Origin: Sphagnum compactum
Lineage: Eukaryota
DNA length: 64,000 nucleotides
Direction of reading: 5' to 3'
Assembly (NCBI GenBank): GCA_965153455.1
Contig: OZ234493.1
Coordinates: forward strand, 10,282,213-10,346,212
Below the pieces are notes generated by a model. That model was not told the origin of the DNA and made no database searches. It was given only the letters and a program-made list of their open reading frames with translations. Below, one piece after another: positions 1-64,000 of the stretch. The translations under genes and the position numbers were made by a program. Within the stretch, counting starts at the first letter, position 1, and each line of letters starts with the position of its first letter.

Positions 1-2132
1 ATCAATCGTCACCCACCTTCACTAAATCTATTGCACTAACTAGTCTTTAGCTTTGTGATCCACATTTTTCATTCAAGAGCTAACCAAAAACAGCTACAAA
101 CTCGTTCCATCACCAAAACCAATTTAGTAGTTTAACTCAATTGAAGAGTAAACATCAAACACAATAAACCTATAAACAAACAAAACACACCCAAAACACA
201 TAAAAGAATAGTGGACATTAGACTTTCGACACCTTCAACAATTCATGATGAACAATTGTCCTGTATTTTGATGTTTTTTGCCACACACCCATCATTAATT
301 ATGGTTTTTTCTTTCCTTTCATCCACATGCATATACTCACAAAAAGTTCTTAACACTAGTTTTAAGTCACATCATTTTAACCATTCTTGGATGAACTATA
401 ACCCCAATCCCACAACATCCCAAACCTAGTTAGTTTCTAAGCCTTCCCTTTCCACCTACTTCCTTCCCTCCCCTTTCCTTTTGTTTTGGTTGTTGCCATC
501 ACCACCTCTTTCTTTTGCCCCTTTTTCTCTCTTGCCACTACCATCAACATGGAGGTTCAAGTTTGAAGAGGAAGTGCTTGTGCAAGAAAAGCCTCAGTGA
601 TATTCATGGAGGAGAAAAATATTTTACAACTCCAAGTGAATGAAGAAGGTTAAGTTTTTCCTCCTTCTTCCTCCTTCTTTTCCCTCCTTCTTTACTTATT
701 TTTTTGTTATTATTGATGCCCCTTATAACTCTTTTGTCTCCATTGATTTTTGTGGTGTAAATGTGATCATGAAAAAACTTTTGTAATTTTTTTTTTGCTT
801 AATGTTATGTGGACTTATGTTGAAGTTTCCTTTGAGGTGCAATAATTCATGGTTTTCTATTTGCTACATTGCTTGAGAAGTTCTTCTTTATTTATTTTTG
901 GTTTGTGTATCCAACTTGTTAGAAGGGCTTTTGGTTTTTTTTGTTGATCAATGGTCATGTTGTCAGTTTGTTTCAAATGTATCCCCAATAATATAAAAAG
1001 AATATTTTTACTATTTAAAATACACGTGAAAAAAATATACCCAAAATATCAAAAAAGATTTTAAGGGTACTTAATTTGCTAAATTAGCAAATTATGTGAT
1101 ATGGATAAAAACAACAAGATGTGAATTGTTGTGGTTGATTTGTCGTCATTGTTTTCTTGGTTCAATGTGTTGTAATTTGGTTTACCATATTGTGATCCTT
1201 CACATACACACACATAATAGGACCAAATGCAATACCCACATGTGGGTCACAAAATTTGCATTGTTTATTTGGGCTAATTTTACAAAATGTACATCCATTT
1301 TTAATTTTGTATTTAAATGACATATGTTGAAATTTAATGAAAAAAGAAAGAATAAGAAAAACTTGGAAGAGTAAACACTCACCCTAAAAAATAATATCTT
1401 ACAATAAGAAATCCCAAGAAATGAATTAACAATGAGATAGTACACTATTTTAAGCATTTTCCCATTGCTCATCCAAGTTTTTAATGTTATATGAAGATAT
1501 TACAATCATTTAAATACTCCAACATTTTGATATTTATGATTAGAATTTCTAACTACATAAAAATACTACATTTTGCTACCCACCTCTTGTTGAAACCCGT
1601 GTTTAGATGGTGGTTGATAATTTTGTAATGTACCCCAAAAATAAATGTATTGCAATATAGCTTTGTGTAATGTCTACATTTGGGGTTCACCTTATATCAT
1701 CATCAAAGTGTTAAAAAATATTTAAGTGGAAGACACCAAGGTTTTTGTAATCCTTACATGTGGTGATGACAACATTCAATCTTTTTGTGGTGATAGGTTT
1801 AGTAAGTTTAAGGGATAATATGTAGGTAGGCAGGTAGCTGGGCCCATGTGGATAAGGCTATATTAGTGGATAGAAAGCTTAGGTAAATTGTGTAAGTAAG
1901 TAGGTAATCAATATGTAGTAGGTTTGTTGTAAGTAGATAATCAACAAGTAGGTATGTTGTTAAGTAGTTTGCAAATCACTCGGAAAAAAATTGTAATTTA
2001 TGTGGAGGGCACCTTATATTTATCATTTCCTTCCCACTATTGAGGAGTAGGCATAAGAACCCTCCCATTGATACACCCTCCAATTGATACAAAGGTTTGG
2101 TTTATAATAATTTTTGCCTCCTGATTTACGAT

Positions 2133-2243
2133 AGGTAAAGCCTATGGGTGGGGGACATTCTCAACATGTGAGGGTAGATTTGGCTATTACCTCGTCCTAG
2201 GCCTCTTATTTTGAGAATGCTCCCACCCTAGGGCCTTTACCCT
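2133..2243. repeat. Short foldback element / mini-MITE
   Basis: About 40-bp imperfect inverted arms: aggtaaagcctatgggtgggggacattctcaa versus ttgagaatgctcccaccctagggcctttacc, with a short spacer. Confidence 0.6.
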
Positions 2244-3228
2244 ACCTAGAAAAGAGAAGAAAAGTTTTTTTTTATTTTTTTCCTTGGGGGCGGGGGAGGA
2301 GAACAAGAGAAATACAACTAGGTAGAAGTCTTAAATAGAATAACTCAATCAACAAGGTGTGATTAGTTGGGGGAGAAGTATAAGATGCAAAAATGACGAC
2401 ATCCAATAGATAAAACAACCAACTAGTGTGCTAGCGGGTGCAAGTTCACTATGGCCTGGATAGAACAGCTCTAACATCCTTCAATGAATTATTAATTCAT
2501 CATTTAAACCGTTTTTCTAATTTTGAGATATAACTCTTACTTATCACTAATTGTGGTCAGAAATACAACTTTAAGGTACCTAAGGTGGAGGCATTTCCAA
2601 AAGTACAGGGCCTAGGTAAGGCCCCAAGCATGACAGCCATTTCCCAAATTAGGGGCCTAGGTTAAAAAAAACCCCAGGTTGAGGGCATTTCCAAAGTAAA
2701 GGGCCTAAGTAAGGTCCCAAGTTGAGGGCGTTCCGAAAGTAAAGGACTCCGGAGGAGGGGTCTAGTGGAGGCCTTTGTGTGTGCAGGGCATTCCTGAAAT
2801 AATAATGGGCTTAAAAAAGATGAGGTAATTTGGACAAATAAATAGGCTTTATTAATTGGCTCATGGCATTGAATGGCGCAATAAATAAATAAATAAATAA
2901 ATAGTAAGGTCATGGAGCGCACCCCCCGAAACTGTACTTGTTCCCCAAGTTTTCTTGTTTTAAATGAAAGCTCATTAACCGCCGCTCCACGCCTGTTGGT
3001 AAATAATTAACTGTACGTATTTTTAGCATTCAAACGAGGAGATACCCCCATTAACGTTAATTACATGAGTTAATTTACTCGTCTTGTTCCTTTGAACGTT
3101 GCTATCTCTCCGTCGTCTATTGCGTTAAGAAGCTCAATCACTACCAACTAACTAGCCGAACTAACGTACAAAGTACCTACCTGTACGCTGCACATTATTT
3201 ACTAACCTGTCAGTTATCAGCTAGTTAA

Positions 3229-3441
3229 GGTGCGTTCACACTTGGTGCTAGGGACCTATAGTGTTGAGTTGCCCTAACACCAAGTAGCCATTTAAAATTA
3301 AAACCTAGTTATCATGCAAAATTTTATGTTAAACTAACATACACTTAACATTAAACCATCACCCATTTAACATTATGTGCCACCTAGGATGCCACCTAGA
3401 TTTTCATTTAACACTGACTTAACATCAAGTGTGAATGCACC
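3229..3441. mobile_element. MITE with ~22-bp TIRs
   Basis: Left ggtgcgttcacacttggtgcta matches the reverse complement of right taacatcaagtgtgaatgcacc. Flanks are ttaa / ataa (TA-rich TSD). Confidence 0.7.
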
Positions 3442-3869
3442 ATAATGTCAAGTAGTGGTACCTAGTTAATTCAACACCTGCTCAAAATTGTTCAGATATT
3501 TTTATTTCAACAGCCCAAAGAAACGCAATTGGGCTGCCCTAAATTTTGTGATGAATGCTTTTCTTCAGAATTTGAATTACCCTATATTACCTTGGCAGCT
3601 TCAACACTAAATATTTTATATTAGAAATGTTGAAAATTTTAACTTTTTAAAAAAAAAATTGTGAAGGAAAATATTGAATCTTTAAGAATATTCTATGTGT
3701 CAAAATGAAAAAAAATAAAAATAAATTAATTATTTGACAAACATGTGTCTAAGCTGTCAATATACTACAGTACCTACCTCAAGTCCCAAATTTATAGGAA
3801 TAAGGGCCCATGTGAGGCAAAGTCGAGTGCACACCCATTTCTGGTAAAGCCCATGGTTGAGGGCTTTAC

Positions 3870-4147
3870 CAAGTGTAAAGACTTGCACTGATTTTTAATT
3901 TTTTAATTTGTTTCACATTATATCTGGCACATATCATTGAGAAAAACCAAATTGCATCAGAGCATTTCAAAAAACAGAATGCCCACTGCATGGAACCCTG
4001 GCAGCAGGGCGGGCATTCTTTTTTCAAATGCCCTGACAAATAGACATTCCATTTTTTGAAATGCCCCACAAACAATTGAAGGAAAAATACTCTCTATGAG
4101 ATGCTCTTCGGTCACACTCGAAAAATCAGTGCAGGTCTTTACAACTG
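3870..4147. mobile_element. Composite MITE: 27-bp TIR element containing a Harbinger-like foldback (3959-4107)
   Basis: caagtgtaaagacttgcactgattttt (3870-3896) versus aaaaatcagtgcaggtctttacaactg (4121-4147). Internal agagcatttcaaaaaa..gaatgccc is inverted against gggcattcttttttcaaatgccctg. No convincing TSD. Confidence 0.6.
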
Positions 4148-4974
4148 AGTTGATGTGTAATTTTCCACTGGTTTTTATGCACTGGTGACATGATCATGAA
4201 TTTGGATGTGAAAGAAAAGGTAAAATCATCACGATGCTTAACTTGTTTATTTGTTTGTTGTTGTTGGATTCTTAGAAACAACAGACTCTAGATCAAAGCG
4301 TGGGGGATAATTGTGAAATAAGCAGGTAATAATACACAAGGGTCCAAGGATCAAAAGCCTAGGGATCAATTTGAAGCAAATTGAAGCTTGAATTGGACCA
4401 TTTTTTCATATTAAAAATCAATAAAATTTCTAAGGTATGATGAGTGTATTCAAAGGCTTGAGGTCCAATTCGAAGGTCCAATATTGAAAATGTGTGATTG
4501 ACATGTGAGAGAATTGGGTTAACTTTTGGTCCTTTTTTGTTTTCTTCTTTTTTTTCATGGTTTTTTGAATTTTTTGTTTTATTTTACTTTTTTACCTCTT
4601 ACTACACATAATGGATGAACGTAGGCACAAAATATTGGTGGCTCTTGTTTTTACTATGGCCATGCATTGAGTGATTGCACACGTGGTTGAATTGTAATGA
4701 ATAGCTATTGGACAACATTGGCGTATGGTGAGTGCAATGTTGTTTTTCATAGAATTTGTTGACATGACATTAGAAGTTTGCAACATGTGAAGGTATAATT
4801 ATGAGTGGGTAGGAAATATCCACGATTGGGTTTTTTTTCCAAAAATAGATTAAAAAATTGTGTGATGAAAGGCAAATTCTTACCTTATAAGTTGATAAGA
4901 AATAGTTGCTTATCCAATGCAACCACAGTTTTATTCCCCTTTCAAAGGTGAAAAATATGGATTGCCAATACAAA

Positions 4975-5447
4975 ACACATTGGAATTTTATATAATCTAG
5001 TACAAGGATGCCAGTGGAAAGAACTTTTGGAATGTTGAAAGGTAGATTTAGAATTTTACTATAGACATTCCATTATGCCACATGTTAGATTTGGTCATGA
5101 CTTGCATATGTTTGCACATGTGTATTGTTAACTCGAATGGTTTTGATGTGGACTGGGTTTTAGAGGCTCAAAAAAATGTACAAATTGAAACAAATACAAG
5201 ATTTGGGAACTTGAAATGAATTGATATTTTCAAGGTGGCTGAAGAAACAATCAAACAAGTGAAAAGGTTACAAAATTTAGGGATGGTGGATGGAGATGAT
5301 AAAAATAACATGGAAGACATGGAAAACATAGAACATCAAGGTGAAAATGAAGTTCACATGTTAACAACCATGGAAAATATTTCCCAACAAGAAAATAAAA
5401 GAAGAAAAACTCAAGAGGATGTTGATAGAAGTTATGGCAACTCATGA
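4975..5447 (+). pseudogene. PIF/Harbinger DDE nuclease C-terminal relic
   Basis: 4981-5061 translates WNFI*SSTRMPVERTFGMLKGRFRILL, matching the HARBI1-family VERxFGxLKxRFxxL motif. A CICLH motif and an acidic tail follow. Stops and frameshifts are present. Confidence 0.7.
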
Positions 5448-8400
5448 GAATTTAGCAAAAAACCTCTTTGAATTCAATTTGACAAAAAAAATAAAAATAG
5501 TGCCTTTCTAAATACATTTGATTTTGGGTCAAAATGTGATGAATGATTCATAGGTTCACATCGTATGTAACTTACAATTTATATATGAAACATTCAATTT
5601 GGGCATCCATGTTTTTGAAGTAATACATTGGTATTAGTAAATTTTATAAGATGGTTGTACTATTTTCAGCCATGGTTAAAAAAATTAAGCTTTTGTTTTT
5701 TGTTCACTTTTTAAACTTCATTCGGGGTGAGAAGTTTTTCCATTGGCTTCTTAATACCCTCATCTCTTGAAGCATTATCAAAATCTATTTAGGATTTTGG
5801 ACTACCTACAACTTCTTTGAAATCACTTGAAATAAATATGGTTTGGTGGTTTCTCCTTTCCTTTCCCCCAAGGAGATGAAGTTTCAATCCCCATAATGGT
5901 TGAATTAAACAAGGGTGAATGGGGAGAAAGGGGGGTAAAGGCAAAAAAAAAGGCAAAAGATCCAATTGGTTCAATCTAAATATGATTTTTTGCAAAAATA
6001 ATTTTTACTTACAATTTTTAGACCTGAAATCAAATCAAACATAGTTAAGGTTTCAAAGTTGACAAAAAATTTAAAGGATGAAGACAAAATTTACCTTTTT
6101 TTTTTTTGTATTTTTTTGCAAATTCAATATCTATTTCTCCTTTTAAAGTAACGAGGTGTAGTATTTTGAGAAATTGAATTAAACCATTAAAAAAATCCTC
6201 ATTTTTTAAAGGATTTTTTGATTTCTTTCCAAACTCTAAAGGCATGTAAATTTTTTGTCATAATATTGTAAAATTGAGTTTTTTTATGTCACAATTTCAA
6301 ATGTCCTTGCAATATACTAAACTAATTTTTTTTGGCATTAATTGTAAACAAAGGTTACGTTTAAAGGACTTATTAGTAGCTAGGCCTATTGAATAAAAGG
6401 ATTGAGAAAATGGATACCTCATTGTTTAGTCTTCAAGGTAAACTTTTGACCTATTCACATCAAACATGATTTGACATTCAAAATTGTTTCTTGAAAATGA
6501 ATATGGACAATGTGTGGTGACAAATTTTTTATCGTTTTAAAAAATAATATTTCACTCTTGTTCACTCTAGAAATGCAATGAAAGACAAGTGTCATATGTT
6601 TTAATCTAGTCTATTTCAAAAAGAAATTTGATGTTGATGTAAATGGATGTTTTGAAATTATGAATGAAGCTCAACAATATTTTGTTTTCAAGCATCATGA
6701 ACACAAATCAAGAAAACACCACACAAGAACAAAACATACAAAAATTAGCAAAACACAAACACAAACAAAAGAAATTGTTCTCTCACACAATACTAATTTT
6801 TTTGATGATGATACCTTACACTTTTTTTTTTTTCCCTTAATAGCATTAGCTTATCATTGACAAGATGCTTGGAGTATTATGGGGAAGATGATCTTAAAAC
6901 ATCTCAATCACATTGCTTTAAAAAGACCTAAATGCCAAATTTAAGATGATTCTTACACTAAGTTATTGTAAAATATCAAATTGGACTAACATTTTCATCA
7001 AAATTTGTTCAATAAACAATAATGTCAAAAAAAATGATTGTTACTACTTGATTCATTGCATTTATAAGCCACACATTGATTATTATTGATTGGTTAACCA
7101 TAATGATTAACCCATGTGTGGGCTTGTAAATCCTTCCTCAATGTATAATGTTCAATATTTATTATTTAAAAATGAAGAAGGACAAAAGTTCAACACTATA
7201 TTTGAATGTAATAAATATTAATATAACTTCAAATATAGTGTAGGAATGGAGATGTTTTTAGCAATAACAATGAAAAAATGTCATCAACAATCGCTTGAAG
7301 GTTGGGAAAGAAGAAAGAGGTCTCATTATACCAATAAACCTCAATTGGATATACGCAAATCAATTGGAAGTTCTTAGCAAAATAGGATGTCTTGGATAAC
7401 ACTTAACAAATATTGTTATATTTAAAATTTTGATTTTCCATATTTTGTTGCATTTTGAAGGCCAAAGGAAACATGTATTTATTCACCTTTCAATCAAATT
7501 CTATTACCTATTTATTCATTTGAAGATTGATCTTTTGGCACCAAAAGACATGCAATGCATTTTGATAAATAACATCCTCACATTTTATTTTTCAAACTTT
7601 GTTTCAAAGAAGTGTTTGTTTTTTCATTGTCACCAAAGTTGTAATTATTTGTCTATAAAACCATTTAACAAAATTTTGGTTATAATCCAATTATGAAAGT
7701 AAAAAAAATGTAAAGATCATTTTATATTCTTGGCTATTGGAATGAATTGTAAAAACGTTTAGCATTTGATTTTTTTCTTGAAATTTGGCCAATGTGGGCC
7801 ATATTTTCCATGAAAAACCCTTTGAATAAGTAGAAATTAATTAAAAAAATGCAAGTCAAATTTTGAAAAAAATTCACCAAAAATAAAATCATGGCTTTAA
7901 AACCTAGAATGCTTTCTAACAATGGCAGCTTAAATGTTAATTATATTATTTCAAAAATGCTAACATTTTTAACAAGTATGTTTTTCAAAGAAAAAAATTT
8001 CATGAAGGAAGGTAAAAAATCTTTTGTATCATTTTGAAATATCCTAGTTTTTGACATAGCTTCTTCATAATAAAATAATTGTTCTACAAAGAAATGTTGA
8101 ACCTACCATGATATTATGGTATAAATTCAAAACTTAAACAACCCTTGTTGAAAAATACTTTGACAACGGTCACCTCCCAAATTCCAATTAACTTGGAAAA
8201 GAACTAATACTTAAGGCCACTTTAGATAAAGGTCCAAGGAGCAAGGTCTAATGAATCGAGCATTCTTATTGTTCAAGAGCTTTAAATTGGTTCAAAGTCC
8301 TTTAGACAAGGGTCCAAGACCAAGAAAATTGTGGTTTAGCCAACATGGTATGATTTTGGAGGGAAAACCAATTGGTTTAAATAAATAAAAAAAGAGCTTA

Positions 8401-10485
8401 AAGGAAAGCTCATGGTTTGGAAAACTAAAGTGCAAAATAGGTCCAAGATTATTTATTTATTTGTTTTTTGTCCTTTCCACAAAATTAGTTATTGTTTATG
8501 TTAGAGAAGGCTTTATCTTCAAAAACTTTCATAGCAATATTCAAACTATTCACCTCATAATTATTGTTTAAATTTTTGAAAAGGTCTAAAGATATGCCTT
8601 TCTTTTATACTATCTGCATGAAGTGTTGACAAATTCAAGCATTTCCATCTACTTGCCCTATAAAACCAGTATAAGTTGTACATTTGTGAGGACATGTACA
8701 TTATGAACTGAGATGATAAATTCGCTTAAAAAGTTTGAAAATCACCTTTTTTTTAAGACTTTGTGTGTAGTAATGGTAAAAGAAAAACCAAGGAAAAATG
8801 TTGATAATAACAATGCGCATTGCCTCTAGGAATCAAAGAGGTAGATCACACATAATTTATTTTTTTTATAGCCTTCTATGAAATTTGAAGAATGTCATTG
8901 ATTACTATCACAACTTGATAAGGACATACAAAAACATAACATCATTTCATAATTTCATAAGAATGTATTTAATATTTGAAAATTAAAAAAAAGTTTTACA
9001 ATTTCCAAGAAATATAAAGGGCAATGTGTGTGAATACTTATAGAAGTCTAAAGGTTTTGGGTAACACCTATGAATTTTTTTGTGAATTTTTTATATAGGG
9101 CATGACAAATAAGGGAACTTAAACCTCATTATTAAGCTATAAATTTGATTCCATTATTATGAGTCCTAATGAAATTTCTTTCATTATCTTGTAACCATCT
9201 TTTTACCAATTTAGGACTTTTCAACGTCATTTTTACTTTGATGTTTTTATCATAGCTCATGTCCTTGATGATGTAACTTCGTGAAATTTTTCAAATCCTC
9301 AAAACTGATAAAACAAAATTTATAGAGTGTGTAAACCTTGCCCCATTAGTCTGAGGCCATTTAAGGGGCTTTGTGTTGTGGTTGTTAATGTACCACAATG
9401 TTTTTACAAATGGCTTACGCTTTTTTGCAACTTACAAAGTCCTTGGCAACTTTGGGTTGACAACTTGACTTTCCAAGTATGTAGTGGAGATGATCTAAAA
9501 CATTGCAAGGTTGTAACAACATAAACATACTTTCCACAAGTTTTCAAATATGTTTTTTTTGATAATTTTTTTGTTTGTTATAATCGAGTCATGGAATGGA
9601 CAAACCAAACATCAGTATGAAGTTTTTAAAAAATGCAAATAGGTGCCAAGTCTTCAAATGGCATCTGCAACTCTTTCGTGAGACATTTTTTCTATGTAAT
9701 TAGAGTGGGGTTGAATAGGAATATGTATTTATTTTGATAGGCCAATGAAAGGAAATAATTCATAATATTTGGTGTCAAAATTTGACTTTCAAGGACCGAG
9801 TTAAACAACAAACCCTTTTTTCTTGTTTAAACATAGGATCAAGGATGGGAAAAACTAATTTCATGTGTTCATCATATTTTGGAGAAGGTCCACCAAATCA
9901 CACTCCCTTTTCTAAGGTATTTTTCCCATTTCCCAATTTGGGAGTGTATGTAAAAAAAGTTTTGGCAACAATTTTTTTTGAGGGTGAAAAATAATCAATA
10001 GGTGACATTAATTCCCTTTTCAAATGAAAATTCTTTTCTCTTTAAAAAAATTTGCCTAATAACACCCAATTATTCTTCTGGAAGAGTGTTGCTACAGTTA
10101 TTGCTTTAATGGTCATTGACAAAATTGTCACCAATTAAAGCAAAATACATTTGGGGATACTATGATTACATTACAAAATTGGAAAAAAGGATTTAATGAT
10201 AATAATGTTTTTTCTCTTTGAACACAACAACAAACTCAATTCCCAAGCTGTTGGATATTTTCAAGTCATCCAACACTATGTTAGAAGATACATCCTCATC
10301 AATGGGTTTGAACTCATGACCTTTGTGTTACAAAGAACACGATAACATTATACCATTACCTTGAGGGGGGCACAACTATCCTTTTGCTCAATCTAAGCTA
10401 CAAAACTTTACTATTTATCCCATATTAAATGTAGACACATTGGGTCATTCCAAAGGATAAAACAAATGCCATCTATCATTAAACA

Positions 10486-10984
10486 CTAGCGTAGCCTATG
10501 CGATTGGCACCAATGTGAACACATTGAGGGTTCAACTTAACCCACTTTCTGCAATTTGTTTGAATTTCCAGCAACAAAATCCACTCAAAAATCAATATCT
10601 TCCATACTTCAGCTCTGAAAATTGTGAAATAAACTCTATTAAATCTGACTTGCCAACTTCCAACAACACCAAGAACACCCCCAAATTCCAATATAGATTT
10701 CAGTTTTGATTTTATTTGGTTTTCATTAAGAAAATGGTTCAATAATCAAATGACACATCCCAATCTGTCTAAAAATTTCAGAGCTATAGTTTAACTTTTT
10801 TATTAAAAAAAAATCAATATTCAAAAAACTTTTACATGGCAAGTCCAAACATCGTGAAACAAAGCCGATGCACCCCTCCTCATCCAGAGCTTTCCAAAGC
10901 TACCAAGAAGATGATCTGAAACACCCCAGTTTGATAAATCTCATAATTAGGAAACAAAACAAACTACCTTGCTTCATGGATAGA
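10486..10984 (-). mobile_element. Non-autonomous Helitron-like element
   Basis: The minus strand reads A|TCTATCCATGAAG...GCCAATCGCATAGGCTACGCTAG|T: 5' TC, 3' CTAG, a weak subterminal hairpin, and insertion between A and T with no TSD. Homologous to 49027-49429. Confidence 0.65.
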
Positions 10985-11014
10985 TATGCGATATGTGCAT
11001 GCTTCTAATTGTGC

Positions 11015-11334
11015 AACAAGGGGTGTGTCACACTGTGGCTTTGCCATTTACATTAAAAAGTATCTTAAGGCAAAAGAAGAATTATGAAAACTCAAATATT
11101 TCAGCATGCAAAAATATAATCTTCAGAAAAGCCTCTAAAATAAACCAAAATCCTTCACGATATTATAACTCAATAACTAATCTCAAGTTTCAACACGATC
11201 CAACATATCATCGTTCAAAAATGCTCATATAAAAATAGACCTATTATTACCTAGGGGCCAAAATCCCTTAAGCTACTATACTCTGTAATGAATCTAAACA
11301 CAATACCATCCTTGCCTTGGTAGGCAAGGCCAAC
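11015..11334 (-). mobile_element. Helentron/Helitron2-associated non-autonomous element (HINE-like), copy 1
   Basis: Sub-terminal inverted repeats tggctttgcc (11036-11045) / ggcaaggcca (11323-11332). Perfect hairpin ccttgcct-tggt-aggcaagg (11310-11329) and palindrome gtgtgtcacac at the other end. A clear second copy lies inverted at 36121-36432. Confidence 0.55.
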
Positions 11335-12238
11335 AAAAGTGAGTAGTAAGTACACATGAGGCATGAGAATGAAAAGGTTGAGCAATAAGTGCTGGATACT
11401 AATTACTAAAAACTATATTATATTATATTCACATACCCATTAGTTGCAGTAGAATTAGTACCCACAAACTCGCTGGCTGGTTAAGTCCTTGTGTACCATA
11501 TTCTCATAATACAACTTGCATCATTAATTCATTAGTTAATTACTTTGCAAACGGTGGGTAGGTAGGTAGAGGGGGGTCTGGTTGTTGTCTTTTCCATTTT
11601 TGTAGTGTAATTTTGGGCTAGGTAGGTGACACTCCAATTCAGGTCTGTGTATGCTTCGTGGGGGAGGGAGTTGGTTTTTTTTAAAAAAAATTTTTAATTT
11701 TGTTTAGGTGTGTGTGTGTGTGTCTGTTGGGGGGGGGGGAGGGGAAGGGTAATTTGGCTGTTATTTATTGTTGTCTCTCTGAGAAGTAGGCGTCTTTTGT
11801 CCTTTTAGGGGCCTTAATTTGACTTGGGAGGATTTTGTGCAAATTCAAATAAAGCAAATTAAAGGTAAGGTAAAGGTTGGGGGGTTTTGGAAGGTTACAT
11901 AAATTTTATTATTTTTGCTTTCTGTGTTTTTGTGAGTTCGCAGTTTTGGGTTTTCTTGAGAAGCTTGCTTTTCCGCAGTTGCAATACATCTCTCTTGGAA
12001 CAACAGGCATTCTAAGCAGAAAATGTATATATGTGTTTCTCTAACCATCGCTGTAAGACTGCTCCTCATGCATCATCCTACGCGCAAGCTGCTTCGTCTT
12101 TGTTAGAGATTTGTCGTCCCTGTCTTACAAACAGGAGTTTTTTCTCTGCTCGAAAGCTCACCGGCCATTGTTTCTGGACATACATACGCCTCCAATTGTT
12201 GAAGGGAGTAGCTAAACTGGTTTTCTGCATTGATGTGC

Positions 12239-12369
12239 GTAAGTTTTTTCTCCCTCCTCATAGTACTTCTCTCGTAGTCTAGAGTATAAACCCAGGAACA
12301 CCATTGCAAATGCAAATCGCTAATTTCTTGTTTCTTATTAGTCGTCTCTTCTTGTCTTGTTCTTTGCAG
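12239..12369 (+). other. Probable 5'-UTR intron of the CRF gene
   Basis: Donor GTAAGT at 12239, branch-like GCTAAT near 12319, pyrimidine tract, and TTTGCAG|G acceptor ending at 12369, about 130 nt upstream of the ATG. Confidence 0.6.
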
Positions 12370-12498
12370 GTGCGACACTCATCATCGCTTGAGAGTAGTC
12401 GATGTCACTTGTGTGGACGATAGAAGCGACTAGCAAGCAGCCGCCGTAGTGATACCAGTCCATAACGGCGTCATTGGGCAAGCAGAAACGTGGTAGGC

Positions 12499-14148
12499 AT
12501 GCCAGGACCTCAGTCCTTTAGTTCTAGAAACTTGACTCTCTCGCACAAGTACAGCACACAACTGCCGAAGATCAGCAAAAAGATTGTCAAACGAGAGCTG
12601 TTGACAGACTCGGAGGAGGACGAGGAGTTGAATGACTCCACGAGGCCTAAGAAATTAGTTCGAGTGATTTGCACGGATCCTGATGCCACCGACTCCTCTA
12701 GCGATGAAGAAGAAGGTAACCGTTTGATCCGCCGTTGTTATAACCATTCCACTGGACTCTTCCAGTTCCGTGCAGAAAGCGCTCATTTTTCCTTTTCTGA
12801 TAGCGAAGACGAGGCAGAACTCCCGAGCTACTATTCTGTCTTCACCGCAACTGCAATGAAATGTGGGCTCAATTGTGCAAGCTCTGATCTTGCAACCACA
12901 AGGTCCGAGATCAAAGAGCCGAGTACCCATGAGTCTCTCAAGAGTCTTTGCCAAACCAAAAGATCACCCGAGCTGAGAAAGCAGCTGGTAGCCAAGAAAC
13001 CCAGCAAGAAAGATAGGTCAGAGAAAAGCAGCATTGTCGCCACCCGTTTGTCTGCATCGCTGATCACCAGCAACACTGGCTCTCATGTAGAAGCTGCTCA
13101 GCTGCTGAAGACAGGAGAAGGGCGACTAGGATCAAAGCCCCCTAAGTACAGGGGCGTGAGACAAAGGCCATGGGGAAAGTGGGCAGCCGAGATCCGGGAT
13201 CCTTTCAAAGGGCTGCGCCTGTGGCTCGGAACCTACGACACAGCAGAGGAAGCAGCTCGAGCTTATGACAAAGCAGCGAGGGAAATCAGAGGTCCGCAAG
13301 CGCAGACAAATTTCGAAAACTGGGTGCAGGTGCAGTCTGATATGCCCTCAGCAGCTGCAGGTGCAGATCTTTTGCACGAAGAAGCCGCAGAGATCAAGCT
13401 AGTGAAGAACCTGCTAGAAAACAGATCAGGAATGCCAGAAGGTCATCAGCAACAACCAGTTGAAGTTCCTTCTGACATGACTGCCATCCATGATCAGCTG
13501 GAAGATCAGCCCAGCCATACACCAGCGACAAGATCATCGGCTGGCTCGACTGAGATTCCTTCTAGTTTCTGTGGACTTAATAATGTAGAATCAAGGGGCA
13601 ATGCAGCAGACTCTGTTGGGGGAGAAGTTGGAGTAGAGGCTGAGAAATGCTCTGAGATTTATGATCAGAGTGGTTTGTTTGTGTGCTTGTCATCCGGTTC
13701 TGAGAATTCAATGTGTGATCAATTCTTGAGAGCTGGAGAATCTGAGGACTCCTTTGAAGGATGCCTTTCAGAAACTGCAGTCTGTGATCTGCCTCAAGAA
13801 AGGATAGAAGAATCATGTGCTACAACAGAGGGACTGCAGGTCAGTGATCACTGCACTAGTGATCCTGAACCACATCTAATTGATCAGGTTATAGCAGAAA
13901 ACAGCATCCCACGGGAAGAACATAACTTGAGTATAGATATTCTCTCACAGGACTACTTTGAAGATGCAGACTTCATCTTTGATATGTCAAGTTGTCTACA
14001 AGGAGAACCATTGATGGATTTCTCTGCAATCAGCTTTGATCCTCTTGATGATGAGGCAGGAGGTGACATTGCAGATTTGGTCTTTGATGACAACAGGACC
14101 AACAATTGGTTTGCAGCTGCTGCCAGTGATATCCCAGCTGTTGCTTGA
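12499..14148 (+). CDS. AP2/ERF transcription factor, cytokinin response factor (CRF)-type, ~549 aa, single coding exon
   Basis: Uninterrupted ORF; the first ATG is at 12499 (the ORF track starts at GTG 12490). CRF motif [23 protein letters not shown]2 domain [52 protein letters not shown], and an acidic C-terminus. Confidence 0.95.
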
Positions 14149-14984
14149 AGATTGAAACAAGAGAATCTCCTCATGCTGCAAGCACTAACGACACTTTTAT
14201 TTTCTTTTGAGTCCATCATATTGCAAGGTTTGTGACTCATGTGGATTGATTCACAAAGCTTCAATTTGAGCTTCTCGATGATGCAATCCGGCAAATTGAT
14301 TTTATTTGCTCACAAAATTTTGTAGCTGCTGTGCCATTGAAGCACAACGATTAGGGTCTAAGACTCCTTGATCTTAGAGAGAAGACAATATGACGACCTG
14401 ATGGTTTTTGCTAGATTTAAGTGTTGCAGTCTATGGGTGTCTTTGCTCCCACAAACAAATGCTTTTGTTTTGAGCCATTTGCTACAATCATAAAGTCTGG
14501 TGTTTACTAAGCACCTTGGAGATCTTTTGTTTACCTGTGACAAAGTTTTGTAAGAGGCTAGTAATGGGTATGGTGATTTAGTTCTTCATTAGTGTGCATA
14601 GTGTTAGTGTGCACTCTTGGAAGATTGGGTGAGTATTTAACTGATATGTATTGGGAAAAACCAAATTCAGCAAGTAAATTGCTTGCCAAGCTAGTTTCTT
14701 TTCTACCATTCTCTTTGGAAAGTTGAGGATTAAATTGTAGTCGTTGTATTTTGTAGCTTGTCATTTCTCATTTTTCAAATTGTCAGTCAAATGTATGGCT
14801 TTTATTGGGAGTTTGCAGTGAACAATTTATTGTCTTGATTGCAAACCTGACATTCTATGTTGCTTTGCAGCAGCTGCCATGTGACCTATGTTGACTAAGT
14901 TGGTTCACAATTTTTTTGGTTGTCGCCAGTAGGCTCTGTTGTTACATTTGTGCCTGTGGGCTGGAACCTTTTCAAGCTTGTTGG

Positions 14985-15760
14985 AAACCTCTTTTGGTAG
15001 TGGCATATACCCAAAAACCTCTTGCGAGTTGAATTGTACATCTAAAGGCTTCTCTTGTAATTTCTTGGATCTAACTGTGAGCCAGAGTCCTGAAGGTTTG
15101 TCCTGTGACATTTTTGACAAACGCTCTCAACCAGAGTATGCAGGTATTGAAATGATTAGAATGCCTCATGTTCATTCCAATATCTCAATGACTGCGAAGC
15201 TGGGGGTTATCAATAGTCAATTTTACAGATTCTTGAGACTTTGTAGTTGTAAGAAGTTTTTTATCTTCCAGATGGTCAGTCTTATTGTCTTTCTGAAGGC
15301 AAAAGGTTACCCCTTTAAAGTTCTTCTAAAGAGAACTAGAGGGTTGGTTCTTAAAGAAAAATTCCTGTTTGGAATTTTCGCTTTTGGCATTTTCAGAATG
15401 ATTTTGCTTCGGGTCATGTAAGTGGGGAGCTTCCTGTAAGCCCACTTGTTCTTAGTCTTTCCCTGTTCTTTTCCCTTTCTGTCTTTCTTTGTCTGGTCTT
15501 TGTTGTGGGGTCTGTTGCTAGCCAGTAGTATGGCTGAGTCTTCCCATTGCTTTCGGAATTGCAGCAGGAACTCAGTTTGCAGGATGGTGCTTGTCACCGG
15601 CCTTTACCCACTGTAGGGAGCTGATGAAGTCAGTGGGGAAGTTGTGATAGGTGAGTCACTATCGTACATACTACTGTTGATGGTCCCTGAACAGGTGTGA
15701 GACTGGCACTTTTGTTCATACCGGTGTGTGTTTTTCGTCTCCCCTTGTTTGGTTCTTTCT
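14985..15760 (+). mobile_element. 5'-truncated Penelope-like retroelement (Naiad/Chlamys-type RT C-terminus plus structured 3' tail)
   Basis: ORF to stop at 15421: GIYP (15002)..FLDL (15062)..DKR (15116)..MPHVHSNI..GVINSQFYRFLRLCS..LKAKGYP, which corresponds to the RT motif 6/7 region and thumb of PLEs. The catalytic DD is absent (truncated) and no GIY-YIG follows the thumb. Boundaries are approximate. Confidence 0.8.
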
Positions 15761-16099
15761 GTGGCTTCCTGAGGAAGTGTTAGCCTTGCTGTTTCTTCTT
15801 CATTGTGAGAATGGAGATTTCTCTATTCTTATGAAAGATATTGTTGGAAACCTACAAGTATCGCCATGACTACTGGTCAGGTACCCAAAGCAGCAGGAGA
15901 CTCCTTGAGTGTTTCCTGTATTCAAGCAATGAATGGTGGTGGTTTGACCAGTTTGTTGTAGGTAATCATTGTTGCAGAGAAATGGAATCCCATTAAATGC
16001 TGGAGCATGCATTTGTGGAAAAGCTGCCTGTATTTGTGATGATGAGGCGTCAAAAGACACTTACTTACAGCAAGCAAGATTCTGGTGGGTTATGAAGAG

Positions 16100-16240
16100 A
16101 AGCAGAGTTCTCATCTTTGAACTCCAAGTGGGTGCAGCAGCAGTGTGTACATTCAGTTCTCATCTGTCAACTCCAAGTGGATGGAGCAGCAGCAGAGTGT
16201 ACAATCAAGTTCTTATCTTTGGACCCCAAGTGGATGGAGC
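16100..16240. repeat. ~51-bp imperfect tandem repeat, about 3 copies
   Basis: Recurring agttctcatctttgaactccaagtgg(g/a)tg(c/g)agcagcagtgtgtac units. Confidence 0.7.
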
Positions 16241-16485
16241 CAGCTCCACTGACACAAAGCTGAAAAAAACTGAAACATTCTGACCTTTTGCAGAATGGGA
16301 CTCCTGCGCATAATGATGCATTATGAGTGCTTGTGTGAGTAAGTTGTATCTTGTACTAGAGCTGCCTAGTGTATAAGAGGCATTAGCTTTCTCCCTCCTC
16401 TTGCCCCACTCATGAGAGTCAACTTGTGTAGGAACAGATGTGCAGAAAGCTTCCTACAAAGAGCTCAGGGAATTATATCTCTGTC

Positions 16486-16828
16486 AGAGCAACTCCACTG
16501 GTGCTCAGTATGTGACCTTGGAAATTAAAATTGGGTGAAGAAAAGTCAAAACATGCCGATCTGGGTCAGCTAAAATGGTTTTGACCCAGCATTTTTGCAC
16601 ACCATGCACAGGCTGGTAAAATGCGCATCAAAGGTTAACACTTGCTGTTTATTGGCTAGATAGTTTGATTGGTCCAGGTGGGTTTGCTATTTAGTAGTTT
16701 CTCATCTATTTGCAGTACCAGTTTTAGTTTTATGGGTGGGGTTGGAAAGAGGTAATATCTAGACTTGGATCATGGATGTGGGAAATATTTTTGCAGGGTC
16801 ACATACTGAGCAGCACTGGAGATGCTCT
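16486..16828. mobile_element. Tourist-like (PIF/Harbinger) MITE
   Basis: 35-bp TIRs: agagcaactccactggtgctcagtatgtgaccttg versus reverse complement agagcatctccagtgctgctcagtatgtgaccctg. TSD unclear. Confidence 0.8.
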
Positions 16829-17140
16829 AGGATATTGAATCCTGAGGATCTGAGAGAATGGACTTAAACCTGCATGCTCATGCACAGAGTGTGGAACATT
16901 TGCCAATCAATAAAGACTTAGATGATGTTTCTTTGGTTTGCACTACACCAGGGATGGCCACACAAGAAAGAGTAGTGGAAAATAGTGTGTAAATATTGAA
17001 GGGTATGAAGAGAAGAGTCAATTAGATGTCACACCACATAAGCCAATCATCATTGTGACCAGTCAATCAAAGCCAATCACATTTCTTTCTTAGCCCTGTA
17101 GGAGAGCTTATATCCTTATGCATATTTTCAGGTCCCAAAC

Positions 17141-17553
17141 CAGAGTTGGCCAGTTACTGAGTTTTGACCAGCGGAACCAGCAGGGGCCAGATATCAATAA
17201 CCTAATAGTCAATATTAAATCTTCAAATTTTAATAACCTACATGGATGACCCAGTTATCATCCAAGTAGGTTATCAATCCTAAAACAATATACATATTTA
17301 CTGTAGAAAAGGGAGAAACAAGATTTTCTAATAAATGTAAGAATAGATAAATTCCATAACAGTTGTATAACTAATGGTTCTCAACCAGATATTTAAGAAC
17401 TGGACCTTATGCATAACTGATGGTTATTATTAAAAAATAACTGAGTAAATTGATAATTGAGACTATTACTTTAGTAATGAAATTCATTATCGATGCGTCT
17501 AAAATTTTAAAACTGTTTTATAACCTACCTGGCTGATTATTGTGCCAACACTG
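17141..17553. mobile_element. hAT-type MITE
   Basis: TIRs cagagttggc / gccaacactg. Flanks gtcccaaac and gtccaaac (8-bp TSD with a 1-nt indel). Confidence 0.7.
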
Positions 17554-18777
17554 GTCCAAACCACTGTGGGCGTGTATATGGTTTTAAACATACACGTTGT
17601 GTAAAAAAATGCTTGCATGGGCAAAAAAAAGAAATGGGATACTGAAAGAAACTCCATGATGTGTAGTGTGTACAAATGAATGTCATGTGACCTAAAAACA
17701 GTGTCAAATGTTTTATGTGGATGAAAGCAGAAAACCCTAATTCAGTTCTGTGGCTGAGCTGCTGGAGGCGTGAAGTTTCAAGGATGTCGAAGAATTTATT
17801 TTCTTGTTTTTTTGTTTTTGGCTTGTTTTGTTGTTTTGCAAGTTATTGTGGAGTGATCTTGATGAGCTGGTTTTGGTGATGGAGCGCGATCCTAGTTGCT
17901 CAATGGATACTCTTTATGAACTGTGTGAATCATGGTTCTGGGAAAGGATTGGTGCGGAGCTTTCAAGGGAGCTAGGGGTGGTGGAGGAGAGAAATATATA
18001 TGACGCTGGCTGAAGTGAACAGGGCGAACTTTTGGCAAGGGGATGAAGCTAAGTTCCTAGTTTTTATGATAATTAGGAGGTGTGGAGTTGATTTTGGAAT
18101 TGGATTGTAATCAGTTAGGGGCAGAAGTTGATGTGGACTTCTTCCTTTCATGAATCCTGACGCTTGATCTTCCATTGTGCCAAGAGCGTCAAGAAGAGAT
18201 TAGGAGGTTTAACATTTTCTTTTTAGGGATCAACACAAGGGAAATGATGAGTGTGTCAAGGATTTCAGGAGTGGTTGTTGTGGCAGCATCATCTTTGACA
18301 GTTTAAGGAATGTGAGTGTGCAATGTGTTCATTCTGAGAAGATAGTATCTATTGGATAGTGGGAGCTTCGGGGATTTTGGGAGCAAGGGGATATTATGAA
18401 GTGTATAAGATCATACTCACCTATTCTGTATTAAGTCTTTGTCCAGTCTCTGAGAGGAACCATGTGATGATGTCGGGATTGTACTTGTGGCATTTCTGTT
18501 GTTGAAGTATGAGTGGCCACTCTCATTAAACAACCAGTTGGCTCCTTGAAAGGAATTCAAGAGAGATCTGATCCCTTGAGGTCCATAGAACTAAAATAAT
18601 AAAATTTGGTGTTTGTAAGATATGGATGTGGAAATAGTACTTGTAATAACCTTCTTTTTGTCTTAGGAAGATTTCAGCAATTCCTATTGAGTCTGTATAC
18701 CCAACATCAAGGATTTCCACACCAGAAATCATCTCCCCTTTTTTTTAGGTGACAATCCAAATTCCAAAATCCAAAAA

Positions 18778-21700
18778 TCAAGCAAAGGTCTCCCAATCTT
18801 CCTGGCATTCCTTTATGTGGCATTCAATTGCCTCGGGAAACTCAAAAGCAATAACATCTAGAAGTCCCTCTTCTAGCTCTTCAAACTTTCCCATATCTTC
18901 TAATCCCACACATGGGTCATCTGGCCAATTTTTAATAAGCAAAATTAACAAATCTAGGTTTTTGCACCAAGGTGACATCGACGAAGGCCTGTGAGAATCC
19001 TTGTAATAGAAAATACACGCTCTATCCCTATATGACTATTAGGTATGCCCAATATTGCTCTTGCAAGAAAGGAAACTGTTGGGAATTGCCCTTCATGCTT
19101 TCCCCACCACTAAAGAGGTGATTCGGCTTCCTTCAAGGGCACATCAAGGGTTCGAAAACAGTTAAACTTTCAACAAACCTGAATTCACATGTAAGGTATG
19201 GAAAAATGTTAGTGGCCTACATTGTACATGTAGATTTTAAAAAAAAATGAAATCACATGTCACATTAACACAATAAGGAAACAAGAAACTTACTTGTTCA
19301 AGGCTTGTCTCCATCTCTGATGCCCCAACTCCAAATATCTAGCATGAGAGCCAACATATTGTATGCCTTGGATGCACTATAAAAATTCATGAAACCCAAA
19401 AAAGGGTGCAAGACACATGTCACTTGCTCTTTCATGTTAGCTACCCAAGTTGCTTCACCTTCATTTGCATCTCCAAAGATGTGGCAAGATTGACTTCAGT
19501 TTGCATATCCGATCTCCTTCTCCAATCTCACATACAATCGAACTGGGTTAGCAAGTGCATTAAAAAGCAACCAATATCCACAATTTTGGTTTACCACACA
19601 TGTTGTTACAACTGGAAATAGTGCTTCACAAATTGCTTCTACAATCACCCATGTCATCGCAAAAGGAATCTTGTTGGCCAATGTTTCAATTTGATGACTA
19701 TAACATGTAGCAATTGTTTGTCGATACATTAAACATTGTTGAAACATTGATACCTTTGATGTAAAGCGAATTCATTGGTGTTGTTAGCTTTCGTTTAGGT
19801 AAGTCACAATCCAAGCATGTTGACGTGCTCCCAAGTCCCCACTTAGTCCGAAGTTGGACTAAGTTGGATCAAGTTGCGGAAAAAAGAAGGGACTCGGGGC
19901 ACGCTCCCAGCCTTCAACACTAAAAGGGGTAGAGGGTCGTGTTGAAGCCTCGGGATGGACTAGGAAGAGTGACAAGCTTTTCACCTACTCAAATCTGCAT
20001 CAAAACCAACACAAGTTGGTTAGACCACTTTCTGGATCACTTTGGTGCTAGGACAAGCCACGGGCAACCTTGGACTCACTTGACTCACCACGGCCCGGAC
20101 TCGGGGGAAACCACCACCTTCCCCCATATAGTATTCTCTGCAGCTCTCCGCCGAGGCTACATCCGAATGACACTTTTTCCCGGGACTCCCAAGGAGGAGT
20201 CCCGAAACTGTCCCGGTTTGGACTCCCGGGACTTTGGGAGCTCATATCTCCCGACTCCAACCTCCGATTGGAGTGAGGTCTAAACCAAAGTTGTAGCTCT
20301 CCTTGAGATCTTTCCAATGGTGTGTCGCACTCCACCTGCACTTATCGGGATCAAGTCGATTCCCGACTTTTAGTGGTCGGGAGTCAAACTGCCAATTTGA
20401 CTCCCGGCCCTTCTTTTGCCCATAACTTATGCTGCAGATCTTCAAATGGCCCATGCGAGGCCATTTTAGATATCTACTCTTCAAGACCTTTCTAATGGTA
20501 TAAAGAACTCTTCAATGCGAGGTGTTTTGACCCCTGTAATCGACTTCTGAATTTTTGGGAGTCCCGGAGGACTCCAAGTCTCCAACTTTGGGAGTGTGAG
20601 TTGCATCCTCACACTTTGCCCAAAGTGGGGTTGCGACACATGCGCACTTCCATTCCTTAGAGCCTTTCCCTAAAATGCACAATGAAAAACCCAAAGCCAT
20701 ATGTTAGTTTGAACATGAAAAACTTCCAAAAATTGAACAAAGATCAACATAACATCAACTCTATCAACTTCTACATTTAAGGTTCACTTGATTTTTTGGG
20801 CCAAGTAATGCAACCTTGTAATGATGCTTCTGTTGATTTAATATTCATTGGTGCTAGATTTGCTGCAACATTTTCATCAGAAGTTGCATATTGGGCAGCC
20901 TTACTCATTGCATGCCCAAAATAAGATGCATCAAAAGGCACATCTAGCTTCAGTGCCTCACATGTGACCATAAATCTTAAGGCTACAACCATTGTCCTTA
21001 GGTTTGTGCCTTCATATTTAACAAAACACAAAATCTTGGAAGTAAGCTTGAACTTCTCAAGTAAAGCCTTCGTTTGTCTTGCTAATCCAACCCCTATTGT
21101 GTCATCAACCTCAAAAAGACTCACACATACATGACAAGGTTCCCATTGTGGTGTAAGGAAATTGATGACAAGGGCAAAAGTGTCACGTGCCCCTCTATTC
21201 ATCCACAAATCAAACATTGCTGTTGCAATTGATGCGCATCAAGGAATGGTGTCACATATTCCTCCAAACAATTTTCCACCATCATTAGAAGGATTTCTTC
21301 ACTCATCACTTTTCGAAAAGGGAAGACAATTCGTGGATCTAGTTGTAATGCAAAGCATCACATCCAAAGGTTTTCACAAGTGCTTAAGGGAAAAAATCCT
21401 TTGGTTGTAAGAAGGACTAGATCATGTAAATTTTTTTTATTAACATTCCTCATGTTTCTTGTAAGGAATGGGATTGCCAAAGAATGATGAAATTTGACCT
21501 AGGGCCACCTTTGGACATTTTTTTGTAGGTTGAACCTCCCTTGCACTAGTAACTTGTGGATCTGAAATCCTTTCACGATGGGCAATGTCAACAATATATG
21601 TCTTAAAGGGCTCGTGATGCTCTACCTCCACATGTCGCTTTAGGGCGCTAATCCCAAAACTTTTGTTGTATGCACAAATCCCTTTCTTTCTTAAATTGTC

Positions 21701-21873
21701 TTCTTGTCAAATTGGGATTGGGGAACTTCATGAAGGTAACAAAAGCTACATCTCATTTGCTGCACAACATTACAATTTGGTTCATCACCATTGTTGACAA
21801 CAAAGAAAGCCCAAGGATATGACCTTTGTTTAAAACTAGCCCAAAACTTGGTTTGTGAGTGCAATATTGACAA
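18778..21873 (-). pseudogene. hAT transposase pseudogene (BED finger, DDE core, C-terminal dimerisation domain), split by a solo LTR
   Basis: BED-like WAFF..MRCSFC..KRHVEVEH. Core FDLWM..DTFALVINFL..EGTNL..FGHAMSKA..CITWPKKS. C-terminus WWGKHEGQFPTVSFLARAILGIP..IERVFS..LIKNW. Stops and frameshifts; putative introns at 20670-20787 and about 19217-19293. Confidence 0.85.
19821..20638 (-). mobile_element. Solo LTR (818 bp) of an LTR retrotransposon
   Basis: TG...CA termini (tgacgtgctc...gttgcgaca) and 5-bp TSD catgt (19816-19820) / catgc (20639-20643). Higher GC than the flanks. Removing it rejoins the hAT frame KEWKCA-CLDCDLPKRKLTTP. Strand assignment is tentative. Confidence 0.85.
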
Positions 21874-22249
21874 TGTTTTTATTAATCAAAATGCTTGATT
21901 ATTAAAAGGAGGAGTGTTCATGCTAACACATGTGGATGATGAAGCTTGAATTCCACATGGAAAACCAACTGCAGGAAAAGATGAAGACAAATGTTCTAGA
22001 TCTAAAGGATCATGAGAAGATTGATTATGTTTTAAAGGCTTTAAAACGTCCTCACCAACCATCACTAGAAGGTTGTTGCTATTGTTGTAGGCAATTCTAG
22101 TTACTAGATTTTACTAGTAGTTGCTATTGTTGATTATTGGTGTTGTTGGCTATTGGTTGGTGTTGTTGGTGCTAGCTGGTGTTATTGGTTCTTAGCTATT
22201 GTTGTTGGATATTAGTTGTTGCTAGCTAGCTATTGAACATTGCGAGTTC

Positions 22250-23950
22250 ACTCCTCCTTGCGTAGCAAGGCAACGTGAAGGGGACCACAACAGTGCGAAG
22301 GGTAACACAGATGTAACACAAGAGGATGTGAAGGACCAGTAACCAAACCAAACAACACGAAGACCACTGAAGTGGAGGGGGGGTTTGCTCACCTAAATAT
22401 GATGAATAGGAAGATTACAGTTATGGTGGGGGGTAGTGTTCCCTGTTCTTCCCTCCTTGCTACTCTTCCCTATTCCTTTCTGTGCAAAATAAAAGCACAA
22501 AAGGGAGCATAGATGTAACATAACAACATAAGGGGGAACATAAACACAAAACATGAAAAACTAGTAAAATAAACCAAACACATGAAAACCATGAAGGGCA
22601 TGGGGGATTGTGCACCTAAAAAGGAATGAAGACGAAGACTAACATGATGGTAGGGGCTAGCACTATAGTTCACCATTCCTCCCCGCTCCTTTTATACAAC
22701 AGAACAACGCGAGAGGGAACACAAATGTAACATGAAGACCGACAATGGTAGGCAGGAGGTAGTGCTCACCTAAAAGGAATGAAAACGAAGACTAGTAAAC
22801 AAGCAAGCCAATGACAAAGGGATGAAGATGAAAACCAACAATGACAGGGGGGGATGTTCACCCAAAACAACGAAAACAAAAACCAACGATGGTGGGGTTA
22901 GCACTCCTTGTTGCTCTTCCTTGTACAATAAAACAATGTAAGGAACAAGAGGTTGTGAAGGGCAAGGAACCAAACCAATGACGAAAGGATGAAGATGAAA
23001 CAAGAAACCCAACAATGGCTATGTGGGGGGGGGGGGCAACACTCCTCCTTGCTCCTCCTTGCATAAACACAACAACAATAGGAAGGGGAGCATGGACAAC
23101 ACATAAGAGGGCGAGAAGGAGTAGCAAGCAAGGGGAAGGGAAAGGACAATGCTCACTACTCACCTAAAAAGAACGAAGACGAAAATTGACAATGGTGAGG
23201 GCCGGCACTCCTTGTTGTTCTTCCCTACACAATAGAATAACACAAGAAGGACTAGGAAGGCACAAAGGGCAAACAAGCAAACCAACGACAAAGCTATCTT
23301 TAGTGTTTCACATGTCATGTTTCATATGTTACTTCACATAAGGCCTCCACTTCATGGTCTTCGTGTGTTATGGTCACTTGTTGTTCCTTCCTACCTTTTT
23401 ATGCATTGTCCGTGCTCCCCTTCCTGTTGTTGTGTTTATGCAAGGAAGAACGGGGAGGAATGCTTCCCCCTACCAATGAGATGGTCTTTGTTTTTTTCTT
23501 TTCATTGTTGGTTTGGTTCCTTGTCCTTTGCGCCTTCTTGTGTTGCATATGTGCTCCCTCTTTTGTTGTTATGTTGTGCGGAAAGGAACGACAAGGAATG
23601 TTAGCCCCTGCCATTGTGTTCCATGTTTTATCTTTATGTTTCATGTTTCATCTTCATGTTTCGTGTTTCGTCTTCATTTTGAAACATGAAACCCAACAAT
23701 GGTGGGGGGCGGGGGCAATGCTCTTCCTCGTTCCTCTTTGCTGCTCCTCACACAAACATAACAACAACAACAAAGGGAGCACGACCAATGCACAAGAGGG
23801 CAAAAAGGAGCAACAAACAAGGGGAGGGGAGGAGGGGGTGTTCACTATTCACTTGAAAGGAATGAAGACGAAGACCGTGATCACTTCAAAGGGATGAACA
23901 ATGATGGGGAACAACATTCTTGGTTGCTCCTTGCCGCACAACACAAATGG
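22250..23950. repeat. Degenerate direct and inverted repeat array in the hAT 5' region
   Basis: The motif (t/g)cacctaaaaggaatgaagacgaagac recurs near 22388, 22612, 22764, 22857, 23159 and 23848. The block at about 23300-23690 is the inverse composition (ttgttgttccttcc, ttggtttggttcc). Confidence 0.65.
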
Positions 23951-26900
23951 GGGAGAGTGCTCCCAAAATGCAAAACATAAAAAAAAACCCTAATATTTTA
24001 AACCTAAAAAATCTCTAACGTTCAAAACAAAAAACTAAAACCCTCTGACCTAAAATATTTACATGACCTTACATGCCATAATACATTTTACATGGGGCAT
24101 GTAGTGTAAAAATAAATAAATAAATATATATATATATATATACACACAGACACACACACACAACCCACTGTGTAAGTGTAAAAGAAATAAAAAGTTTTAC
24201 ATGGTGATCAGTGTAAATGTAAATGATTTACACTTACACACCAACACTAGTCCAAATTTAGCTTCATGTTATTTAAAACCTAAACTTCATCTAAATTAAT
24301 GTTCACAACCCATTATATTATTGCCTCTTATGAGCTTTTCTTATAGACAATGTCACCTATTCTATTGTTCAATTATTAGGTGATGGCCCTCATTTGCATT
24401 CAATAGAAACATGTCCATGAACTAGTCACAAAAAGCCCTATTTAGGCACACCACTACAGGGAAGCTAAAGGATTCACATTTTTTGGATTATAGAAAATTT
24501 GTTGTGTAGTTATAGCCTACAAGTTGATTACTTTTTTTTTTAAATTCTTTTTTCAAAAAAATTTAAAGGACATTTTTAGATAACACAACACAATGAATGT
24601 GACAAGTTTTGCATCATAATTAACTAATCACATTAAGAATCTACCTAAATCATTTTATGGATGATCACCACTTGAGCTACATCACAAAATTGAAGAAAAA
24701 AACCCTAGTCATGTCCCAAAACACTTCTAATATTAATGAACAGATGTGATTGAAAACCTCCTAGCATCCTTTCCAAGCTGGGTTATATAAACCACAGTAC
24801 AGGGGGAGCTCCAACACATGTTTATCGAATAATTAATTTGAAAATCATTTCAAGAATTGAAATATTATTGAATATTTTAAAAGATTCTTTGTTTCCCTTC
24901 ACAAAAAAAATGTTCTTTAAGAAATTTTTTTTTTTTGAAAAAATCATCATTTTAAAAACCATTACAAATTGTGTTGAAACCACCAAGGTAATATTGTAAA
25001 AGTCTTTATGGCATTGTTACCTTGCGAGGTCACTAATCCTAGGACCAAAGTTAAGGTGCTTAAATTGGGAGTTCAAATGTGATTGTATGTCATGTCCAAG
25101 ACCAATTTTTACACTAGTCACAAGCAAATTGAAAAGGAAGAAAAATGGCAAAGAAATGTTTCTTGAAAATGGAAAATAATGGCAATCACAAACAAATGGT
25201 GAAAATAGAAATGAAAATTGCATGTCATGAAAATGGCATGGAATACTTTTGCATGTCACACAATTAATAAAAATCGAAACAACACTGAGAGCCAAATGTG
25301 TTTTCCCACTGTGAAAGTTTCTAACTTTCTCATTTTAATGCATGAAAGTTGATCAATCCAAAGTCTTATTGATGTGACGAAATGGATCACATCAATATGT
25401 TAGAGAAACACTATGGATGCTATTGAAGAATTGTTTTTTTTGATCAATTGTAAGAAGTTAAAAAATCTCTTTCATGTTTTAATTCTTGAATCAATGTGAT
25501 TAGCCTTTTATTTTTAGGGGGTGATGTAACATTAAAAGGCTCCATAAAACATTCTTTGGTAGCATCCATAGTGTTAAAAAAGGATGATTTTTCATTAAAA
25601 TTTTGTCACATTTCATCTTCATATGGTAGCATCCAAGGGGCTAGTTGCCTTGAACATTGTTTAGGTTATCACCACCTAAATCTAATGTTCAACCCTTGTT
25701 CATGGTGTGTGGTCATAAACCTATTGATATCAAATGATATGTCACTTGTAGAATTGTTGGATGAGGAGATCATAACCATGTTTTCCTTTTAGAACATTAA
25801 TTTGTTGTGGGCATGTGGTTATTTCAATTTGTGACGAATTCTGGCCACCTAGATTGCAATTGTTAACGAGGGGGTTACCAAATTTTCCTCAATCAATTTT
25901 TGCCTTCACCACCTTATAGAGGTGTATAGGAATATTTGTGTCCTAGATCTTAGATTTAGGACATGTACAGTAGTAGTATTTGTGGAGTATGGATTTGTAT
26001 GATTGCAACATATAATGATGACTAGGAATTTTTTTGAAGTGAGACATGTTTAACTTAATGGATGAGCAAAAAATGATTGGATGGAAGTTACAAACCTTTT
26101 GGTAGTTGCAAAAATCATGATGAGTGGAAAAGGTTAAGGAAATTATCAATGGTGGTGATTATGTGTGAAAATCATTTGCTTCATATTCTTCTTCAATTTG
26201 GTTATGTGCTTTGTTTGTTTGCTTGTAGAAGAATGCAAAACAACAATGTGTTGGTTTTTAATGTGTTGTTCTTCAATGCATTGCAAGTGTTATGTTTTGA
26301 CGATGGCATGTTTAGTGGGTTTGTTGCAATATTTTTCAAATTGTTTAGTAATGGTGAATGTTTTTATTTTTCAAGGACTTTTGATTGTTATAGGGTGGAG
26401 GAAGGAATGAACTTTTGCTACTCCTTTTTGGTGATCTTATTTGTGCACATTTAGTCTAAAGTCTAACATTTTAATAAAAAGGTTTACAAAAAAAAATAGA
26501 GTGTATAATGTGACCCATATTAATTAGGTATGGCAACCCCAAAGTTTTTTTTGATGGGCATCTTTGATTGGCCCATAAAAAAAATTCAGATTGTGGACAA
26601 TCCCAAAATAGATACAAATGTAGAACTTAAGGCAAAGGATATGGGATAAAATGAGTTGCTATTGGGAACATTTTGGGAATGCATTGGGAAATTGAGGGGA
26701 ACACATTGTGTACAAAAAAAATCCAACATTCCCCCACCTTCACCAAAAGAAACAAATGGGCCCCTTGGGTGTACGTTGGCTCACCTCATTGGTTGGCAAG
26801 AATTTTCATGCCTACCATTTTTTTACCATTTTTGGACTAAGCTAATGTCAAGGGCACAAACTATGGATTATTTCCCATAACTTCTACAAATAATTGACAC

Positions 26901-28751
26901 ATCTTGTCAAACTAGTTGGTCCCTTTTGGACCTAGAGTGGAGGTAGGCCTAACATTGAATTTTAAGAAGGGTATTCATATTTTTCCCCTTTCAATTGTTG
27001 GGTCATTTTTTTTTTCTACCAAGTAAATTGGATGTGCAATGCATGGTCATAGTCAAGAAGGAACAAAACAAAATTTTGTTTCAAAACCCTTTTAAATTGA
27101 TGTTCAATAAATATAATGAACAATGCAAAGTGGGTGAAGGGCATTTCCATTTATATTTTTATAAAACAAAACAAAATTCTATAAGGTGTGTAATGATTCT
27201 AAAGTAATGTGTGTTTTAATATTGTGGTTGGTTTTGGAAATTGAAACACCAAAATCCAATTAACATTCATTGGAATTTGGATTGCCTATTATTGATTTTA
27301 TTAATTAGATGTGGGTACATCTCATATTAATTCTTAAAAAATCTAAACTTTGAAACAATCATGAGTAAATAAAAGTTCAAATGAATTTTTAAAATATATT
27401 TATACATGAAGGAAGGTTGTTTGTTTATTTGTTCCAATGATTCATGAAACATACCAATATGGGCTGCTTGCAGTGCACTACTGTACTTCTTTTGCCGCTT
27501 GTTTTGGCACTTCAATCAAAACTATTGCTATTACTAATAATGATGACCCACCACCATTCTATCCATCATGTAGTCATGGAATCAAACATCACATAAATCA
27601 GCTATGAGCATTACATTGCAAATGTAAAGAATCACATATAGAATCAAAAGGTTTTTTTTTTCTATATTACTTCAGTCTAATTTTTACTTTTGAATGTTTC
27701 TATCATCTATCTAATGAGCACAATAATAGCTACTTGAATTTGTTGCAATCCTCTTGTAAGCCTTTGGATAGGCTGCTTGTACAGCAAACAAACAAGCTCC
27801 AAAACGTTGAAATATCATCCTTTGTCAAAAAACTATTGTTCTTCTTCATCACTGCACCGTGAGAGAAAAAACAAATAAATCCCACCACCTATTATACTTA
27901 TGACAACAAGAAAAAACGAACCCAAACCTTCCCTTATTGTAATTATGGTAGTAAGAAAAAACGAACCCACCCCAACCACCTATTATACTTATGACAACAC
28001 CAAAAAATGGATAGCTATTGAATTCCTTTTATTGTTGATGTAATTAATGACTGTCACAATAATTCAAGGGCTGTGAAAGGAAGGTAGCAAGAATTGTTTT
28101 TTTTGTGAAGGTGCTTGTGGCCACATGGCACTCTGAAATTTCAGATTGAGTTTGAACCCTCAGGCCTACCTCCACTAAATAATTGTTTTTCCAAAAACAT
28201 TGGGCATGGTAGCCCCATTTTGAAATAATTAAATATTCTAATAATTATTGGAATAATTACATTAAGTTTGCATGTAGTTTATGAATGTAATGTCATAGCT
28301 CACTATTTTGGATTGTTCAAGGTTCAATTCTTTGCAAGATTGACAATGTGAGGTCATCTTTTTCTTTTTCTTCTAGCTTGCCCTTTAGTCAAGAATTAAT
28401 TAAAATCATAAATTCATCATTAGTATGGTATTTCAAAATTTTAGTAGTGATTATTGCTTTTGTGACATTGAATTTAATGGTGAACTTAATGGCAATGGAA
28501 CAAATGTTTAGGTAAAACTACCAAAAAAATTCTAAACAACGTTACAAAAGGATTGACAGATTATTGCTTCCCATAAGTAATGTACAACACACATGTATGC
28601 CATTGCTATATGCCTCCATAAGTTATTCTTGGAAGGGATATAATAATAATGAAGAAGGTTTGCAAAATTTATGTTGTCATTGTTTTGTATTGATTAACAT
28701 TTTATGTGTTAAATCATGTTAGAGGTGATTTTCAAGCATTTTGAAGGAATA

Positions 28752-29440
28752 CATCACAATTCTAACTTGGGTGTGTAATCAACTCATGGGAGGGACAACA
28801 AAATGTCTTTCTTAGGAGGGTTATGGCCAAAACAATGGTCAAGAGTTGAATGACAATTTGACTTTTGATGGTTAGAACCTAGCAAACAAAAGCCACATGA
28901 CTTTTGATTAGAGCATGCAATATGGTGTTGAAAAGTTTTGTTCAAGGGCTACAACCTCTTTTTCTAAAAGTTCTTGAATTTGATTCATATGTAGGAGTTA
29001 TGAGCCCACAAAATTGTGCAAATCATAAGTTGGCAAAATTGGGAATTTTTAGGACTCCCATTAATTGGAATCTTGGCAAGTTTAACCATTTTAATGTAAT
29101 CCATGTTGTTAGTCATAAAATATATTATAGGGAAAAGAGTTATGACTCCTCCCAAATCTAGGCCACATTCGTGTGTCTTGTGAATGGGGTTGCATGTGAT
29201 TCTTCCATGTGCCATTTTGGCTTTAATTTTCATTGACCACTATCTTTTGTGGTTTGTGCAAATTGACTTCACCTTGAATTCAACTTTGTGAACTCATCTT
29301 AATCCCATCCCAAAACTCCACACATTCATCTTGTCCTAGTGTATGGAACTAATTAAGAACACACCCAAGGTTTTCAAATTTTTCAAAATGCATCGTATTA
29401 AAAATGTAGTTCAATGCATTGTGACAAGTATTTGGGGGTC
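28752..29440 (+). mobile_element. Highly degenerate LTR related to 19821-20638, opposite orientation
   Basis: Colinear AT-shifted matches, for example caatttgacttttgatgg, aatatattatagggaaaagagttatgactcctcccaaatctaggcc and gtgaatggggttgcatgtgattc, to the reverse complement of the solo LTR. Confidence 0.55.
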
Positions 29441-30679
29441 TTTCCAATTCTTATCCAAGGTCATCATTGATTATATGTCCTTGTATCATGTTCATAATTC
29501 TGGTGACGAGTAATTGAAACTAGTATATGGGTGATTTTTTGGAATCCTTTGTATGGTTGTCCATGGACCATTCCAAAGACAATTTAAAAAATAACTACAT
29601 TTTCAAGCCTAACTACTTCAATTTTTTTCCCTATCTACAAACATGGATATGAGAAAACAAATTAACATGTTTCTTTTCATGTCCATGAAAAAAATTTAAT
29701 TAAACTAAATTTTACATTGACATCAATAATGATGAATTATTGAAAACCATGTGAAAACATAAGAAAAAATTTAAATATTTGATCATCACTGGTAGTGCAC
29801 AACAACGTGGAGTTTAAATTTATTATAATAGTTAGATGTCCTTGTTAAAAGCCATAATTTAACATAATGTAATTTTTTTTCGAATACCTAACACGTTTTT
29901 AGAAAAAAGTGACCTACAAAATTATTTTTGTAAAGAATGGGCACATTGGACCTTTGTTTAAGGGCTAAAATTAACCAAATTGTTACAAAATTCCATGCCC
30001 ATTTTAAAAGGATTAAGAAAATAAAGGAGGTTGGTAAAAAAAATGGAATGATAGCAAGAAATGATAGCTAGGATGTGATGTGATGGATGGAATATGTTCA
30101 CAAATTTAATGAAATCTATTAATTATTATAATGTAGTTACATCCCAACATTCAAATATTAGGCTTTTTGTCATCTCACCATCTTTGATAGTGAAAATAGC
30201 TAAAGGTTCATATAAAGACGATTGCTTCATCAAAAAATTTTGCTCCAAAGTTTACAAGTTTCATCACTGAGTTTCAACTTCATGTTCATAATTAATTACA
30301 ACATAGTACATTTTCATGAGTGTCTTGTGCGTCAAGAATCTTTCATAATTAGTGATTCTTGAAATTTTGTGATTGTCATGGTGCATTATGATTACTTTAT
30401 TTTCATGAAGTACATGAAGACGGTTGTTAGTTTGAAGGTTGTTCATCTGTTAATGTAATCATAATGTAGAGTGGGTGGAAAGTTTGTTGTTGCCCCATTC
30501 ACAACCTCATTGAAGGTTCACAACTATGGGGACATGTGAGTTGCATTAACTATATTAGACGCAAATAAGTTTTCACCACCAAGCTTGCATAATTTGCTTA
30601 CATGCTTGTGTGATTGTGTATGGATTACAAAGTTATCTATGCAATTTTGTATTGGTATTGGCATGAATATAGGATATGT

Positions 30680-31400
30680 ATTGAACTTTGAAGTTTGATT
30701 TTACCATGTGTCTAAGTGTCAAGAGTCTTGGGCTTCAAATTTTTTGTGGGGTAAGATGATAAATGGCAAAGAAAGAATAATCAACCAAGTGAAATGCACC
30801 ATTTGCACAAATGTGAATGGGAAAATACATTTTGGTCGCCAAATTTGACAACCTAAAGAGATAGTAAGAGGAAAACAACACATAATTTGCAACTAAGATT
30901 GGAGTGAAAGTTAATGAATGATACGTTAACAAATCATGTCCTCATTTGAATAATGTTCCAATCTTCCATGGTTGGACGCAAACAATTGTTTTGGAGTGAG
31001 TACAAATCAATTTGGAAATGAATGGAGCCACAAACAATATCATTTACAACTATTTTCCATTTATTACCACAAGGTAGACCCATGCTTGAATACAAGGTTA
31101 TGAAACTTCATTCTTTATATTCTTGGGAGTTCCACAAATGCCCAAGAAACATTTGTTTAATTCTATTGCTTGGGTCATGGCTAAGTTCATGCATGTAAAG
31201 GTAATTTCCAAGTCTAGAGATCAAGTGATTTCAAATGCACAATATTTTGCATTTACATGTACAAAGTAACAACACTTGATAATAACAATTGGATTGACAT
31301 CCATTGTTGTACATGGTTCAAAATTGGGAGAATTGACCGATTTTGATATCTCTCAAGTTGGTTATGAAAGGAAGAAGTACTAACAACCTCACATATTCTA
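30680..31400 (+). pseudogene. hAT (ZNF862-like) transposase N-terminal relic
   Basis: Fragments VKCTICTNVNGK..VAKFDNL, QGRPMLEYKVMK, VPQMPKKHL..IAWVMAKFMH and QYFAFTC..VTTLDNNNWIDIH, with frameshifts. Confidence 0.6.
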
Positions 31401-33702
31401 TTAAGATTGAAAATATTTTAAGTATATTCTAGATCTATTTTCATAATCCAATTCTTGACACCCTATTTAATTGAAGTGAATGATAAAGTTTATTTATTTT
31501 CATTAAGTTGCACTTTATAGTTTTTTGCATGTCATTTGGAAAAACATGGAAGTAACCTCCCTTGGGTCATTTGTAACAAATGTTGTGTAATGTGCACTCA
31601 AGACTTAAGTAAAAATTACACAATTTTAGTTAAATAGTTGTTGAGCTTTTCATAACTTCACTATTTCTTTTGATAAATGTGTCGAGTATTGATGATTTTG
31701 TAATAATTTATTACATTCATTCTTGATGTGGTGTGTTGTCCATCTAGGAAGTGCATGTAACCTATTTCTAATATGAAGCCCCACATCCATTTGTTAAGTT
31801 TTAAAAAAAGTTTCACATATTTCAAGGACGATAAAACTTGCAATTAAACTTGTAAATATTTGACTTCATATAAGATAGTGTGGTCACTTTAGCTTGTAAG
31901 TTTTTATTATATTCCTTGCTAGAAAGTAGTCAAATTCTTAATATTTATCCTTAACAAGGGGGAAAAAAACCTCACACACACCCAAGTTGCAAACCCAATA
32001 TGTGGTGCAATTGATTTCAAAATCCTTGGAGAGTGGTGGTACTAGAAGTCAATTCTTAATCTTACAACTCTAGTATGTCACAAGTTCAAGTCCAAAAGTC
32101 AATATTGATTCCACATGAAAATTAAATGACTCGTTTAGATTCATTGATTAGATGCATACATAATAATATATACATGTTTGTATATGTTTATAATTTAAGT
32201 CATGCAATGCAACAAAGAAATATGCTTAAAACTAGTGATTTTTTTTCTGAGAGGCAAATTGTTAGAATAATCAAATCATTTGGGGGTAGGGGGTGGGTTT
32301 GAGATCTTCCAAAAGAATTCATGAAGGGGTGCGTGTAGTGTGCACCTATTTTTTGACCCACTTGTTTGTACATGTGGGTGTGTTTTAGTTAAAATGCGTC
32401 AAAAGTTCCCACTTGATTAAGTCTTTATAAAGAACTAGTAGTCTAATCAAAATGACATCGCCAAATATGATCAAGGTTATTCAATAAGAATATTATTCTT
32501 AGAATCATGATTGACATATTAACATAATTTTTTAATAATACTTATGATTTAAGAAGATATTACATCATATTATTATGTAATGTTGTATTTAAAGATTTTC
32601 CCATAAATATGTTGATGAAAAAAATTAAAGCCTTCAAGGAGTCTAGTAAATAGCAAAAATATGTCTTACACATTTAAACATGTTTTTTGGTATTTCATAT
32701 TCATTAGATTCATTTCAAACTTTTAAAAATGGTCTCATAATACATTGAAAATAACATTTTGAAAGTTCACTTAAAAAGTTTAATTTACGACTTGAAACAA
32801 AAAAAAGATTTTGTTACACAAGAATTGGCTATTTTAACAAAAATGCACCCATGTTAACAAATAGAGTGATTTGGAAGGTTGAGGAGAAGTTTTATTTTAG
32901 TTGTCTTCACATCAAAATGCAAATTACGATATCACAAGGACATGTGTCGTCCAAATGTTGTGGTTTTTAAAGGGGTTGCCCATAGTACCTAGGATTTACA
33001 GTGCAATTGCCAAAGAAACAAAAAAGAAATGTATTAGAAGGAATATATCAAAAATATTTATTGCTTAGACTTTGCCTTTATAAAAGTTATTATTATTTTA
33101 TTTTTCAATGTCCATGGCTACTACTTTTGTAATTTATCAATAACCTTAGAGATCAATGTGGTCATTTGAGATCTTCAAGTGATAATGATCAATTGTAGGC
33201 AAAGTTTTTTACATTCAATTGTAATATTTTTGTAAATTTAAATTTTGTAAGTTTGAAAAATTGGTAATTTTTTTATTGGTAATATAAGATAAGTGTGTTC
33301 AAGTGTGAGATCTTTAACTTGAAAATTTCCATTGTATTCATTGCTAGAAAGTAATCAAATCCTTAACATTTATACAAGCCTTGGATTTGCCTTACTTCCT
33401 CTTCATTTTGGTATGTTTGCTTCATTAACATGGATTGGTTCCCATGCTGATATTCCAAGCTAAAAGTTGGTCTAGATTTGTTAGGGCAATTTATATTATT
33501 ATAAATCATAACACCACAATTTGTCTAAGTGAAATTTGAGTTTGGGTAGGACCATGTAGGAAAAAAGGTTGGAACTACTATTACTACAAGAAATTTCTTG
33601 TTTTCCTAGAGAACTTTATGATGTATTCATGCTTTCAACTTTTTTGTTTGAATATTCCTATTGCTTCTAGAAATGTGAAAGAAATTGAAGTCAATGTAGA
33701 TG

Positions 33703-35685
33703 CACTAGTACAAAAATGGGGTGCAATTCACGAGCTTAAATCACTATGGGACTTTAAAAGTGAAACATGTTCACTACACCTTAATGATTTCACCCTGGTT
33801 AAAGTTATTTCATGGTAAGGTCATTATGTAAACATCATGTTTCACTATTAATTGACATAATTCACTATGTTAAATAAGTTTTTTATGTTGTTATTTTCGA
33901 TACTTTAAGCTGTTCTAAGCTCTACCCTATGTTATTTTAGGCTACCCTAGGTTATTTTAAATTATACCCTATGTTACTATAGGCTATTATAGGCAAGTTA
34001 TTATAACCTAGGTTAAACCCTAAATTATTCTAAGTTATTTTATTTCAAGGTATTATAGGTTATATTTTAATTTATTGTAGGTTTTTTACTTTAGGTTATT
34101 TTATTTTAAGTTGTTATATGTTATTTTGAATTATGCTTTAAGCTATTCAAGGTCATTTTATTCTATGTTATTGTAGGTTATTTTATCCTAAGTATAATAA
34201 CTAAAATAACCTAAAATATAAAAATAACATGTAAAAAAATTGCACACAATAACTTAAGGTGGATAATATAAAATAACCAATAATTTTCTCAATAAAATAA
34301 CTTAGAATATCCAAAAATGGCATATGGTAGAATAACCAACAATAACCTAAAATAATTTATGGAAAAATAACTTAGAATAATAAAAAATAATTTGTGATAT
34401 AATAACTTAAAATCACCAAGAATAGCTTATGGTAAAATAACCAATAATAATATAAGGTGGGTTAAATTAAAATAACCAAACTAACCAAAATAACCAAAGA
34501 AAATCTAGAATAATCAATAATACCATATGATAGAATATTCAACAATAACCTATAATATAATAACTAATAATAATTTACAATAGAATAACCAACAATAGTT
34601 AAAATTAACTATGATAAATAACCAACAACAACCTATGATAAAATAGCCAACGATAGCCAACGATATAATAATCAAAATTACCTTATGGTATTAAAATAAC
34701 CAACAATATCCTATGATAGAATAGCCAAAAATAATATATGGTAAATAACCTAAAATAATTAGAATTAACCTACGATACAATAGCCCATAATAGCCATTGA
34801 TAAAATAGCCAAAAATGGCCTATCCAATGAATAACCTATAATAACCTAAAATAAAATAACTTATAATAACCAATAATAACTTATGATAGAATAACAAAAA
34901 ATAACATATGATAAATAACTTAAAATAACCTAGGTTAAAATAGCCTAGGATAACCAACAATAACCTATGATAGAATAACCAGTAATAGCTTATTGTAAAT
35001 AACCAAGAATAACCTACCATAGAATAACCAAAAATAACCAAAAATAACCAATGGTAAATAATTTATAATAACCAACAAATAGTGTAAGATATAATATCTA
35101 ATAGTAGCATATGGTACATAACTTAAAATAACTTATGATATAATATCCAGCAATAGTTTACGGTAAATAGTCTTAGAATAATCAATAATAACCTATGGTT
35201 AAATAATGTAGAATAACCAACAATAGCTTATGATGAAAAAACATAAAATAACCTATAGTAGAGTAACCAAAAATTTCCAAAAATAACATAAGATAAAAAA
35301 ATGCATAATAATATAAGATGATAAAAAATATTTTTCATTTAAATAATGGTTCAATGGTTGAGGATTGGCTTTTTAAACATGGAATAGAGAATAAGTGAAA
35401 ACTTTAAACCTTCACACTTGCACCTTAAGTTGGTGGGCTAAATATTTAGTTGGTTAAATTCCTAAGTTCGAACTAATTATTAGTGAATTTATTATTAATG
35501 ACTTAGTTATTAATGAATTTGATTAATCATTGGTGAATTCAATTAGTTATTAATGAATTCATTTGCCCGTAGTAAGTGATCCTTGTTTTTTAAAAGGTTG
35601 GCCACTTTCACCATGGTAAATTAATACAATTTCATTCAAAATCTAGTGAAACACATAGTGAATTTAGACCCATATGGGTGTAGTG
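33703..35685. mobile_element. Non-autonomous CACTA (En/Spm) element with an AT-rich internal foldback array
   Basis: Begins CACTAGTACAAAAATGGGGTGCAATTCAC and ends GTGAATTTAGACCCATATGGGTGTAGTG. Perfect 3-bp TSD ATG (33700-33702 / 35686-35688). The interior is ggttatt repeats followed by aataacc repeats. Confidence 0.8.
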
Positions 35686-36120
35686 ATGTTTACATTATTA
35701 TTTGCATAACTTGTTTGCAGCAAAATATTATAATATATTTATTTACATTCATTGCTTAGAACAAAGTGAATAATAATAGATAATAATTGCAATTTATTAT
35801 TTTATATATTGGTTTGATACTTTTTGAAAATAAACACAATATTGTGATATATTCTAATCACTTGTGTCATATTAATATTTGCCCCATTTTTTAGTGTTGA
35901 TTTGGTATTTTGTCCTTCAATTTTAAATGAATAGATTTTTTGGTCATATTGTTCAAATGTAAAAATATTATTCTCCTCACCTTGAGAGTCCATTGTTGTG
36001 CCCACCACGTTGCTATGCAAACTTTGTCCCACTTGGATGTTGTTTCCATGATGAAGTTCATAATGAAGTTGGTCTATGTTTATTTTGCATACTCTCCCAA
36101 ACTTTGACACATTGAGTTTA

Positions 36121-36432
36121 TTGGCCTTGCTTGCCAAGGCAAAGATATTGTGTTTAAATTCATTAGAAAGTATAATAGCTTAAGGGATTTTGGCCCCTAG
36201 GTAATAGGTCTATTTTTATATGGGGACTTTTGAAAGATGATATTTTGGCTTGTGTTGAAACTTGAAATTACATATAGAGTTATAATATCTTGAAGCATTT
36301 TGGGTTTTTTTAGAGGATTTTTTGAAGATTATATTTTTGCATGGTGAAAATTTTGAATTTCCATAATTCTTCTTTTGTCTTAAGATACTTTTTAATGTAA
36401 ATGGCAAGGCCACAATGTGAGAAACCCCTTGC
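36121..36432 (+). mobile_element. HINE-like element, copy 2
   Basis: Reverse-complement copy of 11015-11334 (both yield the spurious peptide ALPFTLKSILRQKKNY). Termini ttggccttgc...ggcaaggccacaatgtg. Confidence 0.6.
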
Positions 36433-36499
36433 TAAGTTGGCTGTCTTCTTTCATACAAAAGGTAACTAAATTTTGTGAAATGTAAAGACTTGCTAGATT

Positions 36500-37680
36500 T
36501 CAATCTATGCTTAGCCCATCCAAATGTGTCTTGGTAGAATATAAAACTTTAGTGGACAAAAAATGGCCAAGGATATGGTACACATTTCAATTGCTAAGAC
36601 CAATTTGAACTTCTATGTGACATTTCTATGGTGGCCACTTTGACACACTTACTACCCTTGCTTAAGTTTGTGAAAATGCTTATTAAATTCTCCCAAAAGA
36701 GAGATGTGTTTCTTTGTGACTTTGTGATAGGTATGAAAGTTTGTCTAGTTGTATCACCAATACAATGGCCCATTAGTGTAATGCATTCAAAGATTTTTAA
36801 GACTTGTTGTGTAAGCATGAAATAATTTCCAAGGGGTGAGAAACCATCATTGGCTTAGATATGAATTCAATGGGGCTTGAATACTTAACTTTCCACTATT
36901 TGAATATTTAGCTTTCATTTTTGGGAATCAAACATAATTTCTACCTTGCATTGATCCCAACTCTAGAAATCAAACTCTAGTAAGTCAAGAAACATTCAAA
37001 AATATTGTCGAAGGTGTTAAGGTGACTTGCACAAGTATCCTTTTTTGCTTCATCTTTTGATTTCATTTTCAACTTTTTATTTTGGAAGTTGAAATTGTTT
37101 TTAGTTAGTGGTTGTTAGTGACCTCCCTTGTGTCATACGTGATTACTAGGAAATTTGACCAACAAATTTTGGATTAGCCACTTGTTGTCCATGTTTTCAG
37201 CACTGTTTATTTTCAATATTTGCTTCCAGTCAATGTAGATGAAAACTTTGTTAAACGTTTGACTTTGATTAAGAATCACTACTGTTATGGGCAATACTTG
37301 AAACGTAAGATCTATTCTTTATCAATCTTTTTGTAAGGACAACTTGATTTGCAAGTTTGTGTGCAAGTCCTGAATGTTACAACAATCTCCACATGCCATG
37401 GAGGTGAATCTATTCCGAATGAACCCATTCACTTGTTTGTGGCACAACTAATTGGTTGCTTCTAAGCATCGTAGGTTGTAGGTGTGAAAACATTTCAAGC
37501 TAGTTAAAATAAGTAGGGCCTAAGTTATTGAATTTCTGGAAGACCAATGCATATTTTCAACCCTTGCTTTCATGAAATCAAAACTTCAGAATTGATTTCC
37601 ATCAACACCTCTATATTGTGGTGGGCATGTTTTTGCACAATCATTACACCCTTGAATAATTTCCTTATACAATTAGGTGT
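36500..37680 (+). pseudogene. hAT (ZNF862-like) transposase C-terminal relic
   Basis: SMLSPSKCVLVEYKTLV, LLPLLKFVKMLIKFSQKRDVFLCDFV, and dimerisation-type EDQCIFSTLAFMKSKLQN..HLYIVVGMF..NFPY, with frameshifts. Confidence 0.65.
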
Positions 37681-38853
37681 TTGACAAATTCCTCAAAGCA
37701 ACGTGATATGGGTTGACAATATTTAGTTGATGTTGTATGTCATAGCCTATATGTTCATAGGGGATGTAACTTGTAAAAGTCCAATTTTTGTTCTTTCCTT
37801 CGTTGCTTTTTCAAATTTGCATGTGGTTTTTAGCCTATCTATTTTGTTTGGTTCAACATTATATTTATAATGTTTACGGTTTGTGCTATTGGTTTCTACT
37901 TACAAATTCTGCTACTAGTTTATGCTACACATTGTGCTATAGTAGTTTCTATCTTTAATTTTGACTCACACTTTCCACTTGCACATTTTTTGAACTTTCT
38001 CCCAGTAGTTTTTTCCTACACTTATCTCATGGTTACCAGATGTCTTACTTGAAAAAGTGAGACTTGGTGGACACTATCCAAAGTACCTACTTGTGTATTG
38101 TTGAAGTTTTTTCCCAATTCCGGTCATGTTTTTCAAAGTTCATCCTCTTTGAACAAATGGCTGACAACTTCAAGGCCTGAAATATGAGGAACCATACTTA
38201 CAATTTTGATGTAGGTTTTTTAACATGTAGTGTATAGACTACTCAATACGTGGGACCTTTCGCCATCTTCTTATATACTTTAGTTGGATGTAAGAAATAG
38301 TAGCCCTCTTTTTAAATCGGGTCATTTCTTTAGTTTTGAATTGATTCATGTTGTTATGTTGTCATCATATTTAGCTCAATGGTAGGCACTATTAGCATAT
38401 TTGTGCAACCTCAAAATGTCAACCTTAGTCACATAAATCTCTACATTACATGCATAATAGCCAATTGAACTAAAGAAGCAAGATTTTTAAAAAAAAATGC
38501 TCAAAAATCAGGATTGCGCACAATTTAGCCAAGATGTATCTCAGACCATAAGTGCTGATAATCAACAGTTCAAAGTGGTCTTCTAAGAAGGCAGAATATG
38601 GGTGAGCCTGAAGCATGTGGCAGATTTTAGCTTTTGCCAAAGTTATGATTGTCTCAATTTTGTAAGCAGTTTGTTAAGATCCGAAAACCTTGGGGTGTTA
38701 CCTGAAAGTGGCAAGGCATTAGATGTACTTTAAACCCTAAACCCTTTTGAAACAGAATGTTTTGTTTGGACTCAGACTGTGTGACAACATTCTAGTTGAA
38801 CATGATCTGCACATGCTATGAGGCACTGAGTTTGTATTTCTGGTGGTAGATGA

Positions 38854-40787
38854 ATGCAAGGTATCCTGAATTTACTCATAAGAAGATGCAGCTGGGCCTG
38901 TGGATTGATGACCAGTGAACACCTGAATGGGTGGAAGTGGAGATGGTTGCAATGGCACCAGGCATAGAGCAGTTGAGCATTTTTGTAGGGAATAAAAAGC
39001 TTGCAAAATATGTCAAGGCTGGGCAACCTGAGAAGACACTGGAGCTTTTCTAACAACTGCAACAAGAAGGCACATGTCCTGACAAGTTCACTTCTGTTCA
39101 GGTGCTTAAGGCATGTGCTAGTTTAAGGGGTACTTGCAGAGGGTAGGCATGCTCGCCAACAGATCATTTTGAAGTGCTTATGAGTCCAGTATGTTTGTGG
39201 GAAGCAGCCTGATTGACATGTATGCCAAATGTGGGAGCATGCAGGATGCTTGGAGAGCATTCAACAAGATGCTATCACAGAATTGTATGGTCAGTTGGAC
39301 TGCCATGATATTGGGGTATGTGAAATGTTGGCAAGATTGGGATGCTTTGGAACTATTTAGACAAATTCACCATAAAGGTGTGGAGCCAGACCATGTTGCT
39401 TTCGTGGGGTTGCTGGAATGTGTGTGCTAGTGTATGGGCACTTGAAGACGGCAGCTGGGCTCATGAACAGATCATTCAAAATGGTTGTGGCTCAGATGTG
39501 CTTGTGGGGAGTAGCCTGGTTGATATGTATGCCAAATGTGGGGGCATGGAGGAGGGTTGGAAAATGTTAACAAGATTTTCTCACAGGATGTGCTCTTGCA
39601 GACTGCCATGATATTGGGAAATGTGACATGTGGGGAAGGGAGGTTGTATTGAAACTATTCACCAAATGCAAAAGAAAGTGTTCTGTCAAACCCGATCACT
39701 TTTGTTGGGGTCCTGAAAGCCTGTGCCAGTGTACTGGCACTTGCAGAGGGCAGGCTCACTCATAAACAAAATATAGAAAGTGACTTTTAAGTCAAATGTC
39801 TTTGTTAGGAGTAGCCTTGTTGACATTTACGCCAAACATGGGAGAATGGAAGAGGGCTTGGAGGGTGTTCAACAAGGTGCCATCACATGATATGGTCTCC
39901 TGGAATGCGTTGCTTAGAGGATTTGCCATGCATGGGCATGGTAAGGAAACTCTTCAACACCTTGAACAGATGTGTGAAGAGGGTGTAGAGCCAGAAGATA
40001 TTACTTTTCTTTGTCTTCTTTCAGCTTGTAGCCATGCAGGCCTGGTATATGAAGGATTGTGCTGTTATGATTCCATGAATGTAATTTACAAGATTTCTGC
40101 AAAATTGGAACACTACACCTGCATGGTTGATCCTTCTTGGATGAGCTGGCCACCTGCACAAGGTTGAGAATATAATCAATGGAATGCCCTGTAAACCAGA
40201 TGCAGCAACATGGAAGGCTTTGCTTGGTGCCTGCAGAACTCATGGTAGTGTTCTTGATGTGGACCCTAAGAATGCTGCTGGCTATGTGCTGCTATCAAAT
40301 CTCTATGCTGCTGTTGGTGAGTGGGATTTCAAGGACAATGTTCAACAGCTGAGAAGGGAAAGAGGTGTGAAAAAGCAGCCAGGTCATACCTTGACTGAAG
40401 TGAATAATGAGGTGCATACGAATTTGTAGGAGATGATCAAGACCATCCTCAGGTCAGTGGAATCCATGCAGAACTGAAGAGAGTGTTAGAATGGATGCAT
40501 GAGCAAGGATATGTACCATAGACAAAATTTGTGCTGCATGATGGGGAGGAAGAAGAAAAGGTCTCCCATTTCTTGTCACCATCGTGAGAAACTGGCCATT
40601 GTATTGGGCTAATCAACACACCTTCTGGTACTCCACTTCTCATTTTCAAGAGTCTATGGGTATGCAGGATGGTCACACAGCCACAAAACTCAATGCCAAG
40701 ATTGTGGGGAGAATAATCATAGTAAGGGATGCCAATTGCTTTCATCACTTTGAGGATGGTGTTTGTTTTTGCAAGGATTATTGGTGA
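38854..40787 (+). pseudogene. PLS-class PPR-E-DYW RNA-editing factor pseudogene
   Basis: Repeated FVGSSLIDMYAKCGSM..AWRAFNKM..VSWTAMILGY motifs. E domain MPCKPDAATWKALLGACRTHG..YVLLSNLYAA. PG box KKQPGHT. C-terminus [20 protein letters not shown]. Many frameshifts and stops. The start ATG (MQGILNLLIRRCSW, transit-peptide-like) is tentative. Confidence 0.9.
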
Positions 40788-42932
40788 TATCAGAAGTCTT
40801 TCTTCTCAATGGGTAGATGGTATTGTGGTTTGTTTTGTTACTTATGACTATGTGACATTCCTTGCAAGGTTGTGGGAAATCTCAGGATACTGGGAAAAAG
40901 CATTTTCAACGGTTTGGGTTATTCATCACAGTTTTATTTCAGTCTTTAGGCGGGGTTTGAAAATTCCATCTCATTCTTGGAAGTTTGACAAAGCTAAGAT
41001 AACACATTTGATCATGGGGAATGGGCCACCTTTCTTGCCAATTTTGTCTATGCTGCATATTGTAGCCGTAGACTTTAGATATGTCAATGTTTATTGTCCC
41101 ATTCACTTGTGACCACATTTCACATCTATTGTAGGCAGGCCATTCCAATCCAAGAGATTAGAGTTTGCTTTAACAACTGGTATATAGAGCCATACATGTG
41201 AAATGAATGTCACTGGGAGTTGTATGGATCACAACTAGTCTTGAGCGTGAGTGCATGAAAAAACCACTCCTCTCTCTTCTTTAGGAAATTCAACAAATGC
41301 AAGCTCAGTTGTAGTGACATTTTTCGCACATGCATTGAAAGGTGTTTGCACATTTGCTAGATTGTGGGAAAGGCACATATTATGAAAGGGGAATACATAT
41401 GGGATGGCATCATCTGGGTGGATTTGGACAACCACCTAAATACTTACCTGTTTTGTAAAAGACCAATTTTACAAAGCTATTTCAAAGGTGAAGGTTTGGC
41501 AGAATCCAAAACAATGGCATCAGGATATATTAAGAGCTGAGGTTAAAAGAAATCATTTTCTCAAACTCTGCAAAAAACTCTTGTATGGATACCTAAGAAT
41601 TATTGGACCCAAAGTCAGCCCATAAGAACCAGCACTGGTTTGGACTCAAGGGCCCTAAACAAGGACTTTTTTTCTTCAAATCTGCAAATCTGCAAAATGA
41701 AGTTTGCAGAAAGAAAGTCTCACCCTAAACCCCAAACCTGGCCTACAAATGTTCACATGTGGTATGAGTGATAGGGTTTAGGGTGTCAAATATACTTTAC
41801 TTTTGTTCTGCCATTTGGGTGCCAAGTTATCTAACACCATTCAATGACAATTCACATTGTTATTCACAAGATACCTATACACAAAAAATTATCCGACACT
41901 AGATTATAAATCAATAGACACTCATGTTTGGCACAAAACAGCAAAGATTATTTAATTACTGAAAAGAAAGAGGAGCCTGGCTGCTGGCAGCCTAATTTCA
42001 GCAGTTCTAGAATAAATCAAGAAAATTTCAGCAGTTCTAGAATAAATCAAGAAAGCTTCAAATGCCTAGTGTATTATTGTGTTGGATCTTGGGAGTCCAA
42101 AGGTAGGAACTATGTGAGCAAAGGCATTGGCTGTTGTGTGTTCATCTCCCACTATATTTTGGCTTAAGTGGTTCAGAATTCTATTTTTTCCCCAACCCAC
42201 CAAAAAAAAAACCATTACAATGTTAAACTGTAATGACGGGTACGGTGCATTTTACCATGTGAAGCTTCATGAAGTAAGTATGATTCAAAGCCTCTTTTTC
42301 CTAACAGCTTTGCTGTGACCATGTCCTTGGAGAGCCCACCAGGACTTCAATTTTGTCCTTCAAACCGAAGACCTGAATGGATCCAAACCCTAAACCAATA
42401 ATCCAATGGAATCCTTCAATCTGAAGGGCACTCAAACAAGGTCTATTCTGTGGCCTTTCCCTATCCACTCCCTGCCCTCATCCCCCAAAAACAACGAGTA
42501 TCTTATACATATGCTTATGCATAGGTGTAAGATTCATCATTCATGTCAATTCTTAGTCTTGAAATTTTGTGTGCAAAATAAAAATTCTTTGTGCATATTT
42601 TTGTATGGGGTAAGTCTTGGTCCAAACCTTCACTTTGAAAGGCAGGGTTCGTGGTAGCCCTTCAATTTGAAGGGCAGCCTCAAGCCCTTCACTCTGAGAA
42701 ACACCTTGCCCTTCAAGTTTAAGGTCTGGAGCCCACTTCTGAAAGACCGTTCCCTTTTGGTGACAGGATCCTAAAATGATGTGCCCATAGAATAATATCA
42801 GACCTCATGATGAATGCCCAAAAAAAAACCAGCACCAAGTATGTTAGTCAGTAGGTAAAGTGACCTAATCACTGATGACTCTTGAATTTCATATACATAT
42901 CTTGAAACAAATGCATGGAAAAACAATGCGCA

Positions 42933-42935
<3 letters not shown>

Positions 42936-42983
<48 letters not shown>

Positions 42984-43004
42984 CACACACACACACACAC
43001 ACAC
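42936..43004. repeat. Compound (GA)n(CA)n microsatellite
   Basis: Directly visible. Confidence 0.95.
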
Positions 43005-44439
43005 CCAAGCAAAGGTGCCGAGTGTGTGGGTGCAGGAGGTTTCCACAGACAGTGTTGTCTGGGACATAATTTTCTTGGCACACATGTTCCCGTATACAAG
43101 GGGCGGTTCTACTTGTCTGGTGTGGAAATTTAGGCTGACAATGTTAGTTCGGAACTTTCTTGGCTTGTGGCTTCAAAACTTGGGTTTACAAAATGGCCTC
43201 GGTGTATTTGTACTTTGTAAGCATAGAAAATTGAGGCTATAATACTCTAGTTGGGTTTCTCACAAATTTATGATTACAATTCTTAAGGAACACGTTGCTG
43301 TTATGCCTTTGTTTTTTAGGACAATTTGTGGGTAGAATTTTTCTTAATTTTGAGTGCTGCCCGGGGTGAGTGGAGGGTGGACATTATGACATTACTCTCA
43401 GAAGGCCTCTTGCATCTGGCTTTTACTATTTTTTTTACTATTTATAATGAGTTTTTACACAGGGGAAGGCTCCCCCTCCAGGCATTATGGCTCTAAGCTA
43501 TACATCATCGTTTTGTTTTTTTGGGAAGCAAACTTTTGTTGTAATTCGAGTTGAAAACAAGTGTTGTGAATTTGTTGCTTGAATCTAATGATAAAAAATT
43601 GGCACACATTTGTTGGAACACCCTGTAGTTAAGGCATGCTATCATTGCACAAGAGAAGAGAGGAGGCCGACAACTTTCACCGTTGCAATGATAAAAAAAA
43701 AGCACTAGGGCTTGCCAAAAGCACATGATGAGTGATGTTCATTTCATGAATTGCTCACCCTTGTTGACAAGCATGGTGCTAGAGTTTGAGTCAAATTTTA
43801 CCTTTAAATGTTTTCCTTTGAATGTTGAGTTGATGTTTTCATATTGACTTTTTACTATAGGAAGGTCAGACCTCAATAGCAGCGAGTCTTTCCTCTTTTA
43901 GATGCAACTGCCTTGATTTTCCATGAAGAACAACTATTAATCTATAATGGTTCTTTTGCATGGCATCAATCCTTTTATTTGACTTTTGAGAGGGGTGAAC
44001 TATAAATCAAATTGTTAATTATTAACATAGTAATGTAAACATAAAAATTATCTTGTCAAGGTTGGATGCAAGTATATATAAAATAATAGCAAGTCCCATT
44101 ATAAAATTGTTATATATGGAATGTTTTATTTACACTACATCAAAAGTTGACATTTATGATTACATATATTATTTTAAATGTAATCGGTCATGTAGTCAAG
44201 TCAAATTTGTCATTAATGCAATTCTAGATGTCATTTTTATGACTATAGTCATGATGGATTTGAAATTATATGTTTTAAGAATATTTTAAATATTAAATTC
44301 GAAAATAAGTGCCTAACCTATTTACACAAACTACTTACCTAGCCTACCTATTTATTTAGTAATCAAAGTATTCGAAATAAAGTACCTAACTTACTTGTCA
44401 ATTTTTACTTTGTAATGAAATGCAAACTTTAGGTGTGTT

Positions 44440-45390
44440 TTTAATTCCTGTGTAAAGAAAAAAGATGTGAAAGTTTTGGGGATGGGGTTTGGATGAGTTT
44501 TTAAATGGTAGTTATGGTCATGTCAAATTGCACAAACCAAGAAAATAAAATGGTTAATGTAGTTTGGAGCCAAAATGGTGAATGGATGAACCACAAGCAA
44601 TTCACATTTTCAACATTCACCAAGGCCTAGACTTGGGAAAAAATCATCACTTTCTTTTTTATAATATATTTTGTAAATAATGATAGGGATTACATTGGAT
44701 TGACATAAATTCCCAAGACCCCATTTGGGAGTCCTATAATTACCATGTTATGAATCCCATTACTTTATGAGCTTTTGACTCTTTCATACGAACTTTTATT
44801 CAAAATCTTCTTGGAAGGGAAACGTTGTAACCTTTGAAAAAACCTTTCCAATAACATATCAATTTTTCAAATTAAAATTAGTTTAACCTTTTTATTGGAC
44901 AAAAAAGTACATGGATTGTAAGTCCAACAATTTGGGTCTAAATGCATTAATTGCCTTTCAATCTTGGTTTGTGCATTTTGATGTGTCCATGAACTCAACT
45001 TGAAAAGCTTGTTTTAAAAGTTAATCCCATTTTAAAGTTCATGCATGCCCTTCTTGTCTTAGTGTGTAAGGGGCTATTGAAAGTATGCAAAGCTTTCAAG
45101 TCTTTTGCAATGCCTTATATTGGAAATGTTACCCCGATATGTTATGGCAAACCTTTGGGGCCATGTCATACTTATTTGACTCCAACCATTCAATTAGTCA
45201 GAAGTTGTGATTCATATTTCCAAATTGGGAATGTGACCCACATTTCTAGATATTTACTCTTCAAGACCTTTAGAAACTTTAAAAATGCCAATGTAAACAA
45301 GGTTTCATCCCCAAAGCATTGTCCAAAGTATTAGGACATTTTAAAACTTTCAAACTCCCAAAATGAAGGTCCATTAGGATTCACTTTCTT
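44440..45390 (-). mobile_element. Highly degenerate LTR related to 19821-20638, same orientation
   Basis: Colinear matches: aattgcacaaacc..tggtta, ttcaccaaggcctagacttgggaaaaaatcatcact, cccaagaccccatttgggagtcc, and tttctagatatttactcttcaagacctt. Confidence 0.55.
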
Positions 45391-45855
45391 GTGATTTCAG
45401 CAAATCCATAAGTAATGATTTTACACTATACCTAGTTGATTTGATGCCTTGACACAGTTTGCTTTTATACATATTAACTTTTAACACATATGAACTGTGA
45501 ATTCATCTACAATAACATTTCCTTGAGGAGAAAAAACGACCCAAAAACTTCACTATGTAACATGTATAACATTTTTGTCACATTTTATACACCAATTGCA
45601 TGGAGGATAGGGAAACATATTTATGAATATTGATTAACAATTATCACAACTATTTGATGAATTACAATTTAGGCCTAAATTCTCCTTCCCAAAATATATC
45701 ACATATAACTTTGTCACCATTTTATGAGGTCATTATGGTAGATGTTAAGATGTAATCAATTCTACCTATTTCGGTCATCTGGTAAAGTACAACTAAACCA
45801 CACTGGGAACAATGGGTTCAACTCCCAATGGGAACTCATGGATAGCCTCCATCAT

Positions 45856-46138
45856 GATTGTTTCTTTTGTTACTTTTGTGATGTAGACAACGTGGCAAAC
45901 ATCATAGAAAGAATTTGGCCAAATTTGGCCAAATTTGGCTACAAGCTATGAAAGCAAAATTTTAAAGCATCCTTCTGTAATTTTGGTTACCTACTTCACG
46001 CATATATACAAATCTGATGATTTTTCTTAATTTTTATCGAATTCTGGCTATTGAAAATGTCAAAAAGTATTTGGTTTTAGCACTTTTAATTTTTGATATA
46101 GCTTTTTGGCTATATATAGCCAATCAAAAAAAAGGCTG
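45856..46138. mobile_element. Degenerate hAT-type MITE
   Basis: Ends aaaaaaaaggctg. Degenerate 8-bp TSD tccatcat / cccaccat. The interior shares motifs such as aaatttggcta with 62479-62744. Confidence 0.45.
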
Positions 46139-48204
46139 CCCACCATGGATGTTCTAGACCGCATTGACATCAGATAATGAATGATGTGGATGTAGGCAAT
46201 TCACTTTTCAAAAATTGGAAAAATCCAGGGAAATGGGATAATGTATATATTTGTGTTTGATATATACAAGTCTCCAAAAAATTGAATGAAACTATTTAAG
46301 TAAGTATTGCCTATCTTTTGGAGGATGTTCCAACACGTTCCATATTGAATGAAATATGATTGAGGCCTTAGTAGGATCAAATGGGCCAGTATTCATTAAA
46401 AAGGTCAGTGGTCTGAAAATATACAATGGGTTTAGGGTTTAGGGTTTTTAAAGTCAATTCTCATAACCGAAATCAACTGAACAGCAAAATAACTGGGCTG
46501 TTTATTTTCTCACCAAGTGCCAGCCCCCTTCTTCTGAAGCAAGAGTAAAACCTAATTAAGTATATGCTACAGATCATAGCAGTGCGCAACACCGTACTTA
46601 ACATAGAGAGGGTCAGAGGGAGGTTGTATCATTGGTCCACAAACTAATTTGAGTCATCACACTCTGTGTTTGAGAGTACAAACTAATCTCATCATTTGCT
46701 TTTGTGTGCATGTTGATCCTCTCATTATCCATATTAGTTGACAACTAATGATGGATTACATCTGATCACCTCATGCCCTGAAGTCCCTTGTTCAATACAC
46801 AATCTCATATCAAGTTGTCAACGTCCAGTACTATGAAGGTCATAAAATTGTTCCACATTTAAAATTTCATATTTGCTAAAACTTTCTATAAATCCTTGAT
46901 CCAAAAATATCTCTGATCGTTATCCCTTTTCATCACATGGGTCATGATGTATGTTTGTGTGCTACAAATTACAAAAGCTAATGCACCGATGTTGAAATTC
47001 TCAGTCTTTGCATCATAATATGCAGCGCCTGGCCAGAGTGAACCAGCACCCACTATTGCATCATGCAAGATAGATGGTGTGTGGACAGGAAACACTTATT
47101 TGTTGAAGATTCCTGTCCTGCATAGCCAAATCACATGGTCATTAGCTTTGTACTAACCATCCACATACATCTACCTTATTAGCCACCACATGCCTTATGT
47201 ATTTATCTACTTACATACTGTAATACAATGGCAGCTTCAACAATAGTTATATTGTTTTCAAAAATGTAGAAAACCTCAAAAAAAATTGTGGAGGAAAATA
47301 AAGAATCTTTTAGAGTTTTCTAAAATATTCTCTATTTTTTCAATATGGGGGGAATCTTCAAAATAAAATAATTGCTCGACAATGAACTGTTATGTATGGA
47401 TCTCACACACTAGTACTTACCATCTCTGGGTTAGTTATTGCAGATTGGTGTTATTGTCACATGTGAAGACTGTAGTTGCAATGGGTCGGGGTAAGCCACA
47501 TCAGATGATGATGTTTGATGAGTTCTATTTATGTGGCAATGCTATTTATGTAGATAAACGTGCCACGTGTATGTAGCTGTTGTGCAACTCCAATTTTTAA
47601 GGTTTGGGAGCATAGAAAGGCGTCTTTATACATTTAGTCGACTTATCTAACATTTAATTATGAAATTTTCTTGCAATAACACTTAAAAGTAACATCTACA
47701 GCAAAAGGGAGATCCAAATATGTAACACTTTCAGCTCATTTACTATGTACAACCCTGAATCAAAAGAACTGGGAAAAAATGTGTGCATGATTGTTAGCTT
47801 CCAATTAATAAATTCATTGTTCAGCCATTTGGCAAATCAGAACATATATTGAAGTGCCCTGCACTCATACCCCAGTCTACAGGTCACACATGATTTTGGG
47901 AATACTTTACAACAATTCATTAAAAACTATGATAATAACAAACTACTAGATTGAGATTAATAATTGAAGTAATAGACAAACATTTCAACATTTCCCTTTA
48001 CACTTTTAGTGATAGTAAAAGTTTCTATTATTTAGAGCTTATTGTAAAAGTTAAAGATGTACAAAAGTTCAACATTTTTGTAATGGGTTCGACTTGAAGC
48101 TTGCACAAGCAAAGAGCTCATCAATAACCAAATGTCCATATCCATCAATAACCGAATGTCCATGTCCATACCACATGATATGAGAAATCCATCATTAATT
48201 CTAG

Positions 48205-48570
48205 TTGTGTATATCCTCACACTTGTACATGTAGGCCATGAAATCATTTGGGCATCATGTGGATTGCATATTGCGTATATACTCACACTCATCTAGGCCG
48301 TGAAATTATTTTGGTAATATGGGGATTGCATAATATTGTGTATATACTCCCACTCATTCAGCCATGAAATCATTTGGGTAATATGTGGATTATATATTGT
48401 GACTTTACTTACACTCATCTAGGTCATGAAATCATTTGAGTAATGTGTGGATTGTATATTGTATATATACTCTTGCACTCTTCTAGGCCCATACAATCAT
48501 TTTCAGCCCCTAATATGTGGTCTATACGCTCATACTCTTTATTAGGCCATGAAATATTTTGGGTAATACT
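48205..48570. repeat. Minisatellite, ~62-bp unit, about 6 degenerate copies
   Basis: Unit ctaggccatgaaatcatttgggtaatatgtggattgcatattgtgtatatactcacactcat. Confidence 0.85.
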
Positions 48571-49026
48571 TATTCATGCGAATTGTATAGAATTCTCACC
48601 TACCAAATCACAAATTGTGGTCAAAGGCAAGGTTTCTAGGTACTTGAAATTCTAGAAAGAGACCAGATCTTGCCTCTTACGTGAAAGACAATTTAAAGGG
48701 ACAACTAGCAACATGTAAAGAACTACTAATGAAGAGAAAAAAAGAAGGGAATTTAAGAAAAAACTGTGAAGTTCTTCACAAGAGCCAACTTTCTGCCTAA
48801 ATATATAAAGTAGTCAGTGCCCTTGTGTGGACGGATCATCAGGATCACTTGGTTCATGCAATTAAACAAGTCGAAAGAGGTTTGAACAAGCTGCTGGCTT
48901 GATTCCCATTTCTCAATTCATAGCAGCAACAGCAGTAGCTGCAGCTGATAATGTTCTTGCATTTGATTGATTGCAATAAACAAAAACAAAATCAATGTTC
49001 TTGTTGTGTGTCTGTAAATATCTAGA

Positions 49027-49429
49027 TCTATATATATGAAGTTAGTTAGTTAGTTAGTTATGTTTTGTTTGTCACGTTCAGATCTCCCAAACCACTGTGC
49101 TCCCAATGGGCACTTGGTATCATTGGAAAGCCCTTCATGAGTAGAGGTGCACTGAGGTGGTTTTGTAATGTTTAAACCTATGGGGTGAGAGTTATTGAAT
49201 ATTGGATAATTCTGTTAAAACAATCAAAACTAAACATTTTAAGAAAATTGAGGCATGCTCTTAAGGGTACTGTTGGAAACCCGATGATGAGTAGGATTTC
49301 TTGGAGGTGATTTTCATAATTTTTAGACCTATGGTGTGGGACATATTGAATTTTAAGAATCATTTGAAGGAGAAATTAGTTGGTTACCTAATGAGTTCAC
49401 ACTTGGGCCAACAGCAAAGGCCACACTAG
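49027..49429 (+). mobile_element. Non-autonomous Helitron-like element
   Basis: A|TCTATATATATGAAG...GGCCAACAGCAAAGGCCACACTAG|T. Homologous to 10486-10984. Confidence 0.65.
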
Positions 49430-49687
49430 TCTATATAGTAAGATGGGTGTTTGTTTGTTGGTTTGGTCTGATGTAATCACACTGTAACCCTGGGGCCCCC
49501 AACTCCACTTAAAGTAGCATTGGAAAGCACTCAACAAGCCAGTGTGCACTCTCGTCATTTCACAATTTTCAAACGAATGGAGCAAAAGTTATTGAATTTA
49601 GACCTAGTTTCGTCTCTGGAGATTAATTTTAAAAATTGGTTTTTATGACAATTGGGGTCCAAGTTAAGCGCACTTGGGACAGAGTAG
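49430..49687 (+). mobile_element. Second, related Helitron-like unit abutting the first
   Basis: Starts TCTATATAG immediately after the CTAG. Repeats the family features (gtttgtttg tract, cattggaaagc, gtgcac, aagttattgaat, cacttggg). The 3' end is degenerate. Confidence 0.45.
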
Positions 49688-51547
49688 TATCGGGATGGGT
49701 GACCTTACATAAGGTTTAATTCATACAAGGGGGCCCAGTTGCGGCACAGGAGCCCATATATGTATATGTATTTGATGATGATCGATTGGAGTTTGCAGCG
49801 GATTCCATACTCACCTGCAACAAGTTGTGAGATCAAGCTAGTTAGTGGAAGAGAATCCACACATGAGACCTTGTAGCACTAGCTAGCTAGTGCAGGCAGC
49901 CACGGATTCTGCTTGAAGAGATCAGCCTAGCCAGGCTATTTCGAACTAGATTTTAGGTAGTGATCAAACCAGCTATACGTACTGACCAGAAACTTTTTCA
50001 TGGCTTTTTAGAACAACCTTGGGGGGTTTGTTTGATGGAGGCTCATTTCCGATGGAGTTCTGACAATCTTCGCAGATCTGATCATGCGATCCATGTGTCG
50101 ATGAGAATTAAGTAAGGTTTCAAAACCAGTATATATGCAGTCATGATCCAGGATTCACGTCAATATATACCCTCAAGAATGTTTCAACATTTTTAACAGC
50201 AACTAGAAGTAATCTGCAGGATCAAGCAAAACATCGATATCGATACGGTTATAACACTAGCTAGTAGTTGCTACAGTGTTAAATAACGGGCCGCACCAAA
50301 ACTAGATCAATGAAGAGCTGCAGCTGGTATCATTTCTAAGCCTGCTGCAGCTGCAACTTGGATCACGAGCGCCTTGATCCAAGTTTCGCAATTCATGAAA
50401 GAAAACAATATATTGCTCACAATGCTGTAAATATGGATCAAACAAAACTTGGCGGTTCAGTAAAGTTCAGATCTTGTAAAATTCGCTCCAAAAACTTTCA
50501 CAAACTGAAGCAGCTTAGTCAATCACGCGGGACACTAGAATACCTAAAAAAACCTAAGCGGCAGAGGCAATTACGACGAAGACATCGTCTGCACTATTGT
50601 TGTAGCGTCAAGACATCATCGTCTGCACTGCGTCTTCATGATCAGATTGATTTTTCATGTCCCATCGGTGCCAGTGAAAACATCCATAGAAAAAAAACCA
50701 AAATAAAAGAAAAGTCGACAGGTATGATGATTCTTCTATGATCTAGAGCCAAGACCTAAGTACCTGCAATGGGGCGAAGCTCAACACCATTGTCATGACC
50801 TGCATGACGCAATTTCGAAAGCTTTGTTGCAGGAGTCAATATGATCTGCAGGGAAAGGTAACGGATAAATAGCCCTGCAGCAGTCCGTGTTGAGCTTCAA
50901 GTTGTAATCGCTTATTTGCAATAACCGATACTTTGAAGCTGCAGTCCGTATCAGTGAGATCGTGATGTGTGGGCCTGCTGGGTCCCACTCCGCGAGCAGC
51001 TGCCACGGGCGGCCGGTGTGACGGGACACTAGTACTGTGAAAGCAGGAGACTGCAGAAAGCAGCTTAGGCGGCCTACTGCTGCTGCTGGGTCCCATAGGG
51101 ACCACCACTATTGTGGGGCTCTACAGTCATCTAGAGATGGTTGAAGGTTACTACGGACATCGAACTGCGGTTTGCCCGAGCATTTGCCTCTAGTTCAGAA
51201 GCTTCCCTAGTAGAGTTATATGGCTACCCTCATCGCTCTCCGCTATTTCTCGACCTCGACTATCATTGTGTCTTCAGGACTTCTTTCTTACAGCAAGCTT
51301 CCAATTCGCCTCTATCGCTTTCTCAGATGCTCATATTCTTGTGAACATATCGTTCACAAATCGCTCAGTCCTCCAGTATTAGCCGCTATTGTTCTCGTGC
51401 GGCCGTTCACTAGTAGCGTCCATTGTCGCCACCGTAGAAAACTCTCTTGGTCTCGCCCAGTGTTGTGAAGAGTGCAGACGTACTAGGTCGTCATTGAGAA
51501 ATCGGAGACAACAGGAGTTGAAGAGATTTCTTATATCTGTGGGTGTC

Positions 51548-51551
<4 letters not shown>

Positions 51552-51578
<27 letters not shown>
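51552..51578. repeat. (GA)n tract upstream of the VQ gene (candidate BBR/BPC GAGA element in the promoter or 5' UTR)
   Basis: About 13 GA units, roughly 820 bp upstream of the VQ ATG. Confidence 0.6.
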
Positions 51579-52399
51579 GTAACTTGATCAAGGTTGAATC
51601 AGAGAGGACGTAGAGATCCAAGCTGAGTGTGACCGGTGAAATCGAAGGCGTTGGAGAGGGTTTCAGTCAGAGTACGGTTGTTCATCATTGAAGCTCGTGG
51701 AGACTGATGGAGAAAGATCCGGCCGAGAGGGGATCGTAATCTAGAGAGACTGTGTGGCAAAGTTAGTCATAGAAATCTAGTAGAGCTCTAGACTTTGAGG
51801 AAGGGTTTCAGTTACAGTGTCAGCTTTCAGGAGATTTGAGTGGCTTGGGGGGAAGATTCGGAGCTCAAGACAGTGCAACGTGAGAGACACATTCCAGGAA
51901 CAGCTCAAGATCGTGCTCCTAGCTTCGCAGGTCTCCGGCGACAGCCACAAAAGAAAGAAAATTGTTAGAAAACCATGTTCTGCTGACTTGCTGTTTGAGC
52001 ACTGGTGTAGTCTAGCTTAATGTTTTGCAGCCTTAGCTCAAGTGCTGCAAGCATACTGTCGTGCTCATACATGTAAGGTCGTGTGTTAGTTTTTCCATGT
52101 GATCAGCTCGTTGTGCGTGACCTGAATCTTGTAGAGAACAACGCGTTTTAGAGATCTACTTATTCCTCCGTAAGGTAGTGGAAGAGAGACGTAGAGTGCA
52201 GACATCGACTGCGTGTGCCTGTGTGTCCCTTTGGAGAAGGAGGAGGATGTTGATTAGACTTCCACCACCATAATTCAGACGTCCTCGACTCAGGTCGATA
52301 AGTTGAACTTCTGAGCATTTAGGCTGAGACTTACAAAAAAATTTCTTGTTTCACTTCCGTCAAGATCACAGCCTCTTCAGCAGCTAGGAAGTTCGAGCC

Positions 52400-53485
52400 A
52401 TGGCTCCGTACATATCTGAGAACGACGGATTTACCGAGGAGTATACCAAGAGTGGAGACCCAATGCTCGGCCTGTGTAAGACCTCGCACACTCTTGGAAA
52501 ACCCGCCACAAGCAGCAGGTCGCCTGGCGGAGTTCGTCGAAAGGGATCGAGTCATCATCATCCTGAGGCGACGTCGACGATGAATGCGCCCACTATTCGA
52601 GTAATCCACATTTTCGCTCCCAAGATCATCAAGACTGACATCGCCAACTTCCGCTCGACAGTTCAAAGACTGACTGGTCGAACTCGCAGCAAACCGGATA
52701 ATATTGGACCGCAAGTACGAAGAGCTCGAACCAAGACAGTGGTCGCAGCAGCTGCTTGCGGCGCAGCGGTGGGTTTGCCGGATTCTTCTTCAGGTTTTCA
52801 AGCTGATACTGATCACCATCACCAGCTCTTGAGTCGGCAAAGTAGTATCTCGGCGCACGCCGCCGGTGATTCGACTACGTTTCCGACGGTCCGGGAAGGA
52901 CTGTCCGCGTGTTGCACGGATCAACAAGACTCACCAGACTTACGATGCAGCAACAACATGGAAACTGATAATTACAGTCTGACTTCCAACAGCATGGACA
53001 GCTCTACTTTCAGTTTTTACAGCAGCATCGACTCGAACACATGCAACCAGGACTTGCTCCAGAACCAAGGCGCAATGCATTCTCCAGGATCAGATGGAAG
53101 CAGCTTCTTCTCGCACCGACAAGCTGCGTATTCGCTGAATGAAATTCCGGCGCCCTTCTTCTCGGGAGACTTTCTTCAGTCCACTGCAGAACTTATGCCG
53201 AGCTGCTGCAACGTCACTCAGGATTTTGCGTCGACTCTGCAGCAAACTACTACGGCCTCATCATCTGCAGCAGCTCTTGCAGCAGAAATCACGTCCAGAG
53301 ACTTCTTTTTGCCTCTTCCACCTCTTGATTACAGTGGACTAGCGAGTTTCAGCGATTTGGATATTCTCGCAGGTCTTGGATCCACGTTGCCGGACTTGCC
53401 GCTGAATTTGCCACCGTTGGTCTCCAGCTCTAGTAATGGGCTATTCTACGACAGTATCTTGATGCAGCCTCCACTCTGCAGATAA
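52400..53485 (+). CDS. VQ-motif-containing protein (WRKY/MAPK co-regulator family), 361 aa, single exon
   Basis: Uninterrupted GC-rich ORF with good start context (gccATGG). IRVIHIFAPKIIKTDIANFRSTVQRLTG carries the canonical FxxxVQxLTG motif (52649-52678). Ser/Pro/Leu-rich C-terminus. Confidence 0.93.
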   Translation: MAPYISENDGFTEEYTKSGDPMLGLCKTSHTLGKPATSSRSPGGVRRKGSSHHHPEATSTMNAPTIRVIHIFAPKIIKTDIANFRSTVQRLTGRTRSKPDNIGPQVRRARTKTVVAAAACGAAVGLPDSSSGFQADTDHHHQLLSRQSSISAHAAGDSTTFPTVREGLSACCTDQQDSPDLRCSNNMETDNYSLTSNSMDSSTFSFYSSIDSNTCNQDLLQNQGAMHSPGSDGSSFFSHRQAAYSLNEIPAPFFSGDFLQSTAELMPSCCNVTQDFASTLQQTTTASSSAAALAAEITSRDFFLPLPPLDYSGLASFSDLDILAGLGSTLPDLPLNLPPLVSSSSNGLFYDSILMQPPLCR

Positions 53486-56400
53486 GCTTTGGAGCAGCTT
53501 TTCACGAGGCACAGCATTCAAGGTTAAAGAATCTCGTGGTAAGCTTCATTTCGAGACCTCACTGGTGCAGACATGATAGCATTGTCACAGTTGATCGATT
53601 TACAGCTTGCGCTCAATGGTTGACCAATTGATCCTTCCTTCGAACTTGCATTGTCCTAGCTATCTATCCTGCAATAAAACAAAGAAGCATCCAGGCTGCC
53701 AACATTGGTTTCCGGTCAAGACCTGCCATGTGATTTGAAGGAAATGGTAAAACTCTGGATTGATTTGTGATAGAATTCGACCGCGGTAAACCCTAACGCA
53801 GCGCGGTAGGTTCTTCTATATGAAAGTTCTCCAAGCTGATCATGGGATGGAGCTGCAAGTCTCGCTCATGACCTGCTCATCATGTGGTGTCCTTTCTGAT
53901 CATCATGCATGATGCAGGTGTTGTTGGAGCTCAATGTATGAATTTTCTAAATTTCCAGCTCGGGAGAGGACCACCGAAATGGTGCGCGCGCGCGTCTTAG
54001 ATCGACGCGTCTTTTTCATTCTAATTGAGATCACCGGCAGTTTCAGCGAATTGTCAACAGCTTGATGTATTGACATGTTGCCATGAGGGATCGATCCATG
54101 TGGTGTGGTGTAAATAAGCAATGATCAATTCAGCATCGAACCAAGATCAAGGTCTCGATACCAGTGCAATCATCACGGCTGCTGCAAACTGTACGTAGCT
54201 ACAAGCGGCAGCAGGGCACCTGAATACTCTCGAGCTGCAGTCACCAGCTGCTGCTCGCCTAAAAAACTAGTGTGCAGCAATATTAGAGAGACTTAGCATT
54301 TCATTTCAGCTTGTTTGAGATCAAAGAGCTCAACTGAACTGAAAATTCAGCTGACTGACTGACTGACTGACGATGATCACTATTGTCGTTCTTCTTTCGG
54401 TGGAAGGACGTGTACCAGCTCATGTTTGGGCTGCTCATGAGCTTCTTACAAATTCCTATTTGGCTTTACTCATAGATGCACCGAGTGTAAGATAGCTCTA
54501 GTGCAGCAGTTGTAGTACTTTTTTTTGGACATCGAGATGTAGACAACAGCTTGCTAGGTTTGAATCTCGATCAACGTCGTCTAGAACATGCAGCAGCGGC
54601 CAGTGGTACAGCAGCTAGTTCCATTGCAGGACCAGCAGCAAATTTTACTCTCACGTGATCAGTGAGGCCTTCATAAGACTCCAGCTTCGTTTGGAGTACT
54701 ATAGAAAATCAGAAATTTTTCTTGGCAGAATTATTACAGTTAATAATAAAGAGATCATATAGTTCACAAGGAACTTTTGTAGGTTCCAGAGCTGGAAATT
54801 TGCTGGATTCCCCTGGGTTGTATGTTATCGACTGTGGTCTCTCTCTCAGATCACGACCAATGTGATAATCTTGACGTCTTTGTTTAGTGCAGATCAGTCT
54901 CGAAAAAACTGGCAATATATGTAACGCGTCCTTCGGCCACTAGAGTCACATAATCAGGTGCAGCTGCTAGCTCTTTCTTTCGCATGCAGAAATTGATGCA
55001 GCAATAGGCACCTGCACTGGTGGAACTGAGTTTAGTTTTGTTCGTACTAGTAAAATAATAAGAAAGTTGTTCTTGTGCTGTTTCTGCTTCTGTCCTTAAA
55101 GTTTTTCAAGCGAGTGATTAATTAATCTGTTCCTGATTTCAGTGTCTAGAACTACTTGATCTGTCCTGGAAGCTGTGACGGAGCTGCCGTTTCTGGTTCA
55201 ACCTCCTTGATACCATCAATTCTGGTTTTGGGGGACGCAGTTTCTTTCAAAGGTTCTGATTTGTCCAGAGTTATATGTAAAGTCCTGAGCTTTTTAATAC
55301 TTAGTTCATGCACGTATCCTGCTTCCAACAGATGAATATATGTCAACTTTCTTCAAGTACTGGAAGTTTCGATCATAATGAGACAAATTAGCATAGTGAT
55401 TAGCTGAGATTCAAGTGCAGGAAACATAATTAAACACAAGAAACTCTTGTGGCATTAGGGAAAAGAGTGGAAACCTCTGACAAATTTAAGCTGAATTAAC
55501 AAAACATAGGGAAACCTCTCCAAGGGAATCGTGTGACGAATATTTCAATGTTTTATTCTAATTTTCCGGTTGTGAAACAGAGGAATCATTGTATTTTTCC
55601 ATTGACAAACAAACCATTTCATGTTTGCATAGGGGAAATTCAAGTTTTCCTTGACGGTCCCACAGGGAACCCTAAAAAAGTTTCTTGTGAGAATGGTAGA
55701 CAGTTTCAGTAATTAGATCCAGTACTAGCTGAGTTAGCTATTGATATTCATCAGAAGGATAAGATGATCTATTAATCCTTTCTTTCTTCTAAACTCTAGA
55801 GACTTTACTTCTCACAAATCTGCTTGAGAAAGAAGGATAATTAGCGAGAGAGGTACTCTGAAGGACATTGAGGATGGAAGCATAATAAAGTAAACAATGA
55901 AATTACTTTGTGAGAGCTGAATTTAATGTTACAACAAAATCCATTACAAAATTATTTTTTCATAGTAACTTCCCAAATCAGTTCTTTAATTGAGCTCTTG
56001 TGCGATGTCGCAGATTCTGGTCGACAAATTCTGGTATCTTTTTCATAAACGGCTAAAATCCAACTTGTCGAGTAAAGCTCTAGTTCCAAGTACTTCCAGA
56101 GCTGCAAGTACTTCCCAGAACAACTACTGGGGCTAATCACGTGCTTAAAGCCTCGATGTATTTGTCTTAAGTGGGGCAGCTCTAAGTGTTAAATGTTATT
56201 TAATCTTGCAGGGCGCTGTGTTAAGCTCTTGATTGACAAAGGGAAAGCAGCAGAACAGAACATGCACAGCACTTTTCCCAGATGACTCACAGATGACTCA
56301 CAGCTCTACTGTTCAGCTGCTGTCATCACGCGGTACGTACGTTTGAATTGTCACCTAAGCTCTGCAGTACACATGGTTTGCTCATTAGCTCTGGGTGTAT

Positions 56401-58958
56401 ATGTAGAACTTTGAAAACAAAATTACATATATATATATATATATATGCAGGCTGAAAAAGCACTAGTTAGTGATCATGACTTTAAGAATATACCTCACTC
56501 CAGAGCAATACACAAATCTTTTGTCCATTTGCAACACTTGCACAAGGCACACATATCATCATTCACAATAAAGAATTCATGTCCACACAAATCTGGTTAG
56601 GATCCTCCAAGTTGACACCATTTTCTAGCTGTCCAAGCTAACCTTAGCTAATACTAAGGGTTGGGGTGGGGAATGGGATCCTAGTATCCTACTAAAACCA
56701 AAAGCTTAATCAGTCCTATGGAAACCTATCGTCTTTCGTTCTACTAGATGAGTATAGAGAGCATGCAAATGAAAACAAACTCATGGGTTTTGTGGTGAGT
56801 CAAGAAGGACCCAGTACTTTTTCTTTTGGAAAATCTCAGTTGCACACCTTTCAAGGGGTATATATAATACTTTAAAACCAGCTCTACATCAAAAAGGTTT
56901 TTAGGGCCAATAATAACATATTTTCATCTGCCTCACTCACTTTGCTAGTACTGCAAGATTTGGACTGTTTGAATCCTGTTTCAGCAACCATGATCCCATG
57001 CTGGGTCACTTATACTTGAGCATAACTGCATTCAGATCAAACCAATACCTAACCCAAACTAGTTGGACTATTAGCTGATGGCGTTGCCTTATTGTCTGCC
57101 TGCTGTTCTGCTTTGTTTACCAGTTGCAACATGTTTATTCAGATCTCTGTTGATCCAGCTTGTGTCTTGCTCATTAACCCTCTTCAGTTAACCATGAGTT
57201 AAACTGCTGCTGTGAACTAGTGACTGTTTTGATTAGGCAGGTCTGCTCCATATAAAAAAGCACTGGGGCTGTGGTGGGTAGAGAAAAAGATCTGATCAGC
57301 AGTAGCAATACGGTCTGTAATTACGAACCACCCCATAACTGTTGGAACAGCTCTGAGTGATAGAAAAATCTTACCTGTACGACAATACAAAGGAAAATTT
57401 GAATTATTTTTTAGTCAGAAATGAAAGAGGGAGCTCTCCATTCTAGGAAATACACAGGGAAAATTTGTTACATTTCAGATGTTAATTTCAGTTGAAAGTC
57501 TCCACCAGGGCCACATGAAGATCACAATACACAAAAGGCCACCTGGGCAAATGTTAATTTGAGCCTCTGGATTTAGGGTTTAGGGTTTGGAATAGATCTA
57601 CATTCTGATTTGTCAAATATAGTTGTGTTGATTTTAAGCCAACATTCAGGCAGAGATTTCTGTTCTTCAACTTTTGAGGTTTAAAAAGGTAATCGTACAA
57701 AGGGAATAAATTTATGAGTTAAAGTTTTTATATATTTGTGCCTCTGTTTTTTACCCTAACTCCAAAAGATTTCAGGGTTTTTATTATTATGGAAAAGCCC
57801 ATACTCCCAATCTCTAACAACTAGAGAAGTCCACTGTATGTGTAAAGTACAGAGAACTGTCCCAACCCCTAACAACTAGAGGGATTCAACTGCATATAAG
57901 TACAGATAACTGTCCATGACCTTTAATAAATGCTGTCAGGATAATGAGACCAGAAGCTAGGTACGCTACTTATAGAGAGGAATGGACCTGGTGGTAGGAG
58001 GCAATGGGTATCGTCAGCTGGGATATTTATTAGGTGCAAATCATTTAGAAGAGGAATATGACTTCAAACCCAATCTAAGGTCAAACAAGGGTTGTGTCTA
58101 GACTCTAAGACTGATCAACTGTTCACGAGGGAATTGCTTGATGAGGTGGCGGGGGGGGGTGTCAGATGGATGGAACATGGTAACAACAGCCTACAGTGCC
58201 AGAATTCTCCTCCTCCTTCTTTTTTCCTTTCTGTGTCTGGCTTTGAACTTTTTGTTTTGTATTGCTCACCATAACCATTTGGAGCTTATCTCCACCGTCC
58301 ACATGGTTGAAAAAGATTCCTTTAAAGAAAATTGAATTTACTGCTTACCCATCAATTAAAAATTTCAAAAGGAACAATGTTGACACATCAGGCATTTAAG
58401 GTGTGAATATGTGTTTCGGTATTTCCCATCAAGTTGCTTGCCACCAATAGAAGGACTCCTGTGGGCCTGTTTTTCACCTTCTGCTTGCCACCAAAAGTTC
58501 AATCAAGTAAATATATGTTACGTACTCAAGGAAATATCCTGCGCAAGATAATAAAGATAGAACGCATGAATTGCATTTCAAACTTATAGAGAGTAGCAAA
58601 GATCACCTCTTGAATAAAATACTTACTAGTCGACTATGGGTTGTCTAAAATAGCCCAATTCAGACAGTTTGATAATGTTTCCGCACAGTAAGATTTCTTC
58701 TTTTCAAGCATTTCTTTTGTTGCCCGCATTCAATTACAATGTTTCCCCCACAATAAGATTTCTTCTTTTCAAGCATTTCTCTTGTTGCCTACATTCACTT
58801 ACAGTTCCTTCACAATGAGTTTGGTTCTTCACTCAGAAAATAAAATCAGGTTCCAATTTCTGTACACCATTCTCACATCCATCATGAGCCCCACTTTGTG
58901 CTGGTCTTTTGCACTCATGGCCAAATGAATTGAGTCCCTCCGACAATAGGGTATATAT

Positions 58959-59100
58959 TAGTGTTGCCCAGTTATTGCTTTATTGGTAATAGCCACAGGA
59001 TCGGTTACTATAATGACCATTGGTTATGCATACAGGTAGGTTTTCAGATAAACCAGTTGAGAACCTCTGACTATACACCTGTTATAGGTTTTTTTTAAAT
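58959..59100. mobile_element. Truncated relative of the 17141-17553 hAT MITE
   Basis: Starts tagtgttgcccagtta (compare cagagttggccagtta). Contains caggtaggtt and gttgagaacc, which match the reverse complement of 17350-17530. No second TIR found. Confidence 0.5.
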
Positions 59101-61189
59101 TAAAAAGAATTCTATGATAGTAGTCTAGCAAAGCACATAGTGGGCTTAATGGGCTTTCTGGCTGATGATGACCCATCTGACCATCCACAGTCCCAAAGTT
59201 TTGACCCTAGTTTGTTCTTACTGTTCATGCATGCATGTGCAATAAGATTCTGTGCTGAACACTCGAGGCCCCAAGGGTTCAAGAAGAGGGTGAGATAAAC
59301 AGCTTCCTTGTAATAAACTAGTATAGATTGGGTACTGTTGATTGCTGTTGTTGTTGTTGCCAGTCATGCTCAAGTGTTGGGTTCCATCAGGCTAGTGGGC
59401 CTTCCTCTTACTTACCCCCTACTTACGTACTTTGAGAGAGAGAGAGAGAGGGGAGTGCTGTTGTTGATGATGCAATTCAATATTAGCCATTCCTTCATCC
59501 ATATCCAGTCAGTACTTTTTGTTTTCAAGTAAGCTGTGATAAGCTGACCACACCACCATGCCATCCATCCCCTTAGCTCGTACTGTAGGGCATGTACTAT
59601 AGCCGACCATCGTAAATACCATATGAGCTGATGAGCCGAGCTTGCCTGTATGTATATTGTTGTAGCCCATATCACATCAAGCTAAGTGGCTAGTGGAAGG
59701 AGTTAGCTAGTCAGACATACAAACTAACTCTCTGAAACCATGTATATAGTAGCAAAAGCATGTAATCAAAGAAGGTAAAATGAAAAGTTGTTATGGAAAG
59801 GAAAGAGGTGTCGTCAGCCAGGTGAAACCTCATAAATTCATTACCCACCGACTTCCCAACGGTATATTCTAGACAGGATCCAGCAGCCAATTACCCAGGC
59901 AACTAGACTCCTTTTTGGTTGTTGTTGGAGTGGATTTCATGAATGAGGCTGTCCATATTTCTGGGTGGACCTAGATGACCACCAATTCTCATCAAAACAC
60001 TGCTATTGATGGAGAGAATACACCGAAAAGCACTAATGAGCTGCTCCCCTTGCTCCACCTTCTATCATTGCAACCATGTAACCTATCCTCTGTTTCAAAA
60101 TGTCATAGGTAAAAGGATTGGCCAAAAGATTCTTGTTTGTTGTTTCCCTTTGCAAACAGGAAGAATCCTTAACTTATCTCCTGAGATAATAGAGTTATCC
60201 AGAAAGTATCTCAAACTGTGGTACTGGGCCCCAGTTACATTGAAACCAGAGATGAGAAGTCAGGAAGAAGAAATTAGAGAGGGAAAAGACATGGGACAAA
60301 TTAGTCATTGCACCTAAATAGGTCCTTAGCAGAATTTCACTTCCAGTTTTGGGATTTCCATTTCCCTTAGCTGTGCCTTTCCTGCTGCTCATATTCTTCA
60401 TTAAATCAAAGCCTTATCAAAATAAGATCCTGCAAGTCTTCTCAACTGATGCTCAGTTTCATGAGACAATACCCAATTTTGGCCACTTTGAGGATGCACT
60501 CAAAATGGGGATGAAACAGGGATTAGAGGGTCAAACTAGGGTCCAAAGATAGTGTGACTTTGCTGATAACTCTACTTTGCCAACTTTTTGGAACTAAATT
60601 TTCATTCTAGCCTAAAATGACCCCCAAACTTCTTCCAAAAGATGATGTCATTAGTGTTGATGTAAAGAAGGTTAGTGCATGGGTACAACACAAGCAACGT
60701 GTGGGTGTACTTCTACTATTCACAAAGTTTGGAAACAGAGAATAGCAGTTAGGATAGGAGGTCCGGTCAAGATTTGATCCCAGATCTTTATGAACTAATT
60801 ATATATGATTTCCGGTACCTGAACTAACCTTCTTGGAATGGGGAATTTGGAGCTACTTGTTTGTGGTTCTTGTATAATCTTGTTGCTATTGTTAAAGTTA
60901 CTTCTAGTGGATATTGTGTACTAGAGTTACCTTAAGATTTGTGGGGATGCAGTCACATGGATGACTCACTGACCACCTTCCTGGTGGAATAGGCTAGACT
61001 TCTTATATTATATCCATTGAAACACTACAATTTGTTGGATTTTCAATATTTGTTGCGCAAGTTAATTCATTATTTAGAAATTTTCTTACTTTTGGATAGT
61101 TTTTGACCCAAGCAATAGGGAATTGCCTCAATATATGGCTATTGGAGGGCTGTTTGGATATTATATGGAATAAAACTTTTGGTGGCATC

Positions 61190-62450
61190 AAGCTTATATT
61201 GACAGTCACCATTACTTTAATAGCCTATTTATGGAGTTAAGCCCTTATAATTTTCATCATAGTTATTAGGTTTATGATCAATGAATATCTTTTCATGCTT
61301 AAAACTTTAGCTTGAATTGATGACAACATCTCCCCTTTTCAGCAACACCTCAAAGCGCCATGCGATCTTCTATCACCTTTAGCATGTGTGTTTTTTTCCT
61401 TTTCAACAACTCATTGAGCAACAAATGGTTCAACTTTAAAATTTCATCTCAAAGTGTTTGCATCATCATACCTTGTTCAACATGCTTTTTGACAAGATAT
61501 TTAAAGTTCACCGTGTTCAAATTTTATCATGTTCCAACCTTCGGACGAATGCTTGGTTTACAAGTCAACCAATATTCACATCATTTCAATTATCTTCCCA
61601 AGTTCTTTCCACAACACTTTGGACATAGTTTGGATTACCGCATTCTTCAATTGTAAGTATTTTTTGATGCATGTGCACACCCCCCATCAATCCTATGGGT
61701 ATTCACCTCCTATGTTGCGCCCATGGCAACGAGCGCACAAAAACCCATGATGCAGTTCGTGACATTTTTATTACCATTATGCAAAATGTTGGTTTCCACG
61801 TGGGACAAAAACAACTAAATGTGCTTGTTTTAACCACGTCCAACTCCTTTCATCAACAAATCAATAGTGTGTTCATCAAAAATGAAATTCGCATTTTAAC
61901 TAATGTTGTCATTGTCGACCCAATGCAAACAAATTTATTTTTCTGATCTTGTGCAATTCAAGGATTTGTTGCCTCCAATGCAATTAAAACTAAAGAAAGG
62001 AGCTATCGTGACTAACACCGCATTAATCCAATTTTTTCCTTTAACAATTGAGATATTTAAATGTTTACACAAACAAGCTTGTGTTCTTATTTGATTGTGC
62101 CAATGCCATTTGAAACTTCAAAAGACCAAAAACCCTGGGAGATGAAGGTTTAAGGTTTAAAGTTTACTTTTATTTGTCAAAAAACATCAATTGCATTGCA
62201 AAGGATGCTAGCATCCTCCATCAAGTCAAGCAATAATAATAGGCCTAACTACTTCCTAACTTCCACACTTTCAAAACACAACCCCCATCGTCACAACTAA
62301 TTTGATAGAGGCAATTGGTTGTTGAAATGGGGAGACTTTGATATTAGTTTGTGCCAACTTGATGTCCCTCAAATTCTCCCTTCTCTTTTTTCTTATTCCT
62401 TCGTACATTTTTCAAATATGTGGTGTGTTTATAAATAAAGTTTTGCAAGG
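61190..62450 (+). mobile_element. 3' fragment of an RLE-encoding non-LTR retrotransposon (CRE-like)
   Basis: Zn-knuckle-like C..PINPMGIHLLCCAHGNERTKTHDAVRDIF, then VVIVDP and KTKERSY..FFPLTIEIF, in the order expected for a restriction-like endonuclease domain. Frameshifted; ataaataaa near 62431. Confidence 0.7.
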
Positions 62451-62478
62451 TTTGGTTGTTGTTTTTCACTCCCCCAAC

Positions 62479-62744
62479 CAGGGTTTCTTTTTTGGGCCAA
62501 ATGTTCCCACTTGGCCACAAAAAAAATGGTAATGCCACTTCCCACAAAGGATTTTTTTATCAAAACAATGTACAAAGTCACCATATTTTGAGGGAAAAAA
62601 AAACTGAATTCACCATGTTTAGATAACACATAGCAGGAATCCTAGTTTTCTCTAATGTCCTTTTGACCTGTAGCAAAATTTGGCTAAGACTACTTGTAGA
62701 AAATGGCCAAGCCATCTATCTCACAAAATTGAAAAAAAACCCTG
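62479..62744. mobile_element. hAT-type MITE
   Basis: TIRs cagggtttcttttt / aaaaaaaaccctg with a perfect 8-bp TSD cccccaac (62471-62478 / 62745-62752). Confidence 0.85.
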
Positions 62745-64000
62745 CCCCCAACTCTCAAATCTCCTTTTAACTTGTCCAATTGTGTTGAAATTATTTTTGC
62801 ATTTGAAGGAGTGAATTATATATTGGTGCTGCTAAGCTTTCATATGTTTACAAATGTACAGATTTTACTAGGTGTAATTTACATCACTGCTTCTTTGTTT
62901 GGCAAAACTCTGTGAAATGTTTTTTGAAGAAAACATGAATTTTTTTTGGATCCAAAATATGGTTTCCAAAGAACTATTCACCACTTTTGCAAATAAAAAA
63001 TTGAGAAAAACCCACTGATCTGCATCGGCCTTAGTGAGGCTCCCCATTCCCCACCCTCCACTGGTGCCCCACTTGCTCAACTAGATACGTTAGTGGTATT
63101 ATTATGCTATGTCGCTATGTAAAAGACCAACAATTCCACCAGTGAAGTTACTTGTAAGTAGTGTCTTCATCCTAAACAGATAAACTAGTTTTTAAATTAT
63201 TTCAATCACATACAATCTTGCAAACCTCAAAAAGGTTGAGTAATATTTAACCTTATATTGGGAAGATGGTCATGCACCTTTCAAACAACTAGGATACTGC
63301 AACAATACTTAAATAAATTGGGTATTTGTTGCAGTACATTTGCTACTTGGCAACTCCTTACTTTCTAACCTACAGTTTCATGGAACATTGCATGAAGGCC
63401 TCAAAAAAGTTGATAACCTCAGCAACAACTTAAGGGGAACTCTCTTTTGCACAGCTTCCCAAAACCCCAGAAGAGTCCAACACAACAGCCCTACTCATTT
63501 GCTGGTTTGTTTGCATTGGCTCTTTCAGTTGTTAGTACTGACTGCACTTTTTTATGCCACTAGTAATTCCATGCTTTCTTTTTGTTGTTACTATGCATTA
63601 GTAACAATATTATATATATATATATATATATATATTTCTTTTTGTTTGTGCTATGCTTCCAAAAAGGGGAGATTCCTGTTTAAGTTTGGCTAACAAATGG
63701 GTCCCAAAGTGTGAAGGTTCGTTTTTTTCTGATAGGTTAAGCCATTGTAAGGAGGAGAAAGTGAGATCCGGTCTTTACGTACCAAGAAGCTGTTAGCAAG
63801 CAGGGATGACGACAACTTTGTATTCACAAATAATCAAACGTGAAGATGACTTAGGGGATTTGGACGGTTGATGCGATTCAGCACATAAGAAGGGTGATTG
63901 TAGAATCCACATGCAAATGTATCTCCACAAATGATTCATCTAATCTGTCATCACTACTGTCTGTCTGTTTGATTTGGGGAGTAACAAAAGAGAGTGTTTA

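What the first reader, a model, noticed from the sequence alone, without database searches (positions are those of the whole stretch)
14985..15421. Naiad/Chlamys-type Penelope-like reverse transcriptase in an apparent moss genome
Seen: about 140 uninterrupted codons reading GIYP..EL..FLDL..IFDKR..MPHVHSNI..GVINSQFYRFLRLCS..LKAKGYP, with a stop about 29 aa after GYP. Known: canonical Penelope/Poseidon elements continue into a C-terminal GIY-YIG endonuclease. The Naiad/Chlamys clade instead has permuted domains (N-terminal GIY-YIG, RT last) and a DKR-type motif, and among land plants it has been described mainly from spike mosses. Inference: this is a 5'-truncated copy of a Chlamys-like family. 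The absence of stops or frameshifts, unlike all other TE relics here, suggests fairly recent activity in a bryophyte lineage where PLEs are poorly described.
Basis: partly seen in the sequence, partly recalled or inferred. Interest (0 to 1): 0.75.

Follow-up and report, generated by a model that had tools for sequence, protein, structure and literature searches.

The report
Front-nuclease Penelope retroelement in peat moss
This is a dead, front-truncated copy of a Penelope-like jumping gene in a moss, whose longer relatives carry their DNA-cutting domain at the front of the protein, an arrangement described from algae, slime moulds and animals but not found described for land plants.

Summary
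Confirmed. Window 14991-15840 is an 850-bp, 5'-truncated retroelement copy between 13-bp target-site duplications. A related organism carries the exact empty site. The copy encodes only the end of the RT palm and the thumb, then 420 nt of 3' UTR. Longer copies in the genome (at least 229 exact 3' ends) read N-terminal GIY-YIG without CCHH, CxC, DK, long IFD, FVDD, stop, with pLTR tandems and no hammerhead. That is the minimal Chlamys layout. The only land-plant members in Craig et al. 2021 lack the endonuclease. A Ceratopteris protein (54%) is its sister; an Amoebidium protein (34-35%) has the same layout. This copy is middle-aged (1.9% from the family majority), and its open frame says little about age; younger subfamilies differ by 0.2-0.5%. 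No intact copy was found. Family traits: 107 of 154 insertions have a clean TSD (median 15 bp) at T-rich sites rather than microsatellites; 83% lie in the T-rich (gene-sense) orientation; 3 of 106 5' junctions carry telomere repeats; there is no AUG before the nuclease. The scan already noted this family twice elsewhere in this genome. Verdict: new member of a known kind.

The parts
14978..14990 (+). Left target-site duplication (13 bp, identical to the right one); its last 2 nt also match the element (5' microhomology)
   Evidence: run X11 record 1 joins 14977 to 15841, i.e. one TSD copy and no element
14991..15421 (+). 3' remnant of the single ORF: end of RT palm (GIYP, FLDL, FDKR) and thumb, then stop; residues about 684-825 of the open frame in L021; no catalytic DD, no endonuclease
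15422..15840 (+). 3' UTR (pLTR-forming region), pyrimidine-rich, ending at the family's fixed 3' end; no poly(A) tail, no hammerhead found
15805..15832 (+). Predicted RNA hairpin just before the fixed 3' end; inferred RT recognition signal
   Evidence: the last 99 nt fold with z -4.07, 0 of 200 shuffles as stable; stem kept in 11 copies mostly through G-U changes, covariation term only -0.24
15841..15853 (+). Right target-site duplication; its first two T overlap the element's 3' end
12466..14148 (+). Neighbouring host gene (stop-to-stop frame, 560 aa): AP2/ERF transcription factor; CRF-like label recalled from memory; the element lies about 830 bp past its stop on the same strand
   Evidence: PF00847, E 2.5e-16

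Best explanation
The window holds a dead-on-arrival, 5'-truncated insertion of an endonuclease-bearing Chlamys-type Penelope-like retrotransposon family of a peat moss. SHOWN: the unit is about 4.4 kb (80-nt junction plus 4,335-nt body) with one frame of about 1,030 codons: GIY-YIG without Zn-finger motifs, linker, CxC, GxKF, DK, RT with long IFD, thumb. 3' ends are fixed, 5' ends vary, insertions carry 10-18-bp TSDs, some copies have pLTRs, and source lineages evolved under purifying selection. INFERRED: the GIY-YIG domain nicks the bottom strand at a T-rich site; the A-ending primer pairs with one or two U at the RNA boundary just past a 3' hairpin; the RT copies the RNA (target-primed reverse transcription) and here stopped after about 850 nt; a second nick about 13 nt away gives the TSD; the 5' end was joined through 2 nt of microhomology. 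The insertion postdates the split from a relative about 3% diverged. The lineage has a sister in a fern and most likely descends within plants from streptophyte-alga Chlamys.
For: Domain order and motifs in L022, L031, L043, L044, L021. PF01541 at E 0.001-0.002, below the Pfam cut-off. The EN model (pLDDT 84) best matches I-TevI, weakly (E 0.04, TM 0.79 of the target), with other GIY-YIG nucleases among the next hits. The RT model (pLDDT 85) has telomerase in ranks 1-15, best E 1e-10. Catalytic R, H and E are invariant in 23 aligned EN domains. RT tree: moss, fern and 2 unnamed rows form a clade (SH-like 100) among cysteine-less-EN rows, outside the 27-row Naiad-type clade (99). TSD of at least 9 nt in 107 of 154 evaluable 3' ends, median 15. 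T at 81% and 73% of sites in the first two target positions. pLTR tandems with one shared 80-nt junction in 7 loci. pS 0.101 against pN 0.016 between two subfamily majorities. Empty site in run X11.
Against: No intact EN+RT copy: the longest open frame was 413 aa among 150 scored EN matches and 825 aa among 150 scored RT matches, so the full protein is read across several broken copies. No in-frame AUG lies before the GIY motif, so how the ORF is translated is unexplained. Pfam gives no RT hit, and the EN hits are all weak. The tree holds no named Chlamys and no canonical PLE or TERT outgroup, and is FastTree with a midpoint root. 47 of 154 ends show no TSD by my test. The catalytic steps are untested.
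Confidence: 0.92

Rival explanations
1. Same element, different history: the moss-fern lineage arrived or spread by horizontal transfer (between seed-free plants, or from a protist or alga) rather than by descent from the land-plant ancestor.
For: Moss and Ceratopteris RTs are 54% identical although the hosts split very early in land-plant history (age recalled); only these two named plants appear in three homologue searches and one representatives search; the best named non-plant match is an ichthyosporean, Amoebidium; horizontal transfer is documented for conifer Dryads.
Against: The moss-fern path in the tree is about 0.96 changes per column, and the clade is internally diverse (unnamed relatives 58-76% identical to each other), as expected of an old plant lineage; streptophyte algae carry the same minimal layout; gene models miss most TEs, so patchiness is not shown.
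Confidence: 0.25
2. The sense-orientation bias comes only from the T-rich target motif plus selection against antisense copies (whose transcribed strand would be A-rich), not from any link between insertion and transcription.
For: The target motif alone predicts 55% (window) to 63-65% (host flanks) of sites in the T-rich orientation; the unit has 209 A-rich 6-mers on its antisense strand against 49 on the sense strand.
Against: The observed 88 of 106 exceeds the motif prediction (P about 2e-5), so the motif alone is not enough; AATAAA itself is not enriched on the antisense strand (2 against 3). Selection was not tested.
Confidence: 0.55
3. The family is the endonuclease-less PLE-X group that Craig et al. 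noted in spike mosses and, by BlastP, in mosses.
For: Moss host; CxC motif present; the paper mentions moss hits.
Against: A GIY-YIG domain lies in the element's reading frame in several copies; no hammerhead; dispersed sites, not 28S rDNA; the N-terminus looks unlike PLE-X1 and like Chlamys-1_meVir by eye.
Confidence: 0.02
4. The window piece is a canonical Penelope/Poseidon (Dryad-like) or LINE fragment, or a passively duplicated relic.
For: No family hit for the short peptide; some EN fragments are carried by segmental or other repeats.
Against: The stop follows the thumb in all long copies examined, with no C-terminal EN; the fold is telomerase-like; the copy has its own TSD and an empty allele exists.
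Confidence: 0.02

Closest known systems
Minimal Chlamys elements, e.g. Chlamys-1_meVir (Mesostigma viride) and Chlamys-1_cAtm (Chlorokybus atmophyticus); Craig, Yushenova, Rodriguez, Arkhipova 2021, PMC8557442
   Same: N-terminal GIY-YIG without CCHH and without the CX2-5CxxC linker, CxC, DK with a variable third residue, long IFD, RT last, 5' truncation, pLTRs, no canonical hammerhead, size 4.4 kb (meVir 4,552 bp). The EN and the residues before it resemble meVir closely by eye.
   Different: Land-plant host. Clean 10-18-bp TSDs at T-rich non-repeat sites, where the paper often could not discern TSDs because of (CA)n/(C)n targeting. Strong gene-sense orientation. No AUG before the EN (the paper lists 'no start codon' for several Naiads). 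Occasional telomere-repeat fillers.
PLE-X1_sMoe, PLE-X1_sTam, PLE-X_cBra (spike mosses, Chara; same paper)
   Same: Naiad/Chlamys clade, CxC motif, seed-free plant hosts.
   Different: Those lack the endonuclease, carry hammerheads and a CxCX1-8C extension, and in Selaginella target 28S rDNA; this family has the EN, no hammerhead and dispersed sites.
Naiad (animals; same paper)
   Same: Permuted order, CxC, IFD, pLTR.
   Different: Naiad EN has CCHH and CX2-5CxxC, and DKA; here both Zn motifs are absent, the motif A-to-B spacing is 100 aa against mostly 82-89 in the Naiad-type rows, and the RT falls outside the Naiad-type clade.
Dryad (conifer Penelope/Poseidon; Lin et al. 2016, seen only as cited in PMC8557442 and PMC9033089)
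   Same: An endonuclease-bearing PLE in a land plant.
   Different: C-terminal EN, canonical clade, horizontally acquired from arthropods.

Membership tests
Chlamys | GIY-YIG endonuclease N-terminal to the RT | tested here: met
   GVIY..YVGQT upstream of the linker and RT in L022, L043, L044, L048, L060; PF01541 E about 0.001; fold like I-TevI. Absent from the truncated window copy itself.
Chlamys | EN lacks CCHH and the CX2-5CxxC linker; R, H, E, N conserved | tested here: met
   No cysteine pair in or before the GIY-YIG core; R71, H75 and E139 invariant in 23 rows, and the GYN motif present.
Naiad/Chlamys | CxC motif with HGH and GxKF between EN and RT | tested here: met
   C228-x-C230, HHGHV and G264TKF in L021; the cysteines are invariant in 27 rows.
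Chlamys | DK motif with a variable third residue | tested here: met
   D357-K358-C.
Chlamys | IFD longer than in Naiads | tested here: met
   Motif A to GIPMG is 100 aa, against mostly 82-89 in the CC-type rows.
Chlamys | No C-terminal endonuclease | tested here: met
   Stop 35 aa after GYP in the window and in the long copies.
PLE | RT closest to telomerase, with catalytic DD | tested here: met
   RFVDD in L021 and L024; Foldseek ranks 1-15 are TERTs.
PLE/Chlamys | 5' truncation and partial tandems forming pLTRs | tested here: met
   Median length 858 nt of 154; pLTRs in L045, L046, L048, L050, L054, L055, L058.
Chlamys | No canonical hammerhead ribozyme (most families) | tested here: met
   No Rfam hammerhead in the body or the pLTR junction; none by a core-and-stem scan.
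Chlamys | Preference for (CA)n or (C)n microsatellites (many families, not all) | tested here: not met
   Targets are T-rich non-repeat sites. The paper's table lists several Chlamys, meVir among them, with no such preference, so this is not a defining failure.
Chlamys | RT groups with the published Chlamys sequences | tested here: inconclusive
   The tree places it among unnamed cysteine-less-EN elements and outside Naiad-type ones, but no published Chlamys or canonical PLE sequence was in the tree; compared by eye only.
Chlamys | 5' UTR intron overlapping an internal promoter (Chlamys-3_cRei, Penelope) | not tested
   A very T-rich 5' region, candidate donor sites and the missing AUG fit an intron, but no reads were laid on a full-length copy.
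Naiad | CCHH and CX2-5CxxC in the EN; animal host | tested here: not met
PLE-X (EN-less Chlamys of spike mosses and Chara) | No GIY-YIG; hammerhead present; 28S rDNA target in Selaginella | tested here: not met

The most novel reading that the evidence does not exclude
An old land-plant lineage of endonuclease-bearing Chlamys, inherited from streptophyte algae and kept in peat mosses and ferns, still or very recently mobile. It inserts preferentially into transcribed genes in the sense orientation through a transcription-linked step, is translated without an AUG ahead of its nuclease, and has its 5' junctions sometimes finished by telomere-repeat synthesis (host telomerase, or its telomerase-related RT switching to telomerase RNA) on either strand.
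Probability: 0.2. Interest if true: 0.72.

Novelty: new member of a known kind. Interest (0 to 1): 0.48.

Why it matters
In the literature I could search, land plants had only the horizontally acquired conifer Dryads as endonuclease-bearing Penelope-like elements, and the land-plant Chlamys lacked the nuclease. This family extends nuclease-bearing Chlamys to a moss, very probably to ferns, and shows the layout in an ichthyosporean. It also supplies something the defining paper says was often missing: over a hundred readable target-site duplications outside microsatellites. These give the stagger between the nicks (about 15 bp), the target preference and the junction types, which makes the still-open PLE integration mechanism testable. 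Practically, several hundred insertions sit in or near genes, and pieces leak into gene models (a Sphagnum and a Ceratopteris 'hypothetical protein' are partly or wholly this element). The window copy itself is an inert fragment.

Tried and rejected
Pfam scans gave no RT family for the peptide or for the 825-aa frame. No intact autonomous copy was found among the scored EN and RT matches or the 40 long loci examined. A programmed frameshift between EN and RT was rejected because the breaks differ between copies. Selenocysteine read-through of the three conserved in-frame TGA codons upstream of the EN was considered; the frame above them did not align clearly with 25 relatives' N-termini, and land plants lack the machinery (recalled), so it is more likely UTR or intron. 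Hammerhead searches were negative. The alignment-based homologue search returned only close relatives and no named algal Chlamys; 10 further representatives had no names. The maximum-likelihood tree of 99 rows did not finish; the FastTree run kept 68 of 100 rows, dropping 32 rows that had no EN to label. Published reference proteins were compared by eye only (the rows seen are cut at 400 residues), so placement among named clades stays open. The telomere fillers seen first in a smaller set were not joined by further cases in the larger sample (3 of 106). An apparent length peak at 410-430 nt is probably alignment breakage in the low-complexity UTR and was not interpreted. Whether the insertion lies inside the AP2/ERF transcript could not be told: run X22 barely covers that gene. 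The ESM Atlas gave only unnamed or RVT_1/HTH_animal clusters, a lead and no more.

Full report
Observation. Pfam finds nothing credible in it. In the own genome (382 Mb, 702 contigs) the 141-aa peptide has 819 candidates, and all 150 scored are matches, many 90-98% identical, with open frames from under 100 up to 825 aa. A 13-bp direct repeat lies at 14978-14990 and 15841-15853.

Host. This is an inference: a peat moss. The grounds are about 19 chromosome-sized contigs plus one of 3.3 Mb (karyotype recalled), a Sphagnum-named gene model that carries a 74%-identical piece of the element, and weak holders labelled moss or plant metagenome. The neighbouring gene is an AP2/ERF factor on the same strand, ending about 830 bp upstream.

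The full element. The longest copies run 4,335 nt in L022, preceded in tandem copies by a shared 80-nt junction. Read across L043, L044, L031 and L021, the frame is about 1,030 codons: GVIY..YVGQT with R, H, E and GYN; a linker; CxC..HHGHV; GTKF; DKC; FDFSTLYT; a 100-aa spacing to GIPMG; RFVDD; thumb; stop. The EN segment hits PF01541 only at E 0.001-0.002, below the cut-off. A profile of 27 relatives hits only I-TevI in the PDB, at E 0.004. The EN model (pLDDT 84) best matches I-TevI (E 0.04, TM 0.79 of the target), with Eco29kI, T4 EndoII, Hpy188I and UvrC among the next hits. The RT model (pLDDT 85) matches telomerases in ranks 1-15. Seven loci show a 3' piece, the junction and then the body, i.e. 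pLTRs. No hammerhead was found. Against completeness: no copy with an intact EN+RT frame was found, and there is no in-frame AUG between three conserved TGA codons and the GIY motif in the 10 copies aligned there. Splicing or a non-AUG start is needed; this is unexplained.

Relatives. The first homologue search (residues 180-825 of L021) gave 77 proteins. After near-identical unnamed copies come a Ceratopteris richardii gene model and an unnamed cluster at 54%, then an Amoebidium parasiticum protein at 35% and unnamed metagenomic proteins with the same cysteine-less N-terminal EN. The fern sequences seen are RT-side only (P0090 reaches the linker), so an EN in ferns is not shown. In a FastTree of 68 of 100 RT rows, moss, fern and two unnamed rows form one clade (SH-like 100; moss-fern path about 0.96 changes per column) among cysteine-less-EN rows. 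The 22 rows with Naiad-type cysteines lie in a separate 27-row clade (99), which also holds one row that my pattern labelled cysteine-less. The labels come from my own pattern, the root is the midpoint, and no named reference was in the tree.

Comparison with the literature. Of PMC8557442 I read the abstract, sections 6, 9, 10, 12, 15 and 19, term passages, and supplement parts 1, 2 and 7 plus one supplement search; figures were not seen and protein rows are cut at 400 residues. It defines Chlamys by an N-terminal EN without CCHH or CX2-5CxxC, CxC, DK and a long IFD; all are met here. Its land-plant members are the EN-less PLE-X families of Selaginella, and the moss BlastP hits that it mentions belong to that type. 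By eye the EN region here is closest to Chlamys-1_meVir. A 2022 review lists only Dryads and EN-less PLEs for land plants (PMC9033089, passages). A 2026 preprint adds nothing on plants (10.64898/2026.07.22.740005, passages). Nine searches (listings only) found no description of such elements in mosses, ferns or Amoebidium. The library lacks most subscription journals, and I could not search Repbase or Dfam. Two earlier notes of this scan report the same family at other places in this genome; I reached my reading before seeing them.

Insertion pattern. An exact 21-nt 3'-end pattern has 229 matches and its reversed control 0; a 3' UTR search had 1,049 candidates. In the loci fetched (top protein matches plus the first-listed pattern matches, so not a random sample) I found 157 distinct 3' ends. 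Three had their 5' end outside the locus; of the other 154, 107 have a TSD of at least 9 nt (median 15, mostly 10-18) and 47 do not by my test. There is no poly(A) tail; the first two target bases are T in 81% and 73% of sites, matching the T run that follows the 3' end in tandem copies. Of 106 junctions (one 39-nt TSD dropped), 70 show 0-12 nt of overlap at the 5' join, inflated by alignment extension, and 36 have fillers. Three fillers are telomere repeats, two G-rich and one C-rich on the element strand, against about 0.1 expected (P about 2e-4); a fourth lies between two element pieces in L044. A hairpin precedes the fixed 3' end.

Orientation. Flanks 50-300 nt away are T-over-A on the element's strand in 88 of 106 cases on each side; splice-donor words are 54 sense against 19 antisense; the longest flank ORF of at least 200 aa is sense in 30 and antisense in 5. 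The target motif alone predicts 55-65%. Poly(A) RNA of run X22 covers the element at depth 86-539 on one strand and under 1 on the other. The strand is sense if the first mate reads opposite to the RNA, as cross-mapping reads on the AP2 gene suggest. Most reads are 90-95% alike, so they come from other copies, and many run past the 3' end. These are probably host transcripts, not proof of an active promoter. Targeting and selection are not separated.

Age. Run X11 (organism C; 81 differences in about 2,580 nt of flank, 3%) has one contig that joins 14977 to 15841, the exact empty site. Runs X7 (organism A, 0.8%) and X8 (organism B, 1.2%) have contigs that run 28 and 24 nt into the element, which suggests a filled site but is under the tool's 31-letter bar. 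Among 75 copies the window's is 1.9% from the majority (median 3.1%) and 3.1% from its nearest neighbour; the closest pairs differ by 0.2-0.5%. Four copies of the youngest subfamily differ from their majority by 2-6 of 1,647 nt, and two subfamily majorities differ by pS 0.101 and pN 0.016, i.e. purifying selection on the source elements. So the family was active recently, this copy belongs to an earlier burst, and its open frame is expected by chance (P about 0.79).

Verdict. The observation and the classification hold. It works like a Chlamys, and it passes every defining feature that I could test except placement among the named references, which is inconclusive. It is a new member of a known kind, notable for its hosts and for its readable insertion sites. 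Interest 0.48.

Noticed in passing
window 16486-16828: A 343-bp multi-copy element with 39-bp terminal inverted repeats (87% alike) and high DNA depth; three relatives at 77-78% in fetched loci. The ends resemble Tourist/PIF-Harbinger MITEs (recalled, untested).
   Followed up: partly
L014, L035, L069 (5' junctions) and L044: Telomere repeats of 11-20 nt as junction filler, on either strand; short telomere words are also frequent in ordinary flanks (57 words of at least 10 nt in 536 kb; 8 in the window).
   Followed up: partly
L022 about 3610-3680 and the same place in 9 other copies: Three conserved in-frame TGA codons upstream of the EN and no in-frame AUG before the GIY motif; a branch-point-like word and a CAG lie just downstream.
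   Followed up: partly
L216, L217, L218, L056, L057 (20 or more similar hit pairs): Rearranged pieces of this element, with two different EN fragments, sit inside another repeat of over 8 kb whose copies are 94-98% identical and carry ORFs of 337 and 208 aa that I did not identify.
   Followed up: partly
G000 C20 and the ends of C2, C3, C4, C13, C17, C18, C19: EN-bearing fragments recur on the 3.3-Mb contig C20 and near contig ends, probably by segmental duplication; L022, L023 and L041-L043 are one insertion, in an intron of a duplicated gene.
   Followed up: partly
P0010/P0108 (Amoebidium parasiticum, EukProt): A complete Chlamys-type protein with a cysteine-less N-terminal GIY-YIG from an ichthyosporean transcriptome, a group not in the 2021 table; contamination not excluded; no paper found.
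   Followed up: partly
P0075 and P0008/P0105: A Sphagnum gene model for a TPR protein contains an exonised piece of the RT, and a Ceratopteris 'hypothetical protein' locus is the element itself.
   Followed up: no
L021 2341-3803 and 7030-7931: This copy has inserted into a tandem array with a unit of about 290 bp.
   Followed up: no
L053, L054, L055, L080: Older subfamilies at 73-78% DNA identity with the same junction and 3' hairpin, so the lineage has a long history in this genome.
   Followed up: partly
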